Under the pieces are notes generated by a model that saw nothing but the letters and a program-made list of their open reading frames with translations, did not search any database and was not told the origin of the DNA. Source: a phage. Taken from it: a stretch of 64,000 nt of DNA. Made by a program: the position numbers and the translations under genes. Below, piece after piece: positions 1-64,000 of the stretch. Each line of letters opens with the position of its first letter. Position 1 is the first letter of the stretch. The DNA is taken from the sequence record NC_100372.1. One strand, given 5' to 3'.

Positions 1-806
1 AGGTCTGCACCACAAGCTTTCAGCATCTCTGCCATAATGCTTGCTGGTGCTTCATCCATGTCGAACTCGCCATTAATGGTGTAACGGCGCTCACTGGTTC
101 CGTCCGCGTTTTTTACAGCCTCGTCGCATATGTTGGCAGCTTCCTTGAAGGACTCCCAGTTGATGGTTTCGTCAGGACATTTAAGGTACGTTCTTAGGTA
201 GTCCAGAATCACCAGGGCAGCGTTATTGGTATGCACCTCTTTACTGATACGAGGATCATAACATTTTTTACCAACCTTGACGAGTGTAACGTTTGGCAAC
301 CCAAAAGGAAACTTGTTAGGGTCAAACTTGAAGCTGGCACGTAGCCAACTGATCCCTCTACCTATCATGTCCGGTGTCCACGAAGGGCAGTGTGTGCCCA
401 TGAAAGGATCAGAGGTTTTTCTGTCGTTATGTAGCTCCCAAGATACCAAATCTCCATATGAGGAAATAGGATTACCGTCGATAAGTATATCTTCTATACC
501 TTCCAAGGGATGATTGGCAAGAACAATAGCACAATGAAGGGTTCTGTCCCTGTCCTGCTCCAAAAACGCAAGCAATCCAGATGTGCGTGTCTTCCCATAC
601 ACTACAGAGCAAGGTGCAGCAGAAGATCTGAGAAGCTTTTGTCTATCTTGCTGACTTCTGTAAGATTTGTTACCTTCGAAAATCTTATCCAAGGTTCTGG
701 TGGTAACAGTGTTCAGGCTGTCAGCCAGAGCTGCCTTGGATGCGTTCCAGTCATAGCTCGAAGATCTTGCAGAAGCAACGATGTTATCAATCATTGCAAT
801 TGGCAT
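1..806 (-). CDS. tail tip / host-specificity-like structural protein, partial (C-terminus lies beyond window start)
   Basis: Minus-strand frame open from ATG at 806-804 to position 1 with no stop (over 265 codons); start overlaps stop of upstream gene (ATTAATG); follows an NlpC/P60 K-like gene as in siphovirus tip modules. Not in the ORF track because no stop lies in the window. Confidence 0.35.
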   Translation of the reverse strand, partial: MPIAMIDNIVASARSSSYDWNASKAALADSLNTVTTRTLDKIFEGNKSYRSQQDRQKLLRSSAAPCSVVYGKTRTSGLLAFLEQDRDRTLHCAIVLANHPLEGIEDILIDGNPISSYGDLVSWELHNDRKTSDPFMGTHCPSWTPDMIGRGISWLRASFKFDPNKFPFGLPNVTLVKVGKKCYDPRISKEVHTNNAALVILDYLRTYLKCPDETINWESFKEAANICDEAVKNADGTSERRYTINGEFDMDEAPASIMAEMLKACGAD

Positions 807-1243
807 TAATACCTCCAGACATCAACAACGATAGAATCTTTCATGTCGAACATAAAGATCCCTTTATCACCTTTCGCCCAAATCTGATTGTTCCAGAACA
901 CACCAGCGGTGAGCCCGTTCAGACCTTCGAAAATAACAATATCGCCACGCTGAACCTGTTTAGGAGTATCCAGTCGAGTCAAAAAGAGATCAAAAATAGT
1001 AGGCAGATGTGTGGTTTTGAAACGAAGCATGCACCATCTCTTGCTTTCCAACTCTGTTTTATACGTTCCTTCAAAGTTAGAAAGAAAATCTGTTCCGTAT
1101 TGGGCATCAACACACTTAGCCGCAAAAGTGCAGCAATCGTGGAATCCCCATTCAAACGGGACGGTGGCTTCTTCGTCAAACACTTTCCACAATCTTTCTT
1201 GCCAGTCCACTAAACGAGGGTGTGTGCTCATTAAACCTCCCAA
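806..1243 (-). CDS. NlpC/P60-family tail protein (lambda gpK C-terminal-domain-like)
   Basis: 145 aa; motif FEWGFHDCCTF resembles the Cys-containing NlpC/P60 motif of lambda K (FEHGVTDCYTLF), with downstream QRGDIVIF / TAGVF similarity; position in tail module. Confidence 0.45.
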   Translation of the reverse strand: MGGLMSTHPRLVDWQERLWKVFDEEATVPFEWGFHDCCTFAAKCVDAQYGTDFLSNFEGTYKTELESKRWCMLRFKTTHLPTIFDLFLTRLDTPKQVQRGDIVIFEGLNGLTAGVFWNNQIWAKGDKGIFMFDMKDSIVVDVWRY

Positions 1244-1797
1244 ATGATCGGGCGGCTTGCCACCTGATCCACATATTTAAAAAATCTGTCATTATCGTTT
1301 CTTGAGCTATGGCTCTCCTCTGTGTATCGATAAGGAAAACCTCTTAACCAGCTGTTGAAGATGGAAGATATGGATATGGACAAAGCACTATTCTCCCCTG
1401 TCTGAATAGCCATGTCTGTTATAAGGCCGTCAAACAAGCCATTGGTTGTAACAGGTAAACCATTCTCCATGGCTGTGATATACAACGTGGCACGACAACC
1501 CGAATACTCTGTCTTCAGCAGATCACCTACATACTTGGGATCAAACCCGTTCAATGTTGCTACCACAGACCCAAAGTTGGTGGCATCTTTCTCAGATACA
1601 GCAGTCAATGTTGCTGATCCCCCTATCCCTATAAAATGTTGCCCCTCAATCACCACAACACCAGTTCCTGAGCACACCCTAACAGTCCCTGTTGGTAGCT
1701 CTAGCTTTGCAGCAATTAAGATCTCAACACTATCAAGCTCCAGCTTTTCAAGAAATAAATTATCTAATGGCGCTCTAATCATCTTAGAAATCCTCAA
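1231..1797 (-). CDS. hypothetical tail-associated protein
   Basis: 188-aa ORF, overlaps neighbours by a few codons within the minus-strand late operon. Confidence 0.3.
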   Translation of the reverse strand: MRISKMIRAPLDNLFLEKLELDSVEILIAAKLELPTGTVRVCSGTGVVVIEGQHFIGIGGSATLTAVSEKDATNFGSVVATLNGFDPKYVGDLLKTEYSGCRATLYITAMENGLPVTTNGLFDGLITDMAIQTGENSALSISISSIFNSWLRGFPYRYTEESHSSRNDNDRFFKYVDQVASRPIIWEV

Positions 1798-2374
1798 AGA
1801 AGTTGATAACTATATTATCACCTTTTTGCATAGCATCGACTTTTTGCTTAATTTTATAAATATCCCTGATATGAAACCTACCCTTTGGGGATTGAGTTAT
1901 TATCTTCATAGTGTCCCCTGCGGCAATAGGTTTTCTAAGTCTTGGAGATATGCTTATAACAGCAGACCCAACACCATCGCTGCGCACTGGAGCTGTTACC
2001 ACTTTCAATTCATCGTTAACAGATATTTTATCCCCAGCTCTAGCTATGTCTCTGTTTGGCTCCCATCCGACCGTCTTCAAAAAATCGTCGTTACCAGTAG
2101 GCCCAAGGGCGATTGGCTCATTAGCTGTTACTGAGTGACCGTACGTTTTAATAAGAAAAATGTTCCCATCTTTATACACCTGATCAACAAAGCTCTTAAG
2201 CTCTAGCAGCTGTGACTCGCTGATATTGGAAACCGTCAAAGTGCCTTTCCAGTTAGGTGTGGCATAGGTCACTTTTTGCGTTTTACCTGTAAACGGACTT
2301 TTAAACGTAACAATATCTGCCAGCAGCTCCAATCTGATGTCTGGAAGGTATCTAGGCCTTTCCCATAAAAACAT
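1784..2374 (-). CDS. hypothetical tail-associated protein
   Basis: 196-aa ORF directly downstream of the long fibre gene and its terminator. Confidence 0.3.
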   Translation of the reverse strand: MFLWERPRYLPDIRLELLADIVTFKSPFTGKTQKVTYATPNWKGTLTVSNISESQLLELKSFVDQVYKDGNIFLIKTYGHSVTANEPIALGPTGNDDFLKTVGWEPNRDIARAGDKISVNDELKVVTAPVRSDGVGSAVISISPRLRKPIAAGDTMKIITQSPKGRFHIRDIYKIKQKVDAMQKGDNIVINFFEDF

Positions 2375-2446
2375 TGTGCCTCCAGGTTAAACAATCATGA
2401 TAGTTATTTTACCAGATTTTGAGTTAATACGCAATACAAACAAAAA

Positions 2447-2466
2447 GCCCCCGCCGAAGCGAGGGC
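2447..2466 (-). terminator. rho-independent terminator after long tail fibre gene
   Basis: Minus strand reads GCCCTCGC-TTCG-GCGGGGGC followed by TTTTTGTTTG, immediately after the fibre stop at 2474. Confidence 0.5.
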
Positions 2467-2473
2467 AAAACAG

Positions 2474-5400
2474 TTACTTCAGTTTCTCTTGCAACCCAGT
2501 AACAACCTCTGTCAATTTTTTAACCTGCTCCTCAAGGGAGGTTATTTTATCATCCTGTTCCCTACAAACTTGGACAAGCAAGCCTGTCACAGCTGCGTAG
2601 TCAACATTATAGAATCTTTCCTCGGTCATCAGAGGAATACCATCTTGAGTAGAACCAGGAACCTCTTTCCTTTTCACGAAAGAACCAACCGCTTCAGGTA
2701 ATGCTTCCATAACCTCTTGAGCAATTACCCCCGCGTGAGGCATACCATTCTCTTTTAGAGTGTAGGTATAGCCCTTCATCTTACGGATAGCTTCCAGCGC
2801 GTTAGGAATAACCTCTATGTTATCCTTCAGGTCTCTATCAGAGCTCTGGCTCACAGTGGTGCACTCAACTACACCGTTGACAGCAAAATATCTTGACTTA
2901 GCCTCGTCTGCCCTAGCCCCGCAGTGGAATACCCAACTAGCAGAAGAAGAGTTGTCGTTTATCTGAAACTCAAGAACGTTCTTCCTGTCTGCGCCGTTAC
3001 CCCAATAGTACATTCTACCTGAATTGGCGGGTAAGTTATCGGCGTTACTAGAAAGACTGTTAGCACCGACATGAATTTCCAGTTGATTACTGGTTTCACC
3101 AAAAGTGTAATTAGGTCTTAACTGGATGCCCTTACCAGCATCGTGTCTCCATTCTTCCCAAGTAAAGACATCGCCAACGTAGTTACCAGCACGAGTATAT
3201 CTGTCACCAAAATAGGTGATATATTCCTGCACACAACCTTGAGGTCTGTTAGCTGTGTTTTTGTAAACAAGCAGTGTACCAGCGTACGGAGCAGGGTAGT
3301 GGCGATCTATTACAAGTGCGTCAGCGTTTGAACCTTGGTGATAGAAACCTTCACGGCTACCATCATAGGCATTAAGGTCTTCTGTCCCCAGACCTTGACC
3401 ACGGTGCTGAATAACTTTGTTCCACGCCCTGTGGTTACCACCCTCAATAGATCTGGTGTATAACTGATCAAGGCGACCAGCCATTTGGAAAGCATAGTTT
3501 CCAGAAAACGCCACAGACAGTCCACCAACAACCATCGAACCTTCTGGCCCGTTGACGTTGCCAGCCATTATTTTTGACGGGTTATTAGGCCCGAACTGGT
3601 TGTTCCAGTCTCCACCAGTATGACATACAAAACCACCAGGGGCTGAGAAAGTACCATCTTTGTTGAAGTTGTAGAATCTGTGAGCGGAACCTACAACATC
3701 ACGAACAATAACTTGACCAGCTTCTGGAGTAGACCTGAACTCTGCTTGGCCTTGAAGGCCAGCACCATTACCGCATTTAGAGGTAAACGTGCCGTTAGTT
3801 AGATCCTCTGTTCCGTCAGATGCACACTGGAACCCTGCATTAGAGAATAACGCCTTTCTAGGACTGCCGTAGCACAAATAGTCAAGACCGTCTGCCCACA
3901 GCTCGACTTTAGGCATGTTCGTTTTGCTCATCACTGCATAGCGTTCAGGAGTCCCCAGGTAGTGCCACATAGTTCCACCACCAGTGTAGAAACCTGATGT
4001 TCCTTTGAACTCAACCAGAGGTCTGGTGTTTGTTACATCATCACCTTTGATTGCAAGACTCAAATCTGCAGATTCCAGAGGAGCACAGAACTTGACACCA
4101 TCTTGGTTACCTGTCACGTTGCCTACTTGCCAATCAGCCTCCCTGGTTGACACTTCTATTACAGTAGCGCCAGCATATACTGTAACAGGGAATGCACGTG
4201 CCTCTACATAGAATGCAACATACTCCTGCTTACCTCTGGTTGGAGATACACATCCGAGGATTGCTCTCTCGTTTTGGTAGAAATTAATAACCCCTTGGAA
4301 AGAATCACCTCTGTCCGTCCAGCCACCAGTTCTGTAGTGACACTGTAGTGTAGCACAGTTCATTGGGTCGCCGCCAGAAGAAGATCTGGTGACAATGGTT
4401 AAATCTGTCCCGATAGTTGCTGCAAAGTTGGGGTCAGTTCTGACGATAATAGGATAATACTTACCGTCCTGCATAGCTGCAGTTCTGGGCAGGTTTACAT
4501 ATGGTCTAGCGCCTGCTGCCAGAGGGATTCTGAATTGTGCTTGAGCATCCCCTACAGTCCTGGCACTGGTACCACCACAAGCTATCGGTAGTGGTTCCCA
4601 TTTGGCTTTCCGGTTGTTATAAACACCCCACTCAAGCGTTCCTTCACCTTGCTCGTCCATACCGCCATCCCAGATGACCATCTTGGCGGCTTTCTTAGAT
4701 CCCCAGAAACCTCTTTCTGCCCTTGAACTGCGGATCCATTCTCCAAGTCCCCAGTTTGCCAGCTGACCGTTCAGATCACCAACCTGCATATATTTAGGAC
4801 AATCTAAGACCCCATCCTCGCGGAAGCCTAAATATCTATGAGTTTCAGATCCTTTTGCGCCTTTGTGCAGGTGGATTGTCAACCAAGCCTTATTGTCGTT
4901 TCTTACCTCAGAGTAGATCCTATACCCATGCTCAAGGACACCGTCAGCGCTGTATTTGTCCCCGTTAACAATACCTGATGCCGACTTAACATCAGCCGAG
5001 CTTTGAGACAGGTAAAGGTGCCCGAAGGTAGGAGAATTCCTAGACCCAAGACCGATGTGCGATCTAAAGGTCTCATCGTTACGAGGTCTGACCATCGGCT
5101 GCCATGCAGTCCACTGGTTTGTGTTGGCCTGATAGGTTCTCAAATACCAAACATCTACGTTAGAGAATGGGTAGTATTCCTGACGACAGCCTGTACCGCC
5201 GTTAGCATTGTTCTGCCAGACAATCAAGTGACCAGCACCAGAACCTGCAGGGTAACCATTTGCCTCAGTTGCATAAGCAGTCATCGGCTGGTAGTATATA
5301 CCATCCTGATTACCAGTCAAGTTATTGATATTAAAATTTGACTCAAGGGCTGCACGTTGCTTATAGAAAGCCCCTAAATTAATGCGTGCACCTGCGGCAT

Positions 5401-6283
5401 CTCTGGCCCCTGTACCGCCCTGCTCTATAGCAAGAGGTTGCCACGAGGCTGTTTGTTGGTTCCACATACCCCAACGGCCTGTTGCATCAAGCTGCAAGTA
5501 CCCTGCCGTGTTTAAATCATCTCCGGCACGGATAACTGTTCTTGTTGGGTTGTTTGCCTCCAGGCGTTTAAATTCGTCACGAAGTGCTATTCTTTTTGTT
5601 GTTGCTACACCGTTGGCTACTGCAATGGTATACATGGCTCCGGAGGTAGCGCCACGGAAAATGCCATCAACAGTTGTAGTATCACGACGAGATACCACAC
5701 CGTTCAGAAATTTTTCACCCGCCGCTTCAGAAGGGTAGTTAGTAGTTCTTCCCTCTTCAATAACTGCAGGACCAACAAAGTTGACAAGGTGAATAACATC
5801 GCCTACAGTATGCACTGTGCCAAAATCTACCCGCTGTGCAAGTGCTTTAGCATCGTTGGCTGTCTGAACAGTAACATCCATTACATCCTGGACAGACTGC
5901 CCTTCGGCTGTCATGATCATAGATGCGCCAATGGTAGACTCCAGCTCCTCCCTTAAGGACGGATCTGTATATACCATCCACGCAGCGTCAGTAATCCCAC
6001 CGTCAGAATATGGTGAAGACAGTGCAGGGACAGTGTGTGGAAATTCGCCTTTCCAACGCAGGTATAGATCTTCCTCTTCGAAGTAGGCAAAATCCATTGG
6101 GCCGTTTAACTTACCACCTTCCTTAAAGGAGATTACATGAGAAACAGTCCCATCCACATGGACAACATCGCCAATTTTCACACGACGGGTCAGGTCTGGT
6201 TGTTGAACAACCAGGTAATCATCCTCTGTCACTGCGGTAGTGGCAGGAAGAGATTCAATTCTGACAACTTTAATATCAGCCAT
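2474..6283 (-). CDS. long tail fibre protein with C-terminal intramolecular chaperone (peptidase S74-like) domain
   Basis: 1269 aa; C-terminus DRDLKDNIEVIPNALEAIRKMKGYTYTLKENGMPHAGVIAQEVMEALPEAVG matches the auto-cleaving chaperone domain of endosialidase and T5 L-shaped-fibre type proteins; Gly/Thr/Asn-rich repetitive body; N-terminus paralogous to ORF 8918..9586. Confidence 0.8.
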   Translation of the reverse strand: MADIKVVRIESLPATTAVTEDDYLVVQQPDLTRRVKIGDVVHVDGTVSHVISFKEGGKLNGPMDFAYFEEEDLYLRWKGEFPHTVPALSSPYSDGGITDAAWMVYTDPSLREELESTIGASMIMTAEGQSVQDVMDVTVQTANDAKALAQRVDFGTVHTVGDVIHLVNFVGPAVIEEGRTTNYPSEAAGEKFLNGVVSRRDTTTVDGIFRGATSGAMYTIAVANGVATTKRIALRDEFKRLEANNPTRTVIRAGDDLNTAGYLQLDATGRWGMWNQQTASWQPLAIEQGGTGARDAAGARINLGAFYKQRAALESNFNINNLTGNQDGIYYQPMTAYATEANGYPAGSGAGHLIVWQNNANGGTGCRQEYYPFSNVDVWYLRTYQANTNQWTAWQPMVRPRNDETFRSHIGLGSRNSPTFGHLYLSQSSADVKSASGIVNGDKYSADGVLEHGYRIYSEVRNDNKAWLTIHLHKGAKGSETHRYLGFREDGVLDCPKYMQVGDLNGQLANWGLGEWIRSSRAERGFWGSKKAAKMVIWDGGMDEQGEGTLEWGVYNNRKAKWEPLPIACGGTSARTVGDAQAQFRIPLAAGARPYVNLPRTAAMQDGKYYPIIVRTDPNFAATIGTDLTIVTRSSSGGDPMNCATLQCHYRTGGWTDRGDSFQGVINFYQNERAILGCVSPTRGKQEYVAFYVEARAFPVTVYAGATVIEVSTREADWQVGNVTGNQDGVKFCAPLESADLSLAIKGDDVTNTRPLVEFKGTSGFYTGGGTMWHYLGTPERYAVMSKTNMPKVELWADGLDYLCYGSPRKALFSNAGFQCASDGTEDLTNGTFTSKCGNGAGLQGQAEFRSTPEAGQVIVRDVVGSAHRFYNFNKDGTFSAPGGFVCHTGGDWNNQFGPNNPSKIMAGNVNGPEGSMVVGGLSVAFSGNYAFQMAGRLDQLYTRSIEGGNHRAWNKVIQHRGQGLGTEDLNAYDGSREGFYHQGSNADALVIDRHYPAPYAGTLLVYKNTANRPQGCVQEYITYFGDRYTRAGNYVGDVFTWEEWRHDAGKGIQLRPNYTFGETSNQLEIHVGANSLSSNADNLPANSGRMYYWGNGADRKNVLEFQINDNSSSASWVFHCGARADEAKSRYFAVNGVVECTTVSQSSDRDLKDNIEVIPNALEAIRKMKGYTYTLKENGMPHAGVIAQEVMEALPEAVGSFVKRKEVPGSTQDGIPLMTEERFYNVDYAAVTGLLVQVCREQDDKITSLEEQVKKLTEVVTGLQEKLK

Positions 6284-6318
6284 TCTTTCTCCTGAAAGGG
6301 GGCAAACAGCCCCCTATG

Positions 6319-8916
6319 TTAAAGGTACAATCCACGGTATTGAGCATAAAGGCCAAGACCGCGAAGGATTTCGCCAGAGTGATAGCCTACCGGATCAGAA
6401 ACTGCCCAGCAGCCATTTAAAACATTATCCCCATTAATAAAGTGGTGCTTTTGCAGTAGCTTCATACAGGCTTCTACAACAATATCTATTTGAGGTATTG
6501 TTTCTGAATACCCGCACAGACCTAGCCAGCAGCAACCTGCAAGCCATTCACCTACCACCCACATCCTATCTCCTCTATCTTGATAAGAGTATCCACCAGA
6601 GGTGTTAAAGTCTGTAGGCAAATTTCCTGAATGGGATGACTGGAATCTGTTGAGGAACCATGCCCATTTCTGGCAGAACAGGAACAGTCTTTCATCAACA
6701 GGCTCTTTATGTTTCTTGAGCTCATATATTGTGCGGCACGCAGCAACAAAAGATCTTGACTGGAGCTTAGAGTTATCTACCATCTCCCACCAACCAGTCA
6801 ACCCTTCATTACCTCTTTGCCATACATAACGTGAGGCAACTGGACCCTCTGTCTTAAATGTATTGTTATACCAGACTTGAGAGTCATACAGAAAGCCTAT
6901 TGTATTTGACAATCTATGGCGGTCTATGTTTTCTGCACCCATGCAGTAGACTGCTGGGTATTGCATACCAGGACAGGGCCAACTTGGCCTTTCCTCTAAG
7001 AGATAATTTTCCTTATCTATCACCTTTCCGGCAGGGAACACACCTGGGGTGTGCCTGTAGGCACCTTGCTTGTAGTTTCTGACATAGCAATCACCAACCT
7101 TGGCGGTTGATTCTGTCTTGCTTGCCATCCATACGCTAAACCAGATTAGATAAGCATCCCTATCTGCAACATAAAATTGCGGCAGTGTGTTGACGCAATA
7201 CAGATCGAACAAGCCATTACCTATCTGCCTGTCGCTCAGACTGAAATCTACAGAGGTAATTCCTTTAGGGTTAGCAAAGAAAGGTTTAATCTCATCTTCT
7301 GTGTGATGAGGTTGTGTTGGGTCTAGTTTAAAATCACCTAGGGTAAGAGTTTCTGTTACCCATTGCCCGTTAGTGGCATATAGATCAGCATACCATAACC
7401 AACGGTCTTTGTCAAGAAATTTGACCCTTACCATCTCATCATCTGATCGATAAGTCACTGAGTTTAAAGAAATCTCTCTTCCAAAATTGAAAGTTACTTT
7501 GCCTCTTACTATATTGCAACGGGTGAAGTTGTCGGAGTGGTTGTAAATGTCGGTACCATACTGCATACTGACACTCGCGCCACCGCTTACGGTAATGTTT
7601 TCCTCTTTTGGCAAGAGATACGGGTTACCGTCTTTACCAACCACCTCCACGAAATCGGTGACCTTGGCAACTGTCTCTGTTACCTCTGCCCCTCCAAAAG
7701 GGACCCCTATCCTATACTGTTTTTTGTTATTGTTGCCATCATTAAGGATGAAATGTGGCTGGAACAGGACCCCTTCTCCTCCAAAATTCATAACAATTTC
7801 GGCATCTCTGCCTATTTTGTATGTAGTCCCTTTTTGGATTATTTCGCAAGGCTGGCGTGCGTTCATTCTAAAATTGATATATCCGTCACTATCCCTACTC
7901 ATGACAGGTACTGTTCCTGCAACTAGACAAGCGCCATCTGTGAACGGGGCCTTAATCAACGTGGTCTTTCTGAACAGCTTGTCGTAGGCATTTATATCAC
8001 TAAAATTAAGCAACTTATTGTAAGACTGCTTAAACGCGGTGTAATACTTTTCCTCACCTGTCAGGGTGTAGAGTTGATAACAAGCGTCACACCACATCTC
8101 TTCCCCATCTAACTCTGGGGCTTGATTGTCTGCAACCACGTTTATAGGATTTACAATTACAGGGGATCCAGCAGGTATCACCGATCCGCCCTGCTCTTGA
8201 GGCAATCTCACACAATAGGTAACCTTGTGGTTGCCTGTAACACCCTTATCTTGCAGTTGGATTGTGCCGAACTCTGCAGACGTATGACCACTGTCGGCTA
8301 TGCTACCGTTGGCCCAATAGCGGTTACCATCCCATGCTATATACCACTCAACCCACCAACTTAATCCGGAAGTTGTCCAATTAGGATTAGCATCTGTGCC
8401 GCCGTAAACATCAGAGTCTACAGTGTTTCTTCCTAAAACACCGTTATACGCCTGAAAAGCCTTGTCCAAGTATTCTCCCCATGTCGGGGATCCTGCTGGG
8501 ATTTTTCCTCTACCTTTGTTAAAAGACACAACCACATCTTTAAACCCACCATGTGATGGAACTCCATCTGTGGATAACGGGTAGTGGGACAATCTTTGCA
8601 TTTTACTTTCTACTGCATATACTCCCAGAAGATGACTGTTGTAGGCTTCCCAAGCCTCTTTGGCCCTGTCCAGATAAAAATCGCTTTTTGATGCCCTGTA
8701 TGCCTCAATGTATCCCAGAATCAACACAGCTTGGGACTCATGCATTGCCCAATCATTATTTATCTTACTTCCTGACCAACCTGACGCTATAAGTCCATCC
8801 TGGTTTACCAGTTTGTTCTGTGTAGGGAGATTGGTAATACCTGTGTTGTTATCGAGGCACTTCCTGTGCCCCTCGATCATCTGAAATACGTTATCAATGT
8901 TGTGTTGAATACGCAT
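6319..8916 (-). CDS. putative tailspike / enzymatic receptor-binding protein (possible depolymerase)
   Basis: 865 aa, Trp/Tyr-rich, enzyme-like N-terminal region (GWSGSKINNDWAMHESQAVLILGYIEAYRASKSDFYLDRAKEAWEAY); sits between the short fibre/adaptor and the long fibre. Confidence 0.4.
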   Translation of the reverse strand: MRIQHNIDNVFQMIEGHRKCLDNNTGITNLPTQNKLVNQDGLIASGWSGSKINNDWAMHESQAVLILGYIEAYRASKSDFYLDRAKEAWEAYNSHLLGVYAVESKMQRLSHYPLSTDGVPSHGGFKDVVVSFNKGRGKIPAGSPTWGEYLDKAFQAYNGVLGRNTVDSDVYGGTDANPNWTTSGLSWWVEWYIAWDGNRYWANGSIADSGHTSAEFGTIQLQDKGVTGNHKVTYCVRLPQEQGGSVIPAGSPVIVNPINVVADNQAPELDGEEMWCDACYQLYTLTGEEKYYTAFKQSYNKLLNFSDINAYDKLFRKTTLIKAPFTDGACLVAGTVPVMSRDSDGYINFRMNARQPCEIIQKGTTYKIGRDAEIVMNFGGEGVLFQPHFILNDGNNNKKQYRIGVPFGGAEVTETVAKVTDFVEVVGKDGNPYLLPKEENITVSGGASVSMQYGTDIYNHSDNFTRCNIVRGKVTFNFGREISLNSVTYRSDDEMVRVKFLDKDRWLWYADLYATNGQWVTETLTLGDFKLDPTQPHHTEDEIKPFFANPKGITSVDFSLSDRQIGNGLFDLYCVNTLPQFYVADRDAYLIWFSVWMASKTESTAKVGDCYVRNYKQGAYRHTPGVFPAGKVIDKENYLLEERPSWPCPGMQYPAVYCMGAENIDRHRLSNTIGFLYDSQVWYNNTFKTEGPVASRYVWQRGNEGLTGWWEMVDNSKLQSRSFVAACRTIYELKKHKEPVDERLFLFCQKWAWFLNRFQSSHSGNLPTDFNTSGGYSYQDRGDRMWVVGEWLAGCCWLGLCGYSETIPQIDIVVEACMKLLQKHHFINGDNVLNGCWAVSDPVGYHSGEILRGLGLYAQYRGLYL

Positions 8917-8917
8917 C

Positions 8918-9586
8918 TTAGATAGCTCCTGCGATGATCAGTGCCCCGTACCAAGTTAGTCCATTATCATATGTTTCCAACTTGAAAATGTCTGTTGCAC
9001 CAGCTGTAAATGTTAGGATAGGATCTCTTCCGTAGGCCCATTTAACATTGTCAGGCCAATAAACTTTGTTACCACCAGAGGTCTGCGTTATGCATACAGT
9101 TATAGTTCTTGCCACTCCGTCGAGCCCTTCTGTTTGATTTTCAAAAGAGATTGTGGTGTTTGAAGTGAGCCGAACTTTAAACGTGTCTGCAACGTCAAGA
9201 TCCATGTCAAGTTGACCACCAATAGAGCCGTAATCAACTATCCTACCTGAAGAAGTTGCAGCAAGCTCTCCAAAAACAGACCATGCTTTTGCAGACACAC
9301 CTCCGGCACCCTCTACAGTGGAATCTGGGAGGATTATTTTAGGATAATCTCCATTCCATGTGTAGTAGCGCTTAGTTTCCGGATCATAAGCAAAATCCTT
9401 CTTGCTCTTAAGATAACCGCCCTCTGTGAAATAAACTATTTTAGTAATGCTAAGATCATTGACAACATCATCAATCTTAGCCTTTCTTGTCCCGTCAGTC
9501 TGGTTGACAACCAAGAAGTCATCACTCAAGACTGTTTCTGCATCTTCAAGATCTGGGATTGGTATTGTAGGATAAGCTACAGCCAT
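8918..9586 (-). CDS. short tail fibre / adaptor protein sharing the N-terminal anchor domain of the long fibre
   Basis: 222 aa; N-terminus (IPDLEDAETVLSDDFLVVNQTDGTRKAKIDDVVND...FTEGGYLKSKKDFAYDPE) aligns by eye with the long-fibre N-terminus (LPATTAVTEDDYLVVQQPDLTRRVKIGDVVHVD...FKEGGKLNGPMDFAYFEE). Confidence 0.5.
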   Translation of the reverse strand: MAVAYPTIPIPDLEDAETVLSDDFLVVNQTDGTRKAKIDDVVNDLSITKIVYFTEGGYLKSKKDFAYDPETKRYYTWNGDYPKIILPDSTVEGAGGVSAKAWSVFGELAATSSGRIVDYGSIGGQLDMDLDVADTFKVRLTSNTTISFENQTEGLDGVARTITVCITQTSGGNKVYWPDNVKWAYGRDPILTFTAGATDIFKLETYDNGLTWYGALIIAGAI

Positions 9587-9595
9587 GATTTCTCC

Positions 9596-10312
9596 TTAGT
9601 TAACATCAATAGCACGACCAGACTGGTTGGCAATAGCCTCATCATTAGAGGTAGCAATAACACCAGAATATTCGCGCTCATCTGGAGCAAGCGTCCAGGT
9701 ATTGCGGTTAATGGTTTGTTCTGCATCAGTCATCAGCAGATCTTTATCCTGAGTCAACAGAGAACCTACAGGGATCGGGTTTTCCATCTCAGGACCAGCA
9801 TACTGGTTCCACCACGTAGCATCTCCAGTTCTAGGCAATCTGAAGTTGATCAGGTAGTACAGTTTATTAGCCCACTTAATCCAACCTTCATCATCACAAA
9901 GAGAGGTTGCCCCGTCATCAGGCTGTGGGTAGGTAAACTGATCAAGACCTACGAAAGCCAGCCTTACAATCTCGTTCTCCTTGGTAACAACCTCAAAGAA
10001 CGCTTGGTATGTTCTAGATCTTCGATCCATAGTAGACTGGAAGTTTATGATGTTTAGCACATCTGGCTCTTGTCTTGCCACTTCCATAATCTTGTTATCA
10101 AGAACAGTCTTCATGACCTTCTTACTGAGAAAGTCCATATAAGGGAAGCCAAACAACTCATCAAAGTACCAGCTCCCCTTCCATGTATTAAACCTCATCC
10201 ACAGGCGCTGGCGCAGACTTACTTGGTTTGAATCTATCAACTCAAGACCTTTGTCTATCGCCAAATCACCTGTCTGTGGGTCCATCAATATATCACTATA
10301 AAGCGTAGCCAT
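9596..10312 (-). CDS. baseplate wedge protein with gp25/GpW-like N-terminal domain
   Basis: 238 aa; N-terminus LYSDILMDP...NTWKGSWYFDELFGFPY resembles the T4 gp25 LYSDI / GSRPFDPEFG motifs. Confidence 0.45.
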   Translation of the reverse strand: MATLYSDILMDPQTGDLAIDKGLELIDSNQVSLRQRLWMRFNTWKGSWYFDELFGFPYMDFLSKKVMKTVLDNKIMEVARQEPDVLNIINFQSTMDRRSRTYQAFFEVVTKENEIVRLAFVGLDQFTYPQPDDGATSLCDDEGWIKWANKLYYLINFRLPRTGDATWWNQYAGPEMENPIPVGSLLTQDKDLLMTDAEQTINRNTWTLAPDEREYSGVIATSNDEAIANQSGRAIDVN

Positions 10313-10324
10313 TCAAGCCCTCTA

Positions 10325-11002
10325 TTAGTGCGGTCCACTTGTCTCGCCATCAGGGCAAGAGTGGGTATGACCTTTATATTCTGCATAGAATGAGTCCAAA
10401 TCCACACCAGCAGCCGTTATAATTCTACCTGATGGATCTATTGTGGCACCATTCATTCTGATATTTCCATCCACAGCAGCTCGTAAATTGGCAGCCCCGT
10501 TGGTGAAAGAAAACTCCCCGCTACTGTCGCACCGTAATGTCCCACCAGGTGTTTGAAGCTCAAAATCACCAGAAGGTGTTAGCTTAAAATAAACCCTATC
10601 ATTCCATAACTCTACATTATCAGGATCGATCTGCAAAGCATTCGAATCTGAATGAACAGAGGTTATTGCCCACCCTGGAAATAGGCCGTGAGTTTGTTGA
10701 TCATCGTTATTGTTTTCATTTCTCTCTGAAAACTGCAACCCTACAACATCCCCAGCCTTAATTGGTAGTGTTAACCTTGCCTTCCCACTGTTTGCAGACA
10801 TCACCTGGATTGGAACATCATAGATAAGAGGGTATCTCTCAACATCTCCGTCATCAAACGTGGTTTCAGCTATCGGCTGCACGGCTGCAGAAGGGATACT
10901 GTAATCTACACTGACAACTCTGGCCCTGATACTGGTGTGGTAGTCCCTCATTATTTTTTCTATAAAGGATCTTACAGCAGCATCTTTCCTATTTATTGCC
11001 AT
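10325..11002 (-). CDS. putative baseplate spike (gpV/gp5-like)
   Basis: 225 aa; C-terminal GHTHSCPDG His/Cys tip-like motif; position in baseplate cluster. Confidence 0.35.
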   Translation of the reverse strand: MAINRKDAAVRSFIEKIMRDYHTSIRARVVSVDYSIPSAAVQPIAETTFDDGDVERYPLIYDVPIQVMSANSGKARLTLPIKAGDVVGLQFSERNENNNDDQQTHGLFPGWAITSVHSDSNALQIDPDNVELWNDRVYFKLTPSGDFELQTPGGTLRCDSSGEFSFTNGAANLRAAVDGNIRMNGATIDPSGRIITAAGVDLDSFYAEYKGHTHSCPDGETSGPH

Positions 11003-12000
11003 TATACCTCCTCAGTTTTGTCAACAACTCCACCTATTGTTTCCCCAAGGCCAAGCTCTGTAGTGTAATCACCGCCTTCTATGGTGCCCTTATGATGGAC
11101 TGTGATCACCTTATAGAAGCCTGTGTATTGCCTGCTTTTAAGATAAATGGTGGACTCTGGGAGGATAGCCCCATTAAGACATGTGGTTACAGTAAGACCA
11201 ACATCCTCTCTCGGGTTTTTCTTTTTCTTACTTGTGCCACCTTTCGCAGCAGCTTTAGCTTTTCGTTTTTTAGCAGGTTCTGGGTTTTTAGGTGTGGGTG
11301 ATCCGTGCATCCCAGACTCTGCACTTATTTCAAATACAGAGTCCTTGAACCTTTTTCCAACCTTGGTCCAATATAGAGCACCGTCCTGAACGCTGAATGT
11401 TGAGTTTGTCAGCCTTGCAAACCTGCGGAGGTTCTCTGCAGTGTTCCCAGAGAAAGCCATAGAGTATTGTAAAGTCTGGTTTCCAAAACCAACAACCCTA
11501 CCTTTTGGCAAGTTCATATCCTTCAGCAGGTCATTAAGCACAGAGTTCAGAGGTGTGCCCTTCTGATAAGATCTTGTGCTTTGGCACTTAATGATGTTCT
11601 CAGTGCCATCCCCAAAGATGAACTTAGTTTTTCTGGTCGGACCTTCCCATCTGTCCTCAACAAACTCTACAGTTCCGGAGAATATCAACTGGTTCTCATT
11701 ATCATAGCCAGCCTCAAACATAACTGCAAGAGCATCAGCTTGATGCATATCTAGATAGTTAACTGTATCGTCAGACAGGTTGTAAACTGTCACATAGCCT
11801 TTGTTTGGCTCTTTGGTATTGTCCTTTTGTATGTCAAACTCTATATTGGCAGCACCAGTGTCCGAGCTAATCTCATAAACTCCGGAATCACTCTCTCCTT
11901 TCTTTTCAACAGATTTTGGGATATTGGTTTTTGATTTACCGCCATGCTCTACAGGACGACCAAATAATAATCGCCATGTTCTACGTCTGTACTCTGCCAT
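11002..12000 (-). CDS. hypothetical baseplate/tail protein
   Basis: 332-aa ORF with Lys-rich tract (KKRKAKAAAKGGTSKKKK); start overlaps upstream stop. Confidence 0.3.
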   Translation of the reverse strand: MAEYRRRTWRLLFGRPVEHGGKSKTNIPKSVEKKGESDSGVYEISSDTGAANIEFDIQKDNTKEPNKGYVTVYNLSDDTVNYLDMHQADALAVMFEAGYDNENQLIFSGTVEFVEDRWEGPTRKTKFIFGDGTENIIKCQSTRSYQKGTPLNSVLNDLLKDMNLPKGRVVGFGNQTLQYSMAFSGNTAENLRRFARLTNSTFSVQDGALYWTKVGKRFKDSVFEISAESGMHGSPTPKNPEPAKKRKAKAAAKGGTSKKKKNPREDVGLTVTTCLNGAILPESTIYLKSRQYTGFYKVITVHHKGTIEGGDYTTELGLGETIGGVVDKTEEV

Positions 12001-12380
12001 TATTCTAACCCTTGCTGTTCCTTGTAAAGATCAACTGGGGTGCCGTATACAAGCTGTAACTCGGATCTTGCTCCAAGGTTGTATCTTCCAACCCTGCCCC
12101 AATATTGATCATCTTTAAACGACAGCGCCATCAATCTACCTTTCGGTAAATCGTCTCTGTAATGCAGTCCGTCTAAGATATCTTGACAAGCTGTTACTTT
12201 TCTGGTTACTAAAGGGCTGTCACCTACCGGACCAAGGGATAACCACCAAGACTCATCCCTCTCATTCCATTGCATACGCATTTCATACGTTTCATTGTCT
12301 AAAACAACACGCATGGTTTGATCAGGAAAGCCGTCAATGTCCCACACAAAGGTGATTATGCACCAATCTTTAAGCTCCAT
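12000..12380 (-). CDS. hypothetical tail protein
   Basis: 126-aa ORF within the tail operon, overlapping neighbours. Confidence 0.3.
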   Translation of the reverse strand: MELKDWCIITFVWDIDGFPDQTMRVVLDNETYEMRMQWNERDESWWLSLGPVGDSPLVTRKVTACQDILDGLHYRDDLPKGRLMALSFKDDQYWGRVGRYNLGARSELQLVYGTPVDLYKEQQGLE

Positions 12381-12391
12381 TGCACGCCCCC

Positions 12392-13303
12392 TTATTTTCC
12401 GTTCACTTTGTTGTAGTTTCCCTGCTCAGATGGGACTATGGTAGAAGGTCTTCCATATTCCTGATAATACCAATCCGCAGCAGATTGAGTAACACCGTTT
12501 TCATCCGTCCACATCATAGATTTGTATGGCTGCCACTCTTCTGCGGCATTTGTGGATGCAGTGTCTGCAAATGCCCCTGTATCCCTCTTGTTACCTACGT
12601 TACTGCCATTCTTACAGTCGTTGACAGCACCTTTTTGCTGGGTCTTGCCTACTTTCTTAGGGTTGCTGTACACAGTTGCATTAACAACCTTGTTCAAGTA
12701 GAATGTGCGGAACTCTGTAAGTTCTACATCAAACACCATCGCAGCACCTTCACCAACAGACTTGTTGGCAGAAAGGCTGGTTATGATGTAGTTCTCAAGG
12801 AGTCTTTCCTCGGTAACCAAAGAAACCAACTGGCGCTTATTAATGATCTCAGTCAAAGCCTCCAGTGCAGCGCCTGGTCGCATAGATGCTGCAGGATTTT
12901 TAGAGTCAGTATTCCTGTCAATGTAGTTTTGCTCATAGATTATATGTGGTGATGTATTTACCCTACCAGTAAAAGAAAATACACCATCTTTAATTACAGC
13001 GTGGTCTGACAGGGTAGATTTATCTTCCACCGCAAACCCAGTTTTATCAACAGAATGTTTGAAAGAGTAGTTCTCAACCTGATCGAAGATAATGGCAAGA
13101 TCGTTAGTAAAGTTTTTACCCTTCATCTCCGTATTGCGACCGCCATAGTTAAGACCGCTGACAAACATAGTGTACTTTACATCGCTTTCAGTTTGCTGCT
13201 CTGCCTTTTCAGCCTTTGGAGATTTAACCTCTTGAGGCTTGTACAGGTCTTTTTCATCAACTATATTGCTTGGCATAACCTCTCCAGGACACTCCGATAC
13301 CAT
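12392..13303 (-). CDS. hypothetical tail/baseplate protein
   Basis: 303-aa ORF immediately downstream of the tape measure gene and its terminator. Confidence 0.3.
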   Translation of the reverse strand: MVSECPGEVMPSNIVDEKDLYKPQEVKSPKAEKAEQQTESDVKYTMFVSGLNYGGRNTEMKGKNFTNDLAIIFDQVENYSFKHSVDKTGFAVEDKSTLSDHAVIKDGVFSFTGRVNTSPHIIYEQNYIDRNTDSKNPAASMRPGAALEALTEIINKRQLVSLVTEERLLENYIITSLSANKSVGEGAAMVFDVELTEFRTFYLNKVVNATVYSNPKKVGKTQQKGAVNDCKNGSNVGNKRDTGAFADTASTNAAEEWQPYKSMMWTDENGVTQSAADWYYQEYGRPSTIVPSEQGNYNKVNGK

Positions 13304-13353
13304 CTAGATATTGTATCATAAAATAGCCGTTTTTACAACACCGATAAAATAAA

Positions 13354-13369
13354 GGGGGCCGGAGCCCCC
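13354..13369 (-). terminator. rho-independent terminator after tape measure gene
   Basis: Minus strand reads GGGGGC-TCCG-GCCCCC followed by TTTATTTT, just after the stop at 13383. Confidence 0.5.
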
Positions 13370-13382
13370 TATGTGCCGTTTA

Positions 13383-15719
13383 TTACCAAAGATCTGTTGA
13401 CATAAAGTTAATATCTTTGTTGTTCTCCCACTCAAGTTTTGCATCAATTATTTTGTTAAACTCGCCCTCATTTATTGAAATAGTGATTTTCCCATCACTG
13501 ATCTCTAAAGGTAGCATTTCCATAGTTCTTAATTGAGAAGCAAAACCAGGGCCACCTGGCAACGGAAGAGTACCGCCAGGTAAGGTGTCCAAAGGATCAA
13601 CAAACCCGTTACCTCCGGATATAATATCTTTGCGAATCATATCGCTGATAGTATCCAGTTGCTGATTTCTTTCACTCAGCGGGTTGAAACGGTCATTAAA
13701 TAACTCTCCGGCACTTAATATTGTGCCGATAATGCCCAGCTTGCCAAGTATGCCAACTTTACCACCAGGTGTCTTGAGGCCACCTCCACCTTTTCCTGCT
13801 GCGCCTCCACCACCAGATCCTTCTGCAGTGGCTGCACCTGCTGCTCCAGCTGCACCTCTTAGAGAACTAAGGAATTTAAAGGTTTTTACAAGCATGGATG
13901 CCATGACAAAACCTTTTGTCAGGGCGTTGACGACCAGCATGATGGCAGCAGCAAACCCTGCCCATTTAGCATAGCTAAAGGTGTCATGAAGCTCTTCAGA
14001 ATATTCCTTCGTCTTAGCTGTTATGAATCCCCATTTAATCCCCCATTCAAGGAAAAACATGCGGATCTTGACTATAGTGTTGTTCAGTTCACCAACTACC
14101 CAGTTAAGACCTCTCACAAACCCGCTAACAAAATCACCAGAGGCATCCCACACAAATTGCAAAGTCTCACCAGTGCGGATCAGTGTATAATAGAACTCTG
14201 TTAGTTCGTCAGCCCAACGGGTGAACAGTTTCTGACGGGACAGTTCGATGAAGGTTTTCAGTCTGTTTTCTGCCAGCACGTTAGACTTCTGCATTCTCTC
14301 ATAACCAGCTGCAGATGCCTCGTTCATGTACTTAGCCACATACTTCATGATCTTGGCTGTTTTAACCTCACCTTTCTTCATCATGTCCATGAACTGATCC
14401 ATGGAGAGTTCAGAAAGACCAAAAGCCTCTTTGGTGGCCTTGATGAAAGGTTCATATGCCCCAGGTAACGCCTCAGCAAGCTGTTGCTTAAGTTCTTCTG
14501 ACATTACCTGTCCTTTACCAAGCATTTGCTGGATTGCCATAATACCGCGCTGGTATTTTACCTCATCAGCACCATAAGCAGCAGCATATTGAGAGTATGC
14601 AGAGAATAGCTCATGTACCTCTTGGTTTGTCATCTGATTTTTGGCGTTCACCGCCATCTGAGAATAACCCTGAAGACCAGATTTGAGATCAAAACCAAGA
14701 CGCATAGCCTCCTGCTGGACAAACGCAACTTCACTGTTGGCTTTGTTTGGATCTCCAGTAACAGCAGTAAGAGCAGCACTTGCCCCCTCCATCATGTGAC
14801 CGGATCTGTTCACCGCAGCAAATCCAGAAAAAGCTGTATACGCAGCTGTTGCATTAATAACAGATCTACGTAAGTCTCTCAAGGCATCGCCTAGTGTAAG
14901 CGTTTGGCTGGTGGCGCTTTTAAACCCAGACTGCAGAGCTGACAGGTGGGCGTTAAAGGTTGACTTTTTCATCTCTCCGCGAGCAAACCTGGACTCTAAC
15001 TCGGAGTATCCTGGCAAGCTTCCACGGAATCCGGCTCCATACTTGGCAGAAAGTCTTATCGCAGAGTTGTATAGGTGGGTTCTCCTTGCCTCACGATCCG
15101 ACATAAGCCTATTATCCATACCAGCTTTACTGTCCCTTCTTAGCTGCCTATGGTAACGGTTCATAGCCGCTGTCTGAGCTTTCACAAGATTAGGGTCGGA
15201 AGCCACACCACCCATGTTAGGGTTACCGGGGATATATTTGAAAGATTTGGCATTAGCCAAAACTCTTGCCTTAGGTGCCTTATACCCGCCGTAAGACACT
15301 GGTGCAGATTTGGCAGCCTTTTTGGCCTCTTTAGCTTGCTGCTGGTAGAACTTACGCATCCTTGCCATTTCTGGATTTTTAGCAGTAAGATTACCTACAG
15401 CTTGTTTACGTCTCGCGTTCTCCCTACGTTCTATTGCAGCCCTTACTGCAGCCTCTTTCTTGGCTTGTGCTACGCTCTCCCTGTGCAGTTTAGCATTTGC
15501 CTGAGATTGCTGCCTGGCAACCCGCTGCATTGTTTGCTGGGTTTTAACAGCCACTGCCTGCCATCTACTCATTGGGTTGGCTGAGTTAAAATCCTCGCCC
15601 AGTTTCCTGAACTCCCTCCCAATACTGCGAATTTTCTCTACAGCTTTTTTGTAGGAGGAGTTCTCTATCTCAAAGCCAATCTTGTTGACTGTTGTGGCAA
15701 CTATTTTGTTTGTAGCCAT
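13383..15719 (-). CDS. tail tape measure protein
   Basis: 778 aa, Ala/Gln/Lys-rich helical sequence with internal Gly-rich tract (AAGAAGAATAEGSGGGGAAGKGGGGLKTPGG); follows putative tail chaperone genes. Confidence 0.7.
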   Translation of the reverse strand: MATNKIVATTVNKIGFEIENSSYKKAVEKIRSIGREFRKLGEDFNSANPMSRWQAVAVKTQQTMQRVARQQSQANAKLHRESVAQAKKEAAVRAAIERRENARRKQAVGNLTAKNPEMARMRKFYQQQAKEAKKAAKSAPVSYGGYKAPKARVLANAKSFKYIPGNPNMGGVASDPNLVKAQTAAMNRYHRQLRRDSKAGMDNRLMSDREARRTHLYNSAIRLSAKYGAGFRGSLPGYSELESRFARGEMKKSTFNAHLSALQSGFKSATSQTLTLGDALRDLRRSVINATAAYTAFSGFAAVNRSGHMMEGASAALTAVTGDPNKANSEVAFVQQEAMRLGFDLKSGLQGYSQMAVNAKNQMTNQEVHELFSAYSQYAAAYGADEVKYQRGIMAIQQMLGKGQVMSEELKQQLAEALPGAYEPFIKATKEAFGLSELSMDQFMDMMKKGEVKTAKIMKYVAKYMNEASAAGYERMQKSNVLAENRLKTFIELSRQKLFTRWADELTEFYYTLIRTGETLQFVWDASGDFVSGFVRGLNWVVGELNNTIVKIRMFFLEWGIKWGFITAKTKEYSEELHDTFSYAKWAGFAAAIMLVVNALTKGFVMASMLVKTFKFLSSLRGAAGAAGAATAEGSGGGGAAGKGGGGLKTPGGKVGILGKLGIIGTILSAGELFNDRFNPLSERNQQLDTISDMIRKDIISGGNGFVDPLDTLPGGTLPLPGGPGFASQLRTMEMLPLEISDGKITISINEGEFNKIIDAKLEWENNKDINFMSTDLW

Positions 15720-15773
15720 GCTTTCCTCATAATAAAAAGGGCCAGATCCCAGAAAAGGAATCCGGCCCTTAGA

Positions 15774-16022
15774 TTATCCTCTCCTGCGCTTAGCTTTCGC
15801 AGCAGCTGCGGCAGCCTTCTGCTCCCGCTCCATTTCCCTGTTTTGGACGGTATCTAGGAATTCTTCGATATCAAGATACTCACAGAGTTTCAGGAAATAC
15901 GCCATATCTGCAAGATTTAGCGATTCAAAATTTTCCCCTTTGAAATTCTTGAGCACCCTGCACCAAAGAAAGTCGAACCAGTTAAGTGAACTGTTCTTGG
16001 CTGCCCACTCACTGGCCCTCAC
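15774..16022 (-). CDS. hypothetical small protein (possible tail assembly chaperone partner)
   Basis: 82-aa ORF between the chaperone candidate and the tape measure gene. Confidence 0.3.
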   Translation of the reverse strand: MRASEWAAKNSSLNWFDFLWCRVLKNFKGENFESLNLADMAYFLKLCEYLDIEEFLDTVQNREMEREQKAAAAAAKAKRRRG

Positions 16023-16033
16023 AACAACCTTGC

Positions 16034-16507
16034 TTATTCCTGCTCTTCCGGAGCCTGATCCAGATTGTTCACCTGCTGGATCATACCCATCTGCTGTAAC
16101 ATCTCCAGAAGGCTTCCTAAACCGTCTTGTGTGAAAAAACAGCCGTAGTTAACCTCCAGAACCTTACCTGCCAGCTTAATCATCTCCAGCAGATGCCCTG
16201 CAAACACAACATCAGGGTTAAGCTTATCCACACCATCCACGGTAATATCTTCGAACAAGATCTTAAATAACTCTTCAATAGAGTTATCATCAAGTTCTTG
16301 AAACAGGTAAGCCAGGGCTGTAGGAAGGACCTCTGCCATATTCTGACCACCTGAGAGAATAGATCCGCCGACAGCTCCTAGCGGGACAGCTACAATCTTA
16401 CCGATTTTAGGCATGTTTTTCATTGCTTTCATCGGTCCCCAGTGGGTGATCACAAAGTTGTGCCCTGCTAAATCAATCTCTGTTGTAGGTCTAAAGTTTA
16501 TAGCCAT
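16034..16507 (-). CDS. putative tail assembly chaperone
   Basis: 157-aa acidic protein located between tube-like and tape measure genes; RBS AAGGATG upstream of ATG at 16507. Confidence 0.35.
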   Translation of the reverse strand: MAINFRPTTEIDLAGHNFVITHWGPMKAMKNMPKIGKIVAVPLGAVGGSILSGGQNMAEVLPTALAYLFQELDDNSIEELFKILFEDITVDGVDKLNPDVVFAGHLLEMIKLAGKVLEVNYGCFFTQDGLGSLLEMLQQMGMIQQVNNLDQAPEEQE

Positions 16508-16550
16508 TTTATAGCATCCTTATTAGTCATGTTGTGCACCATATTTGTGT

Positions 16551-16579
16551 ATTTTACCATGATTATGGTGCATTGTCAA
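16551..16579 (-). promoter_or_regulatory. sigma70-like promoter (TTGACA-N17-TAAAAT) flanked by a 9-bp inverted repeat
   Basis: Minus strand TTGACA (16579-16574), 17-nt spacer, TAAAAT (16556-16551); inverted repeat TGCACCATA / TATGGTGCA at 16535-16543 and 16564-16572 brackets the -10. Confidence 0.45.
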
Positions 16580-16630
16580 TTTAACCTTTCAAGCAATCCA
16601 AAAGAGTTTGTCAAAACCATAAAAGCAAAA

Positions 16631-16653
16631 AGCCCCACCCGAAGGTGAGGCTT
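16631..16653 (-). terminator. rho-independent terminator after tube-like gene
   Basis: Minus strand AAGCCTCACC-TTCG-GGTGGGGCTT followed by TTTTGCTTTT, downstream of the stop at 16670. Confidence 0.5.
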
Positions 16654-16669
16654 ATACTAAAGTGTGCCC

Positions 16670-17143
16670 TTAGATAATACCTGCAAGACCTGCGAGGCCA
16701 GTGAGAGCACCAGTGATGTTGTCACGGTTGAGCCATGCATCCAGAATACCGATATCCCAGTCCAGCTGACCTACTTCGGTTCCGTAAGTGAGGTCAGGCT
16801 GTTTTTGGATCCAACCGATTGTAGCAATACCAGGACCCTGGCTACCTTCCAGTAGAACCGGGAAGAATACCAGACCAGTAATAGATGCCTGTTTCTGCCA
16901 GTCAGAAAGGTAAGCGTTCCATACAGAAGTGTTCTGCAAAGACACAGTCATAACACCAGATTGGTTACGAGACAGGGCTGCAGACATTTCGCCATCCACA
17001 CCAACATGAGGGTAGATGTTGTCTTCGTTTCTTGAAACAACAATCTTGGTGTCAGCAGCGAAGCCAGTGACACGCTGCTGCATCAGATACAGTTTGACCT
17101 TTTTAGGGTCATAAGCATAAGGAGTTAAAATTTGAGTTTCCAT
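16670..17143 (-). CDS. putative tail tube protein
   Basis: 157 aa; directly follows the sheath-like gene and is followed by terminator, chaperone candidates and tape measure. Confidence 0.4.
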   Translation of the reverse strand: METQILTPYAYDPKKVKLYLMQQRVTGFAADTKIVVSRNEDNIYPHVGVDGEMSAALSRNQSGVMTVSLQNTSVWNAYLSDWQKQASITGLVFFPVLLEGSQGPGIATIGWIQKQPDLTYGTEVGQLDWDIGILDAWLNRDNITGALTGLAGLAGII

Positions 17144-17153
17144 CTAGTCTTCC

Positions 17154-18530
17154 TTATTCAGTCATTGCAACAGCATTGGTGGATTTAGAACCAACCTTGT
17201 CCAGAAGGACGTTGATCCGGATACGAACGAAGTGCAGGGCGTTGTTATACACCAGTTCTACTTTCACACCTTCCAGAACACGAGCAGCCAACTGATTGGT
17301 TGGGATCTCTGCACGTTTAGGAACTGTGATGATCGGGTCGTAGAACACATTGTTGTCTTCGTCAAAACCTGTCAGGATCGCGCCATTCTTAATGCCAGTA
17401 TTGATCGGGTTGTTCATCAGAACAGACTTGATAACCGGAAGATCATCATCAGACATCTTCATGCTTAAACCCATATTGGAGCGACGATGCATGTACCCAA
17501 ACATGGATTCTTCAGATCTGAACTTGATCCAGTGTGCAAAACGAATAGCGTCTGCATACTGACCTGAAGCACACTTACCTTCCCAGAAAGCGCCAACACC
17601 GTTAATCATTCTGTAGAAGTTAACGTGGTTTTCCCAAATCGCCATACGTTGAGTTAAAGTCAGAGATGGTGCAATCACACCTGGCATCTGTTTTAAGTGC
17701 AAGCTGTCACCGTAGGACGGATCGTTGGATGCCATAGCACCTATGATACCACCCTCCGGGAAGTCCTTATCTGCACGAGGATCGTACATGCCAACACTGT
17801 CATATTGTGCAGCTTTCAGTTTGGTAGCGATGTTGCTATCTTTGCCAGTCACATCTTCTGCAGTAGAGTAGACGTGCAGCTTGTAGTTGGCCTGAGCCCA
17901 CTTAGCACATGCTTCAATGTCGGTGTGGTCTTCATGGCACAGGAAGTACCAATTGTCCCGCTCAGCATTGATCTTATCAACTACTGTAGAAGGTTTTTCA
18001 GAATTGGCGATATTCTTGATTGTATAGTTACCAGTATGATAACCAACAGTGCAGTCACCAGTGATGGTGATAACACCTTCAGAAGCCTCTACAGTGATAT
18101 CGTTCAAGTTATCATCTGCTTCGATTTTAGTCTTCATTGATTCTGCAATCTGAGTTGCAGCTGTCCCACCAGAGATAGGAACTATCAAAGAGGTATTGTA
18201 GCCACCTTTTGCAATAGTCATTACGACATCAGTATCAGCTGCGGCAGCAATACCTTTAAAATCTACAGTGGTTTTTTCTTTGGCCTGTCTGCCGATCATA
18301 ACATATTGTGGAGGGAATACACCACCAAAAGCTTTTGCTGCAAACTCATACGCTGCAGAGCCTTGTGCGAAACCATCTTCCACCATCTGATCCAGCTCCG
18401 CATATACGCGAGCTCGCTCAGTGAAGTTGTTGTGGATAGCGATGAACAGGGGAGTTTCGAAACCTACAGTGTCAATAGGTTGGGTTCCGAGGTTAACTGT
18501 AACATCTACCACTTTATCTAAATATGGCAT
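17154..18530 (-). CDS. major tail protein, sheath-like (tentative)
   Basis: 458 aa; N-terminal VDVTVNLGTQPIDTVGFETPLFIAI resembles the sheath N-terminal pattern as recalled; sheath-tube-chaperone-tape measure order. Confidence 0.4.
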   Translation of the reverse strand: MPYLDKVVDVTVNLGTQPIDTVGFETPLFIAIHNNFTERARVYAELDQMVEDGFAQGSAAYEFAAKAFGGVFPPQYVMIGRQAKEKTTVDFKGIAAAADTDVVMTIAKGGYNTSLIVPISGGTAATQIAESMKTKIEADDNLNDITVEASEGVITITGDCTVGYHTGNYTIKNIANSEKPSTVVDKINAERDNWYFLCHEDHTDIEACAKWAQANYKLHVYSTAEDVTGKDSNIATKLKAAQYDSVGMYDPRADKDFPEGGIIGAMASNDPSYGDSLHLKQMPGVIAPSLTLTQRMAIWENHVNFYRMINGVGAFWEGKCASGQYADAIRFAHWIKFRSEESMFGYMHRRSNMGLSMKMSDDDLPVIKSVLMNNPINTGIKNGAILTGFDEDNNVFYDPIITVPKRAEIPTNQLAARVLEGVKVELVYNNALHFVRIRINVLLDKVGSKSTNAVAMTE

Positions 18531-18602
18531 TTGTTTCCTCTTAATATCTGTGCACGGATATCAAACACGCAGTGTAATCATTACACTACACAATTATAAC
18601 GA

Positions 18603-19154
18603 TTACTGACCACTGTCTGTAACCGCTTTACCAGAATTGGGTGAAGGGAAGTGTGTGGTTATTTCAGCCTTAATTCCCTGAAGATCCTCAAAAGCCCCAA
18701 TGTCTGTCTCAACAAACCTTACGTTAAATGTCAGCATTACTGTGGCTCTATTTTCATACGTCTGCTTATTCAACGGCACCCTTTGAGGTGAAATTGTTGA
18801 ATTGTTAGAGTAGGCAAAGCACGATCCCAGAGGGAAATACTTGTCATAAAACATTGGAAGGTTTATTGCTTGCAATACTCTGCTAAGTGCAGCATATGCC
18901 CTGCCGCGATAAGCTGTTAACAGATAAGTAACAGTGTAGCTGTGGGTGACGTAAGCATTACCCTCCGCATCTTGAAACTCATTATCTTCCCAAGTGGTGG
19001 GATTGATCGCCAGGGTTTGCAAAAGTACAAACTCACCTTCCGGCTTCGGTATGGTAGAGCTTTCTGCCAGAACTACAGTTCTTCCTGTGGCAACCTTGAC
19101 AAGCTTAGCGATGGTTGTTTCAAGATCAGAAAAAACTTTTTCGAAAGCTTCCAT
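18603..19154 (-). CDS. hypothetical structural protein (head-tail joining region)
   Basis: 183-aa ORF between head genes and sheath-like gene. Confidence 0.3.
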   Translation of the reverse strand: MEAFEKVFSDLETTIAKLVKVATGRTVVLAESSTIPKPEGEFVLLQTLAINPTTWEDNEFQDAEGNAYVTHSYTVTYLLTAYRGRAYAALSRVLQAINLPMFYDKYFPLGSCFAYSNNSTISPQRVPLNKQTYENRATVMLTFNVRFVETDIGAFEDLQGIKAEITTHFPSPNSGKAVTDSGQ

Positions 19155-19579
19155 CAGTTTTCTCCTTCAGGCTCTTCTACCACAAAAAATCTATATCTTC
19201 CACCACCAGACGTGACATAAGAATCGCATTTTAAAACGGTAAACCACTTCAGGTCACCACGGATGTCAGGCAGTTGAATTTGATCAGCCATTGCATATGT
19301 TCCTTCGTCTGGACTATACAACTTGGTTGAGGAGTAAACTGTAAAAGCCTCGTACTGTCTGTCACCCTCAGGATTTATCTGGGAGGAGTAATCTTTAGCT
19401 GCTCTTCCTGTCAACGGCTGCACAACACACTCTAAGACATCAAACTCTTCATACTCAAGTTCTAACCCCTCGTTAGCAAAAGGACTGCCAACTGTTTTGT
19501 TATATACTCTGTGGCGACCTTTGAATGTTTTACGAGGTATTAGCCTGTTCTTTCCTATCAGCTTATAACCTGCTGCCAC
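19154..19579 (-). CDS. hypothetical structural protein
   Basis: 141-aa ORF; stop overlaps the downstream start. Confidence 0.3.
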   Translation of the reverse strand: MAAGYKLIGKNRLIPRKTFKGRHRVYNKTVGSPFANEGLELEYEEFDVLECVVQPLTGRAAKDYSSQINPEGDRQYEAFTVYSSTKLYSPDEGTYAMADQIQLPDIRGDLKWFTVLKCDSYVTSGGGRYRFFVVEEPEGEN

Positions 19580-19598
19580 TCAACCACCCCCTTATTTT

Positions 19599-20069
19599 TT
19601 ACTGTCCAATTTTAAAGGTTGCAGATTCAAGCAGCACATCGTAATGCCGCATAGCCTCGTTGAAGCCCTTCTCTTGTGCCCACTGCTCACTAACAGTAGG
19701 GTTACTAAACTGACCAGCCTCAATAACAAACTGGATAGCTTTGGCCCCTGTGTCCCCCATCTGTCTAAGAACAGCCTCTGCACTTGATCCTCTAGCCATA
19801 GCTCTCAACAATTTTTCTGTCAAGGTCTGTAGTTGCGTGCTGTGAAATGCAAAGGCCGTCTCCATGAAATTGCGAACAGGCAGCCCGTTCCAACCGAAGT
19901 TGTGAATAGCTGCCAATGTTGCCATATTTAAGCCTGACGGGTGAGGTTCATCATAAAAGCCGTAGGTTATTGTTTTGCTTTCAAGTTTCACAAGGTCTTT
20001 ATAAAAGCGATCTAAACGCTTTAGGTTGAACCTTGTTTGACATTTAACCTTTAGCATTATATTCCTCAC
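19599..20069 (-). CDS. hypothetical structural protein
   Basis: 156-aa ORF in the head-tail connector region. Confidence 0.3.
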   Translation of the reverse strand: MRNIMLKVKCQTRFNLKRLDRFYKDLVKLESKTITYGFYDEPHPSGLNMATLAAIHNFGWNGLPVRNFMETAFAFHSTQLQTLTEKLLRAMARGSSAEAVLRQMGDTGAKAIQFVIEAGQFSNPTVSEQWAQEKGFNEAMRHYDVLLESATFKIGQ

Positions 20070-20110
20070 TAATGTATTTTACCACAAAGATACATCAAAA
20101 GCAACAATTT

Positions 20111-20788
20111 TTAAAAACTGCGTTTGCGTCTTGGGTGGCGAGGAGGTTGATTATTTAGACCACTAATAGGTGTAATCCCCTGAACATCGAACGGGCCGTT
20201 ACTGTTTTCATTAAATTTAACCCGAATTCCTTCGTCTACACGAACACCACCAATGATAATCATTCTGCTATAAGCATCTAGCTCAGAGTCTACATAATCT
20301 GGGTGTGCCAGCAGCCAATCAAGAAAATCTTTCCACTGAGCGTAGGAAGATCCACCACGAATCTCTATGGTCTCATCACCTATTTTTTCCAGACGAGAAG
20401 TTATACTTGCATTACCGCTGGAAACTTCCTGCATCATCAGCCACCGCACAAGCTGCACAAGCACATTGTACTTAAGCAGGGGTAGCTTATCAGGGTCTGC
20501 CGGATAATTTAGTTTCAGCTTCTCCATGTCAAGGAATGTTTTAATTACCTCATCAGGGAGTGTTTCCTCGTCAACATTGCCAAGCAATAACCTCATAATA
20601 TCAATAAGAGGTTGGTCTGGATCAGGTTCCGGAGGCACAGGATCTTCTTTTGGTGGTTCTTCTGGGGTATCGACTACACCATCATGGTTAGGCGGTGACG
20701 GGATAATCTCTTCATCTTCATACCATGCCATTTGAAAATACCTCGTAAAAATAAAGCCCCATTCCTGATTTGGAAGGGGCCTTAACAA
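20111..20788 (-). CDS. hypothetical structural protein
   Basis: 225-aa ORF, acidic/Pro-rich N-terminal half. Confidence 0.3.
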   Translation of the reverse strand: MLRPLPNQEWGFIFTRYFQMAWYEDEEIIPSPPNHDGVVDTPEEPPKEDPVPPEPDPDQPLIDIMRLLLGNVDEETLPDEVIKTFLDMEKLKLNYPADPDKLPLLKYNVLVQLVRWLMMQEVSSGNASITSRLEKIGDETIEIRGGSSYAQWKDFLDWLLAHPDYVDSELDAYSRMIIIGGVRVDEGIRVKFNENSNGPFDVQGITPISGLNNQPPRHPRRKRSF

Positions 20789-20790
20789 AA

Positions 20791-21645
20791 TTATGCCAGT
20801 GCAGCCTCAAAATCTTTCATCATATTTTGGAAAGTTTTTGCCTTACTTAAGGTGACACCGTGCTCTTTAGCGAAGGTTTGGAGTGCATCTTTCGAACCAC
20901 TTTTGTCATCTTCGTTGTTAAGAGCTGAGGCTTGCTGTAGTATGGCATCAATATCATTACCGGAAGATCTTGATTCTTGTGCCTGTTCAGGATCCTGCTC
21001 AGTGCCTTCCGTACCATCCGGTGCGGTAGGGCCTGGTGATTCCTCACTGCCACCACCAGGCTCAGTAGGGCCTACAGGTGGCTCAGGCTCTGGTTCAGGT
21101 TCTGGGGCTACTGTAGAAGTCAGCCCAAGATTTACAACCTGAGAACGTTTCTTAGGCCACTCAATGGTGAAAGTCTGGGTATCTTCTGCATAAGCAACAT
21201 CGCATTGCTCATCGTTTATGGTCACTTTTTTGGGCATCCCTTCAGGGTCCCACAGATGACCTTCTGCTACGGAAACCTTGAAAGCAGCATCTACCTCTTT
21301 AAACACTGACGGGGTGAGTGTGATATTGACATCACCGCTTTGCAGTGTTAAAGTGCTTTCATCAAGGTTTTCTGTGAAGAACAGAAGAATAACACCCATA
21401 CGGATAGTTGAAATACCAGTATCAATTGGCAGACCTGTGTGTTTTGCAATCTTCTCGAAGAAGTCTACAATCGTTCTGCATGGATAGTGAACACTGCCAA
21501 TAACGAACTCTGTTGGTGGCAGCAGGGCTGATAAACCAACATTGATTTCTGGATTGTATTGTGCTAAAAATTGATAAAAACTTAACTGATTGTTGAAAAC
21601 TCTTAATAGAGGATCATACTCGACTGGATATACGGCTCTCTTCAC
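20791..21645 (-). CDS. hypothetical structural protein with PEPEPEP linker
   Basis: 284-aa ORF following the major-capsid terminator; contains PEPEPEPEPP Pro/Glu linker and Gly/Ser/Thr-rich tract. Confidence 0.3.
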   Translation of the reverse strand: MKRAVYPVEYDPLLRVFNNQLSFYQFLAQYNPEINVGLSALLPPTEFVIGSVHYPCRTIVDFFEKIAKHTGLPIDTGISTIRMGVILLFFTENLDESTLTLQSGDVNITLTPSVFKEVDAAFKVSVAEGHLWDPEGMPKKVTINDEQCDVAYAEDTQTFTIEWPKKRSQVVNLGLTSTVAPEPEPEPEPPVGPTEPGGGSEESPGPTAPDGTEGTEQDPEQAQESRSSGNDIDAILQQASALNNEDDKSGSKDALQTFAKEHGVTLSKAKTFQNMMKDFEAALA

Positions 21646-21678
21646 GGGACACTCCTGTTAAACCCTAATAAATAAAAA

Positions 21679-21702
21679 GGGGAGGGGGAGAACCCCCTCC
21701 CC
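21679..21702 (-). terminator. strong rho-independent terminator after major capsid gene
   Basis: Minus strand GGGGAGGGGG-TTCT-CCCCCTCCCC followed by TTTTATTTATT; perfect 10-bp GC stem. Confidence 0.6.
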
Positions 21703-21726
21703 ATATGGGATGAATCACCTTAGTGA

Positions 21727-22734
21727 TTAGTCACCTTTCAGAGTTGCTTTAACAACCAGCTCTGGGCGGGTGTTAACTGCCAGCATTGAAGTTTCAGATT
21801 CAATCTTCTCTTCACGCAGGTATGCAGAGTGTTTATACCACATGTACAGTTCCTGTGCAGGGGTGTTTGCTTCGTTAACATCATCTGCCGGAGCAAAGTG
21901 CAGCTGGAACATCTGATCAATACCCATCGGCAGGATGCGAGCCTCTTTCTTAGGAATATTGCCAGAGATATCTTCGATAAAGGTGATACCTTTATGTTCA
22001 AACACACGGTATACGCTGTCTTGACCGCCAGCACCCAGACGGCGACGCAGAGGTTCCTGAGCAGAGCCGTAATAGGTGTATGCCAGTTCTACCAGCGGGT
22101 GATGGGTAACAGCACTGAAGAACTCCGGTGAGCACAGAGCTACAATACGATAGCCAGCTGCGTTATCACCAGCTTGCAGTGCGATGTGCAGACGAGCTTC
22201 TTCCAGAACCTCCATAGGATCCTGATCTGCTTTTGCAGGGTCGATCTCAACAGACTTCTGAGACACACCCCACAGAGTGTAGTAATCATACTGGCAGGTA
22301 GCGTCACCAGGCGCATAGGATTTACCCAGAATAGCCTGGAACAGCGCTTTCTCACGCAGTGCTTCATGAGAAACACGGATACGGCGAACAACGCGGGTTA
22401 CTACATCCTGAACAGTTTTCGGAGCGTCAGGGGTGAAGTAACGACGGAAGTTCTGAACATCTGCAGCAGTGATGCCTTTGTCCAGAGGGAAGAACGGGAT
22501 GTTCAGGTTTTTAACCTGAGCACGTTCACTACCAACATAGTTACGCTCACCACCACGACGGCGTGCCGGAATGTCGGTTACAACTTCATCAACACGCTCG
22601 ATCTGAGCAATTGTTGAGGTGCCGAGACGGGTTTCGAACAGATCCATACCGGTAATCAGTCGGAATTGGCGCGGAACAAGGTCCAGAGTAGCACCTAAAT
22701 CGACAATGCCAAATTCATCTTTACGAGTAATCAT
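21727..22734 (-). CDS. putative major capsid protein
   Basis: 335 aa; follows scaffold-like and small decoration-like genes; strong RBS GGAGAAATAAATG; followed by the strongest terminator in the window. Confidence 0.5.
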   Translation of the reverse strand: MITRKDEFGIVDLGATLDLVPRQFRLITGMDLFETRLGTSTIAQIERVDEVVTDIPARRRGGERNYVGSERAQVKNLNIPFFPLDKGITAADVQNFRRYFTPDAPKTVQDVVTRVVRRIRVSHEALREKALFQAILGKSYAPGDATCQYDYYTLWGVSQKSVEIDPAKADQDPMEVLEEARLHIALQAGDNAAGYRIVALCSPEFFSAVTHHPLVELAYTYYGSAQEPLRRRLGAGGQDSVYRVFEHKGITFIEDISGNIPKKEARILPMGIDQMFQLHFAPADDVNEANTPAQELYMWYKHSAYLREEKIESETSMLAVNTRPELVVKATLKGD

Positions 22735-22784
22735 TTATTTCTCCAAAGTAAAACTTAAATATTTCCCGAACAATTTAGGGCTTA

Positions 22785-23171
22785 TTATTCACCAACAGTT
22801 TGGACGTGAACTTTGTTACCTAAAGCTTCCAACTTATCCAGAATTCTTTGGTCTGCTTTAGCTCCCTCTGCACCTAACAGCATGTCTTTTGCAAAGGTAA
22901 CACCGTGAACGGCAACAACCAGGTTATAGGATTGACCAACTTCTAACGGTTTTGCAAGATGAACCGTACCAGCATCTTTGACAAGAGCACGGTCAACAAG
23001 AACGCCGTACACATCAGAACCGTCTGCGTTAGCGATGGTCCCAGTTTTTGTTACAACAGTACCAGCGTGGTGATGCTCTGTCAGTGTTACCTTGATTTCT
23101 TTAAAATTGTAGCCAGCATCGCTAGAATCAACTTTGCCGAGCACGATATCAGAATATTGAGCGGTAATCAT
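22785..23171 (-). CDS. putative head decoration protein
   Basis: 128-aa ORF immediately upstream of the capsid candidate (lambda D/E-like arrangement); RBS GGGGGAAATAAATG. Confidence 0.3.
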   Translation of the reverse strand: MITAQYSDIVLGKVDSSDAGYNFKEIKVTLTEHHHAGTVVTKTGTIANADGSDVYGVLVDRALVKDAGTVHLAKPLEVGQSYNLVVAVHGVTFAKDMLLGAEGAKADQRILDKLEALGNKVHVQTVGE

Positions 23172-23191
23172 TTATTTCCCCCGTTAATGTC

Positions 23192-24169
23192 TTATTTGGT
23201 AGATTCTGCACGTGCACGAGCAAGTGCTTTTGCAACGTTTTCAGCAAGAATTTCTTCTGCGGATTTTGCAATATCATCCACAACAGGTTCGCCATCATTA
23301 CCATGTTCAGTGGTGGCAAACTCTTCTTTGGTTTTATGCACCTCTGCTTCCAGCTCTTTAATTTTGGCTTGAGCTTTCTCCAGCATAGCTACGATAGGTT
23401 CGTTAGCTTTTTCCAGCATGAAGTCAACCAGGGTTGCATGATCTTCTTCACCAACAAAGCTTAAAGCTTGAGCTTTAGCCAGCATTTTAGCTTTTTCAAC
23501 TTCAACCTGGGCCTTGATGATTTCTTCAGCTTTACTCTGGGTTGCTTTCAGCTCTTCTACTTGCTTCAGCAGATCCAGATACTCTTTAGTTTTGGTTACG
23601 TCCACCGGATTCTCCTCGGTATTTGCGGATTTTGCAACATCATCCACCTCGGTAGTTTTATCCACCTCAGTAGGTTCCTGTACCGCCTTGATCAGGTTCC
23701 CTTCTTTATCGAAGAGATCAGCGGTTACTTGTTCAAAAATCTGTTGTGTTTTTAACAGACTGTACTGATCTACCACACTAAGCTGCTTGCCTTCTTTTGC
23801 AGCTTTATGAATGGTCACGTTATCACAACGCTCTTCCAGCCATGCAATGCAAGACTCTGCGTCAGCTTGTGCCCATTCCCAATCAGGATGCTCTTTAGCC
23901 CAAGCTTCCTCTTCAATCTCAAAACCAAGCATGTGTGCGAGTGCTTTGGCATCGTCATACCACATATCGAAGAAACGACGCAGGTATTCTTCAAAACTCA
24001 GCTCCACAGTAACTTGGCGAAGTGCCTTAACAATATCGTCTGTTAACTGCTCAGGCTGAAGATCACTCTTCATCAAAAGAGATACAGGTCTGTTGTTAGC
24101 GCTATAGCCTTGCGCCTTATGGCACAGGGCAATCCCCTTCTCTTTAATAGTGATTGTTTTTTCAGACAT
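23192..24169 (-). CDS. putative scaffolding protein
   Basis: 325 aa, C-terminal half highly charged Ala/Glu/Lys-rich coiled-coil-like (AEEIIKAQVEVEKAKMLAKAQA...KIKELEAEVHKTKEE); between portal and capsid candidates. Confidence 0.4.
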   Translation of the reverse strand: MSEKTITIKEKGIALCHKAQGYSANNRPVSLLMKSDLQPEQLTDDIVKALRQVTVELSFEEYLRRFFDMWYDDAKALAHMLGFEIEEEAWAKEHPDWEWAQADAESCIAWLEERCDNVTIHKAAKEGKQLSVVDQYSLLKTQQIFEQVTADLFDKEGNLIKAVQEPTEVDKTTEVDDVAKSANTEENPVDVTKTKEYLDLLKQVEELKATQSKAEEIIKAQVEVEKAKMLAKAQALSFVGEEDHATLVDFMLEKANEPIVAMLEKAQAKIKELEAEVHKTKEEFATTEHGNDGEPVVDDIAKSAEEILAENVAKALARARAESTK

Positions 24170-24600
24170 TATTCATTGCCCTCTTCTACAACACTGATCC
24201 CGAAATTTACATTGGTAATTTCGCCCGTCTCTTCATCAACATTACCTGTTGCCTGAATGCTTAGGCCACCAACAATGCCAGCCTTCTTAGCTTCCCATAA
24301 TTCAGGATTATTGTATTTAACTTTAGCAACCCAAGAGCCAGCCTTGATGACCTGCTCAGTACCAATTACTACAACATCAAACTCTTCTTGAATCCACGTC
24401 TTTTCAATAGTGAAAGCATCTGTAGAGGTCAAGTGGAAAAGGTTTTCAGAAACCAGGCCTGCGGCGTATGCTGCGTCCCAATTATCTTTAGCCTTTTTGA
24501 TGGTGTCTTTACTCATCCACTCACCGTGAGCGTCTTTAGTGTCCGGTTCGTAGATGATTTCGTAGGAAATCATTTCTTCCTGTGGCATCTTATTCCCCAT
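24169..24600 (-). CDS. hypothetical head morphogenesis protein (start uncertain)
   Basis: ORF track start 24744 overlaps the portal gene by 88 nt; internal ATGs at 24600 or 24588 are more plausible starts. Confidence 0.3.
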   Translation of the reverse strand: MGNKMPQEEMISYEIIYEPDTKDAHGEWMSKDTIKKAKDNWDAAYAAGLVSENLFHLTSTDAFTIEKTWIQEEFDVVVIGTEQVIKAGSWVAKVKYNNPELWEAKKAGIVGGLSIQATGNVDEETGEITNVNFGISVVEEGNE

Positions 24601-24655
24601 GTGGATTATTTTATCACGCCAAAGGAGGTTTTGCAACCCCCTGTGTTGATAATTT

Positions 24656-26212
24656 TTAATTTTCCATGTTGGATATGGAATTATCTCTGGTTGATGACAT
24701 CTTAGAAGTGCCGTTGCCAGTGGATCCTGCAGCCATTCCATCACCAGCCCTACTGATATCCTGGCCCAAGAGCTTCATTAGCTCTTCCTGATCCATGTCC
24801 TCGTCAAATCTTTCATCAAACCCACCTACTTCAAGAATCTTATTAATTACTGCAGGAGTTTTTGGCAAGTAACCTACAGCACCGATCCTCTGGACAAACT
24901 TGGAGAAGCTCTCCATGTCCACCTCTTCAATCAGACCAGGTTTCAGTTTAGGCATATCATCATCTTCAAGGATGATACCATTCAATGCCAGAAGCTGTGG
25001 AATAAGATCTTTATTGAAGGCCTCAGTGATAATATCTATATCACGCTGAACAAAATGACCATGGATAGACTGTTTTGACTCAGACAGAGAGAAGGATCCG
25101 ACGTTATCGTTACCGAGGTTAATAAAGCCAGCACCGAAACGGTCAAGAATCGCCTTCTTACGGGCATCAATCAAATCTTTAGTGGAATACTGCTTGCCCA
25201 TACCGTCAACCCCCTTCAGGGTCATGGAGTAAAGCTCTTTACCAGACTTATCTCTATCAGACGGAAGTATAAAGAAACTTTGCTCCCCACTATGGGCGTT
25301 TGCTGCGTCAAGCATAAGATCTGCAACCATTCTCCCTTCCATTGAATTCGGGTCAATACTGGCCTTGTTCAAAATATTGGAAGGAATTTTCAGCTCAAGC
25401 ACACCACCAAGGTCTTTGGAACAGCCAACAACCTCAAGGTTTTCAATCAAAACTTTCTCACGGAAAGATCTGTAGCAACCTATCATCGGTGACACACCTG
25501 CAGGGTTAGATTCTGTTCCTGACAGAGTCATGAGCATAAGCTTTTTAGCAGGGATGAAAATTTCAGGCTCATTAAAGCCTTTTGAAGGCATTGCAGCGAG
25601 AGGACCAGCCCAGCGTGCATTCTGCGTGTTTAGAAATGCATTAGGTGATTGATAAATACCTGTCAGTGTTCTACTATTCTTGTCAAAGACAAACGGCTCT
25701 GATCTGGACAAACTGGCCTGTGGTCGGAACGCAATCTTATCAATGAGAAGCATCCCGGCGTATTTGCCTTCTTTCTCTCTGCGGTATACTTTCTCAAACA
25801 GTGAAAAACCATACTCGTTAAAGGTAGCTGCGCTTCTTGCAATATCTCGAAGAGTTTGTTGGTTTGCCAAATTACGCAAAGAATACTCTATAAGCTCGGC
25901 GGCTTTCTTAGAGTCTTCACTTTTAACATTATAAAGGATCTTAAAATCATTGAATGCTTTCGTGATGAAAACATATTTTGTATCTAAGGCAGTAGCAACT
26001 GTGGAATCACATTTCATAGTCTCCACTGTGGCAATCAGCTGAGGCCAACGCAATTCCTCAACCATCATAGATTGTGATTCTGCCATAATTTGGGAAAGTG
26101 CGCCAGAACCGATCTCACTCATACGAACATTATGAGTTGGTGCGCCTGCGTTCCCAGATTTATTCACAGTTTTGGCTGTGGCGTTGTGTTTCCTGCGGTT
26201 CTTTTTGGACAC
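24656..26212 (-). CDS. putative portal protein
   Basis: 518-aa ORF immediately downstream of large terminase; size and position typical of portal. Confidence 0.55.
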   Translation of the reverse strand: MSKKNRRKHNATAKTVNKSGNAGAPTHNVRMSEIGSGALSQIMAESQSMMVEELRWPQLIATVETMKCDSTVATALDTKYVFITKAFNDFKILYNVKSEDSKKAAELIEYSLRNLANQQTLRDIARSAATFNEYGFSLFEKVYRREKEGKYAGMLLIDKIAFRPQASLSRSEPFVFDKNSRTLTGIYQSPNAFLNTQNARWAGPLAAMPSKGFNEPEIFIPAKKLMLMTLSGTESNPAGVSPMIGCYRSFREKVLIENLEVVGCSKDLGGVLELKIPSNILNKASIDPNSMEGRMVADLMLDAANAHSGEQSFFILPSDRDKSGKELYSMTLKGVDGMGKQYSTKDLIDARKKAILDRFGAGFINLGNDNVGSFSLSESKQSIHGHFVQRDIDIITEAFNKDLIPQLLALNGIILEDDDMPKLKPGLIEEVDMESFSKFVQRIGAVGYLPKTPAVINKILEVGGFDERFDEDMDQEELMKLLGQDISRAGDGMAAGSTGNGTSKMSSTRDNSISNMEN

Positions 26213-26242
26213 AAGCTTTACCCCTCAAAACAGTATAACAAA

Positions 26243-26264
26243 ATAGCCCTCGTGTCAGAGGGCT
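26243..26264 (-). terminator. hairpin (terminator-like) between terminase and portal genes
   Basis: Minus strand AGCCCTC-TGACAC-GAGGGCT followed by ATTTTGTT. Confidence 0.3.
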
Positions 26265-26314
26265 AGTATCTCCGATTACTCTATTCTACCACATCTAATT
26301 AAGATTGGCAACAC

Positions 26315-27862
26315 TTAGATAAAACGCTTGAACATAGAAGGTGATGAGATTGATGGAATCACACAAGGCAGCGCTACCTCCTCTTTCTCCAGGAAATTAA
26401 TCGCAGAAGCTACACAGTCGGCCCAGTCGTCTTTTCTGTTAAATGTTGATCTTTCCCCGTTGAACTTTTCAAGTTCAGTCAGAAATGCTTCCAGAGTGTC
26501 AGGATGGAAACTGGATTTTACAATCCTCACCATTCCTTGTTGGGCAAGATTGGCAAAAGGTGAGAACCTTGTCAGTTTAGATTTGTTGGAAGGCATTGGA
26601 TCTTCTTCAACCCTGAACCCTTCGGCGAGCAAAGATCTGGACGAGGTTAAGAACTCACTCTTACCTGCCTGACCGGGGTCTACAGAAAATACGATTATGC
26701 AATCATCTCCATCAAACTGCGCCTGTTTCCTGATGATCACATCTCGTTCCCCAGCCTTTTTACAGAACTTTCCTTCCAGACCTGTGGAATACCTACCGTC
26801 ATCCACGTTCTCAGGACAATAATCCCCGGACAGGTAATAAAAGCCGTCGCTATCTTTACTTACCTTAACACTGGCAGTAAAGTCAGGAAATTTATTACCG
26901 GAAGTTCTCTCGGTTCCTGCCTTATCCCATGCCCTGCAAGATACTGATCCAAGAGGTACTCTATCGGCATCCCGAAGGAAAGATCTTTGGAAATAGTTTG
27001 CACCCTCAGGTTTGGCAAACCAGTTGCCATGAAGAAGCTGGGCTTTTTCAAGCTCGGGTAGACCTTCAAGGAAAGCAAGGTATTCCGGGTTGTCTCTCAA
27101 ACAGACAGGATTATCGAAAATTGTTGCGCCTATAAACGAGAATGACAACGGTCTTGGCTTGATCTCCACACCCAGTCCGTTAACCGTGGTGTATTTCTCT
27201 ATTAACTCTTCTTTAGAGTCTCCCCAAATAAATTCACCGTCGCGTCGGATAAAATATCTTTTCTTACCACATTTCTCCGGATCTGGATACCCTTCATCGT
27301 CCAACCACCACCTAACCAGTTTGGCAAGCATGTGTTCTGAGTCGGGGTTACAGCTGATAACCATTCTTGATGGATACTTTGACTGAGATCGCAGACGAGA
27401 CATCAAATAGTCTATCTGCTCCCATTCGAATTGCGTGCCTTCATCGAAGCAAACCATGGTGTACTCAAGGCCTTGATGGTTAAGCTTATCTTGGACATAC
27501 TCCATGTGGCAGTATTTTACAACGGCCCCTTTTTTGCTCCTGTCCCACTTGCCAGTGCTCGGATCAAACCGTGGAAAAATAAACTTATGATCCTTCTCTC
27601 TGAACTTTGGTTTAATGTTTTCAGGCAGATCACTGTAGATAGCTACTGCTTTAGGCCATAGCCCACCCTCACCTTCCAACTGGGGAGTTGTTCTTCGGAA
27701 CATAACCACAGAGCTGTGCGGGTCATCAATAATTTTAAGCGGCATTAGCTGCAAGAGGAACGACTTGCCAGACCCAGCTGCACCTCCGATCACCAAAATA
27801 TCTGCATCGTTCTCTAGGATCATCTTCTGCTTTTCAGAACACGGTCCGTAAATCTTAGACAT
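26315..27862 (-). CDS. terL: terminase large subunit
   Basis: 515 aa; Walker A VIGGAAGSGKSFLL near N-terminus; C-terminal nuclease-like region; precedes portal. Confidence 0.85.
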   Translation of the reverse strand: MSKIYGPCSEKQKMILENDADILVIGGAAGSGKSFLLQLMPLKIIDDPHSSVVMFRRTTPQLEGEGGLWPKAVAIYSDLPENIKPKFREKDHKFIFPRFDPSTGKWDRSKKGAVVKYCHMEYVQDKLNHQGLEYTMVCFDEGTQFEWEQIDYLMSRLRSQSKYPSRMVISCNPDSEHMLAKLVRWWLDDEGYPDPEKCGKKRYFIRRDGEFIWGDSKEELIEKYTTVNGLGVEIKPRPLSFSFIGATIFDNPVCLRDNPEYLAFLEGLPELEKAQLLHGNWFAKPEGANYFQRSFLRDADRVPLGSVSCRAWDKAGTERTSGNKFPDFTASVKVSKDSDGFYYLSGDYCPENVDDGRYSTGLEGKFCKKAGERDVIIRKQAQFDGDDCIIVFSVDPGQAGKSEFLTSSRSLLAEGFRVEEDPMPSNKSKLTRFSPFANLAQQGMVRIVKSSFHPDTLEAFLTELEKFNGERSTFNRKDDWADCVASAINFLEKEEVALPCVIPSISSPSMFKRFI

Positions 27863-28149
27863 TAACCTCTCTCCTTTGGAAACAGTGTTCTTATATAGTC
27901 TTGCAAAATGATCAATTTAGCTCTATCATTACTACAAGACAGGTTATTATCCCTCATAATGCCAGAATTCACCGCATCTGGCGCACCTTTCTTCAAAGGG
28001 ATAGCTTTAGCAGGTGGTTTCATAGCACCCTCGGGAGGTTTAACAATCAACCTTCCTACATCCGGAGGGTCAATCTTGTATTCTCTCTCAACACTGGTTG
28101 CACACCCACACAATAACAAGCACAAAACAACCAGTGCAGTAACTCTCAT
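27862..28149 (-). CDS. outer-membrane spanin (Rz1-like lipoprotein)
   Basis: 95 aa; signal peptide with lipobox LLLCGC, Pro-rich mature region; overlaps the i-spanin gene end. Confidence 0.55.
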   Translation of the reverse strand: MRVTALVVLCLLLCGCATSVEREYKIDPPDVGRLIVKPPEGAMKPPAKAIPLKKGAPDAVNSGIMRDNNLSCSNDRAKLIILQDYIRTLFPKERG

Positions 28150-28544
28150 CGAACCTCCTGATTGATACTCTCATTATAAATATCTATTAGCTGATCAGGA
28201 AGTGTTGACTTCTTACCTTCAGGAGATTGGAGGTAGATAATCTGCTTTTCTTTACCTGCCTTCTCAGCCATATTTAATTTATCCTGTAGATCAGAAAGAG
28301 ATTTTTCAAGGTTTTTAACCTCCTCTGCGTGGCCCATTTTAATTTTGTCGGCTTGCTTTTGTTGTTGGTCAAGGATCCGTTCCCACTTCAACTCTGTTGC
28401 TGACACACCTTCCTGATAAGCATCATTGAGCTTAGAGTTAAACCAATACACGGCCCCAAGATAAGCCATGCCTATAGCCGCTGCAAAAACTAAACCTTTT
28501 ATGATCCCTCTGTATTTACTCATCAATGTTAAGACTGAAATCAT
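28146..28544 (-). CDS. inner-membrane spanin (Rz-like)
   Basis: 132 aa; N-terminal transmembrane segment (GLVFAAAIGMAYLGAVYWF) followed by charged coiled-coil periplasmic domain. Confidence 0.55.
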   Translation of the reverse strand: MISVLTLMSKYRGIIKGLVFAAAIGMAYLGAVYWFNSKLNDAYQEGVSATELKWERILDQQQKQADKIKMGHAEEVKNLEKSLSDLQDKLNMAEKAGKEKQIIYLQSPEGKKSTLPDQLIDIYNESINQEVR

Positions 28545-28568
28545 TTTAAGGCTCCAGAAACGAAAAAA

Positions 28569-28593
28569 CCCCGCAGCTATACAGCTAACGGGG
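28569..28593 (-). terminator. terminator-like hairpin closing the tRNA operon
   Basis: Minus strand CCCCG...CGGGG hairpin followed by TTTTTTCG, between the 89-aa ORF and the spanin gene. Confidence 0.4.
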
Positions 28594-28649
28594 CGGGTTA
28601 AAATTGAGTAACCTAAATAGATCGAAACTAACTAAAAGGAGACTAATAC

Positions 28650-28919
28650 TTATCGAGGCACTCGGTGGATGATTCTGACAGTAACCGCATTCTCATTCAT
28701 CAAGTAAGCATCCACATCTCTGTAAATATAAAACTTCTGCTCGCTATCAACAACACAAGCTACTGCCCCTTCAGAGTTGTCTTCAAAGAAGACCACAACT
28801 GCATCGCAGCTTAGTTCATGATACGACTCTCGAAGATTTACAGCAAGAGGGTTGAAATCTTCACGAAAATCTACAGTATGGGTTGGATTTACACGTTCTA
28901 CAATTTTAAGTGTATACAT
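28650..28919 (-). CDS. hypothetical protein co-transcribed with tRNA cluster
   Basis: 89-aa ORF, RBS AAGGAACC upstream of ATG at 28919, located 46 nt downstream of tRNA-Pro. Confidence 0.4.
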   Translation of the reverse strand: MYTLKIVERVNPTHTVDFREDFNPLAVNLRESYHELSCDAVVVFFEDNSEGAVACVVDSEQKFYIYRDVDAYLMNENAVTVRIIHRVPR

Positions 28920-28965
28920 TTTAAAGGTTCCTTTTGTGTGTATATATTTAAAGTATAACTAAAGG

Positions 28966-29042
28966 TGGTCTCCACGGAGTGATTCGAACACTCGACCTCC
29001 TGATCCCAAATCAGGCGCTCTACCAAGCTGAGCTACGCGGAG
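28966..29042 (-). tRNA. tRNA-Pro (anticodon TGG), CCA encoded
   Basis: Manual fold: acceptor CTCCGCG/CGTGGAG (one G-T), D arm GCTC/GAGC, anticodon stem CCTGA/TCAGG with loop TTTGGGA, T arm GAGTG-TTCGAAT-CACTC, 3' ACCA. Confidence 0.75.
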
Positions 29043-29053
29043 TATTTATTATT

Positions 29054-29128
29054 TGGTGGCCCTGGGTGGAATTGAACCACCGTCTGGCGATTATGAGTCG
29101 CTTGCTTGAACCTTCCAGCTACAGGGCC
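29054..29128 (-). tRNA. tRNA-Met (anticodon CAT; initiator, elongator or Ile2-type undetermined), CCA encoded
   Basis: Manual fold: acceptor GGCCCTG/CAGGGCC, anticodon loop CTCATAA, T loop TTCAATT, 3' ACCA. Confidence 0.7.
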
Positions 29129-29129
29129 A

Positions 29130-29205
29130 TGGTGCTGATGGCAGGACTTGAACCTGCAACCTATTGATTACAAATCAATTGCACTGCCAATTGTGCTACA
29201 TCAGC
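29130..29205 (-). tRNA. tRNA-Thr (anticodon TGT), CCA encoded
   Basis: Manual fold: acceptor GCTGATG/CATCAGC, anticodon stem ATTGA/TCAAT with loop TTTGTAA, T arm GCAGG-TTCAAGT-CCTGC; 1 nt after tRNA-Met. Confidence 0.75.
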
Positions 29206-29211
29206 AAAAGG

Positions 29212-29308
29212 TGCTAGGTGATGGAATCGAACCACCTATGTATTCAACGACTACCTCGTCTATTTTCAGGATTAAAAATCCTCGCCCTTGCCAAAGGGCT
29301 TACCTAGC
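29212..29308 (-). ncRNA. atypical 97-nt tRNA-like element (possible Lys-UUU-type anticodon loop; not a canonical fold)
   Basis: Perfect 7-bp acceptor GCTAGGT/ACCTAGC, D arm GCCC-TTTGGCAA-GGGC, T arm GGTGG-TTCGATT-CCATC, but the central region is two short hairpins (AGGATTTTTAATCCT and GACGAGGTAGTCGTT), about 31 nt between anticodon-like hairpin and T stem; A at position 8; 3' end ACCT not CCA. Confidence 0.4.
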
Positions 29309-29406
29309 GCAATATGTTGACCATGTGGCTAGTCGGCGATGACGACTGTAACATTTGATAATCCGGTTCTGCTTCCGGCTTTCGCTTAATTACAAGGTCA
29401 ACAATG

Positions 29407-29497
29407 TGGCGGAGAGTAATGGAATCGAACCATCATCGAGTCATCCTCAACGGGACGGTTTTCAAGACCGCTTGAGCACCATTGCTCCCTACCCTCC
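29407..29497 (-). tRNA. tRNA-Ser (anticodon TGA), type II with long variable arm, CCA encoded
   Basis: Manual fold: acceptor GGAGGGT/ACTCTCC (one G-T), anticodon stem GCGGT/ACCGT with loop CTTGAAA, variable arm about 17 nt, T arm GATGG-TTCGATT-CCATT, 3' GCCA. Confidence 0.7.
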
Positions 29498-29611
29498 TTT
29501 ATAAATTACACTGATAATGACACTGATTTTCGAGCAGTTAGTGACTAGTATAAACGACGATAAATATCAATGTCATTATCTGTATGATTTATGCATTTAA
29601 AAATATAAATT

Positions 29612-29698
29612 TGGTGGGGAGTGGTGGAGTCGAACCACCCGAGTCGCAATGACAATAGATTTACAGTCTACACCGCTACCTCTACGGGATAACTCCCC
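29612..29698 (-). tRNA. tRNA-Tyr (anticodon GTA), long variable arm, CCA encoded
   Basis: Manual fold: acceptor GGGGAGT/ACTCCCC, anticodon stem GTAGA/TCTAT with loop CTGTAAA, T arm GGTGG-TTCGACT-CCACC, 3' ACCA. Confidence 0.7.
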
Positions 29699-29702
29699 AA
29701 TT

Positions 29703-29777
29703 TGGCACCCCGTACTGGACTCGAACCAGTGTCAACGGCTTAGAAGGCCGCTGCTTTATCCACTAAGCTAACAGGGC
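29703..29777 (-). tRNA. tRNA-Arg (anticodon TCT), CCA encoded
   Basis: Manual fold: acceptor GCCCTGT/ACGGGGT (two G-T), D arm GCTT/AAGC, anticodon stem GCGGC/GCCGT with loop CTTCTAA, T arm ACTGG-TTCGAGT-CCAGT, 3' GCCA. Confidence 0.7.
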
Positions 29778-29835
29778 ACTGGGTGGCTTTCTTTTACACC
29801 TGAGCCGCCAGAAAAGGTGGGAGACCATGTTTATA

Positions 29836-29864
29836 ATATTACACTGTTAGGCAAAGTTTGTCAA
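29836..29864 (-). promoter_or_regulatory. consensus sigma70-type promoter for the tRNA operon
   Basis: Minus strand TTGACA (29864-29859), 17-nt spacer, TAATAT (29841-29836); about 60 nt upstream of tRNA-Arg 5' end. Confidence 0.6.
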
Positions 29865-29873
29865 GAAAATATT

Positions 29874-30212
29874 TTAACTATTGCCAACAGGCTGTATTTC
29901 TGTGGTAAATGGCATAAAAGGTGCTGGTTTTTCAGCCTCTTCTACTACCACCTCTTCCTCTTCACCAAACATCTCATCATATTCTTCCTGCATTCGGTCT
30001 GCCTTATCAAGAACATACTCTGCAATGCTTTGACGAATATTTTGTTTGGTTTTCGGGTCCAACATCAGCTCTCTTAAAACTTTGTGAGCTTCTGGAACCA
30101 TCGCTATAAAAGATTCCTTCATATCAAGAATGTTCTTCTCTAGCTGAATGGCGTTGGACTCCTCTTTCAGAGGTCTGCCTCTACGGCGACGCTTTTTAGT
30201 TGTATCCGCCAT
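29874..30212 (-). CDS. small basic protein with AT-hook-like motif
   Basis: Start set at internal ATG 30212 with RBS GGAGGA (ORF track start at 30332 lacks RBS); N-terminus MADTTKKRRRRGRPLKEE has GRP AT-hook core; acidic C-terminus. Confidence 0.4.
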   Translation of the reverse strand: MADTTKKRRRRGRPLKEESNAIQLEKNILDMKESFIAMVPEAHKVLRELMLDPKTKQNIRQSIAEYVLDKADRMQEEYDEMFGEEEEVVVEEAEKPAPFMPFTTEIQPVGNS

Positions 30213-30557
30213 GTTTCCTCCATTATCACGTGATAGGTGGATTTTATCACGGCAAATACTGATTGTCAAGTTCGCCGCAGGGTGGTATTCCCTGCGACTT
30301 GCCCAGCGTCCTGGACCAGCAAGACCCAACAAGTGGGTTACCAGATACCCATTACCGCGCTCTGGCTCGACCTTATTACAGGTTGGCTGGGGTCACATCG
30401 TCATGTGCTGGCTGCCCCTACCATTTTAAGTGTGGTGCACTATCAAGCCCTCTAAGGGGAACTCAGCCTTCTCCGAACCCTGTTTCAAAGCATCCGGAGA
30501 TAAAGCCATCAAACTCATCTTTAAATTGGATATTCATCATGATACACGAAAACAACC

Positions 30558-30800
30558 TCATTGTAAAGCACAAATAAATAAAACATACTTAATTTGTTTG
30601 TTATCGGGCTCAGGGTAGAAGTAGAAGATCTTGCTATCACCAATCTGAACACCACCATCCCAACAACATAAACCATAACCAGTATTCATACAAGCTAAGT
30701 CGTTGGCAAAATCTATTGCATCATCTAGTGCACGAAATTCACCTTCATCTTCTAAATAATCCTCATTCATGGAACGGAAAACGAGCTTAACCTTAAACAT
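30558..30800 (-). CDS. hypothetical protein
   Basis: 80-aa ORF on the minus strand. Confidence 0.3.
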   Translation of the reverse strand: MFKVKLVFRSMNEDYLEDEGEFRALDDAIDFANDLACMNTGYGLCCWDGGVQIGDSKIFYFYPEPDNKQIKYVLFICALQ

Positions 30801-30876
30801 AGCATTACCTGTAGACCTCGTAAGTTAAAATTGTATCACATCATATTGCAGATCTTATCAGGTAACATTATTTTTG

Positions 30877-31086
30877 TCAACAGATTCCGGCCTTATCCTT
30901 CCTGTCTGCGTATTCTTTAATCGCAACCTCACCTGCATTGGTGACTAGATCTTCAAAGTAATTCTCAAGCTCCTCGTCAATGTCCGGTGACCAGCTCTTT
31001 TTCCTGTCGGTGTGAATTGCAGACTTGTTGAACTTATTACAGTTCTTTGCTACCGGATTGTTCATTAAGCTCTCCTCAACGTTCAT
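30877..31086 (-). CDS. hypothetical protein
   Basis: 69-aa ORF; stop overlaps the start region of the upstream 192-aa gene. Confidence 0.25.
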   Translation of the reverse strand: MNVEESLMNNPVAKNCNKFNKSAIHTDRKKSWSPDIDEELENYFEDLVTNAGEVAIKEYADRKDKAGIC

Positions 31087-31654
31087 AGTAAATCTTATTC
31101 AACATTACCTCATCGTTTGCAGAAAGGATATCAAGATATGCATCACCAAATCTGCCTGCAACAACCTCTGCATGATACATCACTTCGTTAACATCGTCAA
31201 GAGTGATAACCGGATGACCATATCTTTCTGAATATTGTCTCAGGGTGCGATGTAACGAGTCGTCATCATATGCAGACTTTTTAATATCACAAACACGACG
31301 AATAGCCTTGATGTCGAAAAAACCTGTGCGATACCACCCAAGAAAAAAGTTCCGTGTAGTGTCAACATCTACATCAATACCATTAAGAACCTTATCTACA
31401 AGATAGCTGTCATCCTTTGGACTAGTGTCCTTAGTGCGAATGTAGTTGCCATCTTTTCCAGGTGATAGCTCCTTCTCATCACCAACCTGCATGCCATCAT
31501 TTGGCGGTGTTAGCCACTTATCAGGATGCTTACGATCACGAGCGTTAGAATGATTACGCTGGAAACCTGGCTTCCACTTGAAAGTTTTCTCCATCTGTTC
31601 TTCATTCTGATAACGTTTTGCAATCTTTTCACTGGCATCTTTGCGTGAACTCAT
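31076..31654 (-). CDS. hypothetical protein
   Basis: 192-aa ORF with RBS-like GAGGAG upstream of ATG at 31654; preceded on the minus strand by about 660 bp of ORF-free sequence. Confidence 0.4.
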   Translation of the reverse strand: MSSRKDASEKIAKRYQNEEQMEKTFKWKPGFQRNHSNARDRKHPDKWLTPPNDGMQVGDEKELSPGKDGNYIRTKDTSPKDDSYLVDKVLNGIDVDVDTTRNFFLGWYRTGFFDIKAIRRVCDIKKSAYDDDSLHRTLRQYSERYGHPVITLDDVNEVMYHAEVVAGRFGDAYLDILSANDEVMLNKIYYER

Positions 31655-32160
31655 AGCAGACTCCTCTTCAAGTTATAGAAAAAACTCACTGTATCGCTTT
31701 GTAACGAGCTTTTCTATCAAACTGGTGCGATTGCCTTACTTGGTATAGTTTATATAGCTGTGGAGCGATTTAGGGGCCTTCTTGTCAGTTTCCACACATA
31801 AACTTTATCCGAACTCGCGCGGGAGGCTCTCAACCGACTCCTTCCGGCGCTGGCAAGCTTTCGTCGGTGGTCCACATTAGTGCTCGGCCTTTGGCCTGTG
31901 CTATCGCTTCGCTCCCACACATGTTAACAGTCCTGCATGTATGCACTTCTGTTATTGTGTGCACTATGGAGGCCCGGCATCTCGCCCCTCGTAGGCGAGT
32001 GCCAATGAAGGGCCGACACTACCCATAATAAGTAATAAATTTAAAACATGGTACTTAGGATCTAGTATATTCTACATAAGTTAAGTATATGTACTTTAGT
32101 ACCATAAGTACTAGATCTTTTATTTTTTATTATTTAGTTATTTTAGTTATATTCTTTATG

Positions 32161-32243
32161 TGTCCGTATCACGGACAGTTAGTGTCCGTATTACGGGCAA
32201 ATGTGTCCGCGTGACGGACAGTAGTGTCCGTATCACGGACAGT
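32161..32243. repeat. array of four phased palindromic sites (consensus GTGTCCGTATCACGGACAG)
   Basis: Copies start at 32161, 32183, 32204, 32225 (21-22 bp phasing); copies 1 and 4 identical, 2 and 3 degenerate; each has 7-bp inverted arms TGTCCGT / ACGGACA. Confidence 0.65.
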
Positions 32244-32316
32244 TACTAACCTCTGTTCCATAGTGAACATAAAACATACAAATCCTTATAGTACAGATGT
32301 TTAAGTTTTTACTGGT

Positions 32317-32667
32317 CTAACCAGTTGTTGACATTCGAATAACTTCTTCTGGTGGCAAAACTTTGGAAAATGTGCATCTTTTACCTCTCCCTTGTGTGGA
32401 TATTTCAACCACTCCTGCACATTCTAAAGTTTTAACGCACGCTGCTGCTTTTGTTTTCTTTATCCCAACATCTGCTGCAATTTTCCTTGTGCTGGGTGTG
32501 AAGCGTAAATTTTCTCCAAGCTTATACCAGTTGTGCAGGTAGCAGTATACGATCTTGTCATATAAGTCAAGAACAACAACCTCCCCAGTTGTGTCATTCA
32601 AAACTTTTGACATAGACAGTATTTCAAGGGGGACTTTAAGATATAGCAGCTTATCCCCATCTTTCAT
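32317..32667 (-). CDS. putative DNA-binding protein (helix-turn-helix / winged-helix-like)
   Basis: 116 aa; segment STRKIAADVGIKKTKAAACVKTLECAGVVEISTQGRGKRCTF resembles an HTH recognition helix plus wing; the palindromic array lies just 3' of this gene. Confidence 0.35.
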   Translation of the reverse strand: MKDGDKLLYLKVPLEILSMSKVLNDTTGEVVVLDLYDKIVYCYLHNWYKLGENLRFTPSTRKIAADVGIKKTKAAACVKTLECAGVVEISTQGRGKRCTFSKVLPPEEVIRMSTTG

Positions 32668-32714
32668 ATCTCCTGATTCTCCTTGTGTGGCAATTTTCTT
32701 TAAAATAGCAGGGA

Positions 32715-33269
32715 TTACTCCCCGCTGTCAATAGCAAGACTCATTGCAATACGGTATGCCTCTTCTAATGGTAAGAGTCTCCCCCACACATCCCAACCGA
32801 CATCAAACTGCCTGCCAAACAACTGCTGTGTGGTTCCGTGAGCATGACCGAACAGTTGGACTGATCCGTGAGGCTTTCTGTTCCACTTTGCAAACTGGTA
32901 ATGGCTCATACAGATCAAATTCTTGTTGTGGCGAAGCTCGTAATAATCTACAACCTCATGACCGAACTCTTTCATAATTCTGACAGTCGTCCTTGTGTCA
33001 TGGTTACCACGAACAAGAATAATATGTCCGTTCAACATATTTAGAACATCTGGAAGCAATTTGTTGATATTCTTATCATTAGTGCACGCAATATCCCCCA
33101 AGTGAAACACAGTGTCTGCAGGTGACACAACAGAGTTCCACTTGGTGATGATTCCCGCATTCATACTGTCAAGATTGTGATCATACTGAGATCTGTGTTT
33201 TTGACATGAGTCGAACTCCATTACCCGCTGGTGGAGAAAGTGTGTGTCGCTTGTTACAAAGTATTTCAT
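32715..33269 (-). CDS. calcineurin-like metallophosphoesterase (candidate RNA 3'-phosphatase)
   Basis: Start set at ATG 33269 with RBS GAGGAA; motifs SDTHF (DxH), GDIA (GDxx), VRGNHD (GNHD), GHAHG (GHxH). Confidence 0.7.
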   Translation of the reverse strand: MKYFVTSDTHFLHQRVMEFDSCQKHRSQYDHNLDSMNAGIITKWNSVVSPADTVFHLGDIACTNDKNINKLLPDVLNMLNGHIILVRGNHDTRTTVRIMKEFGHEVVDYYELRHNKNLICMSHYQFAKWNRKPHGSVQLFGHAHGTTQQLFGRQFDVGWDVWGRLLPLEEAYRIAMSLAIDSGE

Positions 33270-33276
33270 ACATTCC

Positions 33277-33687
33277 TCATTTAAGTTTAATGCAGTTTTT
33301 AAGCTGGCGTTCCATACGATCCACAACCCTGTCTGGAACATCATGAATGCTTTTATTACCATGGCGGTTTTCAACCACGATCACGGTATAACTATATCCA
33401 TGACTGATCGCCATGTCAATATATTCTTGCACATATTTTTCTTTTGTAAACGTATTACTTACCACGATACGGTCGTAGCCCATACGCATCATATCTTCTA
33501 CGTTATCTTTGCACCATTTTGCTGCAAGTGTTACTTTACTTGCATCCCAATTGTAATTGCCGTCATCGTCGTACCAGAACATATCGTTCTCAAAATGTGG
33601 ATACAGACCTTCTAAAGATAGCGCATTTGCCAGTGTTGATTTGCCAGACCCTGGTAGACCACGCACGATATATAGCATTTTAGACAT
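33277..33687 (-). CDS. P-loop kinase, polynucleotide 5'-kinase-like
   Basis: Start set at ATG 33687 with RBS GGAGAG; Walker A GLPGSGKST at N-terminus; 136 aa; 7 nt upstream of the phosphoesterase gene. Confidence 0.55.
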   Translation of the reverse strand: MSKMLYIVRGLPGSGKSTLANALSLEGLYPHFENDMFWYDDDGNYNWDASKVTLAAKWCKDNVEDMMRMGYDRIVVSNTFTKEKYVQEYIDMAISHGYSYTVIVVENRHGNKSIHDVPDRVVDRMERQLKNCIKLK

Positions 33688-33715
33688 AGTAACTCTCCGT
33701 TTTAATTTTAATGAT

Positions 33716-33744
33716 AGTATACCTAACTGTTTTGTTAATTTCAA
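33716..33744 (-). promoter_or_regulatory. sigma70-like promoter for kinase/phosphoesterase operon
   Basis: Minus strand TTGAAA (33744-33739), 17-nt spacer, TATACT (33721-33716); a plus-strand TTGACA at 33748-33753 suggests a divergent promoter for the ligase operon, but its -10 is weak. Confidence 0.45.
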
Positions 33745-33787
33745 GTGTTGACACCAAGTTATTTGTGTGGCAGGATAAAGGGACAAA

Positions 33788-34723
33788 ATGACAAATGAGG
33801 AATGTATAATGAAGTATTTTAATGCAGACAACCTAGTTGACAAAGGTCTTGTAACCAGCAGATATTACCCGGATCTTGGGTTAAAGATCTATAAATATGC
33901 CAGAAAAGTATTCTACAACAATTTATGGCATTTGTCTCCTCGTTTGCTGGAGTGCCGAGGCATTGTTGTCGGTAATGAAGGAAATGTTGTGGCATGGCCC
34001 TTCACAAAAGTGTTTAACTTGGGAGAAAATTCCACCAACCTGCCTGACAATAAACTTGTGACGGCGGTAGAGAAAAAGAACGGATTCCTTGGTGTGGTAT
34101 CATCTCATAAAGGTGAACTATTGTTCTCAACAACCGGGTCTCTTGATTCTCCATATTGTAACCTCGCAAAGGAAACAATCCAGGAGCAATGTGGTAATTT
34201 AGATCTTATCAAGAGGGTTATGGGCCATGAAAACATGACATTCATGTTTGAAATTTGTCACCCTTCAGATCCGCATATTGTTCAGGAAGATCATGGCGCA
34301 TATTTGATAGGTTGCAGATATAATGATTCTGGAATAATGCTACCAGAAGCAGCTTTAGATGGGATTGCCAAATACCTTGGTGCAAAACGTCCTCACACTG
34401 TGCGTGAAATTCCGTTCAGCTATGCAAAAGAATTAGCTGCAGAAACAAGAGGTGAAGGGTATATGATTCGTAAGCCTTACTACCCTTATGATCTGCAGCT
34501 GAAGATCAAGTCTCCATACTATTTGGCACGGAAGGCCGTAATGAGGGGTAAAGCTTGGAAGATTTGGGATGATGATATCTTTAAACGTGTTGACGAAGAG
34601 TTTTACGGCATGGTAAACTTCATTCGTAGAAACTACACAGAAGATGTGTGGAATTGCCTCCTGGAGCAGGAACGACGTGAGATACTTGACTGCTATTTCC
34701 ACAACGAGGACTATATGCAATGA
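33788..34723 (+). CDS. RNA ligase, Rnl2-like nucleotidyltransferase
   Basis: 311 aa; motif I EKKNGF (KxNG, cf. T4 Rnl2 KxHG), motif IV EGYMIRKP (cf. EGYVLKP), motif V LKIKS; alternative start at ATG 33809 with RBS GAGGAA. Confidence 0.6.
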   Translation: MTNEECIMKYFNADNLVDKGLVTSRYYPDLGLKIYKYARKVFYNNLWHLSPRLLECRGIVVGNEGNVVAWPFTKVFNLGENSTNLPDNKLVTAVEKKNGFLGVVSSHKGELLFSTTGSLDSPYCNLAKETIQEQCGNLDLIKRVMGHENMTFMFEICHPSDPHIVQEDHGAYLIGCRYNDSGIMLPEAALDGIAKYLGAKRPHTVREIPFSYAKELAAETRGEGYMIRKPYYPYDLQLKIKSPYYLARKAVMRGKAWKIWDDDIFKRVDEEFYGMVNFIRRNYTEDVWNCLLEQERREILDCYFHNEDYMQ

Positions 34724-35070
34724 AGAAGTTGATTGTGTGGCTGGATGACTTGAGAGATCCGTCAAATTATGGGCTCCCAGATGCTCTTTGGCTAAAGAAT
34801 TCCTCTGAGTTTATGGATTTTATTAACGATAAGGGAAAGCTCTACAGGCGCGTTTCTGAGTGGCACATGGACAACGACCTTGGAGAGGTATTTGAAGGGT
34901 ACGATTGCCTATCTATGCTGGAGGAAAAATTTGTATTTGGTAAGCCTCCTGTAGTTGACAACGTGAAGATTTTCGTGCATACTTCTAACCCATCAGCTGC
35001 TCGTAAATTCATGCTTGCTGCTGACTCGTTTAAAAAGTTTGGAATAGAGATTAAACAAAACATCTACTGA
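34720..35070 (+). CDS. hypothetical protein translationally coupled between RNA ligase and sirtuin
   Basis: 116 aa; start overlaps ligase stop (ATGA); no motif recognised. Confidence 0.4.
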   Translation: MKKLIVWLDDLRDPSNYGLPDALWLKNSSEFMDFINDKGKLYRRVSEWHMDNDLGEVFEGYDCLSMLEEKFVFGKPPVVDNVKIFVHTSNPSAARKFMLAADSFKKFGIEIKQNIY

Positions 35071-35078
35071 GGACACTT

Positions 35079-35840
35079 ATGCGACGACTGATCATTATCT
35101 CCGGTGCTGGTTTGAGCGCTGAATCTGGTATCCCAACTTTCCGATCTGGTGGCACTGCAATGTGGGAGAATTTCAGCATCGATGAGGTGTGTAACATCCA
35201 CACCTTTGCCAAGAACTATTATAAGGTTCATGACTTTTACAATGCACGGCGTGTAGCTCTGGGCAGTGTTGATCCTAACCTTGCACATCTCCGGATCGCT
35301 GAATGGTATTCCCGCTGGTCTGGTCGCGTGATCAACCTGACAACCAATGTAGATGATTTGCTGGAGCGTGCTGGTGTAAAACATGAAGATATTTTACATG
35401 TCCACGGATATTTGCCAGAAATAGTCTACGAGGATGATGAAGGGAGTAACGTCATTAAAGACATTGGATACTCTGAGGTAGATGCAAGCAAGTATACTTG
35501 GGTTAAGCCTAATGTCGTGTTCTTCGGAGAAGTAGCTCCAAAGTATACAGACATGTATGACCTGTTGACTTCTCTGACGAGCAATGATATGGTTATCCTT
35601 GTAGGGTGCTCCAACACAGTTATCAATTTTAACTGGGAGCTATTCCCTGCCTGTAATAAGGGGACCAAACTGCTGATCGTTAACAAATACGACTCACAGC
35701 ATTTAGGGGAGAATGGCATTTCACGTAGTGACATTTACCAGTATGAGGATCGCGGCATCCCAGTTTGGTTTAACGGGGCTGTTGACGCTTTCTCTGATAA
35801 AACATTCATTGACATCGTAGAAAACTTTATGGAACTGTAA
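35079..35840 (+). CDS. Sir2-family NAD-dependent deacylase / ADP-ribosyltransferase homologue lacking the zinc-binding cysteines
   Basis: 253 aa; GAGLSAESGIPTFRSGG NAD-binding motif, FYNARR, PNLAHL, TTNVDDLLERAG, catalytic HG (HVHGYL), VVFFGE, all paralleling E. coli CobB; no CxxC pairs in the expected zinc-ribbon region. Confidence 0.8.
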   Translation: MRRLIIISGAGLSAESGIPTFRSGGTAMWENFSIDEVCNIHTFAKNYYKVHDFYNARRVALGSVDPNLAHLRIAEWYSRWSGRVINLTTNVDDLLERAGVKHEDILHVHGYLPEIVYEDDEGSNVIKDIGYSEVDASKYTWVKPNVVFFGEVAPKYTDMYDLLTSLTSNDMVILVGCSNTVINFNWELFPACNKGTKLLIVNKYDSQHLGENGISRSDIYQYEDRGIPVWFNGAVDAFSDKTFIDIVENFMEL

Positions 35841-35854
35841 GCGGAGGCCTTTTA

Positions 35855-36568
35855 ATGCTGAATACTAAACTGATTGACAACTTGGAAAAACTGTCTCAGC
35901 CTGAAAACTACCTTTGGTCTGCCAACTGGGTGGAAAATTGGAACCGTGTAGCAGCTAAAGTGAAAAAATCATACACACCATTCGAACTTCAGCTGAGTTT
36001 CATTGAGGAAGAGTTCAATGAAGTTTTGGAAGAGTTGGAGAAAGGTGATGGTGGGGATCATCTCCTAAAAGAGGCCTGCGATCTTCACGTTGTCACAAGT
36101 TATGCCGCTTATCTTGTTAACGATAACCATGAAAAGTGGTCAAACCTGTTTGATAATCCGCGAGGTCTTAAGTTTAAGATCGGTGAATTTTATGATACAC
36201 TGATCGCTGCGAAAAATACCTCTAAGCAAAGAGCGTCTGCTTACCGCTTAGCAGAGTTGTCGACAGCTTTGCTGTTCCAGCTTCGCGGTGATGTGTGCGG
36301 GATGATGCGGAAGGTTCTAAAATCTAATGACAGCAAGTTTGCACGCGTCAACCATCTGCGGTATTCACACGGTGCCAGTGCAGATATGCCTGCTGAACAA
36401 CTTATCGAGTTGGAGATTAAAGATCTTGAGCGACGCTTTGATGGTCGCTATGAAGGTTTTGTTGCTAAAGAAGAATTCTACAACGGAAATAAAGTTATCA
36501 TATTCCTCGACAGTAAAGGTAAGATTATGAAGCCTTCAAGCTTCAAGGATGTAACAGAATATATTTAA
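35855..36568 (+). CDS. putative MazG-like nucleotide pyrophosphohydrolase
   Basis: 237 aa; acidic helix motif EEEFNEVLEELEKGD...LLKEACDLHVV resembles the EExxE/D metal-binding motif of MazG/HisE proteins. Confidence 0.35.
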   Translation: MLNTKLIDNLEKLSQPENYLWSANWVENWNRVAAKVKKSYTPFELQLSFIEEEFNEVLEELEKGDGGDHLLKEACDLHVVTSYAAYLVNDNHEKWSNLFDNPRGLKFKIGEFYDTLIAAKNTSKQRASAYRLAELSTALLFQLRGDVCGMMRKVLKSNDSKFARVNHLRYSHGASADMPAEQLIELEIKDLERRFDGRYEGFVAKEEFYNGNKVIIFLDSKGKIMKPSSFKDVTEYI

Positions 36569-36574
36569 TAACAT

Positions 36575-36603
36575 AGCCGGGGCGATCCCGGCTTTACTTG
36601 TTT
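36575..36603 (+). terminator. rho-independent terminator
   Basis: AGCCGGG-GCGA-TCCCGGCT hairpin followed by TTACTTGTTT. Confidence 0.45.
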
Positions 36604-36632
36604 AGGAAAGTATGCAAGTGAGGTAGAAAGTT

Positions 36633-36941
36633 ATGTACAAGCACTCCAGAGATCTTGAAAACGATGCTGTGTTTGGGGATCAGATGAAAGAATTGGTTAA
36701 ACTTATAGGTAGGATAGAGGATAAGTTTGACACTAAGATCTACATCGACAGCAAAGTATTCAACCACAAAATATGGACAAATCTGTGTGTTGGACTGCAT
36801 GGAGATAAAGATGTGGTAAATTTAGTTGTAATTAAGTTCATAGTGTGGCAGAATAAAACTATAAATTATTACGATCCGCACCTGCTTGTTTACCCGATAA
36901 AAGACCTATTAGAGAAGGAGGACTGCAATGCTGTTATTTAA
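36633..36941 (+). CDS. hypothetical protein
   Basis: 102-aa ORF. Confidence 0.35.
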   Translation: MYKHSRDLENDAVFGDQMKELVKLIGRIEDKFDTKIYIDSKVFNHKIWTNLCVGLHGDKDVVNLVVIKFIVWQNKTINYYDPHLLVYPIKDLLEKEDCNAVI

Positions 36942-37197
36942 TCTTGCTAAACCTGTAGAAGCACACCAGTTTGACGGAAGCTCTTCATCAGTATCTGATC
37001 TGCAACGGTGGATTGATACAGGTGTGTTTACACCGTCACCTGTTCGGACCAGAGATATTCTTCGCATGTGTGAGCTTGTCGAGCCGTTTGGTAACCTGGT
37101 CTTGTACCAAGGGGATTGGTTAGTTGACTTTATGGGAGACTGGTTGGTAATGAGCAAAGAAGAGATGTTTAAAATTTTTAAGGAAGAGGCTGAGTAA
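36928..37197 (+). CDS. hypothetical protein
   Basis: 89-aa ORF; stop overlaps DNA ligase start. Confidence 0.35.
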   Translation: MLLFNLAKPVEAHQFDGSSSSVSDLQRWIDTGVFTPSPVRTRDILRMCELVEPFGNLVLYQGDWLVDFMGDWLVMSKEEMFKIFKEEAE

Positions 37198-38480
37198 TGC
37201 ATCAGATCAAAACAACACTGTACGCACTGAACAAAGATGGCAGCTACCAACAGTGGAAAGTATTCACGGATGGTGATAAGGTTATTGTAGAGTTTGGCAA
37301 GCTTGATGGTAAACTGCAATACAAAGAGACGATCTGCACACCTAAGAACGTGGGTCGTGCCAATGAAACTACAGCTGAGCAACAGGCTGAGCTGGAAGCG
37401 ATCAGTAAGTGGGAAAAACAAGTCCGTCTGGGGTATGTTGAAAATATGGAAGATTGCGAGCAGGGTGTTGACCTTTTACCCATGCTGGTGCATGACTACC
37501 TGAAGCGTGGAAAGGCACTTAAATTACCTTGCTGGATCTTGCGTAAGTTAGATGGCCTTCGTCTACTGGTTGTTTTCCAAAACGGTGAGCCTAAATTTAT
37601 TTCCCGTGGTAATAAGTCCTACCCTATTCAAGGAAAGCTTCTGGAGCAACTTCGTTCTTTCCACTTCACCACCGGGATTAAACAGCTCGACGGAGAGATC
37701 TATATTCATGGTCTGCCTCTGCAGAAAATAGTGTCTCTTGCTAAACGTTGGCGCACACAGGAAGAGATTCAGGCCGAGATCGATAAAGACTACGAGGCAG
37801 ATAAAAAACGCCGTCATGCCGCAATTAAGGCAGGCTTATCAACATACAAAAACTTCAATAAGGTAGATATTCCTGTTGATGTTGAGCCTGTTCGTGATGA
37901 TTTGCGTTACGGAGGGTACTGTAGCTATGACTTAGAGTATCATATTTTCGACATCCCTAGTGACAAGGTATGGTGGGATCCGGAAACAGAATCTGGACGA
38001 TGCAAGGATCTTATGGATGCAGAAGATACCATTACCACTCTGATGCTTGACCATATCAAGGTTGTTGACGCAGAGCTTGCGTACACAGTTGATCATTGCG
38101 AAGAATCTGTTGGTGTATTCATGTCCGAAGGATATGAAGGTACTATCATGCGTAACTTCTGTGGTAAATACGAATACGGTCAGCGAACATCTGAAGCATT
38201 GAAATGGAAAAAGTTCAACGATGCTGAGGTGAAAGTTATTGACGTTGAGAAAGATAAGAATGATGAAGGTGTTCTTATCTGTGTTGACAAGGAAGGTATC
38301 GTTGTTAAAATGAAGATGAAAGGTACGCACGAGGAGCGTAGCTATGACAGGATGCAGGAAATGATCGGCAAGTTTGTCACCTTCAAATATCAAGCAAGGA
38401 CAGAAGACAACAACTACCAATTCCCTGTCGGCATCTGCGTCCGAAATGTTAACCCAGACACTTGGGAGGTTCTGGAATGA
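37197..38480 (+). CDS. ATP-dependent DNA ligase
   Basis: 427 aa; adenylation motif I KLDGLR (KxDG), motif IV-like EGYEGTIMR, motif V-like LKWKK. Confidence 0.8.
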   Translation: MHQIKTTLYALNKDGSYQQWKVFTDGDKVIVEFGKLDGKLQYKETICTPKNVGRANETTAEQQAELEAISKWEKQVRLGYVENMEDCEQGVDLLPMLVHDYLKRGKALKLPCWILRKLDGLRLLVVFQNGEPKFISRGNKSYPIQGKLLEQLRSFHFTTGIKQLDGEIYIHGLPLQKIVSLAKRWRTQEEIQAEIDKDYEADKKRRHAAIKAGLSTYKNFNKVDIPVDVEPVRDDLRYGGYCSYDLEYHIFDIPSDKVWWDPETESGRCKDLMDAEDTITTLMLDHIKVVDAELAYTVDHCEESVGVFMSEGYEGTIMRNFCGKYEYGQRTSEALKWKKFNDAEVKVIDVEKDKNDEGVLICVDKEGIVVKMKMKGTHEERSYDRMQEMIGKFVTFKYQARTEDNNYQFPVGICVRNVNPDTWEVLE

Positions 38481-38604
38481 TGTAGGAAGGTTTAGTAGGT
38501 AACGGTAGCCAATTGAATGATGGTTTTTCAATTGGCACCTGCATAACCACATTATGCAGTGTTGTTGATCGGGTTAGTTATGAGTAAATTGGAGAGTATG
38601 AAAA

Positions 38605-39075
38605 ATGAAACTTGATAAAAATGTTCAACGAAAAGCTTTCTTGGATATGATCGCATATTCAGAAGGTACAGATAACGGTAGACAACCTACCAAGGATCGG
38701 GGCTATGATGTCATAGTCGGTGGCAAGCTGTTTAGCGATTACAGCAAGCATCCGGGTGTGTACGTTAAGCTAAATGCTAAACTTACCTCCTCTGCTGCGG
38801 GGCGCTACCAAGTTTTGGAGAAGTTTGCTAAACACTATATGAAACAGTTAGGATTACCAGATTTTGGCCCTGCCAGTCAGGATAAGATCGCACTACAATT
38901 GATCCGTGAGTGCAAGGCGCTCGATGATATTGATGAAGGTCGTATTCATCAGGCCATCCATCTTTGCAGATCCCGATGGGCAAGCCTTCCTGGTGCAGGG
39001 TACGGTCAGCATGAACAGAAGATTGAGAAGTTGATCGAGGTGTTTAAAAAGGCAGGCGGCATTGTCCTAGATTAA
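38605..39075 (+). CDS. endolysin, lambda R-like lytic transglycosylase
   Basis: 156 aa; near-colinear similarity to lambda R: QRKAFLDMIAYSEGTDNGRQPTKDRGYDVIVGG..., GAGRYQ, WASLPGAGYGQHEQK. Confidence 0.85.
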   Translation: MKLDKNVQRKAFLDMIAYSEGTDNGRQPTKDRGYDVIVGGKLFSDYSKHPGVYVKLNAKLTSSAAGRYQVLEKFAKHYMKQLGLPDFGPASQDKIALQLIRECKALDDIDEGRIHQAIHLCRSRWASLPGAGYGQHEQKIEKLIEVFKKAGGIVLD

Positions 39076-39078
39076 TCA

Positions 39079-39107
39079 TTGACATGACCACATGGACGTG
39101 GTATTGT
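39079..39107 (+). promoter_or_regulatory. sigma70-like promoter (TTGACA-N17-TATTGT)
   Basis: TTGACA 39079-39084, 17-nt spacer, TATTGT 39102-39107; upstream of ORF 39139. Confidence 0.45.
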
Positions 39108-39138
39108 TACCTAGTAAAATGTTAAGAAGGGTTTAACC

Positions 39139-39345
39139 ATGAAAGATTTTCTGTTGGCAATTTTGTTCATGGCAGCATGTCTGGCCTGTGGTGTCGTGTT
39201 TGCAGGTGAAACAGCGTATCTTGTCGATGTATATCGGGACAATGGTAAACGTATTTGCCTTTATGAAACAAGCCAAGGTGAGCTCTACGAGCTTGTTAAA
39301 CAAGGCGAGGCTGGATCTTGTCCTCGGACTCACTTCTTCGAATAA
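39139..39345 (+). CDS. small secreted/lipoprotein-like protein (possible lysis accessory)
   Basis: 68 aa; N-terminal hydrophobic segment LLAILFMAACLACG with possible lipobox Cys; immediately after endolysin. Confidence 0.35.
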   Translation: MKDFLLAILFMAACLACGVVFAGETAYLVDVYRDNGKRICLYETSQGELYELVKQGEAGSCPRTHFFE

Positions 39346-39362
39346 GGTTGGTAGTATGGCTT

Positions 39363-39574
39363 TAGAAGGCACTGATTATATTCACGATTACCGTGGGAGT
39401 GCAGTGTATGTGGGCGATACTGTTGCAGTATACTACGGTTATGGTTCCCTAGAAACAGCGAAGGTCATACAGATCAAGAATGACCGTGCTAAGCTTGAAG
39501 TTTATTACTCTAATGGTGAAAGATCGATTTCTAAGTGGAAAGATGGTCATTGTATGGTCAAATTGGAGGGCTGA
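39363..39574 (+). CDS. hypothetical protein
   Basis: Start set at ATG 39363 with RBS AAGGTTGG (ORF track start 39188 overlaps previous gene); 70 aa. Confidence 0.3.
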
Positions 39575-40038
39575 TGGAAGACGGACGTTTAATGAAGTCT
39601 GAACGCAGGCTTATTGTGCAGCTGATCCCAGAAACAGCTTGGTATAATAATCTCCGAAACGCTGTGAAGAAGAGTGAGTGGGATAAGATCCGTAAGAAGT
39701 GCTACAGAGAAGCCAACTATACTTGTGAGGTGTGCGGCGGTAAAGGCAGCAAACATCCGGTGGAGTGTCATGAACTTTACACTTTCGAAGAGGGAGTGAT
39801 CCGGCTTGTCGGACTGATAGCGTTGTGCCCAGATTGTCACACATCGGTGCATCCTGGGTTAGCAAATATCCGTGGAAAGTATGCTCAGGCAGTTAATCAG
39901 TTGGCTAAGGTGAATAAGATCACCAAGGGTATGGCAGAGGCCTATTACCGAGACTGCTTTGCAGAATGGCGGGAGCTTAGCAAAGTTCCTGAATGGAGAA
40001 CTGACTTTTCGTGGATAGAGGGTTACCTTGATGGCTAA
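39574..40038 (+). CDS. zinc-finger protein, possible HNH-type nuclease
   Basis: Start set at ATG 39574 overlapping upstream stop (TGATG), RBS GGAGGG; Cys/His clusters CEVCGG...HPVECHELY...CPDCHTSVH. Confidence 0.35.
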   Translation: MEDGRLMKSERRLIVQLIPETAWYNNLRNAVKKSEWDKIRKKCYREANYTCEVCGGKGSKHPVECHELYTFEEGVIRLVGLIALCPDCHTSVHPGLANIRGKYAQAVNQLAKVNKITKGMAEAYYRDCFAEWRELSKVPEWRTDFSWIEGYLDG

Positions 40039-40321
40039 GAAACCTGTAAAAGAGAAATTTGATAAGACAGCTTTTGTATTCGATACACCTCTGGACGACA
40101 TTATTAGAGGTATGCAAGCACTGTATCGAAAGGCTGAATCTGAGCAGTTGTCTGAATCAGAACTTTACTGGCTTGGTTGGTGGGAGTTAAACCTGCCTAA
40201 AGCTGAAAGTTCTTGTCTGAGAACTGTTAAAACGTGCGCCCAAGAAAACGCCGCACTTGGAATCTACCACAAAAGGAAAAGATCAACAAAAAGCTCTCCA
40301 AGAAAGACTAAAAAGTCTTGA
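40028..40321 (+). CDS. hypothetical protein
   Basis: 97-aa ORF with Lys-rich C-terminus. Confidence 0.3.
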   Translation: MMAKKPVKEKFDKTAFVFDTPLDDIIRGMQALYRKAESEQLSESELYWLGWWELNLPKAESSCLRTVKTCAQENAALGIYHKRKRSTKSSPRKTKKS

Positions 40322-40347
40322 CAAAAGTGCTATTAATCTGATATTAT
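40318..40347 (+). promoter_or_regulatory. sigma70-like promoter (TTGACA-N17/18-TATTAT)
   Basis: TTGACA 40318-40323, TATTAT 40342-40347; followed by RBS AGGAGAA and ATG 40381. Confidence 0.6.
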
Positions 40348-40380
40348 CAGTCAGATATTTATAAACTAGGAGAACTAGAC

Positions 40381-40689
40381 ATGCTTAAAATTTTTATTGT
40401 TGAAGATAAAGATATTGTCCAGTTGTATGCAAACGAGAATCATAAAGGTATGATCCTGAAGAAGGCAAGCAACCTTCATGAAAACACCATTCAACCTGGC
40501 GATGTAATTAAGATCTGTGGCTATCTGATACCAGACTCCTTGATGAAAATAACCCACCACTGGGGGTCTAATCCGTTCCTTTTTGAAAAATATTGGGATG
40601 TTGAGTCGCTTATTGCAGAGAGTGATGATGCATTCCATTACAGCATCCAACCATCTTGCAGAGTAACTAACAGGAGGGTCTTTGAGTAG
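40381..40689 (+). CDS. hypothetical protein
   Basis: 102-aa ORF with strong promoter and RBS. Confidence 0.4.
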   Translation: MLKIFIVEDKDIVQLYANENHKGMILKKASNLHENTIQPGDVIKICGYLIPDSLMKITHHWGSNPFLFEKYWDVESLIAESDDAFHYSIQPSCRVTNRRVFE

Positions 40690-41821
40690 AGAATATCCGC
40701 TTATTGAGTCCATAGATTGTCTAGCTGATCTTCTTGAACCTGACGCTATAGTTTATTATGACTTCGATCAGGTTGCATACCAAGCTGCAGCAAGCTGTGA
40801 AAAAAGGACAATTGAGGTAACACATAAAGCCTCCGGACGTAAGAAGGTGTTTAAAACACGAACAGAGTTTTGGGGGAGGCAGAAGAACGCAGTTGGCGGC
40901 TGGTTAAAGGCTGAGAACACCAACCGTGAAGCTGCATGTAAAAAAGCTGGCAAGGAGTTTATTCCGTGGACACGAGAAGATTTCGATGTCTTGGATATCC
41001 AAACCCCTGATCCTGTAGAGAACTGCTTGCACACAATTAAGTGTAAAGCTAATGCAGTCCTTAACTATCTCGGTATTCCTGAAGATCGGTGCGTAGGGGT
41101 GCTTGGAGGAACAGGCAATTTCAGACTAGATCTTCCCATGCCGGAACGATATAAAGCCAACCGTAACAATACTCTTCGACCACTGTTGCTTGAAGATGCA
41201 AGACAGTATCTACAAAAGCAATATAACGCTCAAGTGATCAACGGTATTGAAGCTGACGACTGGTTAGCTATCCAGCAATTTGAAGGTTGGAACCACTACC
41301 AGAAAACAGGAAAGTTCAACAAGTTTATTATCTCTATAGATAAGGACCAGCGAACACTTCCTGGGCTTGTATTCGATCCGATGAGGAACGATAAAGGTGA
41401 TTTTGTAAGAGAGACACCTATGCTCATTGATAACGGTATGGGTAACATATTCATGAAACCAAACGGCGATGTTGGTGGGTATGGAATGTTGTTCTTCGGT
41501 TATCAAATGCTGTGTGGTGACTCGGCTGACAATATTAAGCCTTACCAAGGGCTTATTGGTAAAGGAAAGTTTGGAGATGCATCTGCATTCTCCTTACTGT
41601 CTCAGTGCAGCACACCGAAAGAGATGTGGTTAGCAATTATTGATCAGTATAAAAAATGGTTTCCGAAAGGTGCCGTTAAGTATACTGATTTCAATGGTAT
41701 CGACCGTAGGATTTCCGTAGGCCAGTGGATGAGTATAATTTTTGACTGTTTGTATATGAAGCGAACATTCAATGATCAAACAAAACTTGTTAACGTTCTT
41801 AGAAATGTTGGAGCAATTTGA
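40682..41821 (+). CDS. 5'-3' exonuclease / flap endonuclease (T4 RNase H, T5 D15 family-like)
   Basis: 379 aa; motifs GIEADDW, ISIDKDQRTL, CGDSADNIKPYQGLIG (helix-3-turn-helix); TTG start preceded by AGGAGGG. Confidence 0.6.
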   Translation: MSREYPLIESIDCLADLLEPDAIVYYDFDQVAYQAAASCEKRTIEVTHKASGRKKVFKTRTEFWGRQKNAVGGWLKAENTNREAACKKAGKEFIPWTREDFDVLDIQTPDPVENCLHTIKCKANAVLNYLGIPEDRCVGVLGGTGNFRLDLPMPERYKANRNNTLRPLLLEDARQYLQKQYNAQVINGIEADDWLAIQQFEGWNHYQKTGKFNKFIISIDKDQRTLPGLVFDPMRNDKGDFVRETPMLIDNGMGNIFMKPNGDVGGYGMLFFGYQMLCGDSADNIKPYQGLIGKGKFGDASAFSLLSQCSTPKEMWLAIIDQYKKWFPKGAVKYTDFNGIDRRISVGQWMSIIFDCLYMKRTFNDQTKLVNVLRNVGAI

Positions 41822-42144
41822 TGACTAAAAATTCTGTAGATAATGCAATTATGGAAGCTGTTTTTGAGGATGATCATACAACAGGGACCCTTAAAACAAA
41901 AAATACATTTATTGTTGCTACAGGTATGTGGCGGTTGTATGAAGATGACACTATTGCATACATCCTGTATACTGATGATTACGCAGATGATCGTGTATGG
42001 TCTGCTGTTTTAAAAGAAGATTGCGAGCTGATTGAGGGCGAGCGGTTATGCATGTTTACCAGCGTGGAAACAGACGTTAAGCTTTGCTCTCTTGTGCTAT
42101 TCAAAGACAAAGCTTATTCTCCAGATGAAGAGGAAACAGCATGA
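41818..42144 (+). CDS. hypothetical protein
   Basis: 108-aa ORF, overlapping starts/stops with neighbours. Confidence 0.35.
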   Translation: MMTKNSVDNAIMEAVFEDDHTTGTLKTKNTFIVATGMWRLYEDDTIAYILYTDDYADDRVWSAVLKEDCELIEGERLCMFTSVETDVKLCSLVLFKDKAYSPDEEETA

Positions 42145-42770
42145 GAGAAAGACTGCTGTCTATAGACCAGTCTCTTACCCACACAGCCTGTGTTGTATGG
42201 GACGATGGTAAGCCTGTTCATAAGATTGTGTTACGCACACAAAGCTCATCTGCAAAAGAGAAGAAACCAGGGACGGTTTCTTTTGCAACAGCTGCTGAGC
42301 GTATTGACTGGATCTGCAAACAGGTTAGATATTATATCCACACGCACGGAGTCGATACTGTGGTTATGGAAGGGCTTTCCTTTGGATCGCGAGGTGATGC
42401 CACACGTGAGCTGGCTGGGTTGTTTTACGGTCTTGAAGTTATGCTTTGGGATGCTTTAGCAGATTGTGAAAATGACGGCCTGTTTAAGGTTCACACAGTG
42501 ACACCAACAACTGCCAAAAAGTTTGCTCGTAGTCATCTTCCTGAAGAACTTGCTTTTGAGGAGAAGAAAAAGCTTGACAAAAGGACAGGTAAAGAGCATA
42601 CTGTGAAGAAACCTGTTACGATGGATAAAAAGTTGATGGTTAAGGCCTGCGAAGTATCTGAACCCGGGTTCCTGGATGGGATCAACTTGGTACAAGGTAA
42701 GGCCGATCTCGCAGATGCTTATTGGATAGGCAGGGCGCATCTGGAGGGATTATCGCAAAGCGTAAAATAA
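42141..42770 (+). CDS. putative RuvC-like Holliday junction resolvase
   Basis: 209 aa; N-terminal LSIDQSLTHTACVVWD (catalytic Asp context), VVMEGLSFGSRG (Glu), C-terminal ADLADAYWIG. Confidence 0.45.
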   Translation: MRERLLSIDQSLTHTACVVWDDGKPVHKIVLRTQSSSAKEKKPGTVSFATAAERIDWICKQVRYYIHTHGVDTVVMEGLSFGSRGDATRELAGLFYGLEVMLWDALADCENDGLFKVHTVTPTTAKKFARSHLPEELAFEEKKKLDKRTGKEHTVKKPVTMDKKLMVKACEVSEPGFLDGINLVQGKADLADAYWIGRAHLEGLSQSVK

Positions 42771-43327
42771 GAAAGAAAGCTGTCAAAGCCCCCGTTCATA
42801 GCGGGTGGCTAAAAGATTCTAAGGACATAGCTAACTTTCGGAAAGAATTGTCAGAAGAGCAGGATGGTCTTGATCCGATCTTGTGCGAACCACTTCGTAA
42901 GCCTTGTTTAGATCATGATCATCTGACTGGTCGTTGCAGGGGTGTTTTGTCCCAATGCACTAATACCTTTGAGGGGTATGTGCTTAAATACTGGATGAAA
43001 TACTGTAACGAGTATACAGATTGCAGTTTATCAGAGGCGTTACGCCGGATGGCTGACTATCTGGAGAAAGACTACAGCGACTTCCCGCTCCACAAAAACT
43101 ACAGAGATGATATGACAAAGTTCTTGAGGAGATGCTCTAAAGCTACGATTATTGCACGTGCAGAATCAGATCTCGGTCTTGTCATTAATTCAGAGTATAC
43201 CAAGCATGAGGCTATTGAGGCCTACATGCAGGAGTTTATAAAGAAAACTGAGGAGAGAGATTTCTATGGGGACGAAAAAGGTATTCAATCCTTGCGATTC
43301 AGTTCTGATCAGGATGAAATACCGTAA
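42722..43327 (+). CDS. putative endonuclease VII-like protein (start uncertain)
   Basis: Motif CLDHDHLTGRCRGVLSQCTNTFEG resembles T4 endonuclease VII zinc/HDH core; ORF begins with TTG and overlaps upstream gene by 49 nt. Confidence 0.5.
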   Translation: MDRQGASGGIIAKRKIRKKAVKAPVHSGWLKDSKDIANFRKELSEEQDGLDPILCEPLRKPCLDHDHLTGRCRGVLSQCTNTFEGYVLKYWMKYCNEYTDCSLSEALRRMADYLEKDYSDFPLHKNYRDDMTKFLRRCSKATIIARAESDLGLVINSEYTKHEAIEAYMQEFIKKTEERDFYGDEKGIQSLRFSSDQDEIP

Positions 43328-43499
43328 CTGGAAAGGTGTTGTTGCAGATCGCTGCGTTACTGAGCCTAATTTATGGTTTGGCTCTACAGAGTATCATAAA
43401 GAAGAGCAGTGGTTGATGCATGCATTTGACGTAGATAAGGGCGAATACCGTGACTTCGCTTTAAAAGACATTCTTCAGTTTTACTAAGGAATCTTAACG

Positions 43500-44483
43500 A
43501 TGATGACAAAGTTAACTCTTGAGCAAATTTTAACACTAAAGCAACAGGGATACACTAATAGACAAATTGCTCGTGAATTTTTAGGGCGTGAGTCGCGTGA
43601 GAGCTGGATCCGACTACAGCTTAAACGTGCACAAGAGAATATGTCAGAGATTGTAGGAGAGGCAACGGAGCGCTTCCTTGAAGAACACAAAGGCGCTAAA
43701 GTTTGGGTGTATGATACAGAGACATCCCCAACAAACGGCTGGTTCTTTGGGCACTATAAGACCAACATTCAAACCTGCGGTATTGAAATTATGCCTTATA
43801 TGCTAACTTTCGCAGGTAAATGGTTAGACAGCCCTAGTGTGGTCGACTGTGCTCTTCCTGATTACAAAATGTGGGGCGAGGATATCCACAACGATCTTGA
43901 ACTGATTCAAGATTTGTGGTATTATCTGGATAAATGTGATGTTGCAGTAGCGCACAACTCTGGTTTTGACTGTGGATGGGCCAACCAACGATTTGCATTT
44001 CACGGTTTACCACCAACAAGTCCATACAAAGAGGTTGACACCCTCAAGATGATTAAAAAGGCATTCCGTTTGAATGCAAACACGTTAGAGTATGCATGTA
44101 AATACTTCCAACTGGCCCGACAGAAGCTGATTGACCACACATTTGAAATGTGGATCAAGTGTGTTCATGGTGATCTTGAGGCGTTTAAACAGATGCGGGA
44201 GTATAATGTTGGGGACATCTTGTCTCTTGAAGGCCTGTATTTGCTGGCGCGTCCGTTTGCTAAGCAGCACCCTAACATGTCGTTGTACTACCAAGATGAG
44301 GAGTCAAAAGTTCGTTGCCCACGTTGTGGTGGAGAACACCTTCACGAGGAAGAAGCTTTGGCGTATACTCAGCTGAGTGCATTTAAAACATACCGCTGCG
44401 AAGGTTGTGGATCTGTTGTTCGTGATCGTAACAACATCCGTACTAGGGAAGAGATGAAAAACACCCTTATTCAGATAATCTAA
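43500..44483 (+). CDS. DEDDy-type 3'-5' exonuclease-like protein with N-terminal HTH and C-terminal zinc ribbon
   Basis: 327 aa; HTH-like LTLKQQGYTNRQIAREF; exo motifs VYDTETS (Exo I), AHNSGFD (Exo II), YNVGDILSLEGLY (Exo III YxxxD); C-terminal CPRCGG...CEGCGS. Confidence 0.5.
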   Translation: MMTKLTLEQILTLKQQGYTNRQIAREFLGRESRESWIRLQLKRAQENMSEIVGEATERFLEEHKGAKVWVYDTETSPTNGWFFGHYKTNIQTCGIEIMPYMLTFAGKWLDSPSVVDCALPDYKMWGEDIHNDLELIQDLWYYLDKCDVAVAHNSGFDCGWANQRFAFHGLPPTSPYKEVDTLKMIKKAFRLNANTLEYACKYFQLARQKLIDHTFEMWIKCVHGDLEAFKQMREYNVGDILSLEGLYLLARPFAKQHPNMSLYYQDEESKVRCPRCGGEHLHEEEALAYTQLSAFKTYRCEGCGSVVRDRNNIRTREEMKNTLIQII

Positions 44484-44490
44484 CAAATAG

Positions 44491-44519
44491 AGGGAGGCTT
44501 GCGCCTCCCTTTTCCTTTT
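44491..44519 (+). terminator. rho-independent terminator
   Basis: AGGGAGGC-TTGC-GCCTCCCT hairpin followed by TTTCCTTTT, directly after the stop at 44483. Confidence 0.6.
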
Positions 44520-44528
44520 GGAGGCACT

Positions 44529-45335
44529 TTGAGCAAGAAAGAGTCCAACGACAAATATTACACAGACCCCGAGTATGCAGAATATCTTGTTGGTAAAGTA
44601 AAAGGTAAGTATGGGAATTGTGCATACGTTGAGCCTTCTGCTGGAAAGGGTTCTTTTTCAAAACTATTTTCAGAGATACTGTCGTATGATTTGGTACCAG
44701 ATCCTGAATTTGAAGGCCCAACCCCGTGTATTAAGGCAAACTTCTTAGAGGTGTACCCCAAGGCCGATGTATTCATAGGTAATCCTCCATTCGGCAAAAA
44801 TTCGTCTTTAGCTTGCAAGTTCTTTAACCACTGTGCATCATTGCTAGAGCCTGGTGGAGCTATAGCCTTCATCTTGCCACGGACTTTTGAAAAAATATTT
44901 TTTGCAAACAAACTGGACATGTCGATGCACCTTATTTACAGCGAAAGGTGCCCCAAGAACTCGTTTTTACTTAACGGCAAACCTTATGACGTGCCATGTG
45001 TTTTCCAAATTTGGGAGAAAAAGGTGTGCAATAGGGACCCTGTAGAGATCGGGGAGAATAAGTTATTTTCTTTTAGCACACCGGACGATTACGACTTCTG
45101 TATAAGACGTGTTGGGTATAATGCTGGGAAAGTATTGGGAGAGGATGACCCAAAATCTGAAGAATCAACATATTTCATAAAATCTTTAGTTGATGGTGTT
45201 GACAGAGTGTTTGCTGAGTGCTATTCTTCTTTTCAAGAAGAAGCAGGTAAGACTGCTGGAATGAAGAGTATAGGCAAGAAAGAACTACAATACATTTTGG
45301 AGACCAGGTATGATCAAAAGTATAGACTTGACTAA
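44529..45335 (+). CDS. DNA N6-adenine (amino) methyltransferase
   Basis: Start set at TTG 44529 after RBS GGAGG (ORF track start 44499 would read through the terminator hairpin); motif I EPSAGKGSF, motif IV GNPPFG, N-terminal YYTDPEYAEYL. Confidence 0.65.
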   Translation: MSKKESNDKYYTDPEYAEYLVGKVKGKYGNCAYVEPSAGKGSFSKLFSEILSYDLVPDPEFEGPTPCIKANFLEVYPKADVFIGNPPFGKNSSLACKFFNHCASLLEPGGAIAFILPRTFEKIFFANKLDMSMHLIYSERCPKNSFLLNGKPYDVPCVFQIWEKKVCNRDPVEIGENKLFSFSTPDDYDFCIRRVGYNAGKVLGEDDPKSEESTYFIKSLVDGVDRVFAECYSSFQEEAGKTAGMKSIGKKELQYILETRYDQKYRLD

Positions 45336-45768
45336 AGAGCTTACTGATGCAAAAGCTTTTGGTGAGACAGCTGTGCAAAGGGGGCAGGCTATGGGGCTGG
45401 CACTACCTTTTGTCTTAAAAGAGCATTTTACAGATTTTCAGCTTATCCGTGGTGAAAAGGGGATGCTTATTCTGGAGCATAAGCTGAGTAAGAAACGTTA
45501 TAAAGTTGTTTTTAATTCTAAAGCTCCAACAAAACTTGGATTCAGAACTTACAATCTCAACCCTTCTTATACTAAGGGTGTTGGAAGAGTGGAACAGCAA
45601 CATCTCAGTGCTAGAGCTTCTTTAGCCCCTTTGATGCTAAATTTCTCAGGTGTTGCTTTGGGATACCTGGATAAGAAAAGAGTTCTTCATGTTCGTTTTA
45701 CAGACTTCGTAACGCTTTTAGCTAACAACGAAGTAGATGAAAAGGGACGTGTAAAAACAAACTTCTAA
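45310..45768 (+). CDS. hypothetical protein
   Basis: 152-aa ORF. Confidence 0.35.
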   Translation: MIKSIDLTKELTDAKAFGETAVQRGQAMGLALPFVLKEHFTDFQLIRGEKGMLILEHKLSKKRYKVVFNSKAPTKLGFRTYNLNPSYTKGVGRVEQQHLSARASLAPLMLNFSGVALGYLDKKRVLHVRFTDFVTLLANNEVDEKGRVKTNF

Positions 45769-45783
45769 TAACGTGCAGTATGA

Positions 45784-45987
45784 TTGGAGACCGCAATGAC
45801 ACCAGAGTTAACAATTCCAGACAGCTTTTCAGAAAGCTTTATCCCAGAAATGATGAAGAAGATGCAATCACTGCTTGATCAGATTGAGGAGGCTGTTTGG
45901 GAAGACGATGCTGTAGTAGCTAACGAGCTGGTAGATAAGTGTAAAAGTATTATTGATGCAATTGAAGAATACCACGGAGGTTTTTAA
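45784..45987 (+). CDS. hypothetical acidic protein
   Basis: 67-aa ORF; stop overlaps next start. Confidence 0.3.
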   Translation: METAMTPELTIPDSFSESFIPEMMKKMQSLLDQIEEAVWEDDAVVANELVDKCKSIIDAIEEYHGGF

Positions 45988-46589
45988 TGGATATTATTGT
46001 TCTTAATGCTCCACCAAGTTCTGGAAAAGACCATATCGCAGATCTTTTGTTGGAAGCCATTCCAAACTCGCATCACCGCGAGGTAAAGGAAATGCTATTC
46101 AGTGTGGCAATTAAGGCAGCGGGTATTTCACCACAGTTGTGGAATGCACTCTATGATCGCCGCTACAAAGAAGAACCGTGCCCGTTCTTAATGATAGACG
46201 GCAAGCATGTTTCTCCGCGAGAATGGATGATCCATTGTAGTGAAAATCTGATTAAACCTATCTTTGGTGAAGACGCTTTCGGTAAGGCCGCAGTCGCATC
46301 CTTGAAGAAAGATTTCCCTGAAGGTAAAGGGGTTGTTGTTTACTCCGATGGTGGCTTCAAAGAGGAGCTGGCATGCCTTGGCGAGTACGCATACAGCACA
46401 GGTGGCGATCTTCTACTGTTCCGTATCCACCGTGCAGGATATGATTGGGGAAATGATTCCAGAACTTACCTTAGCCTAGAGAAGAACGGGATAAAAGGTA
46501 TCGAGTTTGATGTTGTTAACCCTGAGGGGTCTCCTTGGGAGTGCGCATCTGAGATTGTGTGCAAGTATATTGATGCTAAAGAGGTCTGA
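45987..46589 (+). CDS. deoxynucleoside monophosphate kinase (T4 gp1-like)
   Basis: 200 aa; N-terminal LNAPPSSGKDHIADLLL parallels the T4 dNMP kinase LSGVKRSGKDTTADFIM P-loop. Confidence 0.55.
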   Translation: MDIIVLNAPPSSGKDHIADLLLEAIPNSHHREVKEMLFSVAIKAAGISPQLWNALYDRRYKEEPCPFLMIDGKHVSPREWMIHCSENLIKPIFGEDAFGKAAVASLKKDFPEGKGVVVYSDGGFKEELACLGEYAYSTGGDLLLFRIHRAGYDWGNDSRTYLSLEKNGIKGIEFDVVNPEGSPWECASEIVCKYIDAKEV

Positions 46590-46594
46590 GAACA

Positions 46595-47188
46595 ATGCTG
46601 ATCGGAATTGATGTAGATTTAACACTGGTAGACTCAGGAACAGCATGGTGGGAGTGGCTAGAGCGTTTATATGGTCCAGCCAGCAAGACAGTCGCTAAAC
46701 CTTCTAACGGACTGATGTATTACGATCTGTCAAAGTATTGGCCTGATCGCCCCAAAGAAAACATCATAGGGCCTTTTGATTTCTGGAGTGACCCGTTCCT
46801 CTACGACTTTCTTAAGCCTGAAGAGGGGGCTATTGAGGTTATGAAAGATTTGGTGGCTCGTGGTCACAAGCTTGCATTTATCTCTGTATGCAAGAAAGGT
46901 CACCTTGCATCTAAATCAAGGTTCTTAAAGCGTTGGACCAGCGATTTTATGGATCTGGACGATCACACCCAGGGTCACGGCTTCTACGCCACACATTTCA
47001 AAGGTAATGTGGCTGTAGATGTTATAATTGACGACAGACATGAATACCTGAACCAATTCGCTTCACGCCCTGAAGTTATTAAAATCTTAAAAGACACTCC
47101 TTATGAGCAATTCGAGGAGTTGAAGGTCAGTGTTGACTATACCACCAATAGTTGGTATAAAATAGGAAAGTTTTTAGAAGGTATTTGA
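46595..47188 (+). CDS. putative HAD-family nucleotidase/phosphatase
   Basis: 197 aa; N-terminal IGIDVDLTLVDS (HAD motif I-like), VIIDDRHE (motif III-like). Confidence 0.35.
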   Translation: MLIGIDVDLTLVDSGTAWWEWLERLYGPASKTVAKPSNGLMYYDLSKYWPDRPKENIIGPFDFWSDPFLYDFLKPEEGAIEVMKDLVARGHKLAFISVCKKGHLASKSRFLKRWTSDFMDLDDHTQGHGFYATHFKGNVAVDVIIDDRHEYLNQFASRPEVIKILKDTPYEQFEELKVSVDYTTNSWYKIGKFLEGI

Positions 47189-47189
47189 A

Positions 47190-47390
47190 ATGGGCAGATG
47201 TTCTAAAGGTGGCGATCCTGTAGTCAGATACGGTGACTGGCTAGAGGTATATGATCTTGGAGGTAAGCTAGTGTATGCCTCCAGGATCACCCAAGACATG
47301 TGCTCTGATATGTTTAACAGATACCTTGCATTTAAGGCCAACATAAACCCAGACGAAATTTCCAAAATTAAAACAAGGAGAGCTAAATAA
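47190..47390 (+). CDS. hypothetical protein
   Basis: 66-aa ORF between nucleotidase-like gene and thyX. Confidence 0.3.
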   Translation: MGRCSKGGDPVVRYGDWLEVYDLGGKLVYASRITQDMCSDMFNRYLAFKANINPDEISKIKTRRAK

Positions 47391-48373
47391 TGCTAAAACT
47401 GTGCACTGCAAAGATTATTGCCGACAGCATTTCCGAGAAAGGTAAGCGTATCACCACTTTTGAGCTAGAGTATCCTCGAATTATTCACTCAGAGCTTATG
47501 ACACATCGAGTGTTCAGCCGAAACGCCATGTCTTCTCGTGCAGTTCCTGTCGGTAAGATGCTACAGCAGATCGTGGAGAATCCGGCAATGCCAGTTCGCT
47601 TCGGTGTAAATAAGCGAGGGATGGAAGATGGTGGGGAACACGATCAAAAGATCCGTGTAGAGTATACCGACATGGAGTTAACTCCTGAAGAGTTTTGGAA
47701 AGAAGCTGCAAAAAACGCCGCGTGGCATGCAGAGAAGTTCGCCCTTGCTGGTTACCATAAGCAAGTATGTAATCGCTTAGTGGAGCCGTTTCAGCGCATG
47801 AAAACAGTTGTAACAAGCACCGAGTGGAATAATTTTTTCCATCTGCGTTGCTGGCACGATGCTGATCCTACGATTCAGATGCTGGCTAATTGTATGTGGG
47901 ATGCTCTTATGAATAGCACTCCTGAAACCCTTAAACCAGGCCAATGGCACACCCCATATGTAGAGCACGTTTATTTGGACGGTGAGTTTAACTATGCCGT
48001 GCGTGACACAGAAGGGAAGCTATGCATTCTCGATACTGGAGAAGCTCTATCTATTAGTGCGAGCTGCTGTGCACAAGTATCTTATCGCAATATTGACAGC
48101 ACGTTTGAAAAAGCAGATAGTGTGGCTAAAAAATTGATTGGTGGGGATCGTATTCATGCAAGCCCTTACGAGCACCAGGCGACACCTATGGATCACGATA
48201 ATGCAATGGAACGTTTAAACTACTACCTGTCTTCATGTGAAATCACACAAGATAGTTGTGTTTGGCAGGAAGGTGTAACCCATCAAGACCGTGATGGTAA
48301 ATTCTGGTCTGCCAACTTTTGTGGGTGGGTTCAGCACAGACAGTTGCTTAATAACCACTTCATGAAAGGGTAA
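47390..48373 (+). CDS. thyX: flavin-dependent thymidylate synthase ThyX
   Basis: 327 aa; ThyX signature HRVFSRNAMSSRAV (RHRxxSxxxxSxR); longer than typical ThyX. Confidence 0.8.
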   Translation: MLKLCTAKIIADSISEKGKRITTFELEYPRIIHSELMTHRVFSRNAMSSRAVPVGKMLQQIVENPAMPVRFGVNKRGMEDGGEHDQKIRVEYTDMELTPEEFWKEAAKNAAWHAEKFALAGYHKQVCNRLVEPFQRMKTVVTSTEWNNFFHLRCWHDADPTIQMLANCMWDALMNSTPETLKPGQWHTPYVEHVYLDGEFNYAVRDTEGKLCILDTGEALSISASCCAQVSYRNIDSTFEKADSVAKKLIGGDRIHASPYEHQATPMDHDNAMERLNYYLSSCEITQDSCVWQEGVTHQDRDGKFWSANFCGWVQHRQLLNNHFMKG

Positions 48374-48402
48374 GCCTATCACAGCGATAGGTAACTTTTG
48401 TG

Positions 48403-48431
48403 TTGACTAATAGCATTAGATAATCTATAAT
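48403..48431 (+). promoter_or_regulatory. consensus sigma70 promoter (TTGACT-N17-TATAAT) with hairpin at +1 region
   Basis: TTGACT 48403-48408, 17-nt spacer, TATAAT 48426-48431; 8-bp inverted repeat TGGCTCAC / GTGAGCCA at 48434-48455; RBS GGGAGA and ATG 48472. Confidence 0.65.
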
Positions 48432-48471
48432 AGTGGCTCACTTTGTTGGTGAGCCAGAAAGGGAGACAGAT

Positions 48472-48933
48472 ATGAGTGATGTTATGATTCCTAAAAAGAC
48501 ATTTATTTCAGTTACTTTAGATTTCCTATCTACCGTTCCTGGGTTTAACGTTCGCACACGAAACGGTCTTCGAGCTGCACTCTTTGCCGTAGGGTTTGAT
48601 TTAAAAAATATTGATGTTCTTCGTGGAAAAAACGTTAGATGCAAAAATAAACCAACTCATTATCGAAAGGCCGATGTATTTGCTGGTGTCATGCGTGCAG
48701 ACTTTAGATACCCACAAATGTATAATGGTGTAGATATTCTAGATGTAGATAAAGCACCCGGTGAGACAATGCTTGTTCAAGATCTTCCGTATGATATCCC
48801 CGTAGAGGATCGTGTCAATGTAAGAAAGTATACAAAACAATCTGAAAAGGCTGAAGATATTCATATTGTTGATGAACCTTTCAATTTTGAAGATCTGCAT
48901 CGCCTGGAAAAATTATTCGGTATTGAAAGCTAA
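48472..48933 (+). CDS. hypothetical protein
   Basis: Start set at ATG 48472 (ORF track start 48433 lies within the promoter -10 / leader hairpin); 153 aa. Confidence 0.4.
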   Translation: MSDVMIPKKTFISVTLDFLSTVPGFNVRTRNGLRAALFAVGFDLKNIDVLRGKNVRCKNKPTHYRKADVFAGVMRADFRYPQMYNGVDILDVDKAPGETMLVQDLPYDIPVEDRVNVRKYTKQSEKAEDIHIVDEPFNFEDLHRLEKLFGIES

Positions 48934-48943
48934 GGTGGTGAAG

Positions 48944-49174
48944 ATGAGTCATAACTCCAAGTGGAAGGATCTTGGTTTTGCAAGTCGGGCAGAATATGTT
49001 GGTTGGCTTTGGTTCAATGGCCTGACAAACGATATTAAAATGTATGATGATGTTTATTATGACGAGTATACAGGTAAAATTATAAATATCTCTGTAGAAG
49101 AGGATACCTTTACCCAACAAGATACTGATACCTGCCTTGATAAATACGTTGATGAAGTGGAGGAAGCAAATTGA
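48944..49174 (+). CDS. hypothetical protein
   Basis: Start set at ATG 48944 with RBS AAGGTGG; 76 aa; stop overlaps nrdA start. Confidence 0.3.
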   Translation: MSHNSKWKDLGFASRAEYVGWLWFNGLTNDIKMYDDVYYDEYTGKIINISVEEDTFTQQDTDTCLDKYVDEVEEAN

Positions 49175-51486
49175 TCACCAAGGTAATTAAAAGCAACGGA
49201 TGTGAAGTAGCATTCGATCCGGAACGTTTAAATAAGGCAGCTATTTTCGGTGACGACGGTAACGGCAATTGGTCACATATTGCACTTGATGCATACAAAC
49301 GGCTGTATGATGGATGCACAACCAAAGAAGTTAACCAAGCTATTATAGACTCCTGTGTTAGCCGTAAGGACGAAGCACATTCTCGTATGGCTGGTCGTGT
49401 TCTTATCGGTCAGATTTATAAAGAGGCTTTTGGAGGATTCACAAAGATCCCTTCCTTACCATCATTTTACAATACCATGGTTGATAAAGGGTATTGGGAG
49501 GATATGGGCTATAGCTTTACCGAGTTAAACACTTTAGACACTGTTATTGATCACAGTAAAGACCTTGGTTATGGCTATGCAGTCCTTAAACAGTTTCGAG
49601 ACAAATACGGGATCAAGGATACTCTTAAAGACACCCTGTTCGAATCTCCACAGATGATGTTTATGGGGATAGCGATGGCTGTCATGAAAAATATGCCGAA
49701 AGAACGCCGTATTGACGATGTTGTAAAATTATACACTTATCTGTCAGACTTAAAGATCAATGCCCCGACACCGTACTTAAACGGTCTACGCACAGGCAAG
49801 ACAGGGTATGCATCTTGTTGTGTAATAAAAGCTGACGATACAGCAAAATCTATTGGTGTGGCACGTGAAGTTGCATACACAATGACGGTTAACCAAGCAG
49901 GTATTGGCTACTATTTATCATCAAGATCTGCAGGTGATGGTGTTCGTGGTAACACTATTAAACATATGGGCAAGATTCCATATTATCGAGGTATTGATGC
50001 TGGAGTTAAGGAGAACAGACAACAATCACGTGGCGGTTCTGCAACAGTATCATTCCTTGCACTGGACCCGCAGATTGATGAGCTAATCCGTTTGAGAAAC
50101 CCTATGACTGTTGCTTCAAAAAGAATCAACACCATGGACTACTCTATAGGTATTAATAGGTCGTTTATCAACCGTGTGGCTAAGAATTTAGATTGGATGC
50201 TTGTTTCTTATAAGCACGCTCCTCAACTGCATGAGGGTATCTTCACCATGTCTATGGAGGAGTTTGATGCAGAGGTTGATCGTATCGCTAAAGATGACAG
50301 TATTCCTAAAACATGGATCCGAGCTAGAGATCTTGCTGTTGAGCTGATCACTCAGCGTACCGAGGTTGGAAGGCTGTACGTATACTGGACAGATGAGATG
50401 AATAGACATACACCTTTTAAAGATGTAATCTATTCAAGTAACCTGTGTGCAGAAATAGCCCTCCCGACAAAAGGCTATTCAGATATGCGTAATATCTTCA
50501 AGTACGATGTTGATGATGGCGAAGTTGCATTGTGCTTCCTGTCATCTCTTGTAGCCGGAAGGGTTACCCCAGAGGAGTATGAGGATGTTGCATACTACAC
50601 GGTGCTTATGATTGACAATGTTATGGAAATCATGACATATCCGTATGAAAATATGGAGAGCACTGTTAAAAAACGCAGATCCATTGGGGTTGGCCTTACT
50701 AATGTTGCACATTTTATTGCCAGCCACAAGGTTACTTACGGATCTCCTGAAAGTAAACAGCTTGTTCACGATCTTGCAGAACTTCACAGCTACAGCTTGC
50801 ATAAGGCAAGTTTACGATTGGCAAAAGAGCGTGGTGTCTGTGAGTGGATGCATAAAACAAAATACCCGGAGGGTTGGTTACCAATCGACACCTATAACAA
50901 AGAGGTCGATAGTGTGGTGAAAGATCCTTCTCTTAAGCAGGATTGGGAAGGGTTACGTAAAGAAATCATTGAAAATGGTGGGCTACGTAATAGCGTTCTT
51001 GAAGCATATATGCCTAATGAAAGCTCTTCGCTGGCAACAAACACCACTAACGGGGTTTATCCTGTCCGTGAACACATTATCTTTAAAAAGTCACCACAAG
51101 GGCAGGTGCTGTTTATCGTTCCTGAATATGATGAACTGAAAGAGTATTATACCTCGGCTTGGGACGTTGATACTAGCGACATGATTGATATGTATGCTGT
51201 GATTCAAAAATTCACAGGACAGGCAATCAGTGCTGACCTATATATTGATTACACCAAGTTGAAAGATGGTAAAATTTCAATGAAAGAGCAGCTGGGGTAT
51301 CTTATCCGTGCTACTAAATTCGGGATGAAGACATGGTATTACTTAAACTCTCGGGTTGGTGCTGGTGACTCTTTGACAGAGGAGCTTCACGCGAAGAAAC
51401 AGGCTGAAGATGAAACCAGAAAGAACTATCCTTTGATTGCAGATAGTTCAGTTGAAGATCCGTATTGCGAAAGTTGTGCACTGTAA
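49171..51486 (+). CDS. nrdA: ribonucleoside-diphosphate reductase alpha subunit (class I)
   Basis: 771 aa; N-terminal ATP-cone-like region, active-site NLCAEIALP, C-terminal CESCAL tail; TTG start after GGAGGAAG. Confidence 0.9.
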   Translation: MITKVIKSNGCEVAFDPERLNKAAIFGDDGNGNWSHIALDAYKRLYDGCTTKEVNQAIIDSCVSRKDEAHSRMAGRVLIGQIYKEAFGGFTKIPSLPSFYNTMVDKGYWEDMGYSFTELNTLDTVIDHSKDLGYGYAVLKQFRDKYGIKDTLKDTLFESPQMMFMGIAMAVMKNMPKERRIDDVVKLYTYLSDLKINAPTPYLNGLRTGKTGYASCCVIKADDTAKSIGVAREVAYTMTVNQAGIGYYLSSRSAGDGVRGNTIKHMGKIPYYRGIDAGVKENRQQSRGGSATVSFLALDPQIDELIRLRNPMTVASKRINTMDYSIGINRSFINRVAKNLDWMLVSYKHAPQLHEGIFTMSMEEFDAEVDRIAKDDSIPKTWIRARDLAVELITQRTEVGRLYVYWTDEMNRHTPFKDVIYSSNLCAEIALPTKGYSDMRNIFKYDVDDGEVALCFLSSLVAGRVTPEEYEDVAYYTVLMIDNVMEIMTYPYENMESTVKKRRSIGVGLTNVAHFIASHKVTYGSPESKQLVHDLAELHSYSLHKASLRLAKERGVCEWMHKTKYPEGWLPIDTYNKEVDSVVKDPSLKQDWEGLRKEIIENGGLRNSVLEAYMPNESSSLATNTTNGVYPVREHIIFKKSPQGQVLFIVPEYDELKEYYTSAWDVDTSDMIDMYAVIQKFTGQAISADLYIDYTKLKDGKISMKEQLGYLIRATKFGMKTWYYLNSRVGAGDSLTEELHAKKQAEDETRKNYPLIADSSVEDPYCESCAL

Positions 51487-51494
51487 TTTAAAAA

Positions 51495-51513
51495 GGGGCT
51501 TCGGCCCCATTTT
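51495..51513 (+). terminator. hairpin terminator/attenuator between nrdA and nrdB
   Basis: GGGGC-TTCG-GCCCC followed by ATTTT. Confidence 0.45.
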
Positions 51514-51525
51514 AGAGGTAGAATA

Positions 51526-52614
51526 ATGGCTGTATTTAATACTGAGAACACTGCTCATAAAACTGGTGATTATCCGCTGTTTTTAGGACAGCAGATGGGG
51601 ATGTACGACTCTATTAACAAAAAGTACCCACAGCTGTTTGAACTATACAAAAAACAAAAAGAACAAGATTGGGCAGAGGACGAAGTAGATTTGTCACAGT
51701 CTATTTCGGATTTCGTAACATGCTCAAAGTCAACTTACGATGTAATGGTGCAGACACTGATGTGGCAATGGGAGGCAGACAGTGTTGCAGCAAGATCTAT
51801 CATTTGTCTGTTTTCACCATTTATCACTAATAGTGAACTTTTCACCTTGTTGATGAAGCAGTCTGAGATCGAGGTTCTTCATGCACTAACTTACTCAGAG
51901 ATTGTTAGACAATGCCTTCCTAATGCTCGTGAGATTATAGAAGAGATTCAGGAAAACCAGAACGTGCTAAGCAGGTCTGGAGTTATTGTCAAATATATGC
52001 AAGAGCTTGAGGTTATTGGTGCAAAATACCGACTGGATCCTTCCAGTGTTGAAGAAGATGTTGTACGGAAATGTATCCTTAGAGCACTTTTTGCACTTTT
52101 AGCTCTAGAGAGTATTGAGTTTATTGCAAGTTTTGCATGTACGTTCGCAGTAGCTGAGCAAGGTATTTTTGTTCAAGTTGCACAACTCGTTCAAAAAATT
52201 ATGCTTGATGAGATGCTGCATTCGAAAGGTGATTTTGCTATCATCGATATCCTGCTTGATGATCCTACATGGGAGCAAAGCTTTCTTGAGATTAAGGGAG
52301 AGTTAAAAGAGATTCTTGACGAAGTACGGATCAAGGAGTACGGTTGGAGTGACTATATTTTCAGCGAAGGAAGGGCGATTATAGGGCTTAACTCACCATT
52401 ACTTAAAGAATGGGTTGACTATAACTGTTCACCGATTTATGATTACTATAACATCGACAAAGACTTTGTGCCGCCAACAAAAGACCCGTTACCGTTTATG
52501 CAGGTGTGGATGAAACCTTCACTGCAACAGACGGCTAACCAGGAAATGTCTAACACCGACTATCGCGTCAACACAACTGTTAATGACGCTGAAGAAGAAA
52601 TTTGGGAGTTTTAA
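51526..52614 (+). CDS. nrdB: ribonucleoside-diphosphate reductase beta subunit (class I)
   Basis: 362 aa; follows nrdA; helical ferritin-like sequence with conserved Glu/His ligand contexts (EIEVLHALTYSEIV, LDEMLHSKG). Confidence 0.8.
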   Translation: MAVFNTENTAHKTGDYPLFLGQQMGMYDSINKKYPQLFELYKKQKEQDWAEDEVDLSQSISDFVTCSKSTYDVMVQTLMWQWEADSVAARSIICLFSPFITNSELFTLLMKQSEIEVLHALTYSEIVRQCLPNAREIIEEIQENQNVLSRSGVIVKYMQELEVIGAKYRLDPSSVEEDVVRKCILRALFALLALESIEFIASFACTFAVAEQGIFVQVAQLVQKIMLDEMLHSKGDFAIIDILLDDPTWEQSFLEIKGELKEILDEVRIKEYGWSDYIFSEGRAIIGLNSPLLKEWVDYNCSPIYDYYNIDKDFVPPTKDPLPFMQVWMKPSLQQTANQEMSNTDYRVNTTVNDAEEEIWEF

Positions 52615-52617
52615 TAT

Positions 52618-52896
52618 ATGAGCTGTGAAAAATCTTTTTTCATTATCATCTACGGTAAGGATAACTGCCCACATTGTGTAAGAGCAAAAGAATTTGCAGC
52701 AAGCAAAGGTATACCTTTCGTATACAAGACGCTCGGTGAAGGATACACAAAAGAAGAGCTTATTGAGAAGTGTAGTCCATTTGTTCCCAGAACGTTGCCT
52801 CAGATCTTCTTGGAAAGCAACCTTGATAGTGTCCACATAGGTGGTGCTGACGATTTCATCTCTTTTGTTAAGAATGGTTTTGGAGAGAAAAAGTGA
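52618..52896 (+). CDS. glutaredoxin / NrdH-like redoxin
   Basis: 92 aa; CPHC active site (GKDNCPHCVRAKEF); between nrdB and nrdD. Confidence 0.7.
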   Translation: MSCEKSFFIIIYGKDNCPHCVRAKEFAASKGIPFVYKTLGEGYTKEELIEKCSPFVPRTLPQIFLESNLDSVHIGGADDFISFVKNGFGEKK

Positions 52897-55016
52897 AAGT
52901 TGTAAAACGGGACGGTAGAGAAGAGGTCTATAACGGAGTTAAGGTAATCAAGGCGGCAGAGTCCGCCTTACTTGAGTCTGGGCATACTGAAGAAGAAGCT
53001 TACCGGATCGCTTGTGCGATTAATGAAGTTGTTGCCAACAATCTACCAACCGACCAGTGCACGATCTCTGTAAAAAATATCCATATCCTTGTTGAAGATG
53101 CTCTTATGGATATGGGTTTAAAATGTGCAGCCAGAGAATATATCCAGTATAGACAGACAAGAGATAATAACAGAGAGGCAGGTGGAAAACTGCTTGCAGA
53201 TATTAGTGGCTTCTTGGATCGAACTTGTGATGAATTTACAAAAGAAAACGCAAATAAGCCCACTAATCATGTACATACTCATCGTGACCTGCTTGCAGGT
53301 ATCCTTAGCAAACACCTTGCATCAACACAGATACTGCCAGATCGTGTCTCCGAAGAGCACAACAAGGGATTCATCCATGTGCATGATCTTGACTATCTGA
53401 TCAGTCCGTTAACAAACTGCTGTTTGGTGAATTATCCGGATATGCTGGAAAACGGATTCAACATTGGCAACGCCCATGTCAGTAAGCCGAAGTCAATAGG
53501 GGTTGCAACAACAATCCTCAGCCAAATCTCTAGTGCAGTAGCTAGTGCTCAATATGGTGGTCAGACCATGAGCCATATTGATCATTATCTGGCGCAGTAT
53601 GCTGAAGCAACCTATGAGAAGAATCTTAAATTTTGTCAGGAACATTGGTTGCCGGATGCTGAGACTGTTGCAATGCAAATGACGGATAAAGACGTGTTTG
53701 ATAGTATGCAAACTTTGCTATACCAAATCAATACGTTAACTTCTGTCAACGGGCAAACCCCATTCATCACATTAAGTTTAGGACTGGATACCTCAATCTT
53801 TGGTAGAATGATTACCAAAAACTACCTGAAAGTCCACAAAATGGGTCTTGGTGAAGAACGTATCACACCTGTGTTCCCTAAGGTGCTGTTCTTCCTGGAG
53901 GAGGGTATCAACATGAACCCCGGGGATCCTAACTATGATTTGAAACGATTAGCTCTGGAATGCTCTGCAGAGCGGATTTATCCTGACTTCGTATCTGTAC
54001 CACTAAATAGAAAAGTGACAGGTTCAACAGAAGGTAATGTCACAAGCATGGGTTGCCGGAGTTTTCTTAGCAAATACAATGACTTGGAAACAGGAGAGGA
54101 GAAATACCTTGGCAGATTTAACTTAGGTGTTGTTAGCCTTAACCTACCAATGATTGCGGCAAAAGCTAAAACGGAAGGTGTTGATTTCTTTGCAGTTCTT
54201 GACGAGTACTTGGATCTGGCATACGAGGCTCATCTTGTAAGGGTTAACCGTCTAAAAGGAACAAAGGCAGGGCAGAACCCCATCATGTGGTGTGAAGGAG
54301 CTCTTGCTCGCCTGGATCCTGAAGAGAGTATTGATAAACTCTTCTATGACGGGTATGCTTCCATAAGTATTGGATATATTGGTGTGTATGAAACCTGCCA
54401 GATTTTAGGCAGAGAGGGAGACAAGTCCTTAGCTCTTGGGATCCTTCAGCACATGAAAGACGCTTGTGATCGGTACAAAAAAGAAAGTGGTCTGGCATTC
54501 AGCTTGTACGGCACTCCTTCAGAGAGCTTGTGCTATAAGGCTGCAACATGTCTAGATCGTGAATATCCTGAAGTGTTGAAGCACGAGCACGAATACCTTA
54601 CCAACAGTTTCCACCAGCCCGTGTGGATCAATAGCTCACCTTTTGACAAGTGGAAGTATGAGGAAGGTTTTGCTATGATCTCTTCTGGCGGTAACATTGG
54701 ATACATAGAAACACCTAACCTGAAAAACAACCTGGATGCTTTGGAATCCCTTGTCGATTTCGGGTATAAACACATTATGTATTTTGGTATTAACCAACCT
54801 GTGGATAAATGTCTTAAGTGCGGATTCTCTGGTGAGTTCAGTGCAACAGCTAAAGGCTTTGTATGCCCAGAGTGCGGAAACCATGAAGAGGGAACGATCA
54901 GTGTGATTAGACGTGTATCTGGGTATCTGTCCAGTCCAAACTCCCGACCTTACAACAAAGGTAAGCAAGCGGAAGTTATAGAACGGGTTAAGCACTACGG
55001 CAGCTGTGGTTGCTGA
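52893..55016 (+). CDS. nrdD: anaerobic ribonucleoside-triphosphate reductase (class III)
   Basis: 707 aa; N-terminal ATP-cone, C-terminal zinc site CLKCGF...CPECG and glycyl-radical motif RRVSGYLSS; GTG start. Confidence 0.9.
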   Translation: MKVVKRDGREEVYNGVKVIKAAESALLESGHTEEEAYRIACAINEVVANNLPTDQCTISVKNIHILVEDALMDMGLKCAAREYIQYRQTRDNNREAGGKLLADISGFLDRTCDEFTKENANKPTNHVHTHRDLLAGILSKHLASTQILPDRVSEEHNKGFIHVHDLDYLISPLTNCCLVNYPDMLENGFNIGNAHVSKPKSIGVATTILSQISSAVASAQYGGQTMSHIDHYLAQYAEATYEKNLKFCQEHWLPDAETVAMQMTDKDVFDSMQTLLYQINTLTSVNGQTPFITLSLGLDTSIFGRMITKNYLKVHKMGLGEERITPVFPKVLFFLEEGINMNPGDPNYDLKRLALECSAERIYPDFVSVPLNRKVTGSTEGNVTSMGCRSFLSKYNDLETGEEKYLGRFNLGVVSLNLPMIAAKAKTEGVDFFAVLDEYLDLAYEAHLVRVNRLKGTKAGQNPIMWCEGALARLDPEESIDKLFYDGYASISIGYIGVYETCQILGREGDKSLALGILQHMKDACDRYKKESGLAFSLYGTPSESLCYKAATCLDREYPEVLKHEHEYLTNSFHQPVWINSSPFDKWKYEEGFAMISSGGNIGYIETPNLKNNLDALESLVDFGYKHIMYFGINQPVDKCLKCGFSGEFSATAKGFVCPECGNHEEGTISVIRRVSGYLSSPNSRPYNKGKQAEVIERVKHYGSCGC

Positions 55017-55019
55017 TAC

Positions 55020-55049
55020 TTGACAAAAGCCACAAGGATGTGGCATATT
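55020..55049 (+). promoter_or_regulatory. sigma70-like promoter (TTGACA-N18-CATATT)
   Basis: TTGACA 55020-55025; -10 CATATT 55044-55049; upstream of small Cys-rich ORF and nrdG. Confidence 0.4.
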
Positions 55050-55079
55050 GTTGTTACACAGTAAACTAGGAGGTGCAGT

Positions 55080-55196
55080 ATGTCGTCAGGTATTTATAAA
55101 ATTTGCAAGTGTGGTTGTCATTGCAATCTTCGTTGGTGCAAGGCACTGGATGATTTTATTTGGCATTGTCCTAAATGTGATGCGGAGTACTTATGA
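55080..55196 (+). CDS. small Cys-rich zinc-ribbon-like protein (38 aa) coupled to nrdG
   Basis: RBS AGGAGG then ATG 55080; MSSGIYKICKCGCHCNLRWCKALDDFIWHCPKCDAEYL; stop TGA overlaps nrdG ATG (ATGA). Below the ORF-track size cutoff. Confidence 0.4.
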   Translation: MSSGIYKICKCGCHCNLRWCKALDDFIWHCPKCDAEYL

Positions 55197-55666
55197 ATAT
55201 TGTCGGATACACAGAAATATCCTACACCGAAGGGCCAGGTCTCAGGACGGCCTTGTGGGTATCTGGGTGCCCACACGCTTGTCCTGGTTGCTTTAATCAA
55301 GCATTTTGGTCCAAAGATAAGGGAAGAGAATTCACCGAAGAAGATTTGCAGAGAATTTTGTCAGATTTGGACAATGAATCTATATGCGGTATTTCTTTGC
55401 TTGGTGGAGAGCCTTTGGCTACGTATAATGAGCCCGGTATTATTAAACTTATGAGGAGAATTAAGGAAAAGTTTGGTGACAAGAAAACTATTCTTGTGTA
55501 TACTGGGTTCACATTTGAGCATATCTCTAGTGATGTTCTTGAGCTGGCTGATATCATCATTGATGGCAAGTATGTAAAAGATTTACCAACAAAGAAACCA
55601 TTCCGAGGCAGCGATAACCAAAGAATGTTTAAAAAGGTAGCAGGCGGTTGGGTTCAGGTTGACTAA
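55193..55666 (+). CDS. nrdG: anaerobic ribonucleotide reductase activating protein (radical SAM)
   Basis: 157 aa; CxxxCxxC radical-SAM cluster motif CPHACPGC; follows nrdD. Confidence 0.85.
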   Translation: MNIVGYTEISYTEGPGLRTALWVSGCPHACPGCFNQAFWSKDKGREFTEEDLQRILSDLDNESICGISLLGGEPLATYNEPGIIKLMRRIKEKFGDKKTILVYTGFTFEHISSDVLELADIIIDGKYVKDLPTKKPFRGSDNQRMFKKVAGGWVQVD

Positions 55667-55669
55667 TCG

Positions 55670-55699
55670 TTGACAAAGCTTTGGTAAGTTGGTTATAAT
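55670..55699 (+). promoter_or_regulatory. consensus sigma70 promoter (TTGACA-N17/18-TATAAT)
   Basis: TTGACA 55670-55675, TATAAT 55694-55699; followed by RBS GAGGAGG and ATG 55729. Confidence 0.6.
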
Positions 55700-55728
55700 T
55701 ATCGTAATGAAAGCAGAGGAGGTGCCAA

Positions 55729-55842
55729 ATGGCTAAAAAAGCCTTGAAGAAGGCGTACAAGAAAGAGATTGCGCTTGAGCTTAAGAAAAAACACAAGCGT
55801 GAAAAGAAATATCATGAAGATGAAGAGGGGGTGCAGCAGTGA
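55729..55842 (+). CDS. small Lys-rich basic protein (37 aa)
   Basis: MAKKALKKAYKKEIALELKKKHKREKKYHEDEEGVQQ; strong promoter and RBS; stop overlaps GTG start of next gene. Below ORF-track cutoff. Confidence 0.35.
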   Translation: MAKKALKKAYKKEIALELKKKHKREKKYHEDEEGVQQ

Positions 55843-56189
55843 CACAAGAGCGTATTGATTTAGCCAGTAAGTTTGTAGATCTCATTTTGCCACGGTTGGT
55901 TACTCAACATGCAGACGCTATTTCTACCAATCTTGATGGCTTACGCCTAATGCTGAACCGAACAGATGACCCACGTATTCGGGCCGATTTAGAGGCCTCT
56001 GCCAACAAACTGGAAAAGTTCTTGCAAGTAGACACGCAAGAAGCCTTGCACAAGATTATGGTGGAAGGTTTCTCTAAAGAATTCACCGTTAAAGAGCTTA
56101 AGGAGCTGATCCGCCAAGAAGAGATGAATATCCGAGTTCAGGCTGTTGCAAGCAGCATGGAAGCGGCTATTGAAAAACTGTTGCAGTAA
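55839..56189 (+). CDS. hypothetical protein
   Basis: 116-aa helical ORF. Confidence 0.4.
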   Translation: MTQERIDLASKFVDLILPRLVTQHADAISTNLDGLRLMLNRTDDPRIRADLEASANKLEKFLQVDTQEALHKIMVEGFSKEFTVKELKELIRQEEMNIRVQAVASSMEAAIEKLLQ

Positions 56190-56227
56190 AAGTCCTTGAC
56201 ACATCTCAATCTGAAAGGAGTCCCAAC

Positions 56228-57016
56228 ATGGGTCGAGCTAAAGAAACAAAACGCATGCGTGATGAAGCCAGAGAGGCTCGCAAATCTGATCGCCTGCGTA
56301 AGGCTGCTGAGAAATTTGCTGACGAACGAGAGCACACAGCTCCAGCTCTCCGACCAATGAACAAAAAGCAGCAAAAGTATCTTGATTATCTAGGATCGCG
56401 TAAGATTATTATTGTAAACGGTGTGTTTGGATCCGGTAAGACATTCATGGCATCCGCATATGCAGGTGATCTTTTGCGTAAGAACGAGATTGATAAGATC
56501 ATTGTTGCACGCCCTTACGTTCAGACAGGAAAGACTTCAGGGTTTAAACCTGGAAACGCAATGCAGAAACTGTGGCCCTATCTCCGAAGCATGATGGACA
56601 CGATTTGTCGTCGTGTTGGCAAAGGTGCTTTTGCCGCAATGCTGGGAGATGGTCAGAACAGTCGTATCGAGATCTGTGAAGTTGAAAGCATTCGTGGTCG
56701 TAGTTTCGATGAGCGATGCTTTGTCCTAATTGACGAGGCACAGCAAACTAACCCTGAAGAGATGTTGTCAATTATCACAAGGATCTCTGATCAGGCCACA
56801 CTTGTAATCATGGGTGATAATAGCCAACGTGACATCCCTGGTAAGTCTGGGCTTGCATGGGTAACGGATTTCTTTACTCGTCATCCAGATCCTGAGGTTG
56901 GGATGATTAGCTTTGATAGCCCAGATGATGTTGTTCGTTCTGGATTGGGCCGTCAGATTGCACTCAATCTTATTAAGGATCGTGCAAATCATATTTGGAC
57001 ACCTGTTTCCGAGTAA
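56228..57016 (+). CDS. phoH: PhoH-like ATPase
   Basis: 262 aa; Walker A GVFGSGKTF, Walker B-like VLIDEAQ, typical PhoH length. Confidence 0.85.
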   Translation: MGRAKETKRMRDEAREARKSDRLRKAAEKFADEREHTAPALRPMNKKQQKYLDYLGSRKIIIVNGVFGSGKTFMASAYAGDLLRKNEIDKIIVARPYVQTGKTSGFKPGNAMQKLWPYLRSMMDTICRRVGKGAFAAMLGDGQNSRIEICEVESIRGRSFDERCFVLIDEAQQTNPEEMLSIITRISDQATLVIMGDNSQRDIPGKSGLAWVTDFFTRHPDPEVGMISFDSPDDVVRSGLGRQIALNLIKDRANHIWTPVSE

Positions 57017-57023
57017 TACAAAA

Positions 57024-57040
57024 GGGTGGTTATTCCACCC
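57024..57040 (+). terminator. hairpin (weak terminator) after phoH
   Basis: GGGTGG-TTATT-CCACCC followed by TTAAATATCT. Confidence 0.35.
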
Positions 57041-57059
57041 TTAAATATCTAAAACAATT

Positions 57060-57088
57060 ATTGACAAACAGATAAGTTTTAGGTATTA
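57060..57088 (+). promoter_or_regulatory. sigma70-like promoter (TTGACA-N17-TATTAT)
   Basis: TTGACA 57060-57065, 17-nt spacer, TATTAT 57083-57088; RBS AAGGAGAA, ATG 57115. Confidence 0.6.
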
Positions 57089-57114
57089 TCGAACAAAACA
57101 AGGAGAATGACAGT

Positions 57115-57426
57115 ATGGCTACAATACAAGAGAGACTGAATAAGATATACTGCCTATTTGTCTATAACGGTGAGACAATTTTGGCAAACAAAGGATACAA
57201 GAATGTGTGGATTAAGGACAGCGGTGGTAACATAATCAACTTGGCGCTACTACGTGAGCGAAGACACCGATTCTTCACTGAGTCCCGTGTTATTGAAAGC
57301 AACACATTTTACAGAACAGGGGATAAAGTAATTGTTGACAATGACACGTGGTATGTGGTAGACTGGCAATCGTTGACCTGTGATGCTTCTGACAATTGTA
57401 AGTATTCCATGGTAATTGCTAAATAA
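57115..57426 (+). CDS. hypothetical protein
   Basis: 103-aa ORF with own promoter. Confidence 0.4.
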   Translation: MATIQERLNKIYCLFVYNGETILANKGYKNVWIKDSGGNIINLALLRERRHRFFTESRVIESNTFYRTGDKVIVDNDTWYVVDWQSLTCDASDNCKYSMVIAK

Positions 57427-57487
57427 AGGCAAATGAGAATCAGGTTTAAATAGATCGCTTTTAACTTTCCAACATTAAGGACCTCAC

Positions 57488-58537
57488 ATGAATTTAACAC
57501 CTCGCAGCACCATGGTACACGGCATGAAAGAAAAACAGAACGGCTTCGAACCGATGAGTAATAAAATGTTTGGTATGCCTGGTGGTATTATGGAAACATA
57601 CAGCTACCCAACGCCAGTTGTTGACCACGTGCTTTATATTGACGATCTTGATGATTTGCAGGATCATATGTCCCGTTTGCAAACAATTCGTATGGCACGG
57701 CCGGAAGAAAGTATCCGTGTAATTGTTAACAGCCCTGGTGGTTGCGTCCACATTGCTATGGCGTATTTGCAGGCATTCCGCGAGTCTCAGGCAAGCGTTG
57801 TTGTACACGCTGAAGGGATGTGCTGCTCAGCAGGAACAATCTTATGGCTGGGTTGCAAAGAACGAACTGTGGCTCCGGACACAGAGTTTATGTTCCACTA
57901 CTATCAAGGTGGCACCTATGGCAACGGTGTGAACATGAATACTCAGGTCAACTACTGGAAGAAACGTTTTGAACGCCTGATCGAAAAATACTACGGTGGG
58001 GTTCTGACAGAAGATGAGATCGCATCCATCACGGCTGGTGGAGAAGTGTGGTTGGATGGAGAAGAGCTGGCAGCTCGAACTGGTGCTATCATTCTGGACG
58101 ATGAAAACATTCAGCGCATTCAGAATGGGCAGAAACCGAAAAAGCTTTTGGCAAAAAGTGATGAAGAAGGTGTGCTAGGCGAAGCAGGCCTGCCAGAGAT
58201 TCACCAATGCACATCTCTGGACGAGCTGGTCCATGCTGTTGAGTCTGCAAAAGTAAATGGTATGAAAGGTGATGTTCACACTGTGTTCCTGAATCTGCAG
58301 ATGGAGAGTGGTGAGACCGTTAAGATTGCACTGGGTGAGATTACCTCGGAAGATCTGCAGCGATTCTCTGTGGTAGAGCTTCAGGACATTTTGTCCCAAT
58401 TGAAAACCACCCTGAACGGAGGTGAAGAAGTTCAGGTTAAAGATAAGACCCGCAAGCGTCTGGTGGACAATATTATTAAAACAGCAAAAGAGCTCAATGA
58501 AAAAATCCTGGGCGCAGGAATTGTCGAAGAAGCTTAA
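57488..58537 (+). CDS. ClpP-like serine protease (S14 family) with C-terminal extension
   Basis: 349 aa; ClpP-like catalytic contexts GMCCSAGT (Ser) and FMFHYYQGG (His); C-terminal about 150 aa acidic/helical. Confidence 0.55.
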   Translation: MNLTPRSTMVHGMKEKQNGFEPMSNKMFGMPGGIMETYSYPTPVVDHVLYIDDLDDLQDHMSRLQTIRMARPEESIRVIVNSPGGCVHIAMAYLQAFRESQASVVVHAEGMCCSAGTILWLGCKERTVAPDTEFMFHYYQGGTYGNGVNMNTQVNYWKKRFERLIEKYYGGVLTEDEIASITAGGEVWLDGEELAARTGAIILDDENIQRIQNGQKPKKLLAKSDEEGVLGEAGLPEIHQCTSLDELVHAVESAKVNGMKGDVHTVFLNLQMESGETVKIALGEITSEDLQRFSVVELQDILSQLKTTLNGGEEVQVKDKTRKRLVDNIIKTAKELNEKILGAGIVEEA

Positions 58538-58550
58538 ACATTAATCTTAA

Positions 58551-58573
58551 AGCCCTCTTCGGAGGGCTTTTAT
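58551..58573 (+). terminator. rho-independent terminator
   Basis: AGCCCTC-TTCG-GAGGGCT followed by TTTTAT. Confidence 0.55.
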
Positions 58574-58588
58574 GATCTGGAGATTTGC

Positions 58589-59122
58589 ATGACTTGTGCT
58601 AGAAAACCTGACGAACAACGTAACGCCTATGATGAATATGTGACACCAGAGTGGTGTGCAGAAGGGTTGTATGACCTCATTCCGTTCCCAGAAGATTGGA
58701 CCTATTTGGAGCCTTGCAGGAATAGCGCCTCAGGTGTGTTCTACTCCCGTATGCCGTTAGGATCTGCATGGGGAGAAATCCAAGAAGGTGTTGACTATCT
58801 GAATACGGAATACAACCATGTTGACTGTATTATCACCAACCCGCCGTACAGCCTGGCTCGTGAGTTTGTGGACAAGGCGTTGAAAGATGCCGACGTAGTT
58901 ATTATGCTTTTGCGTCTTAATTTTCTGGAAAGCAAGGCCAGATTTGAATGGTGGCTTGATAATGCCCCTACCACTGTGATCACAATATCTAAGCGTCCAT
59001 CATTCCAATCGAATGGCAGAACTGACGGGCAAGCATATGCATATTTTGTGTGGGACAAGAAGAACCGTTTAGACCTACCACCATTTATGTGGTTGGCACC
59101 TCCGGAGGCAGACTTGAAATGA
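58589..59122 (+). CDS. DNA amino-methyltransferase (N6-adenine or N4-cytosine), small Dam-like
   Basis: 177 aa; catalytic motif ITNPPYS (NPPY). Confidence 0.6.
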   Translation: MTCARKPDEQRNAYDEYVTPEWCAEGLYDLIPFPEDWTYLEPCRNSASGVFYSRMPLGSAWGEIQEGVDYLNTEYNHVDCIITNPPYSLAREFVDKALKDADVVIMLLRLNFLESKARFEWWLDNAPTTVITISKRPSFQSNGRTDGQAYAYFVWDKKNRLDLPPFMWLAPPEADLK

Positions 59123-59403
59123 AAATGAGTGCTAAGGACAAGTTGCACCAGTTAGCGCTAAAACGTCCTGTAACTCTCCCTGACGAGCTTAACTCCATTT
59201 ATGATGCGATTGTAGGGGAGATACAAAATAAGGCGTTAGCAGGCTTTCTGGGATGCGGATTTTCGATAAATCTTCCATCACACCTCTCAGACTACTTCCC
59301 ACACATCGTTGGGGATTTGAGGGCAGGAGGTCTGCAGGTGGATGTTGTTGGCATCTCCCCGGAGAAAAATAACACAGTTGCCTACTTGACAGTGACCTGG
59401 TAG
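59119..59403 (+). CDS. hypothetical protein
   Basis: Start set at ATG 59119 overlapping MTase stop (ATGA); 94 aa. Confidence 0.35.
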   Translation: MKMSAKDKLHQLALKRPVTLPDELNSIYDAIVGEIQNKALAGFLGCGFSINLPSHLSDYFPHIVGDLRAGGLQVDVVGISPEKNNTVAYLTVTW

Positions 59404-59439
59404 TAGTGTATTTTGTTTTCAACAAGAGGGGGGTCATCT

Positions 59440-59679
59440 ATGTATAAGTCATTTTCAATTTACTCAAGACAGGCAAAACACTACACAGAGATTCTGATCA
59501 CTCAGAAAAAATCTGTGGAAGGTGAGTGGGAATATCATCATAAAATGTTGCGTCCAGACTGGGTTTTTGATAGGCTTATTGCTATGATCCCTCTTGGAGA
59601 AGTATACCCTCTGACAGGTCATAGGGATGCTTGGGATTTAATTGACTATATAGATTCATTTAAGGAGCCTAGATTATGA
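59440..59679 (+). CDS. hypothetical protein
   Basis: Start set at ATG 59440 after RBS AGAGGGGGG; 79 aa. Confidence 0.3.
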   Translation: MYKSFSIYSRQAKHYTEILITQKKSVEGEWEYHHKMLRPDWVFDRLIAMIPLGEVYPLTGHRDAWDLIDYIDSFKEPRL

Positions 59680-60074
59680 AGATTGAGATTACTGAAGAAG
59701 GTAAGAAAGTCTCTGGTAACTATGCAACAGTTATCCGTGATGTAATGTTCGAAGTCACTAAGATTGGCACATCCAAGGTTGGTCAAACGGTGAGTGTGCA
59801 AGGTAATATCACCGCAGGAGAGAAGATATTCATCGTGATAAAAGGCCAGGATCCTGTAGAAGGGACAGTTGGACGTGGTGGATACTTGTGTATCTCTGAA
59901 GAGCCTCGCATGCTAGTTGCTGATAACTCCACAGGTAAAAAGCGAGTATGTAACACGGACGAGGTGATGATTATCTATCCAGTCAACCCGGATGATCCGG
60001 CAACATGGATTGTGGGAAATGAAATCTTCTCTTTAGAAGAGCTATCCTTCCCAGCTCCGCGATCTGTTCAGTAA
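59676..60074 (+). CDS. hypothetical protein
   Basis: 132-aa ORF; start overlaps upstream stop. Confidence 0.35.
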   Translation: MKIEITEEGKKVSGNYATVIRDVMFEVTKIGTSKVGQTVSVQGNITAGEKIFIVIKGQDPVEGTVGRGGYLCISEEPRMLVADNSTGKKRVCNTDEVMIIYPVNPDDPATWIVGNEIFSLEELSFPAPRSVQ

Positions 60075-60113
60075 TAATTTATCTTGCCAGGGACGGCAAA
60101 AGCAGGAGGTAGC

Positions 60114-60347
60114 ATGAAAGTTAAATTTCTTACAGATTTAGGGTACCCTTCCTTGGTTGACTGCGTTGGTAAAATTGTGGAAGCAAAACGGCTATCTGCA
60201 AACGATAATGTTGTCATGGTTAAGGGAAAAGATTTACTAGCTGCAGGTGCAGAGTCTGGCAGGATCTCTCCTGACTATACGTATTACCTGTCTTTAAGTA
60301 ATCTACCAGAACGAGGCGGCAAAGGCCTTGAAGTTGTGGAGGAGTGA
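60114..60347 (+). CDS. hypothetical protein
   Basis: Start set at ATG 60114 after RBS GGAGG; 77 aa. Confidence 0.3.
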   Translation: MKVKFLTDLGYPSLVDCVGKIVEAKRLSANDNVVMVKGKDLLAAGAESGRISPDYTYYLSLSNLPERGGKGLEVVEE

Positions 60348-60889
60348 CAGGTATGCTTCTGATTAACTGGGAAGACCTCTATGGGGACAAAGACCCTGTT
60401 GCGTTTGTTGATCGTAGGTGGAGGTACACTGAAGAACAACTGGCTGCAAAAAATTTAACTGCAAAACGCAGAAAGATCATCCAGTGCAAGTACAAATACG
60501 CACAGTTTGCTGCAAAAGTGTCTCCACAAATCGAGAGTTTTGTACTTAAATTGTATGACGAGTACCTCAAATTCAAATTGGATTTTGTACAGGTATACCG
60601 TGCACAGGTACGTCCAGATACCAACATCTGTAGATGGAAGGTTGTTTGTGATGGTAAAGATTTGCCGCTCAGTTTGACAATTGAGTGGCGTTGGGGGTAT
60701 CATGAGTGCGGTTTGTATGATATTTGGGATGTCATTGTAGATCCTGCTAAGTACCTGAACACAGAGGAGCTGGAATATATCAATAAGGTTATTCTAGATA
60801 TGTTTTTCAGCTACACCCATGAAAACTCTGAGAAAGAACGGGATAATTTTCTTGACACCCTCGGCAACCACCTGCAGTGTACAATTTAA
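60344..60889 (+). CDS. hypothetical protein
   Basis: 181-aa ORF, Trp/Tyr-rich. Confidence 0.35.
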   Translation: MTGMLLINWEDLYGDKDPVAFVDRRWRYTEEQLAAKNLTAKRRKIIQCKYKYAQFAAKVSPQIESFVLKLYDEYLKFKLDFVQVYRAQVRPDTNICRWKVVCDGKDLPLSLTIEWRWGYHECGLYDIWDVIVDPAKYLNTEELEYINKVILDMFFSYTHENSEKERDNFLDTLGNHLQCTI

Positions 60890-60907
60890 CCTACAAAGGA
60901 GGAGCCA

Positions 60908-61144
60908 ATGAGTATAGATGCTGTGCTGATAGGTTACCTGGTAGTAGCTGTTATAACAGCAGTAATCTTGGCAGGTATATGCATCGTGTCTACACGAAGG
61001 GTGAAGTTTGATGATTTTATCACCATCATCACTGCTGCGCCCTTTTGGCCTGTTGTTATCTTCATCGTAATAATGTGCCTAGTTGATTACCACAAGAATA
61101 TCCGTAAGGAGAAAAAGGAGAGTAGGGATGGATACCGCACCTAA
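60908..61144 (+). CDS. small two-TMD membrane protein (holin-like topology)
   Basis: 78 aa; two hydrophobic helices (VLIGYLVVAVITAVILAGICIV; IITAAPFWPVVIFIVIMCLV) and charged C-terminus KNIRKEKKESRDGYRT. Confidence 0.35.
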   Translation: MSIDAVLIGYLVVAVITAVILAGICIVSTRRVKFDDFITIITAAPFWPVVIFIVIMCLVDYHKNIRKEKKESRDGYRT

Positions 61145-61257
61145 AACTGTTTATACTGTTCTTAAAGAGATTGCGTTCTACGCAGATCTTAGCCGGGCAC
61201 CTTTATGGGAAAAGAATATGTATTTAAAATGGTGCGTGAAATTAGGGGGGCCTTCTA

Positions 61258-61386
61258 ATGTTTCAAGCCATGTTTATTGAAATGCTCTCTGGGGTATTAC
61301 TGCTGGTAGCCATTTTGGGTGGCGCGGCACTGATGTATAATTATCTTGAAAAAGGGGACAGTAATGACAAAAAAATAAATCCTTAG
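61258..61386 (+). CDS. small single-TMD peptide (42 aa)
   Basis: MFQAMFIEMLSGVLLLVAILGGAALMYNYLEKGDSNDKKINP; ends in an A7 run followed in the -1 frame by a 60-codon start-less open frame. Confidence 0.3.
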   Translation: MFQAMFIEMLSGVLLLVAILGGAALMYNYLEKGDSNDKKINP

Positions 61387-61546
61387 AACAGGCTGAAAAC
61401 CTTCTCCACGAGCTGGTAAAGGAGTGGAAAGTTGAATACTCAGATTTTAATGCAAGAGAGGGGGAAGATTATTGGCCTACAGAGCGCTCAGAGGGAGAGT
61501 GGTATCAAGATTTCATAGAATGGCTATATCAGACGTGCGATGAGGG

Positions 61547-62008
61547 GTGACGATGTTTGTTAAATATGTAAAAACGTGCCTCAACAACCTTGGTAGAGAG
61601 CATTGGTACACACTGCTTGAAAAAGGAGAAATTTTAACAAAATCTGGAAAGATAACTTTGATACCTTTGGACGATAAAGACCCGTCACTACTTGTCATAG
61701 ATGATTACGTTACAGGTGTGTCGTACGAGGTATCTGTGGAGAGGTTAATACGCAGATCTGGAGGTCCTTATGACCGAAGAGAGTATGTTTTCGATTCCGT
61801 TACAGAGAAGGAAGATCCGTCCCTAATGTTTAGAATGGTAATCAGGGATATGAAATCATCTATAAATAGGATCGTAAAGGACATTAAGGAGCCTTTTAGG
61901 GTAAAAGTTAATAAGTTTTTTGATTCTAAGATCAACATACTCACCGTTGTGCTAGGCGTAATTCAACTTCTGTTAATTTTGCACTATTTTGAACTGTTGT
62001 TTAAGTAA
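61547..62008 (+). CDS. hypothetical protein with C-terminal transmembrane segment
   Basis: 153 aa; C-terminal ILTVVLGVIQLLLILHYF hydrophobic helix; GTG or ATG (61553) start. Confidence 0.35.
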   Translation: MTMFVKYVKTCLNNLGREHWYTLLEKGEILTKSGKITLIPLDDKDPSLLVIDDYVTGVSYEVSVERLIRRSGGPYDRREYVFDSVTEKEDPSLMFRMVIRDMKSSINRIVKDIKEPFRVKVNKFFDSKINILTVVLGVIQLLLILHYFELLFK

Positions 62009-62068
62009 TGTGCATTATGGCACAAAGGATGTGCCATAATTAAATAAACTAAGAAAGAGGTAGAGAGA

Positions 62069-62416
62069 ATGTCAAAGATTAAATCGATATTAATGTGGGT
62101 GGCTGTTGTAGCTTTTGTAGGATACTGGACTTGGGAAACTGAATTAAAAGATATTGGGTATACCAGCCTTGAGAGCAAGGCGTGCATTGGCATAACCGAT
62201 GCATTCAGGCAGAATGCTATGGATCACGAATGTGTCGATGCAGATATAGATGAGAAACTGTCTAAGGACAAAGATTTTTACCATGGTCATGCCTTGCTTG
62301 ATAGTGGTGACACTGTGGAATTCTGGTCGTGGTTCCGTGAAGATGGGACAATAAAGACAGCAGTAAAGATTTCCAACAAAGAGTTGATGCTGTTGCAGCA
62401 GAAGGAGGTGCAATGA
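62069..62416 (+). CDS. hypothetical secreted/membrane-anchored protein
   Basis: 115 aa; N-terminal signal/anchor ILMWVAVVAFVGYW. Confidence 0.35.
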   Translation: MSKIKSILMWVAVVAFVGYWTWETELKDIGYTSLESKACIGITDAFRQNAMDHECVDADIDEKLSKDKDFYHGHALLDSGDTVEFWSWFREDGTIKTAVKISNKELMLLQQKEVQ

Positions 62417-62700
62417 TCTGGATATCCTACGCTGATGGCACCATGCTGTATACTGCAGGTACTAGATATGAAGTTAAGGAGGACGATAAAAAATTTATCG
62501 TAAAAACATTTGACAAGGACGACAACCTTTTGCTAGAATTGACTTACAAGGTTGGGGATGTATCTAGCATCCAATTAGATTGCGGTCATAAAGATAACCC
62601 GCTCAAGAAACCTGGGGTAGGTAAAGCTTCAGAAGAACGCCTGTCTCGTATTGCAGAAAGCGTTTCTGCACAAAAATCTAAAAAGGGGACTAGAAAATGA
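62413..62700 (+). CDS. hypothetical protein
   Basis: 95-aa ORF; translationally coupled to neighbours. Confidence 0.3.
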   Translation: MIWISYADGTMLYTAGTRYEVKEDDKKFIVKTFDKDDNLLLELTYKVGDVSSIQLDCGHKDNPLKKPGVGKASEERLSRIAESVSAQKSKKGTRK

Positions 62701-62891
62701 AAAACTTACATTTTAACACTTATTACTACAACACTTTGAATGATTTGTATTATATTGTTCGAAGTAAAAATCCTGAAACAGTCCTATTCTGCCGCGAACC
62801 TTTCAAAGGAGAGGAAGTGGAGTCTGAGATGAATGTTAGCCAGATTACCTCTTTGTTGCTCTCAGGTGCAATGGAAGAAGCAATATTCTAA
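62697..62891 (+). CDS. hypothetical protein
   Basis: 64-aa ORF. Confidence 0.3.
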   Translation: MKNLHFNTYYYNTLNDLYYIVRSKNPETVLFCREPFKGEEVESEMNVSQITSLLLSGAMEEAIF

Positions 62892-62909
62892 ACCAGGCGG
62901 GAGGGTTTT

Positions 62910-63095
62910 ATGAAGCACTATTGTCTGTCTGGTAGGATGGGGGTGGATTGTGATTGGGTTTTCTTAAAACTTGTCAGCGTTCGAGAGTCCATCCCAGAGG
63001 AAGAGCAAGAAAGTGAGCTGATGTCATGGATCAACTATTACGGCAACACTTTCCGGCATGTCAAAATGGAAGAGCTGCCAAACGAGGCTGATTGA
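62910..63095 (+). CDS. hypothetical protein
   Basis: 61-aa ORF. Confidence 0.3.
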   Translation: MKHYCLSGRMGVDCDWVFLKLVSVRESIPEEEQESELMSWINYYGNTFRHVKMEELPNEAD

Positions 63096-63190
63096 TTATG
63101 GTCGCATCAATATTAACGTTTATGGGTGGCGTGGCATTCGGATTCATTCTTTGTCTGTTTATAGTTATCATGGCTATGCGAGGCTGAATT

Positions 63191-63475
63191 ATGAAACTGT
63201 TCGAGTGGTTTAAAAAGTTTAAATACCAGGCTGTTGCTGTATCGAAATGGACCGTCCGCTGGGTGGACGATGATGGAACACAAATTCCCGGTGATCAGGA
63301 TACCGGATACTGGGTTATGATGGAGAACGGATTTGGGAAAAGGAAGTTTAAATGTGTTGGTGCTCCTACTCTTTTAAATGTTAGAAGTGTGCCAGGGTAC
63401 AGCACTATGGTTGTTTGGGAGCTATCCGGTGTTCCTCCTGCTAATGTGCAATATCTGCCAAACCCAGAAAAATAA
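63191..63475 (+). CDS. hypothetical protein
   Basis: 94-aa ORF. Confidence 0.3.
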   Translation: MKLFEWFKKFKYQAVAVSKWTVRWVDDDGTQIPGDQDTGYWVMMENGFGKRKFKCVGAPTLLNVRSVPGYSTMVVWELSGVPPANVQYLPNPEK

Positions 63476-63487
63476 AAGGAGAAGATA

Positions 63488-63772
63488 ATGAGCAATGGTG
63501 TTAGCAATAGTGCTGCAGAGTTTAAAGTGATCTGTAAAGGAACTTATTGGATAGTGAAACAGAAAGTGTACCTATTCGGTTTCATACCGTTTTGGCAGAG
63601 ATTTTGCTGGGGAGCTAACGAGCTTAAGAGATACGCAACCAAGGCTATGGCACTTATTGGTATAGCTGAATACATTGCTGCCAGGGACAGAGAGGGTAAA
63701 ACTTGTTACTACACTGCTGACGAGATTCGTAACAGTGTTTACGTTCCACAACCGCCCGATGGAGACCGCTGA
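63488..63772 (+). CDS. hypothetical protein
   Basis: 94-aa ORF with RBS AAGGAGAAG. Confidence 0.3.
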   Translation: MSNGVSNSAAEFKVICKGTYWIVKQKVYLFGFIPFWQRFCWGANELKRYATKAMALIGIAEYIAARDREGKTCYYTADEIRNSVYVPQPPDGDR

Positions 63773-64000
63773 TGAAAGTTAAAGTTTTAGATTCAAGCTT
63801 CTATATTGGTCAGGAGCCCTTAGTGGGGAAAGTGTTTACCGCTATCCCTAACGAAGATTATCCTGACCTTCTAAAAATAAAAGGTGCAGATCTTATTGCC
63901 GCTGGTGCATCCCAGGAATGCTTTGACAGTCAGTGGACCTACAACTTTGCCCTAGGAGAGGATGTGGAGATAGTGGAGGACGATCATGAAGGTTAAAATT
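63772..64000 (+). CDS. hypothetical protein (ORF ends 63996; reported coordinates overrun the TAA stop by 4 nt, which ends 4 nt short of the window end)
   Basis: 74-aa ORF (63772..63996) with its stop inside the window; the feature end was set at the window boundary, but only 4 nt lie beyond the stop. Confidence 0.3.

Follow-up and report, generated by a model that had tools for sequence, protein, structure and literature searches.

Genes and signals around the element

The window, a 64-kb stretch of phage DNA, is 100% identical to Escherichia phage EduardKellenberger (Bas59, MZ501061), an rV5-like Vequintavirus. The region under study, 30213–30557, lies between the stop codon of bas59_0205 at 30558 and the end of the bas59_0207 leader at 30213, and the genes around it are all on the minus strand. 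Seven tRNA genes (28966–29777) are located downstream; the distance to the tRNA promoter (29836–29864) is ~350 nt from 30213, not the 450 nt given in the original prediction. The region consists of three minus-strand parts, listed here together with a promoter-like site that overlaps the third.

30213–30271, minus strand: sigma-70 promoter P74 and the leader of bas59_0207
30272–30462, minus strand: the stretch carrying the RNA motif, without annotation in Bas59, FV3 and rV5
30463–30573, minus strand: probable micro-gene bas59_0206, 36 aa (MRLFSCIMMNIQFKDEFDGFISGCFETGFGEG)
30539–30567, minus strand: promoter-like site TTTACA-17-TATCAT, inside bas59_0206

P74, which is annotated in rV5 and scored 11/12 in a consensus scan, comprises a −35 box TTGACA (30264–30269), a 17-nt spacer and a −10 box TAAAAT (30241–30246) with an extended TG, and is kept in all 13 relatives compared. 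It is followed by the Shine-Dalgarno sequence GGAGG and the ATG of bas59_0207 at 30212. This part is an ordinary promoter and leader, outside the RNA motif. At the other end, the ATG of bas59_0206 overlaps the stop codon of bas59_0205 (ATGA), and the AT-rich portion from 30463 to 30557 falls inside the region. The bas59_0206 product matches phrog_6828 (E 3.5e-9), and its 13 Vequintavirus sequences show six synonymous vs one non-synonymous change, with a variable last codon. The gene is annotated in Bas59, LL12, V18, naswa and NHEP1, and the KDEFDGF segment is retained in a sister clade as an 8-aa ORF with a good Shine-Dalgarno sequence, suggesting that bas59_0206 is probably a genuine micro-gene. 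The promoter-like site within it (10/12 in the consensus scan) might be the start of a transcript carrying the RNA; the scan detected no dedicated consensus promoter immediately upstream of the RNA stretch in Bas59. An intrinsic terminator, defined as a GC-rich hairpin plus a U tract, was not found in 30213–30600, where the last hairpin of the RNA stretch (Hc, below) is instead followed by GGCGAAC.

The whole 345 bp had been described as a GC-rich island. The excess is real but confined to ~30270–30480, which has 56.9% GC vs 43.5% for the whole window. This segment contains the joint-highest 150-nt and the second-highest 211-nt GC values in the 64 kb, and just 0.04% of all 211-nt intervals equal it. 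The full 345 bp has merely 49% GC (top 4%), because 30480–30557 is AT-rich. The middle part itself (30272–30462, 57% GC) starts 3 nt past the stop codon of the micro-ORF and runs to the −35 box of P74.

The three plus-strand ORFs noted earlier do exist and overlap (30148–30429, 93 aa; 30237–30455, 72 aa; 30263–30577, 104 aa). None has a PHROG family match, and 1-nt indels among close relatives would frameshift all three; by these comparisons they are spurious, as had been supposed, and "hypothetical protein" annotations on the plus strand of some Vequintavirus genomes should be deleted. The 72-aa ORF is annotated in one genome, and a minus-strand ORF extended from TTG is also present in the region. 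The absence of minus-strand ORFs, also claimed originally, applies to ORFs of at least 40 aa lying wholly inside the region, but the 36-aa micro-ORF covers its right-hand 95 bp. For 30272–30462, we found no conserved frame among relatives and no protein family match on either strand. In addition, 1-nt indels occur inside this stretch within the genus Vequintavirus, and the corresponding frames are closed in T-even relatives. Judged from these frames, the stretch is non-coding, and the idea that it is a decayed protein gene is rejected.

Fold of the core motif and its covariation

The only match to the covariance model R1 accepted in the window is a core motif at 30331–30421 (77 bits, E ~5e-19; cmsearch with filters off). 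The core comprises a helix P1, a pseudoknot (PK) and a three-way junction of P4, P3 and P5 with near-invariant ACCUGUAAUAAGGUCGAGCC...GCGGUAAUG. The pseudoknot joins the P1 loop to the 3′ tail, and the junction sits between P1 and the tail. The elements of the RNA stretch, in 5′ to 3′ order, are as follows.

30419–30459, minus strand: Vequintavirinae-specific 5′ domain, hairpin CCCC-UUAGA-GGG (30448–30459) and then CUUGAUAGUGCACCACACUUAAAAUGGUA; predicted fold
30331–30421, minus strand: core pseudoknotted motif
30415–30418, minus strand: P1 5′ strand GGGG, pairing with CCCC at 30389–30392
30408–30412, minus strand: pseudoknot 5′ strand GCCAG in the P1-closed loop, pairing with CUGGU at 30340–30344
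30394–30407, minus strand: P2 hairpin CACAU-GACG-AUGUG, a variable arm
30389–30392, minus strand: P1 3′ strand CCCC
30385–30387, minus strand: P4 5′ strand GCC, pairing with GGU at 30347–30349 and closing the three-way junction
30371–30382, minus strand: P3 hairpin CCU-GUAAUA-AGG, with an invariant stem and a variable loop
30350–30370, minus strand: junction UCGA, P5 and GGUAA-UG, with GGUAA nearly invariant
30357–30366, minus strand: P5 mini-hairpin GC-CAGAGC-GC, with one covarying pair
30347–30349, minus strand: P4 3′ strand GGU
30340–30344, minus strand: pseudoknot 3′ strand CUGGU
30277–30337, minus strand: Vequintavirus-specific 3′ hairpins Ha (30325–30337), Hb (30298–30323) and Hc (30277–30295)

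The order of elements is shared by all lineages described below: P1a (4–5 nt), 2–4 nt, PKa, a variable P2 or a 7–9-nt linker and P1b, followed by P4a (3 nt), AA, P3, UCGA, P5, GGUAA-UG, P4b, 0–8 nt and PKb. Both sides of P1 change between lineages, giving GGGG/CCCC, GGGAA/UUCCC, GGGAG/CUCCC, AAAGG/CCUUU, AAAGC/GCUUU, AAAGA/UCUUU, GGAAC/GUUCC, GAGUG/CACUC, GAGGG/CCCUC and UGAGG/CCUCA. P4 occurs as GCC/GGU, GCC/GGC, ACC/GGU, GGC/GCC, GGC/GCU, GCG/CGU, GCA/UGU, ACU/AGU, CUGG/CCAG and CCC/GGG. P2 is compensated in the sister clade (CUACG-GACG-CGUAG), longer in T4-like phages, and missing in a Klebsiella-phage lineage and in phage Ivi. The covarying pair of P5 changes from GC to CG in the relative L030, and second copies of the motif have GUC/GAC vs GCC/GGC. 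The P3 stem is uninformative on pairing because it practically never varies (all but one cell unchanged across 67 distinct sequences, 99.5% paired), and its loop variants include GUAACA, GUAAAA, GUGAAA, GUAGCA and AUAAUA. About 30 nt are nearly invariant (ACCUGU.A.AAGGUC.AGC...G.GCGGUAA), although the search patterns used to gather the members included the core, which makes it look more invariant than it is. The invariant P3 and junction nucleotides mark a strongly constrained surface and are silent on pairing; their invariance may just as well stem from a constraint acting on the DNA itself.

The pairing was assessed in a structure-blind MAFFT alignment of 38 distinct elements, in which 94.1% of the cells were paired vs 78.1% after shuffling (0/500 as good). 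Both-sided changes were found in 5/5 P1 pairs and 3/3 P4 pairs. When the partner strands were slid by 1–3 columns, the paired fraction was 24–51%. A covariance model built from this alignment was used to align 84 matches, 67 of them distinct, yielding 94.9% paired cells vs 77.7% in the shuffled control and a covariation score of 0.488 vs 0.167. Kinship alone can let sequences beat a shuffle control without any structure, but here both the slid controls and the variety of independent pair types speak against this. Counts of G-U vs A-C combinations (22 vs 13) weakly favour the proposed strand. Folding of single sequences was unremarkable (z = −0.64 for 191 nt and −2.26 for 345 nt), and the minimum-free-energy fold did not recover P4 or the pseudoknot. 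Likewise, a naive RNAalifold run on a mixed T-even alignment returned invariant hairpins only, with no covariation; the covarying helices appeared only once the sequences had been sorted by lineage.

Since a covariance model cannot represent pseudoknots, the pseudoknot was tested apart. Twelve lineage representatives carry 12 different complementary pairs at the equivalent position:

Bas59: GCCAG/CUGGU
Sister clade: GUGAGGG/CCCUUAC; GAGG/CCUC
Klebsiella-phage lineage: GCGGA/UCCGU
Ivi: CUCCGG/CCGGAG
L047: AAACCA/UGGUUU
T4-like type B: UCGCCGA/UCGGUGA; CACAC/GUGUG; CGC/GCG
T4-like type C: CCUG/CAGG
T4: CUG/CAG
L057: CCC/GGG

The summed best-helix length was 59 vs 44–46 ± 3 under two null models (0/5000 as good). 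In an ungapped MAFFT alignment of 19 distinct T4-like type-B elements, the three core pseudoknot pairs were 100% paired, with seven double changes in each of two of them. In JEP1 and L123, the register is shifted, with GCUGG pairing with CCAGC. Taken together, these alignments show that compensatory changes have preserved the proposed fold in seven or more phage lineages.

The hairpins flanking the core are mostly invariant within the genus. In the 3′ set, compensatory change was confined to the inner stem of Hb, where CCAG-GACG-CUGG is replaced by CUAG/CUAG in FV3 and CUCAG/CUGAG in L030; L123 lacks Ha, and Hc is without any variation. The 5′ domain (30419–30459) has hardly changed in the sister clade, which also carries a similar CCCAUAGAGGG(A)CUUGAAAGUGC block 3′ of the core. 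As this domain shows no covariation, its fold is a prediction only.

Two other candidates in the window were rejected. The next-best model match (38011–38086, 19 bits) is antisense within a 427-aa ORF and was judged a chance hit. A second GC-rich island (31740–32030), considered as a paralogue, is unrelated to the motif and confined to Vequintavirus.

Distribution and genomic setting

A sensitive blastn search with the 345 bp matched 118 Vequintavirus genomes at 95–100% identity, and ~560 T4-like genomes that share 45 nt only (30346–30390) at 89–95% identity. With a T4-like element as the query, we obtained 1021 phage records, from phages of Escherichia, Klebsiella, Enterobacter, Yersinia, Salmonella, Erwinia and Serratia. 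Extra lineages came from pattern scans of IMG/VR and metagenomes, filtered with a covariance model. They comprise a sister Vequintavirinae-like clade (L031–L034 and others), whose neighbouring protein is 69–73% identical; ~46–70 kb contigs related to the Klebsiella phages VLCpiS13d, KlebP_265, BUCT541 and ZCKP8; the 44.9-kb phage Ivi; and two uncultured lineages (L047, and L057 with L082).

The comparison with host genomes gave no match among 5,426 E. coli genomes. The exact core was absent from 185,579 bacterial and archaeal species genomes, and a degenerate 18-base pattern produced 15 hits in the species genomes vs ~17 expected by chance, all of at most 26 bits, with no credible copy. By these searches, the motif is restricted to phages. 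The suggestion of a horizontally acquired island holds only to the extent that a 45-nt core is 89–95% identical to T4-like phages, but nothing in the region resembles host DNA.

In T4, the motif is located at 64,870–64,940 of NC_000866, between denV and vs.8 and inside the annotated N-terminus of vs.8: the reference annotates a 219-aa Vs.8 whose N-terminal extension crosses the motif. An in-frame stop codon lies between the motif and the conserved vs.8 start in 36 of ~40 T-even variants, and close T-even relatives have 1-nt indels within the element. These frame comparisons suggest that the extension is probably an annotation artefact and the T4 vs.8 start codon mis-annotated. In nearly every T4-like genome, the motif extends from the upstream gene's stop codon to 40–100 nt before the vs.8 start, and it borders a region of variable gene content, with denV, ip4 or other genes upstream.

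The surroundings differ in the other lineages. In the sister clade, TTGACA-17-TATACT (11/12, with an extended −10) precedes the core by ~50 nt, and the next gene has a consensus promoter of its own ~40 nt past the core. In L047, an 11-bp intrinsic terminator begins 7 nt after the motif, and in Ivi the motif has a terminator on one side and the next promoter on the other. The Klebsiella-phage lineage has a promoter followed by an array of stem-bracketed non-coding modules, one of which is the motif and another tRNA-like, and then tRNA genes. Same-strand tRNA genes are found 250–730 nt from the motif in Bas59, the sister clade, five Klebsiella-phage-like contigs and L047, and tRNA genes lie within 1 kb of it in three independent lineages. 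The orientation of the motif always agrees with that of the flanking genes, promoters and terminator. A search for a protein partner by co-occurrence detected no vs.8 homologue and no accessory protein shared between the Bas59 window and the loci of other lineages, and the proteins adjoining the motif have no known function.

What the RNA may do

The original prediction had offered a structured RNA as one alternative, and the covariation across many phage lineages strongly supports it: on comparative grounds, the element is very probably a genuine conserved structured RNA. The predicted "ORF-free island" accordingly narrows to its central ~190 nt, the flanks being an ordinary promoter and a probable micro-gene. 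Our favoured reading, to which we assign a probability of about 65% as a whole, is that 30272–30462 is a structured non-coding RNA, with a 90-nt core belonging to an uncatalogued phage family, that binds a factor as an RNA in its own right. Its mechanistic part, a factor-binding element acting in trans, is tentative when taken alone. We infer an independent function because promoters separate the motif from the downstream gene in three lineages and because it is a module among tRNAs elsewhere. In Bas59, the RNA would form the 3′ part of a bas59_0205–0206 transcript, started from promoter P75 or from the promoter-like site at 30539–30567. Afterwards it would either be processed into a stable small RNA or remain part of a longer transcript that continues into bas59_0207 and the tRNA operon. 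The invariant junction might conceivably serve as the recognition site of a phage factor, or of a macromolecule that is conserved throughout Enterobacterales. Since the motif recurs beside tRNA genes, the likeliest partner would be a component of tRNA processing or translation.

The motif has no catalogued counterpart in our searches. Rfam 15 reported tRNAs only in the window, no family matched 30213–30557 in the Infernal search, and neither gathering nor permissive thresholds gave anything on the motif in the Bas59, T4, Klebsiella-phage, sister-clade, Ivi, L047 and L057 loci. No tRNA or tmRNA was detected in 30213–30557 by ARAGORN or the Rfam tRNA model. The core sequence was not found in the searchable literature, where we also came across no description of an RNA in the denV–vs.8 interval or in a Vequintavirus.

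Several known RNAs provide points of comparison. T4 species 1 and species 2 (rnaC, rnaD) are stable, structured small RNAs of the T4 tRNA operon that are co-transcribed and processed with the tRNAs. The context of our motif in the Klebsiella-phage lineage, in L047 and, loosely, in Bas59 resembles that setting, but no sequence relationship was detected and the T4 motif lies outside the tRNA cluster. GOLLD and ROOL are structured RNAs of 500–800 nt, often beside tRNA genes, mostly in prophages of Firmicutes and other phyla. The motif is likewise a conserved, structured phage RNA near tRNAs; it differs from them in being ~90 nt long, in occurring in virulent Enterobacterales phages and in matching no Rfam family. 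Plant-virus tRNA-like structures have a pseudoknotted acceptor arm, and P1 together with the pseudoknot (8–12 bp) beside the junction domain could form an L-shaped mimic. This likeness is topological only, and the motif has no 3′ CCA, no T-loop or D-loop signatures and no ARAGORN or Rfam tRNA match. The association with tRNA genes makes a partner from the tRNA machinery plausible.

A serious rival, above all in T4-like phages, is that the motif is a cis-acting mRNA element, namely a structured 3′-UTR or intercistronic module that governs the processing, decay, termination or translation of the flanking genes; variants include Rho-dependent or read-through termination and a riboswitch-like ligand sensor for the downstream gene. 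The fixed position between the upstream stop codon and vs.8 in almost every T4-like genome fits such a role, and so does the arrangement in Bas59, where the RNA stretch starts 3 nt past the micro-ORF stop. The combination of a pseudoknot with a compact junction of unvarying nucleotides, as in the motif, is typical for aptamers that bind ligands. However, the downstream gene varies by lineage, with no vs.8 homologue in the Bas59 window or at the other loci. The consensus promoter that intervenes between the motif and the next gene in Bas59, the sister clade and Ivi means that this gene is also expressed without the motif. At the Klebsiella-phage and L047 loci, the motif has tRNAs and a terminator as neighbours rather than an ORF. 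On balance, we consider cis action unlikely, although it deserves to be taken seriously.

Self-cleavage of the motif, as a ribozyme processing polycistronic or tRNA-containing transcripts in the manner of the HDV-like theta ribozymes, which occur beside phage tRNAs (PMC10879173), is improbable. The motif is small, pseudoknotted and found in tailed phages, tRNA genes are nearby in several lineages, and the order P1a-PKa-hairpin-P1b-domain-PKb resembles the nested HDV-like order P1, P2, P3, P1′, P4, P2′, except that the hairpin is missing in two lineages. The HDV-like and theta ribozymes have a catalytic cytosine at the first J4/2 position, and its mutation from C to U inactivates them (PMC10879173). 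In the motif, no cytosine is conserved there: different lineages have A, U or G directly after P4b, or no nucleotide at this position. In addition, P1 has 4–5 bp vs ~7, the P3-like hairpin is dispensable, and a large invariant three-way junction replaces P4. Unlike theta ribozymes, the motif does not abut tRNA ends but lies 250–730 nt from them. The HDV, hammerhead, twister, pistol and hatchet models gave no match at E values up to 10 in the region under study and up to 5 in five other lineages.

The remaining readings are less probable still. A DNA-level element with an incidental RNA fold, such as a hairpin in single-stranded DNA, a site bound by a protein or a recombination hotspot bordering a variable region, might explain why ~30 nt are nearly invariant across unrelated phage families and why the T4-like motif borders a region of variable gene content, and the G-U vs A-C counts discriminate the strands weakly. 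We nevertheless regard it as very unlikely: compensatory changes in three helices, including the pseudoknot, are unexpected for a duplex-DNA site, the pseudoknot helices of the 12 representatives contain G-U but zero A-C pairs, and the motif is invariably oriented like the neighbouring genes, promoters and terminator. That the stretch is a functionless quirk of composition, or what is left of a decayed protein gene, as the three plus-strand ORFs, the TTG-extended minus-strand ORF and the single annotation of the 72-aa ORF might suggest, has a negligible probability in view of the lack of a protein family match, the frameshifting indels in close relatives, and conservation with covariation spanning phage families of otherwise unrelated genomes.

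In a bolder and distinctly speculative reading, the motif would represent a new functional RNA class of virulent Enterobacterales phages including T4. Such an RNA could be catalytic, sense a ligand, or engage the tRNA, translation or anti-phage machinery of the host as a decoy or mimic. It would have been overlooked because the T4 reference annotation puts it within the vs.8 coding sequence. T4 and its relatives are among the best-studied viruses, and yet the motif is uncatalogued as an RNA and, in T4, annotated as protein-coding. The ~30 near-invariant nucleotides across unrelated phage genomes, together with the absence of the motif from the bacterial genomes searched, suggest a specific molecular partner and a phage-specific job in lytic infection. 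T4 and the BASEL phage Bas59 on E. coli K-12 offer direct test systems for this role. If the partner is the tRNA, translation or defence machinery, the motif would constitute a new RNA-based layer of host takeover.

Hairpins in and beside the motif, and the neighbouring micro-ORF

GACG tetraloops closing compensated stems are a repeated feature of the Vequintavirinae form of this RNA. They cap the variable hairpin P2 of the pseudoknotted motif, the Vequintavirus-specific hairpin Hb on its 3' side, and a hairpin in L031, a member of the sister clade of Vequintavirinae-like contigs:

window 30394-30407, P2, CACAU-GACG-AUGUG
window 30306-30317, Hb stem, CCAG-GACG-CUGG
L031 about 2290-2305, sister-clade hairpin, CUACG-GACG-CGUAG

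The micro-ORF bas59_0206 (36 aa; window 30463-30573, minus strand) begins within the stop codon of bas59_0205, the two codons sharing the sequence ATGA, and its sequence changes are mostly synonymous. All that is left of it in the sister clade is MKDEFDGF, which is preceded by a strong Shine-Dalgarno site.

Other features of the window

Four further features lie on either side of the motif:

29210-29308, minus strand, 99-nt tRNA
29407-29497, minus strand, tRNA-Ser
31740-32030, second GC-rich island (53-59% GC), unannotated
32160-32245, four tandem repeats of 21-22 bp

The 99-nt tRNA, whose four-base anticodon was left unassigned by ARAGORN, is annotated as tRNA-Lys in Bas59; the tRNA-Ser, also called by ARAGORN, is annotated in the related Vequintavirus genome rV5 but not in Bas59. 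Conservation of the GC-rich island was limited to Vequintavirus in blastn searches, and the island matched no Rfam family at the gathering score and showed no relationship to the pseudoknotted motif. Every unit of the tandem repeats contains the palindrome GTCCGTATCACGGAC, and the array lies directly downstream, in the minus-strand sense, of bas59_0199, a putative regulator or replication-initiator gene. The repeats resemble an array of operators or iterons.

Motif copies and the vs.8 start in T-even phages

The motif occurs twice in tandem in some Karamvirus-like T-even genomes, where the second copy (L049 5080-5170, L051 9101-9192 and L133 443-534) is divergent, with a P5 of 3 bp and a CGC loop. 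The sole copy in Mosigvirus EP32B (L037 1474-1555) is truncated, lacking P1 and PKa, the 5' strand of the PK helix, and its P3 is mutated. In the T4 reference (NC_000866), the motif, at about 64,870-64,940, is overlapped by the N-terminal extension of vs.8, annotated as 219 aa (64253-64912). Among about 40 T-even variants, 36 have an in-frame stop that closes the extension, and the true vs.8 start is therefore probably the methionine of MRTFLTG.

A possible multi-RNA array in a Klebsiella-phage-like contig

Contig L050 (1720-2620), which is related to Klebsiella phages VLCpiS13d, KlebP_265, BUCT541 and ZCKP8, carries, in this order, a promoter, non-coding modules spanning ~700 nt, tRNA-Arg and tRNA-Met. 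The pseudoknotted motif is one of these modules, and another is tRNA-like (2240-2317). Repeated complementary sequences, CACACAACAGGTAAGAGCATT and AGTGCTCTTWYCGTTGTG, bracket the modules. The array looks like a processed multi-RNA operon.

Follow-up and report, generated by a model that had tools for sequence, protein, structure and literature searches.

We propose that the ORF-free gap at positions 31655-32316 of this rV5-like phage genome contains an origin module of the iteron type, to which is attached a conserved hairpin island that would function in single-stranded form, and we place the probability of this reading at roughly 0.45. The gap lies within the stretch of 64,000 nucleotides from record NC_100372.1 that we analyzed as a whole and refer to here as the window. 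To our knowledge, rV5-like phages, which are widely used in biocontrol of E. coli O157 and in therapy cocktails, still lack a defined origin, initiator, or packaging site. The region provides a concrete candidate origin together with a candidate cognate protein-site pair that is apparently exchangeable between lineages. In addition, through its island these virulent phages are connected with hundreds of small plasmid assemblies from E. coli, whose genes include those for capsid, tail-tip, and tape-measure proteins but no recognizable terminase.

As stated in the original prediction, 31655-32316 is free of ORFs of at least 60 aa; the longest in the ORF listing has 56 aa. The gap is bordered on the left by the gene of a 192-aa hypothetical protein (31076-31654, minus strand) and on the right by that of a 116-aa protein (32317-32667, minus strand), whose product is annotated as “transcriptional regulator / replication initiation protein”. 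Following the leftward local genes in order, polynucleotide kinase, a phosphoesterase, and the 116-aa gene precede the gap; beyond it lie the 192-aa gene, small genes, seven tRNAs (28966-29777, minus strand), and then the lysis, terminase, head, and tail genes. The region 31600-32350 has matches in 118 phage records at 90-99.5% identity, all of them rV5-like myoviruses of the genus Vequintavirus. A Campylobacter phage label is attached to 18 of these records. Neither of the two flanking proteins was detectably matched outside rV5-like (Vequintavirus) records, and the 192-aa protein, for which a small-terminase role was considered, gave no Pfam, NCBIfam, or PDB match. Mydovirus BIS47 and Justusliebigvirus EC_OE_11, which we reached through the phosphoesterase, have another gene order and no equivalent gap. 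The authors of the rV5 genome paper predicted leftward transcription from an early promoter, P081, located ~1.4 kb right of the gap, and neither a promoter nor a terminator inside it (Table S4), and their skew analysis failed to place an origin (PMC3606486).

We measured constraint as the mean pairwise difference among 13 rV5-like phages. Third codon positions in the flanking genes differ by 0.078-0.109, and the spacer between the repeats and the 116-aa gene (32246-32316; 0.104) evolves at about that rate; we assign no function to it. Values are lower in the left flank, a conserved noncoding stretch between the island and the 192-aa gene (31655-31760; 0.047), and in the island (31761-32025; 0.044), and lower again in the AT block (32026-32159; 0.017) and the dyad repeats (32160-32245; 0.0125). 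By these differences, the repeats and the AT block are constrained like second codon positions and the island is moderately constrained, whereas the spacer is free. The original prediction had named the lack of a transcript together with a lack of conservation across related phages as a refutation, and island, AT block, and repeats all fall below third-codon-position divergence. The left flank is partly alignable with the plasmids described below and has 84% identity in a divergent contig (L017); it contains a 40-nt core (~31690-31730) that hardly varies in the phage alignment, where three phages show isolated single-base changes.

The AT-rich block at 32026-32159, our proposed unwinding element, has a GC content of 18.7%, the lowest of any 134-bp stretch in the 64-kb window (the next lowest is 26.9%). 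A very AT-rich block had been predicted here, along with short palindromes (GTACTTTAGTAC, AGTACT, AGATCT) and direct repeats (TAGTTATTTTAGTTAT). The block is indeed the window minimum and the palindromes are present, GTAC, GATC, and AGATCT among those in the block; the direct repeats exist, but only as a weak 9-bp array (TRF score 38). Moreover, the predicted feature stopped at 32160, exactly at the strongest repeat of the region. From 32160 to 32245 run four tandem dyad repeats with the core TGTCCGT-NNN-ACGGACA, which we regard as proposed iterons or operator sites. They read GTGTCCGTATCACGGACAG and form 21-22-bp units with start-to-start spacings of 22, 21, and 21 bp. The pattern has 4 matches against 0.02 expected and is absent elsewhere in the 64-kb window. 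JES2013 and the metagenome contig L033 have three copies rather than four. The suggestion of an origin made in the original prediction fits the anatomy, which combines an AT block, dyad repeats, and an initiator-family gene, but not by way of the repeats it named; the convincing iteron-like sites are the four dyad repeats, just outside its interval. Sequence-level conservation of the AT block exceeds what an unwinding element needs, which suggests binding by a specific protein or polymerase. T7-type primase sites number 6 on the plus strand of the gap against 1.2 expected, and GTGTC begins each repeat; we treat these sites as a lead only, because the repeats account for four of the six.

The 116-aa protein has a winged-helix fold assignment, with matches to Pfam DUF6945 (E 1.5e-6) and HTH_36 (E 1.6e-4) and to PHROG 12838, labeled “replication initiation protein”. 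Two longer initiator PHROGs and winged helices of the repressor type are matched more weakly, and the weak Pfam matches include the DNA-binding domains of LexA, TrmB, and CodY. The “replication initiation” label is an annotation derived from remote similarity. Residues 22-112 are homologous to a 128-aa plasmid protein (E 2e-7) and also align with the N-terminal ~120 aa of a 298-aa Rep-like protein from plasmid L043 (E 3e-5). The family is very narrow, too narrow for a useful alignment. Its sole solved relative, 4ro3, is uncharacterized, and a single-sequence AlphaFold model of the protein had a pLDDT of 42 and was unusable. We propose that the 116-aa protein binds the adjacent dyad repeats.

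The divergent contig L017, a 137-kb vequintavirus, bears on this proposal. Its 192-aa gene, left flank, and island are 83-84% identical to those of the phage, and its sequence is unrelated past 32020. Instead of the 116-aa gene it has a gene for a 143-aa homologue (27% identity, E 5e-7), adjoined by four to five other dyad repeats (ATCTGATRCA..TGYATCAGAT), and its own T-rich block (23-27% GC) abuts the same island. Because all of these differ together in L017, we conclude that protein, repeats, and AT-rich block were exchanged as one unit. Joint exchange of this kind is what a cognate protein-site pair predicts, with the island as the apparent constant partner.

From this arrangement we infer how an origin here could work. 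The 116-aa protein would bind the four dyad repeats (32160-32245) as dimers, and the spacing of two helical turns would place the sites on one face of the DNA. Protein binding would strain the adjacent 134-bp block of 18.7% GC (32026-32159) and lead to its melting. On the far side of the AT block, the inverted repeats of the island (~31760-32022) would act as single-strand hairpins on either or both strands. The island would thus be an origin-proximal signal for the replication machinery (for priming, as a helicase-loading site, or as an unwinding boundary) and not a stand-alone small RNA. Within such a module the island would be the generic part, and the protein, repeats, and AT block would be the exchangeable part that determines specificity.

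Several features favor an origin. Repeat count and helical-phase spacing (22, 21, 21 bp) agree with iteron and lambda-type origins, an adjacent AT-rich element is present by composition, and the repeats and AT block together show the strongest constraint in the region. The origin of lambda offers the closest anatomical parallel: ori-lambda has four dyad-symmetric iterons, bound by the O protein, beside an AT-rich region. In both cases, four dyad repeats at about two helical turns adjoin an AT-rich stretch and accompany an initiator-like winged-helix gene. The likeness is one of anatomy, and we claim no sequence similarity. The two also differ: the repeats lie outside the gene here and inside it in lambda, the AT block here has three times the length and a conserved sequence, and a 260-bp hairpin island follows. 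Furthermore, the 116-aa protein has no counterpart of the C-terminal half of O, which recruits the helicase loader. That last point counts against an origin, as the protein amounts to a DNA-binding domain in which no helicase-recruiting part is recognizable, and the phage initiators known to us are much larger than 116 aa. Four dyad sites at two-turn spacing are, moreover, equally typical of repressor operators and of origins. The gap contains no DnaA box (TTWTNCACA; 0 in 31655-32316, and 8 in the window, which is the chance expectation), which argues against a host-dependent origin.

Outside the 118 rV5-like phages, we found the island only in capsid-encoding E. coli plasmids of 13-14 kb, the complete-genome set yielding four and PLSDB six. 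Among 5,426 E. coli genomes, no chromosome matched and the only matches were 4 plasmids; a 20-mer from the loop of module A (see below), compared with species-representative genomes, gave chance matches in GC-rich genomes only. IMG/VR contained one relative only, and searching it with the 116-aa protein and the plasmid capsid protein returned nothing. Of the four plasmids examined, three have 5-6 iterons, spaced 23 bp apart, within ~30 bp of the right end of the island; in L003, ~540 bp with three 30-bp repeats lie between island and iterons. The four plasmids have at least three iteron types, and additional plasmids have further types. Phages and plasmids share the same orientation, namely, island, AT-rich stretch, repeats. 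Being autonomous, the island-bearing plasmids must have an origin at this place. Taking the iteron types of phage, L017, and plasmids together, the island accompanies at least five protein-repeat combinations, several of them in self-maintaining plasmids.

The island itself (~31760-32022) has a GC content of 0.52-0.59 over ~31750-32000 in 100-bp windows, versus ~0.40 in its flanks, and the CTCGCC..GGCGAG and GGCC-TTT-GGCC hairpins of the original prediction are present. It folds better than dinucleotide shuffles on the plus strand (z -3.47; 0 of 200 shuffles as good) and on the minus strand (z -2.47; 3 of 200). Its structure is a mosaic of short hairpins, often with CCCACACA between them. The left part (31761-31816) carries a boundary motif, GCGATTTAGGGGCC, with the plasmid form GCCATTTAGGGG. 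Module A (31817-31870) consists of a stem (31831-31838 with 31863-31870) that encloses a 24-nt loop (31839-31862), invariant but for a C/A polymorphism at 31844; the conserved upstream sequence GCGCGGGAG (31817-31826) complements this loop, giving a pseudoknot-like layout. A connecting segment (31871-31915), common to “A2-type” plasmids, contains the GGCC-TTT-GGCC hairpin and GTGCTATCGC..CGCTCCCACACA. The next hairpin (31916-31961; CACACA..AACAG..TGCA-TGTA-TGCA..CTGTT..TGTGTG) has an 18-bp internal deletion in rV5-type phages, including rV5 itself. Module B (31971-32014; GGCCC-GGCA-CTCGCC / GGCGAG-TGCC-GGGCC) is a long GC hairpin that every phage carries, as do plasmids L003, L044, and L045. 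Many plasmids have a variant module, A2, with another stem (GTCCGGAT/ATCCGGAC), and those plasmids are without module B. By direct reading, the A2 loop AGTCTC complements an upstream GAGACT, so that the pseudoknot-like layout is retained with different pairing sequences.

Three other ideas about island motifs were tried and set aside. As a genome-wide “punctuation” signal, CCCACACA occurs 8 times in the window against 2 expected, and the other copies are in coding sequence and share no common context. Copies of the TTTAGRGG motif elsewhere likewise have no common context. A supposed likeness of the CCGGAAGGAGGCAGC stretch to the tetraloop region of 4.5S/SRP RNA was dropped when the Rfam SRP models failed to match.

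Compensatory base changes, proposed as a check in the original prediction, distinguish the phages from the plasmids in both modules. In module A, three of the eight stem pairs are changed on both sides (CCGAC/GTCGG versus CTGCC/GGCAG); in module B, plasmid L003 has two stem pairs changed from G:C to T:A, again on both sides. Across module A, 89.9% of cells are paired, versus 35-66% with the partner slid, and cells changed on both sides number 14, versus 6.3 in shuffles (0 of 500 reach 14) and none with the partner slid; all of this covariation represents essentially one split only, that of phages against plasmids. Base pairs kept by changes on both sides point to a structured element that would act in single-stranded form, as RNA or as DNA.

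The arrangement of the plasmids and phages recalls the oriV regions of IncQ (RSF1010) and IncP (RK2) plasmids, which contain iterons and AT-rich and GC-rich segments; in IncQ, the ssiA and ssiB hairpins are recognized by a plasmid primase. The shared features are the order of iterons, AT-rich stretch, and GC-rich segment with hairpins working as single-stranded DNA, and the separability of a specificity part (iterons plus Rep) from a generic priming part. In contrast, the sequences are unrelated, no RepB'-type primase is present here, and the IncQ ssi hairpins measure ~40 nt, compared with 250-450 bp for the mosaic island. By this analogy, the island may have a priming function.

The main rival to an origin module is a transcriptional control region, that is, an operator/promoter region with a structured leader or noncoding RNA, which we judge unlikely while taking it seriously. 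Here, the 116-aa protein would be a repressor or activator, the repeats its operators, and the AT block a promoter for the leftward genes, possibly one that is phage-specific or has an UP element. The island would be a structured RNA, either a 5' leader or a noncoding RNA, of minus-strand sense in the phage and, in the plasmids, of plus-strand sense and ~500 nt long. Repressors classically have dyad operators spaced 21-24 bp apart, as in lambda OR/OL, and the dyad sites here have such spacing. The 116-aa protein is regulator-sized, with its weak LexA, TrmB, and CodY matches, the AT block is conserved in sequence, and the island folds better than shuffles, all of which suit a control region. 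However, a search of both strands found no sigma-70-like promoter in the AT block or across the repeats, which lie downstream of the gene for the regulator itself, and the constant adjacency of island and iterons is left unexplained. The rV5 paper likewise predicts no promoter there (PMC3606486).

Evidence on transcription of the island is divided. In the phage, the minus strand is probably read through from P081, since no terminator is predicted between that early promoter and the gap (PMC3606486). In the plasmids, a conserved plus-strand promoter-like site (TTGTCA-16-AATTAT) lies to the left of the island and two plus-strand terminator-like sites (a hairpin plus a T-run) lie at its right end, which suggests that the plasmid island is transcribed between them. 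Both observations support a control region. On the other side, the strong minus-strand promoter of the plasmids is situated downstream of the island, which rules the island out as leader of the operon that this promoter drives. The plasmid plus-strand layout also has something of the transcript-primed origins, which include ColE1 with its RNA II and the promoter-plus-AT-rich origins of T7 and T4: the promoter-like site points through a structured stretch of ~500 nt toward the origin repeats. Unlike in those systems, terminator-like hairpins precede the iterons, and no plus-strand promoter was found in the phage.

If the island worked as an RNA from one strand, as a control region would have it, its mismatches should betray that strand. 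Among 20 islands, mismatches at helix positions comprise 18 G.T and 21 A.C, so there is no strand bias of the wobble type. Consensus folds of the two strands are near-equal in energy (-71.7 versus -73.4), and loops of 3-4 nt occur in 34 of 61 distinct hairpins in the same 20 islands. Given the lack of mismatch strand bias and the predominance of such short loops, DNA-level inverted repeats, forming hairpins on either strand or cruciforms, appear to fit better than an RNA made from one strand. Single helices conflict with one another: some have G:U pairs on the plus strand, and others point to the minus strand through one G:U pair and a polymorphism compatible with GNRA. The polymorphism is the C/A at 31844, which reads GGAA/GUAA on the minus strand inside CC-GNRA-GG and to that extent favors a minus-strand RNA.

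Known RNA families gave no support for an RNA. With Rfam 15 as the reference, the whole window yielded only tRNAs at the gathering score, and over 29700-32400 at E<=10 the only matches besides tRNA were rli43 (24.6 bits; gathering 100) and mir-5 (19.2 bits; gathering 75). Scanning the plasmid and L017 islands yielded nothing. The covariance-model scan proposed in the original prediction thus placed the island in no known family. The same prediction had offered, as its second reading, small stable RNAs of the kind found in the tRNA region of T4. Like RNA species 1 and 2 of T4, the island is a GC-rich structured noncoding stretch in a large virulent myovirus with a tRNA cluster. Unlike them, it has no tRNA-like features and lies 1.9 kb upstream of the tRNA cluster, with four annotated protein genes in between; neither an Rfam match at E<=10 nor a strand signal was seen, and this reading gained no positive support.

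When the 13.7-kb plasmid NZ_CP020521.1, one of those sharing the island, was compared whole with 50,697 phage records, DNA similarity was confined to the island, and the records concerned were the 118 from rV5-like phages. Among the products of this plasmid are a major head protein of the HK97 type, a Dit-like protein (50% identical to one encoded in the window), a neck/tail-completion-like protein (44% identical to a window protein), and a tape measure (26% identical to a window protein), as well as a ~300-aa HTH_36 Rep-like protein and an 86-aa HTH protein. Neither a terminase nor a portal was recognizable in it. Island similarity between phages and plasmids is ~85% at the nucleotide level, versus 26-50% identity for the shared structural proteins. 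We found no published description of these capsid-encoding plasmid elements. According to a 2025 review, demonstrated phage satellites include a single plasmid, which has an inovirus as its helper (PMC12282955).

These observations raise the second alternative, that modules A and B form a cis site for helper packaging (pac) or another phage function, and that the plasmids carry the site so as to be packaged or amplified. We consider this improbable as an account of the gap. It draws support from the restriction of whole-plasmid DNA similarity with phages to the island, from the excess of nucleotide similarity in the island over structural-protein identity, and from plasmid genes for capsid, Dit-like, neck-like, and tape-measure proteins with no recognizable terminase or portal. 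In line with a pac site, rV5-like phages package by the headful (pac) mechanism, and their pac site is not mapped (PMC13211470, PMC8407724). On the other hand, the compensatory stem changes argue for single-stranded structure. We know of no characterized pac or cos site that requires such structure. The island also lies ~4.5 kb from the large terminase gene, with no small terminase gene known nearby. Furthermore, no one sequence is found in all of the plasmids, as many have A2 instead of module A and are without module B, and the relationship of the plasmids to a helper is that of candidates.

Satellite P4 and its helper P2 offer a precedent, as P4 carries the cos site of P2. There, as here, a short noncoding stretch is the only nucleotide similarity between a large phage and an element without packaging genes of its own. 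The shared piece differs in kind, however, consisting here of hairpins with covarying stems and not of a cohesive-end site, and the elements, whose helper is putative, are plasmids that themselves encode a capsid protein and a tape measure.

The last alternative, a degenerate or frameshifted protein-coding gene or functionless filler, can practically be dismissed: ORFs of 31-56 aa are annotated here in some phage records, but no ORF is maintained among relatives (a 1-nt deletion in Phage 203 falls inside the 56-aa ORF, the plasmid versions have no matching frame, and by direct reading the start codon after the Shine-Dalgarno-like AAGGAG is not conserved), so the frameshifted gene that the original prediction named as its refutation did not appear, and against filler stand the diversity of island, AT block, and repeats, which is far lower than at third codon positions, and the stems kept through changes on both sides.

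The plasmids look like undescribed hangers-on of rV5-like phages. Their gene content fits that of a phage satellite, and they may use the island to be served by the phage. Put more broadly, and tentatively, the island could represent an undescribed class of mosaic hairpin cassettes that marks the origins of rV5-like phages and capsid plasmids and serves as the handle by which a Vequintavirus helper replicates or packages plasmid-borne satellites. If the plasmids are satellites, they would be of a new kind, plasmid-borne and parasitizing a lytic myovirus, and the hairpin element would give the first indication of the way in which the helper is exploited. The plasmid capsid protein falls into 18 clusters in a large protein collection, one of them with 441 member sequences, and nearly all are on E. 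coli contigs of 13.2-14.3 kb. The same gene set is found in ten further elements. In one record, a plasmid of 39.6 kb carries three copies of the island.

The GC-rich island that rV5-like phages share with small E. coli plasmids is carried by a family of 13-14-kb plasmids with a phage-like gene content. The family comprises L005 (plasmid NZ_CP020521.1, whole sequence of 13,689 bp) and the compared sequences L003, L004, L006, L007, L028, L031, and L038 to L047. Its gene set includes a major head protein, a Dit-like protein, a neck-like protein, a tape measure protein of ~706 amino acids, and an HTH_36 Rep-like protein, and iterons are also present; no recognizable terminase or portal was found in the family. 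Three of the plasmid-family proteins share 26-50% identity with proteins encoded in the window, and one capsid cluster of the family contains 441 member sequences. In appearance these plasmids are either miniature relatives of rV5-like phages or satellites of theirs that are borne on plasmids and have not been described.

The island or the element also occurs on larger sequences. Plasmid p3RM10740 (NZ_CP043822.1, 39,610 bp) carries three island copies, two of which are separated by ~13.4 kb. It has the look of either three joined copies of the 13-kb element (a trimer) or three related elements fused together. On the 30,105-bp contig NTNY01000053.1 (L045; locus 13900-21041), one copy of the element has as neighbors a TetR-family gene, a DDE transposase, and genes for aminoglycoside phosphotransferases. 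Because this copy adjoins aminoglycoside phosphotransferase genes, the 13-kb element can be joined to resistance genes.

Natural variation was observed in both the island and the neighboring dyad repeats. In rV5-type phages an 18-bp deletion (window 31941-31958) falls within an island hairpin. Phage JES2013 and a contig from a human-gut metagenome (L033) each have three copies of the dyad repeat (window 32160-32245) rather than four. By coordinate arithmetic from the matches, the record of Campylobacter phage A141 (MG065672.1, 140,869 bp) starts at the equivalent of window 32244-32245, where the fourth dyad repeat has its outer edge. No other record starts at this position; the start of MG065672.1 may reflect a break in the assembly at the dyad repeats, or it may be coincidental. 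Eighteen MG0656xx phage records are named "Campylobacter phage", with Campylobacter jejuni as the stated host; their 90-96% identity to E. coli rV5-like phages across the gap region suggests that the phages in that data set were mislabelled or are contaminants.

A second GC-rich non-coding stretch (0.53-0.57 GC) lies between small genes at window 30213-30460, at a distance of ~440 bp from the tRNA cluster. A strong promoter-like site pointing leftward, TTGACA-17-TAAAAT (30269-30241), marks its end and corresponds to P074 of the rV5 paper (PMC3606486). The stretch has no Rfam match, and on the minus strand it folds just slightly better than shuffled sequences do (z = -1.66).

A tRNA-like gene of 97-99 nt lies at window 29210-29308(-), to which ARAGORN assigns a four-base anticodon (atcc) and Rfam a score of just 35.5 bits. 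Its label differs among phage records, being tRNA-Lys in one and tRNA-OTHER in another. The gene may contain an insertion or intron, or may be a frameshift-suppressor-like tRNA. At window 25304-27090(-), the closest annotated relative has the large terminase annotated as a CDS of 1,050 bp, after which comes a distinct CDS labelled "recombination endonuclease VII", suggesting either that an inserted endonuclease interrupts the terminase gene or that the locus is misannotated.

Follow-up and report, generated by a model that had tools for sequence, protein, structure and literature searches.

The question raised by this locus is whether four palindromic repeats that lie beside a gene for a small, predicted DNA-binding protein are the operator of a regulator or the iterons of a replication origin. 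The window, i.e. the whole stretch of 64,000 nucleotides analysed here (sequence record NC_100372.1), belongs to a Vequintavirus, an rV5-like E. coli myovirus, according to the annotated records that it matched. For a 3-kb stretch around the array there were matches in 120 phage records; the match spanned 80% or more of the stretch in 116, and identity exceeded 95% in nearly all. (The label 'Campylobacter phage' is attached to eighteen records of this E. coli phage type.) The closest relative is phage NHEP1 (99.2% identical), whose complete genome of 137,037 bp, assembled from three pieces, served as the reference for genome-wide uniqueness and for the ranking of A+T content. A search for published work found no description of the array or of an rV5 origin, nor any Vequintavirus transcriptome or origin study, and some GenBank records mark the array merely as 'repeat_region'.

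The first-pass annotation had described four palindromic sites 21-22 bp apart, the outer two identical and the middle two degenerate, and both a repeat finder and mismatch-tolerant searching bear this out. The array consists of four copies of G-TGTCCG-N5-CGGACA-G spaced by 22, 21 and 21 bp (Table 1), which form one direct-repeat family of 22-nt copies with identities to copy 1 of 100, 77, 77 and 100%. Its core, TGTCCGT-ATC-ACGGACA, has 7-bp arms and a 3-nt centre, and the four units of 21-22 bp, each containing a dyad of 17-19 bp, lie 71 bp from the stop codon of the neighbouring 116-aa gene. The array was thus where it had been placed, at 32161-32243, except that the first unit actually starts at 32160 and the last, with its flank, ends at 32245. 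The proposed helical phasing stood only in part: the mean spacing of 21.3 bp fits two turns of the helix, but homologous modules in other phages are spaced at 22-23 bp, so that strict same-face phasing is not a conserved property, and the spacing is simply the length of the tandem unit.

The repeats are confined to this single locus. Tandem Repeats Finder reported a period of 21 with 4.0 copies and a score of 103-125, the sole array of such strength in the window, and no comparable tandem array was found in the remainder of one relative's genome. A search of the 64 kb with the 17-mer, allowing up to three mismatches, returned four positions, all in the array, a count that was reached in none of 100 shuffles (expectation, 0.08). 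When the complete NHEP1 genome was searched for TGTCCG-N5-CGGACA with at most one mismatch, the dyad was likewise found in the array only.

The AT-rich repeat block reported to abut the array is also present, directly adjoining repeat 1, and is the A+T maximum of the whole 137-kb genome in windows of 60, 100 and 140 bp. It contains the sole exact match in the genome, both strands searched, to GATCTnTTnTTTT, which is the consensus of the 13-mers at which E. coli oriC unwinds (the string also occurs in oriC papers). The two GATC sites of the block (32059 and 32114) fall in the arms of its imperfect inverted repeat. No match to the DnaA box (TTWTNCACA) or to the IHF consensus (WATCAANNNNTTR) was found in 31500-32800; such host-factor sites occur in many, not all, iteron-type origins. 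At the level of DNA, the locus therefore offers what is expected of an iteron origin, namely repeats, an adjacent AT element of the unwinding type, a single location in the genome and an adjacent gene for a candidate binder.

Table 1. Features of the array locus, with positions in the window, and repeats beside distant homologues of the 116-aa protein
Feature	Position or locus	Strand	Description
AT-rich block, candidate DNA-unwinding element	32025..32159		135 bp, about 80% A+T (over 140 bp)
Imperfect inverted repeat, 10/11	32057..32119		Arms AGGATCTAGTA (32057-32067) and TACTAGATCTT (32109-32119)
oriC-type 13-mer	32114..32126	+	GATCTTTTATTTT; contains a GATC (Dam) site
Two tandem 9-mers	32133..32150	+	TTTAGTTAT TTTAGTTAT; directly left of repeat 1
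Repeat 1	32160..32181		GTGTCCGTATCACGGACAGTTA; perfect 7-bp arms around ATC; core 32161-32177
Repeat 2	32182..32202		GTGTCCGTATTACGGGCAAAT; one arm mismatch (ACGGGCA); core 32183-32199
Repeat 3	32203..32223		GTGTCCGCGTGACGGACAGTA; 6-bp arms (TGTCCG-CGTGA-CGGACA); core 32204-32220
Repeat 4	32224..32245		Identical to repeat 1 (GTGTCCGTATCACGGACAGTTA); core 32225-32241
Gene for 116-aa winged-helix protein, candidate binder	32317..32667	-	Pfam DUF6945, HTH_36; PHROG 12838
Distant homologue P0016	L009		Two repeats at 23-bp spacing, with a CCGCTA-G-TAGCGG dyad, immediately after the stop codon; followed by an AT-rich block of inverted repeats
Distant homologue P0017	L011		Two 23-bp tandem repeats and AT-rich DNA upstream
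Distant homologue P0024	L021		22-bp tandem pair plus scattered TACCT-N3-AGGTA dyads; flanked by a primase-helicase operon and a DNA-polymerase operon
Distant homologues P0013/P0023	L008/L020		No clear tandem pair beside the gene

Directly to the left of the AT-rich block is a GC-rich, ORF-poor segment of about 280 nt (31745-32024), which occurs in Vequintavirus only and is for the most part unannotated. It is strongly conserved and contains long stems, e.g. GGCCC...GGCACTCGCC/GGCGAGATGCC...GGGCC, with RNA fold z-scores of -2.3 and -2.6 and, among eight relatives, one covarying pair and several G-U-compatible changes; Rfam gave no match for it. The segment may correspond to a structured RNA, or to a GC-rich flank of an origin. 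Small ORFs across the array and the GC-rich segment (window 32089-32214 (+); NHEP1 14150-14251 (-)), annotated as 'hypothetical proteins' of 33-56 aa in several records or merely callable, look like artefacts of the repeat and of non-coding DNA.

The locus lies within the leftward-transcribed part of this region. To the left of ~33,780 the genes are on the minus strand and include those for a polynucleotide kinase/ATPase, a phosphoesterase and the 116-aa protein, as well as several small ORFs and a tRNA cluster; to the right they are on the plus strand and encode an RNA ligase, a Sir2-like protein and others. The distance from the array to the cumulative GC-skew minimum (~33-34 kb) and the divergent gene switch is 1-1.6 kb. 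In the rV5 genome, the array and AT block correspond to ~65.0-65.3 kb. Because this minimum coincides with the switch in gene orientation, it is not independent evidence of an origin, and the skew analysis by which the authors of the rV5 genome sought an origin likewise revealed only switches tied to the direction of transcription (PMC3606486). Two further features of the neighbourhood were observed. Inside the tRNA cluster (28966-29777), a 99-nt tRNA-like gene at 29210-29308 (-) received an unusual 4-base anticodon call from ARAGORN; it is annotated as tRNA-Lys in one BASEL record and scored 35.5 bits with Rfam. In addition, the winged-helix gene is found within ~1.5-2.5 kb of RNA ligase 1 and/or polynucleotide kinase/phosphoesterase genes of the tRNA-repair type in three divergent phage groups (window 32317-34723; L014; L020), a conserved neighbourhood for which there is no evident reason.

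The small HTH-like gene to which the array had been said to lie just 3′ is present on the minus strand. The 116-aa protein matched PHROG 12838, which bears the label 'replication initiation protein', from end to end; it also matched Pfam DUF6945, at 28.7 bits against a cut-off of 28, and HTH_36, while Pfam RepA_N (PF06970) was absent among the matches at E values up to 1. A search with the single sequence (phmmer) matched PDB 4RO3 with an E value of 1.4e-5, and the family profile matched this one solved structure strongly, with an E value of 1.1e-11. An AlphaFold model built on 17 sequences (pLDDT 79; a model from 5 near-identical sequences reached pLDDT 49 and was too poor for use) comprises a small beta-hairpin, three helices, a wing and a C-terminal helix. 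Its best Foldseek matches were 4RO3 (E 1e-5, TM 0.65), followed by 4PQL, 4PT7, 5KBJ (a Rep-DNA complex) and 4PTA, and after these RepA_N domains came generic winged-helix matches, to repressors of the CodY and MarR/SlyA types. Kinship with RepA_N is visible only via 4RO3/DUF6945 and the fold. The model stops after the wing and one short helix, and so the protein is without the C-terminal domain of RepA_N initiators, a domain believed to engage the replication machinery of the host or of the helper. By sequence matching and modelled fold, then, the 116-aa protein is homologous to the N-terminal, iteron-binding domain of RepA_N-type initiators and stands alone as that domain. The members of this domain family that have been characterised bind to replication origins, at dyad repeats arranged in tandem. 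The 116-aa protein probably binds the repeats of the array.

Relatives of this protein are scarce. A word-indexed protein search returned four close clusters and one fragment only, and an exhaustive HMMER search of 1.8 billion representatives gave 14 matches, a handful of which are small phage proteins (E 1e-5 to 6e-4); finding these distant homologues required both the exhaustive search and a profile search. They share the N-terminal motif of the 116-aa protein and carry DUF6945/HTH_36, and some of them (182-217 aa) bear C-terminal extensions. A literature search found no paper that mentions DUF6945. Among the metagenomic homologues, P0012 (228 aa) has an N-terminal GIY-YIG nuclease fused to a C-terminal DUF6945 domain, i.e. 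the two domain types of the ICP1 protein Odn in reversed order. Three longer ones (P0010, P0017 and P0018) have an acidic tail ending in ...APF or ...PPF, which the window protein does not have and which we take to resemble the C-terminal tip of bacterial SSB. That tip recruits replication and repair proteins.

Within the phage collection, the array locus and the 116-aa protein are restricted to Vequintavirus (118 records). The protein family is found as well in the genera Henunavirus, Mydovirus and Seunavirus of the Vequintavirinae (hhalign probability 98.6%, E 1e-15), where a gene of 105-107 aa heads a rightward operon at a divergent intergenic region. There, an AT-rich stretch is followed by two 23-bp tandem dyad repeats and then by the ribosome-binding site of the gene. 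The AT-rich stretch has two AGATCT sites, which resemble AGATCTTTTATTTTTTATTATTTAG of the window, and the dyad is TGCTCAA-T-TTGAGCA in the Erwinia and Klebsiella phages, with a variant in Seunavirus. The orientation of the module differs, the array being 3′ of the gene in the window and 5′ of it in the sister genera. Among the distant homologues, a handful of loci were inspected by eye (Table 1); confirmed relatives of the P0013 and P0016 loci were not found among viral contigs. Overall, the association of the gene with 21-23-bp tandem dyads and AT-rich DNA recurs in three other genera and in some, not all, of the distant phages examined. The motif itself is kept in the Vequintavirus relatives, whereas the other genera have different repeat sequences, and such change from lineage to lineage is as predicted for a co-evolving protein-site pair. 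A further distant homologue, in Aeromonas phage 4L372XY (L015), is preceded by a very AT-rich intergenic region of ~390 bp (2441-2828) that is full of direct and inverted repeats, e.g. AATATAATAATGAATA twice, 32 bp apart.

The original view of the locus as an operator- or iteron-like array with a neighbouring small HTH gene is therefore supported by the winged-helix homology, by the uniqueness of the sites and by the recurrence of the gene-repeat-AT module. We lean, with a little more than even confidence, toward the array and AT block being a replication origin in which iterons and an unwinding element are acted upon by the 116-aa protein. In such an origin, we infer, the 116-aa product would bind each dyad-symmetric repeat as a dimer, and up to four dimers packed on ~86 bp would distort the DNA and help to open the adjoining 135-bp AT-rich block, at which the replication proteins of the phage, namely a gp4-like primase-helicase, a PIF1/SF1B helicase and DNA polymerase, would load. 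A primase-helicase of the gp4d type and a PIF1-like SF1B helicase are encoded by the rV5 genome (PMC3606486), and the NHEP1 annotation likewise includes a primase-helicase of the gp4d type and a PIF1-like helicase. By analogy with the Rep sites of iteron plasmids, the sites of the array may regulate transcription too, alongside their function in an origin. In those plasmids, Rep sites serve replication and autoregulation alike.

A purely transcriptional operator, through which the winged-helix protein would control a neighbouring promoter (its own or one in the AT block) while having no role in replication, is the alternative that survives best, and we consider it unlikely. The layout in the sister genera is that of an autoregulatory operator and counts against an origin: the sites sit directly upstream of the ribosome-binding site of the gene, between it and an AT-rich, promoter-like stretch with a TATAGT. 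The name 'putative transcriptional regulator', which several GenBank records give to the 116-aa protein, and the repressors that followed the RepA_N domains among the structural matches point the same way, as does a sigma-70-like element on the plus strand at 32264-32292. In the window, though, the array lies 3′ of the gene and cannot act on the gene's own promoter. The promoter scan predicted nothing over or beside the array, the nearest sigma-70-like candidate being that at 32264-32292, and the promoters and terminators predicted by the rV5 authors (their Table S4) likewise include nothing at this locus. Moreover, the specific matches in sequence and fold are to origin-binding domains, and a regulator acting at a single locus would leave the genome-extreme AT block and its 13-mer unexplained. 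As between iterons of an origin and an operator, the evidence favours the former, given the A+T maximum with its 13-mer and the lack of a predicted sigma-70 promoter over the array. The sigma-70-like element itself (TGAACA-17-TATAGT) lies between the array and the 3′ end of the gene; its -10 sequence is conserved, with TATAAT in phage Aya, and it is followed by a conserved hairpin, ACTGGT-CTA-ACCAGT (32312-32326), over the stop codon of the gene. If active, this element would yield a very short or antisense transcript beside the array.

Variation of the array within Vequintavirus was read from eight aligned relatives, with 29 sites in these 8 genomes. Most of these have four copies, nimi-type genomes have three and YN3 has two, the deletions always being unit-precise. 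Over the 29 sites the outer arms, G-TGTCCG...CGGACA-G, show no change other than at a single position of copy 2 and at one flanking base, whereas the five bases of the centre differ; copy 2 is a perfect palindrome in phage EduardKellenberger, and copy 3 has 7-bp arms in phage Aya via an A-to-G change. In the eight relatives the AT-rich block to the left hardly changes, and variation is seen in the 30 bp on the right-hand side of the array. Fixed arms, variable centres and changes that restore symmetry are, as read from the aligned sequences, the pattern of a site recognised by a symmetric dimer, although a hairpin would also fit.

This last point bears on the idea that the element works in RNA, with the four palindromes forming hairpins in the leftward transcript that serve as stabilisers, processing sites or terminators. 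The array does belong to the 3′ untranslated region of a transcription unit that runs leftward, the fold of the minus-strand RNA is much stronger than that of shuffled sequences (z = -6.2) and some of the changes among relatives restore pairing. The fold signal is a trivial consequence of the palindromic units, since any palindromic repeat automatically gives a strong fold, and the minimum-energy structure pairs neighbouring units instead of forming four separate hairpins. Furthermore, on the transcribed strand an A-C mismatch interrupts copy 2, the stems are not followed by a U-run, and a scan for terminators was empty here. Rfam scans of the window at the gathering threshold and of 29700-32400 under permissive settings gave tRNAs and one sub-threshold chance match over the array only. 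An RNA element would also leave unexplained the adjacent gene for a DNA-binding protein whose relatives bind such repeats, and we regard it as improbable.

Still less probable is some other DNA transaction, such as a packaging (pac) site, or a target or decoy in conflict with satellites or homing nucleases that use the same DNA-binding domain. The site is unique within the genome, DUF6945 is also found fused to GIY-YIG nucleases (P0012 and ICP1 Odn), and one assembly, MG065672.1 (phage A141), has its first base exactly at the right-hand end of the array (window ~32245). Assembly breaks are common at repeats, and the start of MG065672.1 is probably one of these. The gene for the large terminase lies over 4 kb from the array, the candidate binder is not terminase-like and no nuclease domain adjoins the array. 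Nor was the array found in any of the 5,426 complete E. coli genomes searched, or among the matches listed for species-representative genomes. These searches gave no evidence of a host-resident satellite with the same iterons, the first giving 0 matches and the second, among the matches listed, isolated single matches in unrelated genomes, mostly high-G+C taxa by name. Finally, that the array is a functionless tandem duplication, palindromic by accident, is scarcely credible: the copy number does vary among relatives, but the arms stay fixed while centres and flanks change, at least two copies are always kept and homologous genes in other genera have analogous arrays of different sequence.

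The iteron-origin reading of the array has several implications. Phages like rV5 rank with the E. coli phages that are isolated most often and serve in cocktails for biocontrol and therapy, and the locus provides a precise candidate origin, consisting of ~220 bp of DNA and one 116-aa protein. If its activity as an origin is confirmed, the RepA_N-type iteron-binding domain, so far characterised in plasmids of Firmicutes and in the PLE satellite of Vibrio, would be found to reach into the lytic phages of enterobacteria, a minimal, single-domain initiator would be defined, and a handle would be gained for phage engineering (replicons, copy-number control) and for the search for satellites or defences that target origins. 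In a more specific proposal, which we offer tentatively and at somewhat less than even odds, a 137-kb virulent myovirus would start replication from a plasmid-style iteron origin by means of a minimal initiator. This would consist of one DNA-binding domain of the RepA_N-like kind, would lack any domain for recruitment and would merely reshape the origin for the entry of the gp4-like primase-helicase and the SF1B helicase. If this is true, an origin type would be common to the whole subfamily Vequintavirinae. It would also suggest that the iteron-binding domain passed from proteins that bind the origins of lytic phages to satellite RepA and nucleases of the Odn type, or in the opposite direction.

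In layout, the locus is closest to lambda ori with the O protein and to the origins of the iteron plasmids P1, pSC101 and RK2. Lambda ori has four dyad-symmetric iterons of ~19 bp, each bound by a dimer of the O N-terminal domain, beside an AT-rich region that opens; it lies inside the O gene, and the C-terminal domain of O recruits P-DnaB. The likeness to lambda, four dyad repeats adjoining an AT-rich region, is one of layout only. In P1 oriR, pSC101 and RK2 oriV, an AT-rich element with GATC sites or 13-mers is followed by iterons about two helical turns apart and then by the rep gene, the order that is seen in the sister genera. The Rep sites of these plasmids double as autoregulatory operators, and their Rep proteins, which contain two winged-helix domains, bind as monomers to iterons that are asymmetric. 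Such origins usually contain DnaA boxes, whereas none were found near the array.

The closest system by sequence match and modelled structure is RepA of the PLE satellite of V. cholerae, together with its iterons. Structure 4RO3 is the dimeric N-terminal domain of this RepA_N-family initiator (Barth et al. 2020, PMC7145576), and it superposes on the N-terminal domains of the staphylococcal pSK41 and pTZ2162 RepA proteins, including the DNA complex 5KBJ (PMC7145576). Full-length PLE RepA binds the semi-palindromic direct repeats (iterons) of the PLE origin in gel-shift assays, and these iterons are required for PLE replication (PMC7145576). As at the array, where the binding sites are predicted, a homologous DNA-binding domain is thus paired with semi-palindromic repeats that lie in tandem in non-coding DNA. 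The two systems also have a similar kind of replisome around them, with a gp4-like primase-helicase and an SF1B helicase: the ICP1 proteins needed for PLE replication driven by RepA are of the same kinds as those of rV5. Unlike the window protein, which at 116 aa is an N-terminal domain only, PLE RepA has a C-terminal domain, and the iterons of PLE1 are three semi-palindromic repeats of ~30 bp (Barth et al. 2021, eLife, PMC8263062), as against four units of 21-22 bp with dyads of 17-19 bp here. Iteron function has been demonstrated in PLE, a satellite that depends on a helper, whereas the array is part of a lytic phage's own genome and is known from its sequence.

The RepA_N proteins of the staphylococcal plasmids pSK41 and pTZ2162 (4PQL, 4PT7, 4PTA and 5KBJ) share the N-terminal winged-helix fold of the window protein, and their iterons are direct repeats with inverted sub-repeats that are bound by dimers of the N-terminal domain (PMC7145576). 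These initiators act in Firmicutes and carry a host-specific C-terminal domain, and their iterons converge on a poly-A tract (PMC7145576), whereas the window protein has no Pfam RepA_N match and the centres of its putative sites are ATC, ATT or GTG. The phage nuclease Odn of ICP1 finds the PLE iterons via a homologous domain, so that the same DNA-binding family is used there to recognise the iterons of an origin; Odn, in contrast to the window protein, has a T5orf172/GIY-YIG nuclease domain and attacks a foreign origin (PMC8263062). If the minimal-initiator proposal is correct, the phage would use in its own genome the same trick that the PLE satellite uses on phage ICP1, and what is plausibly new is that a virulent myovirus of enterobacteria would combine palindromic iterons with an initiator of one domain.
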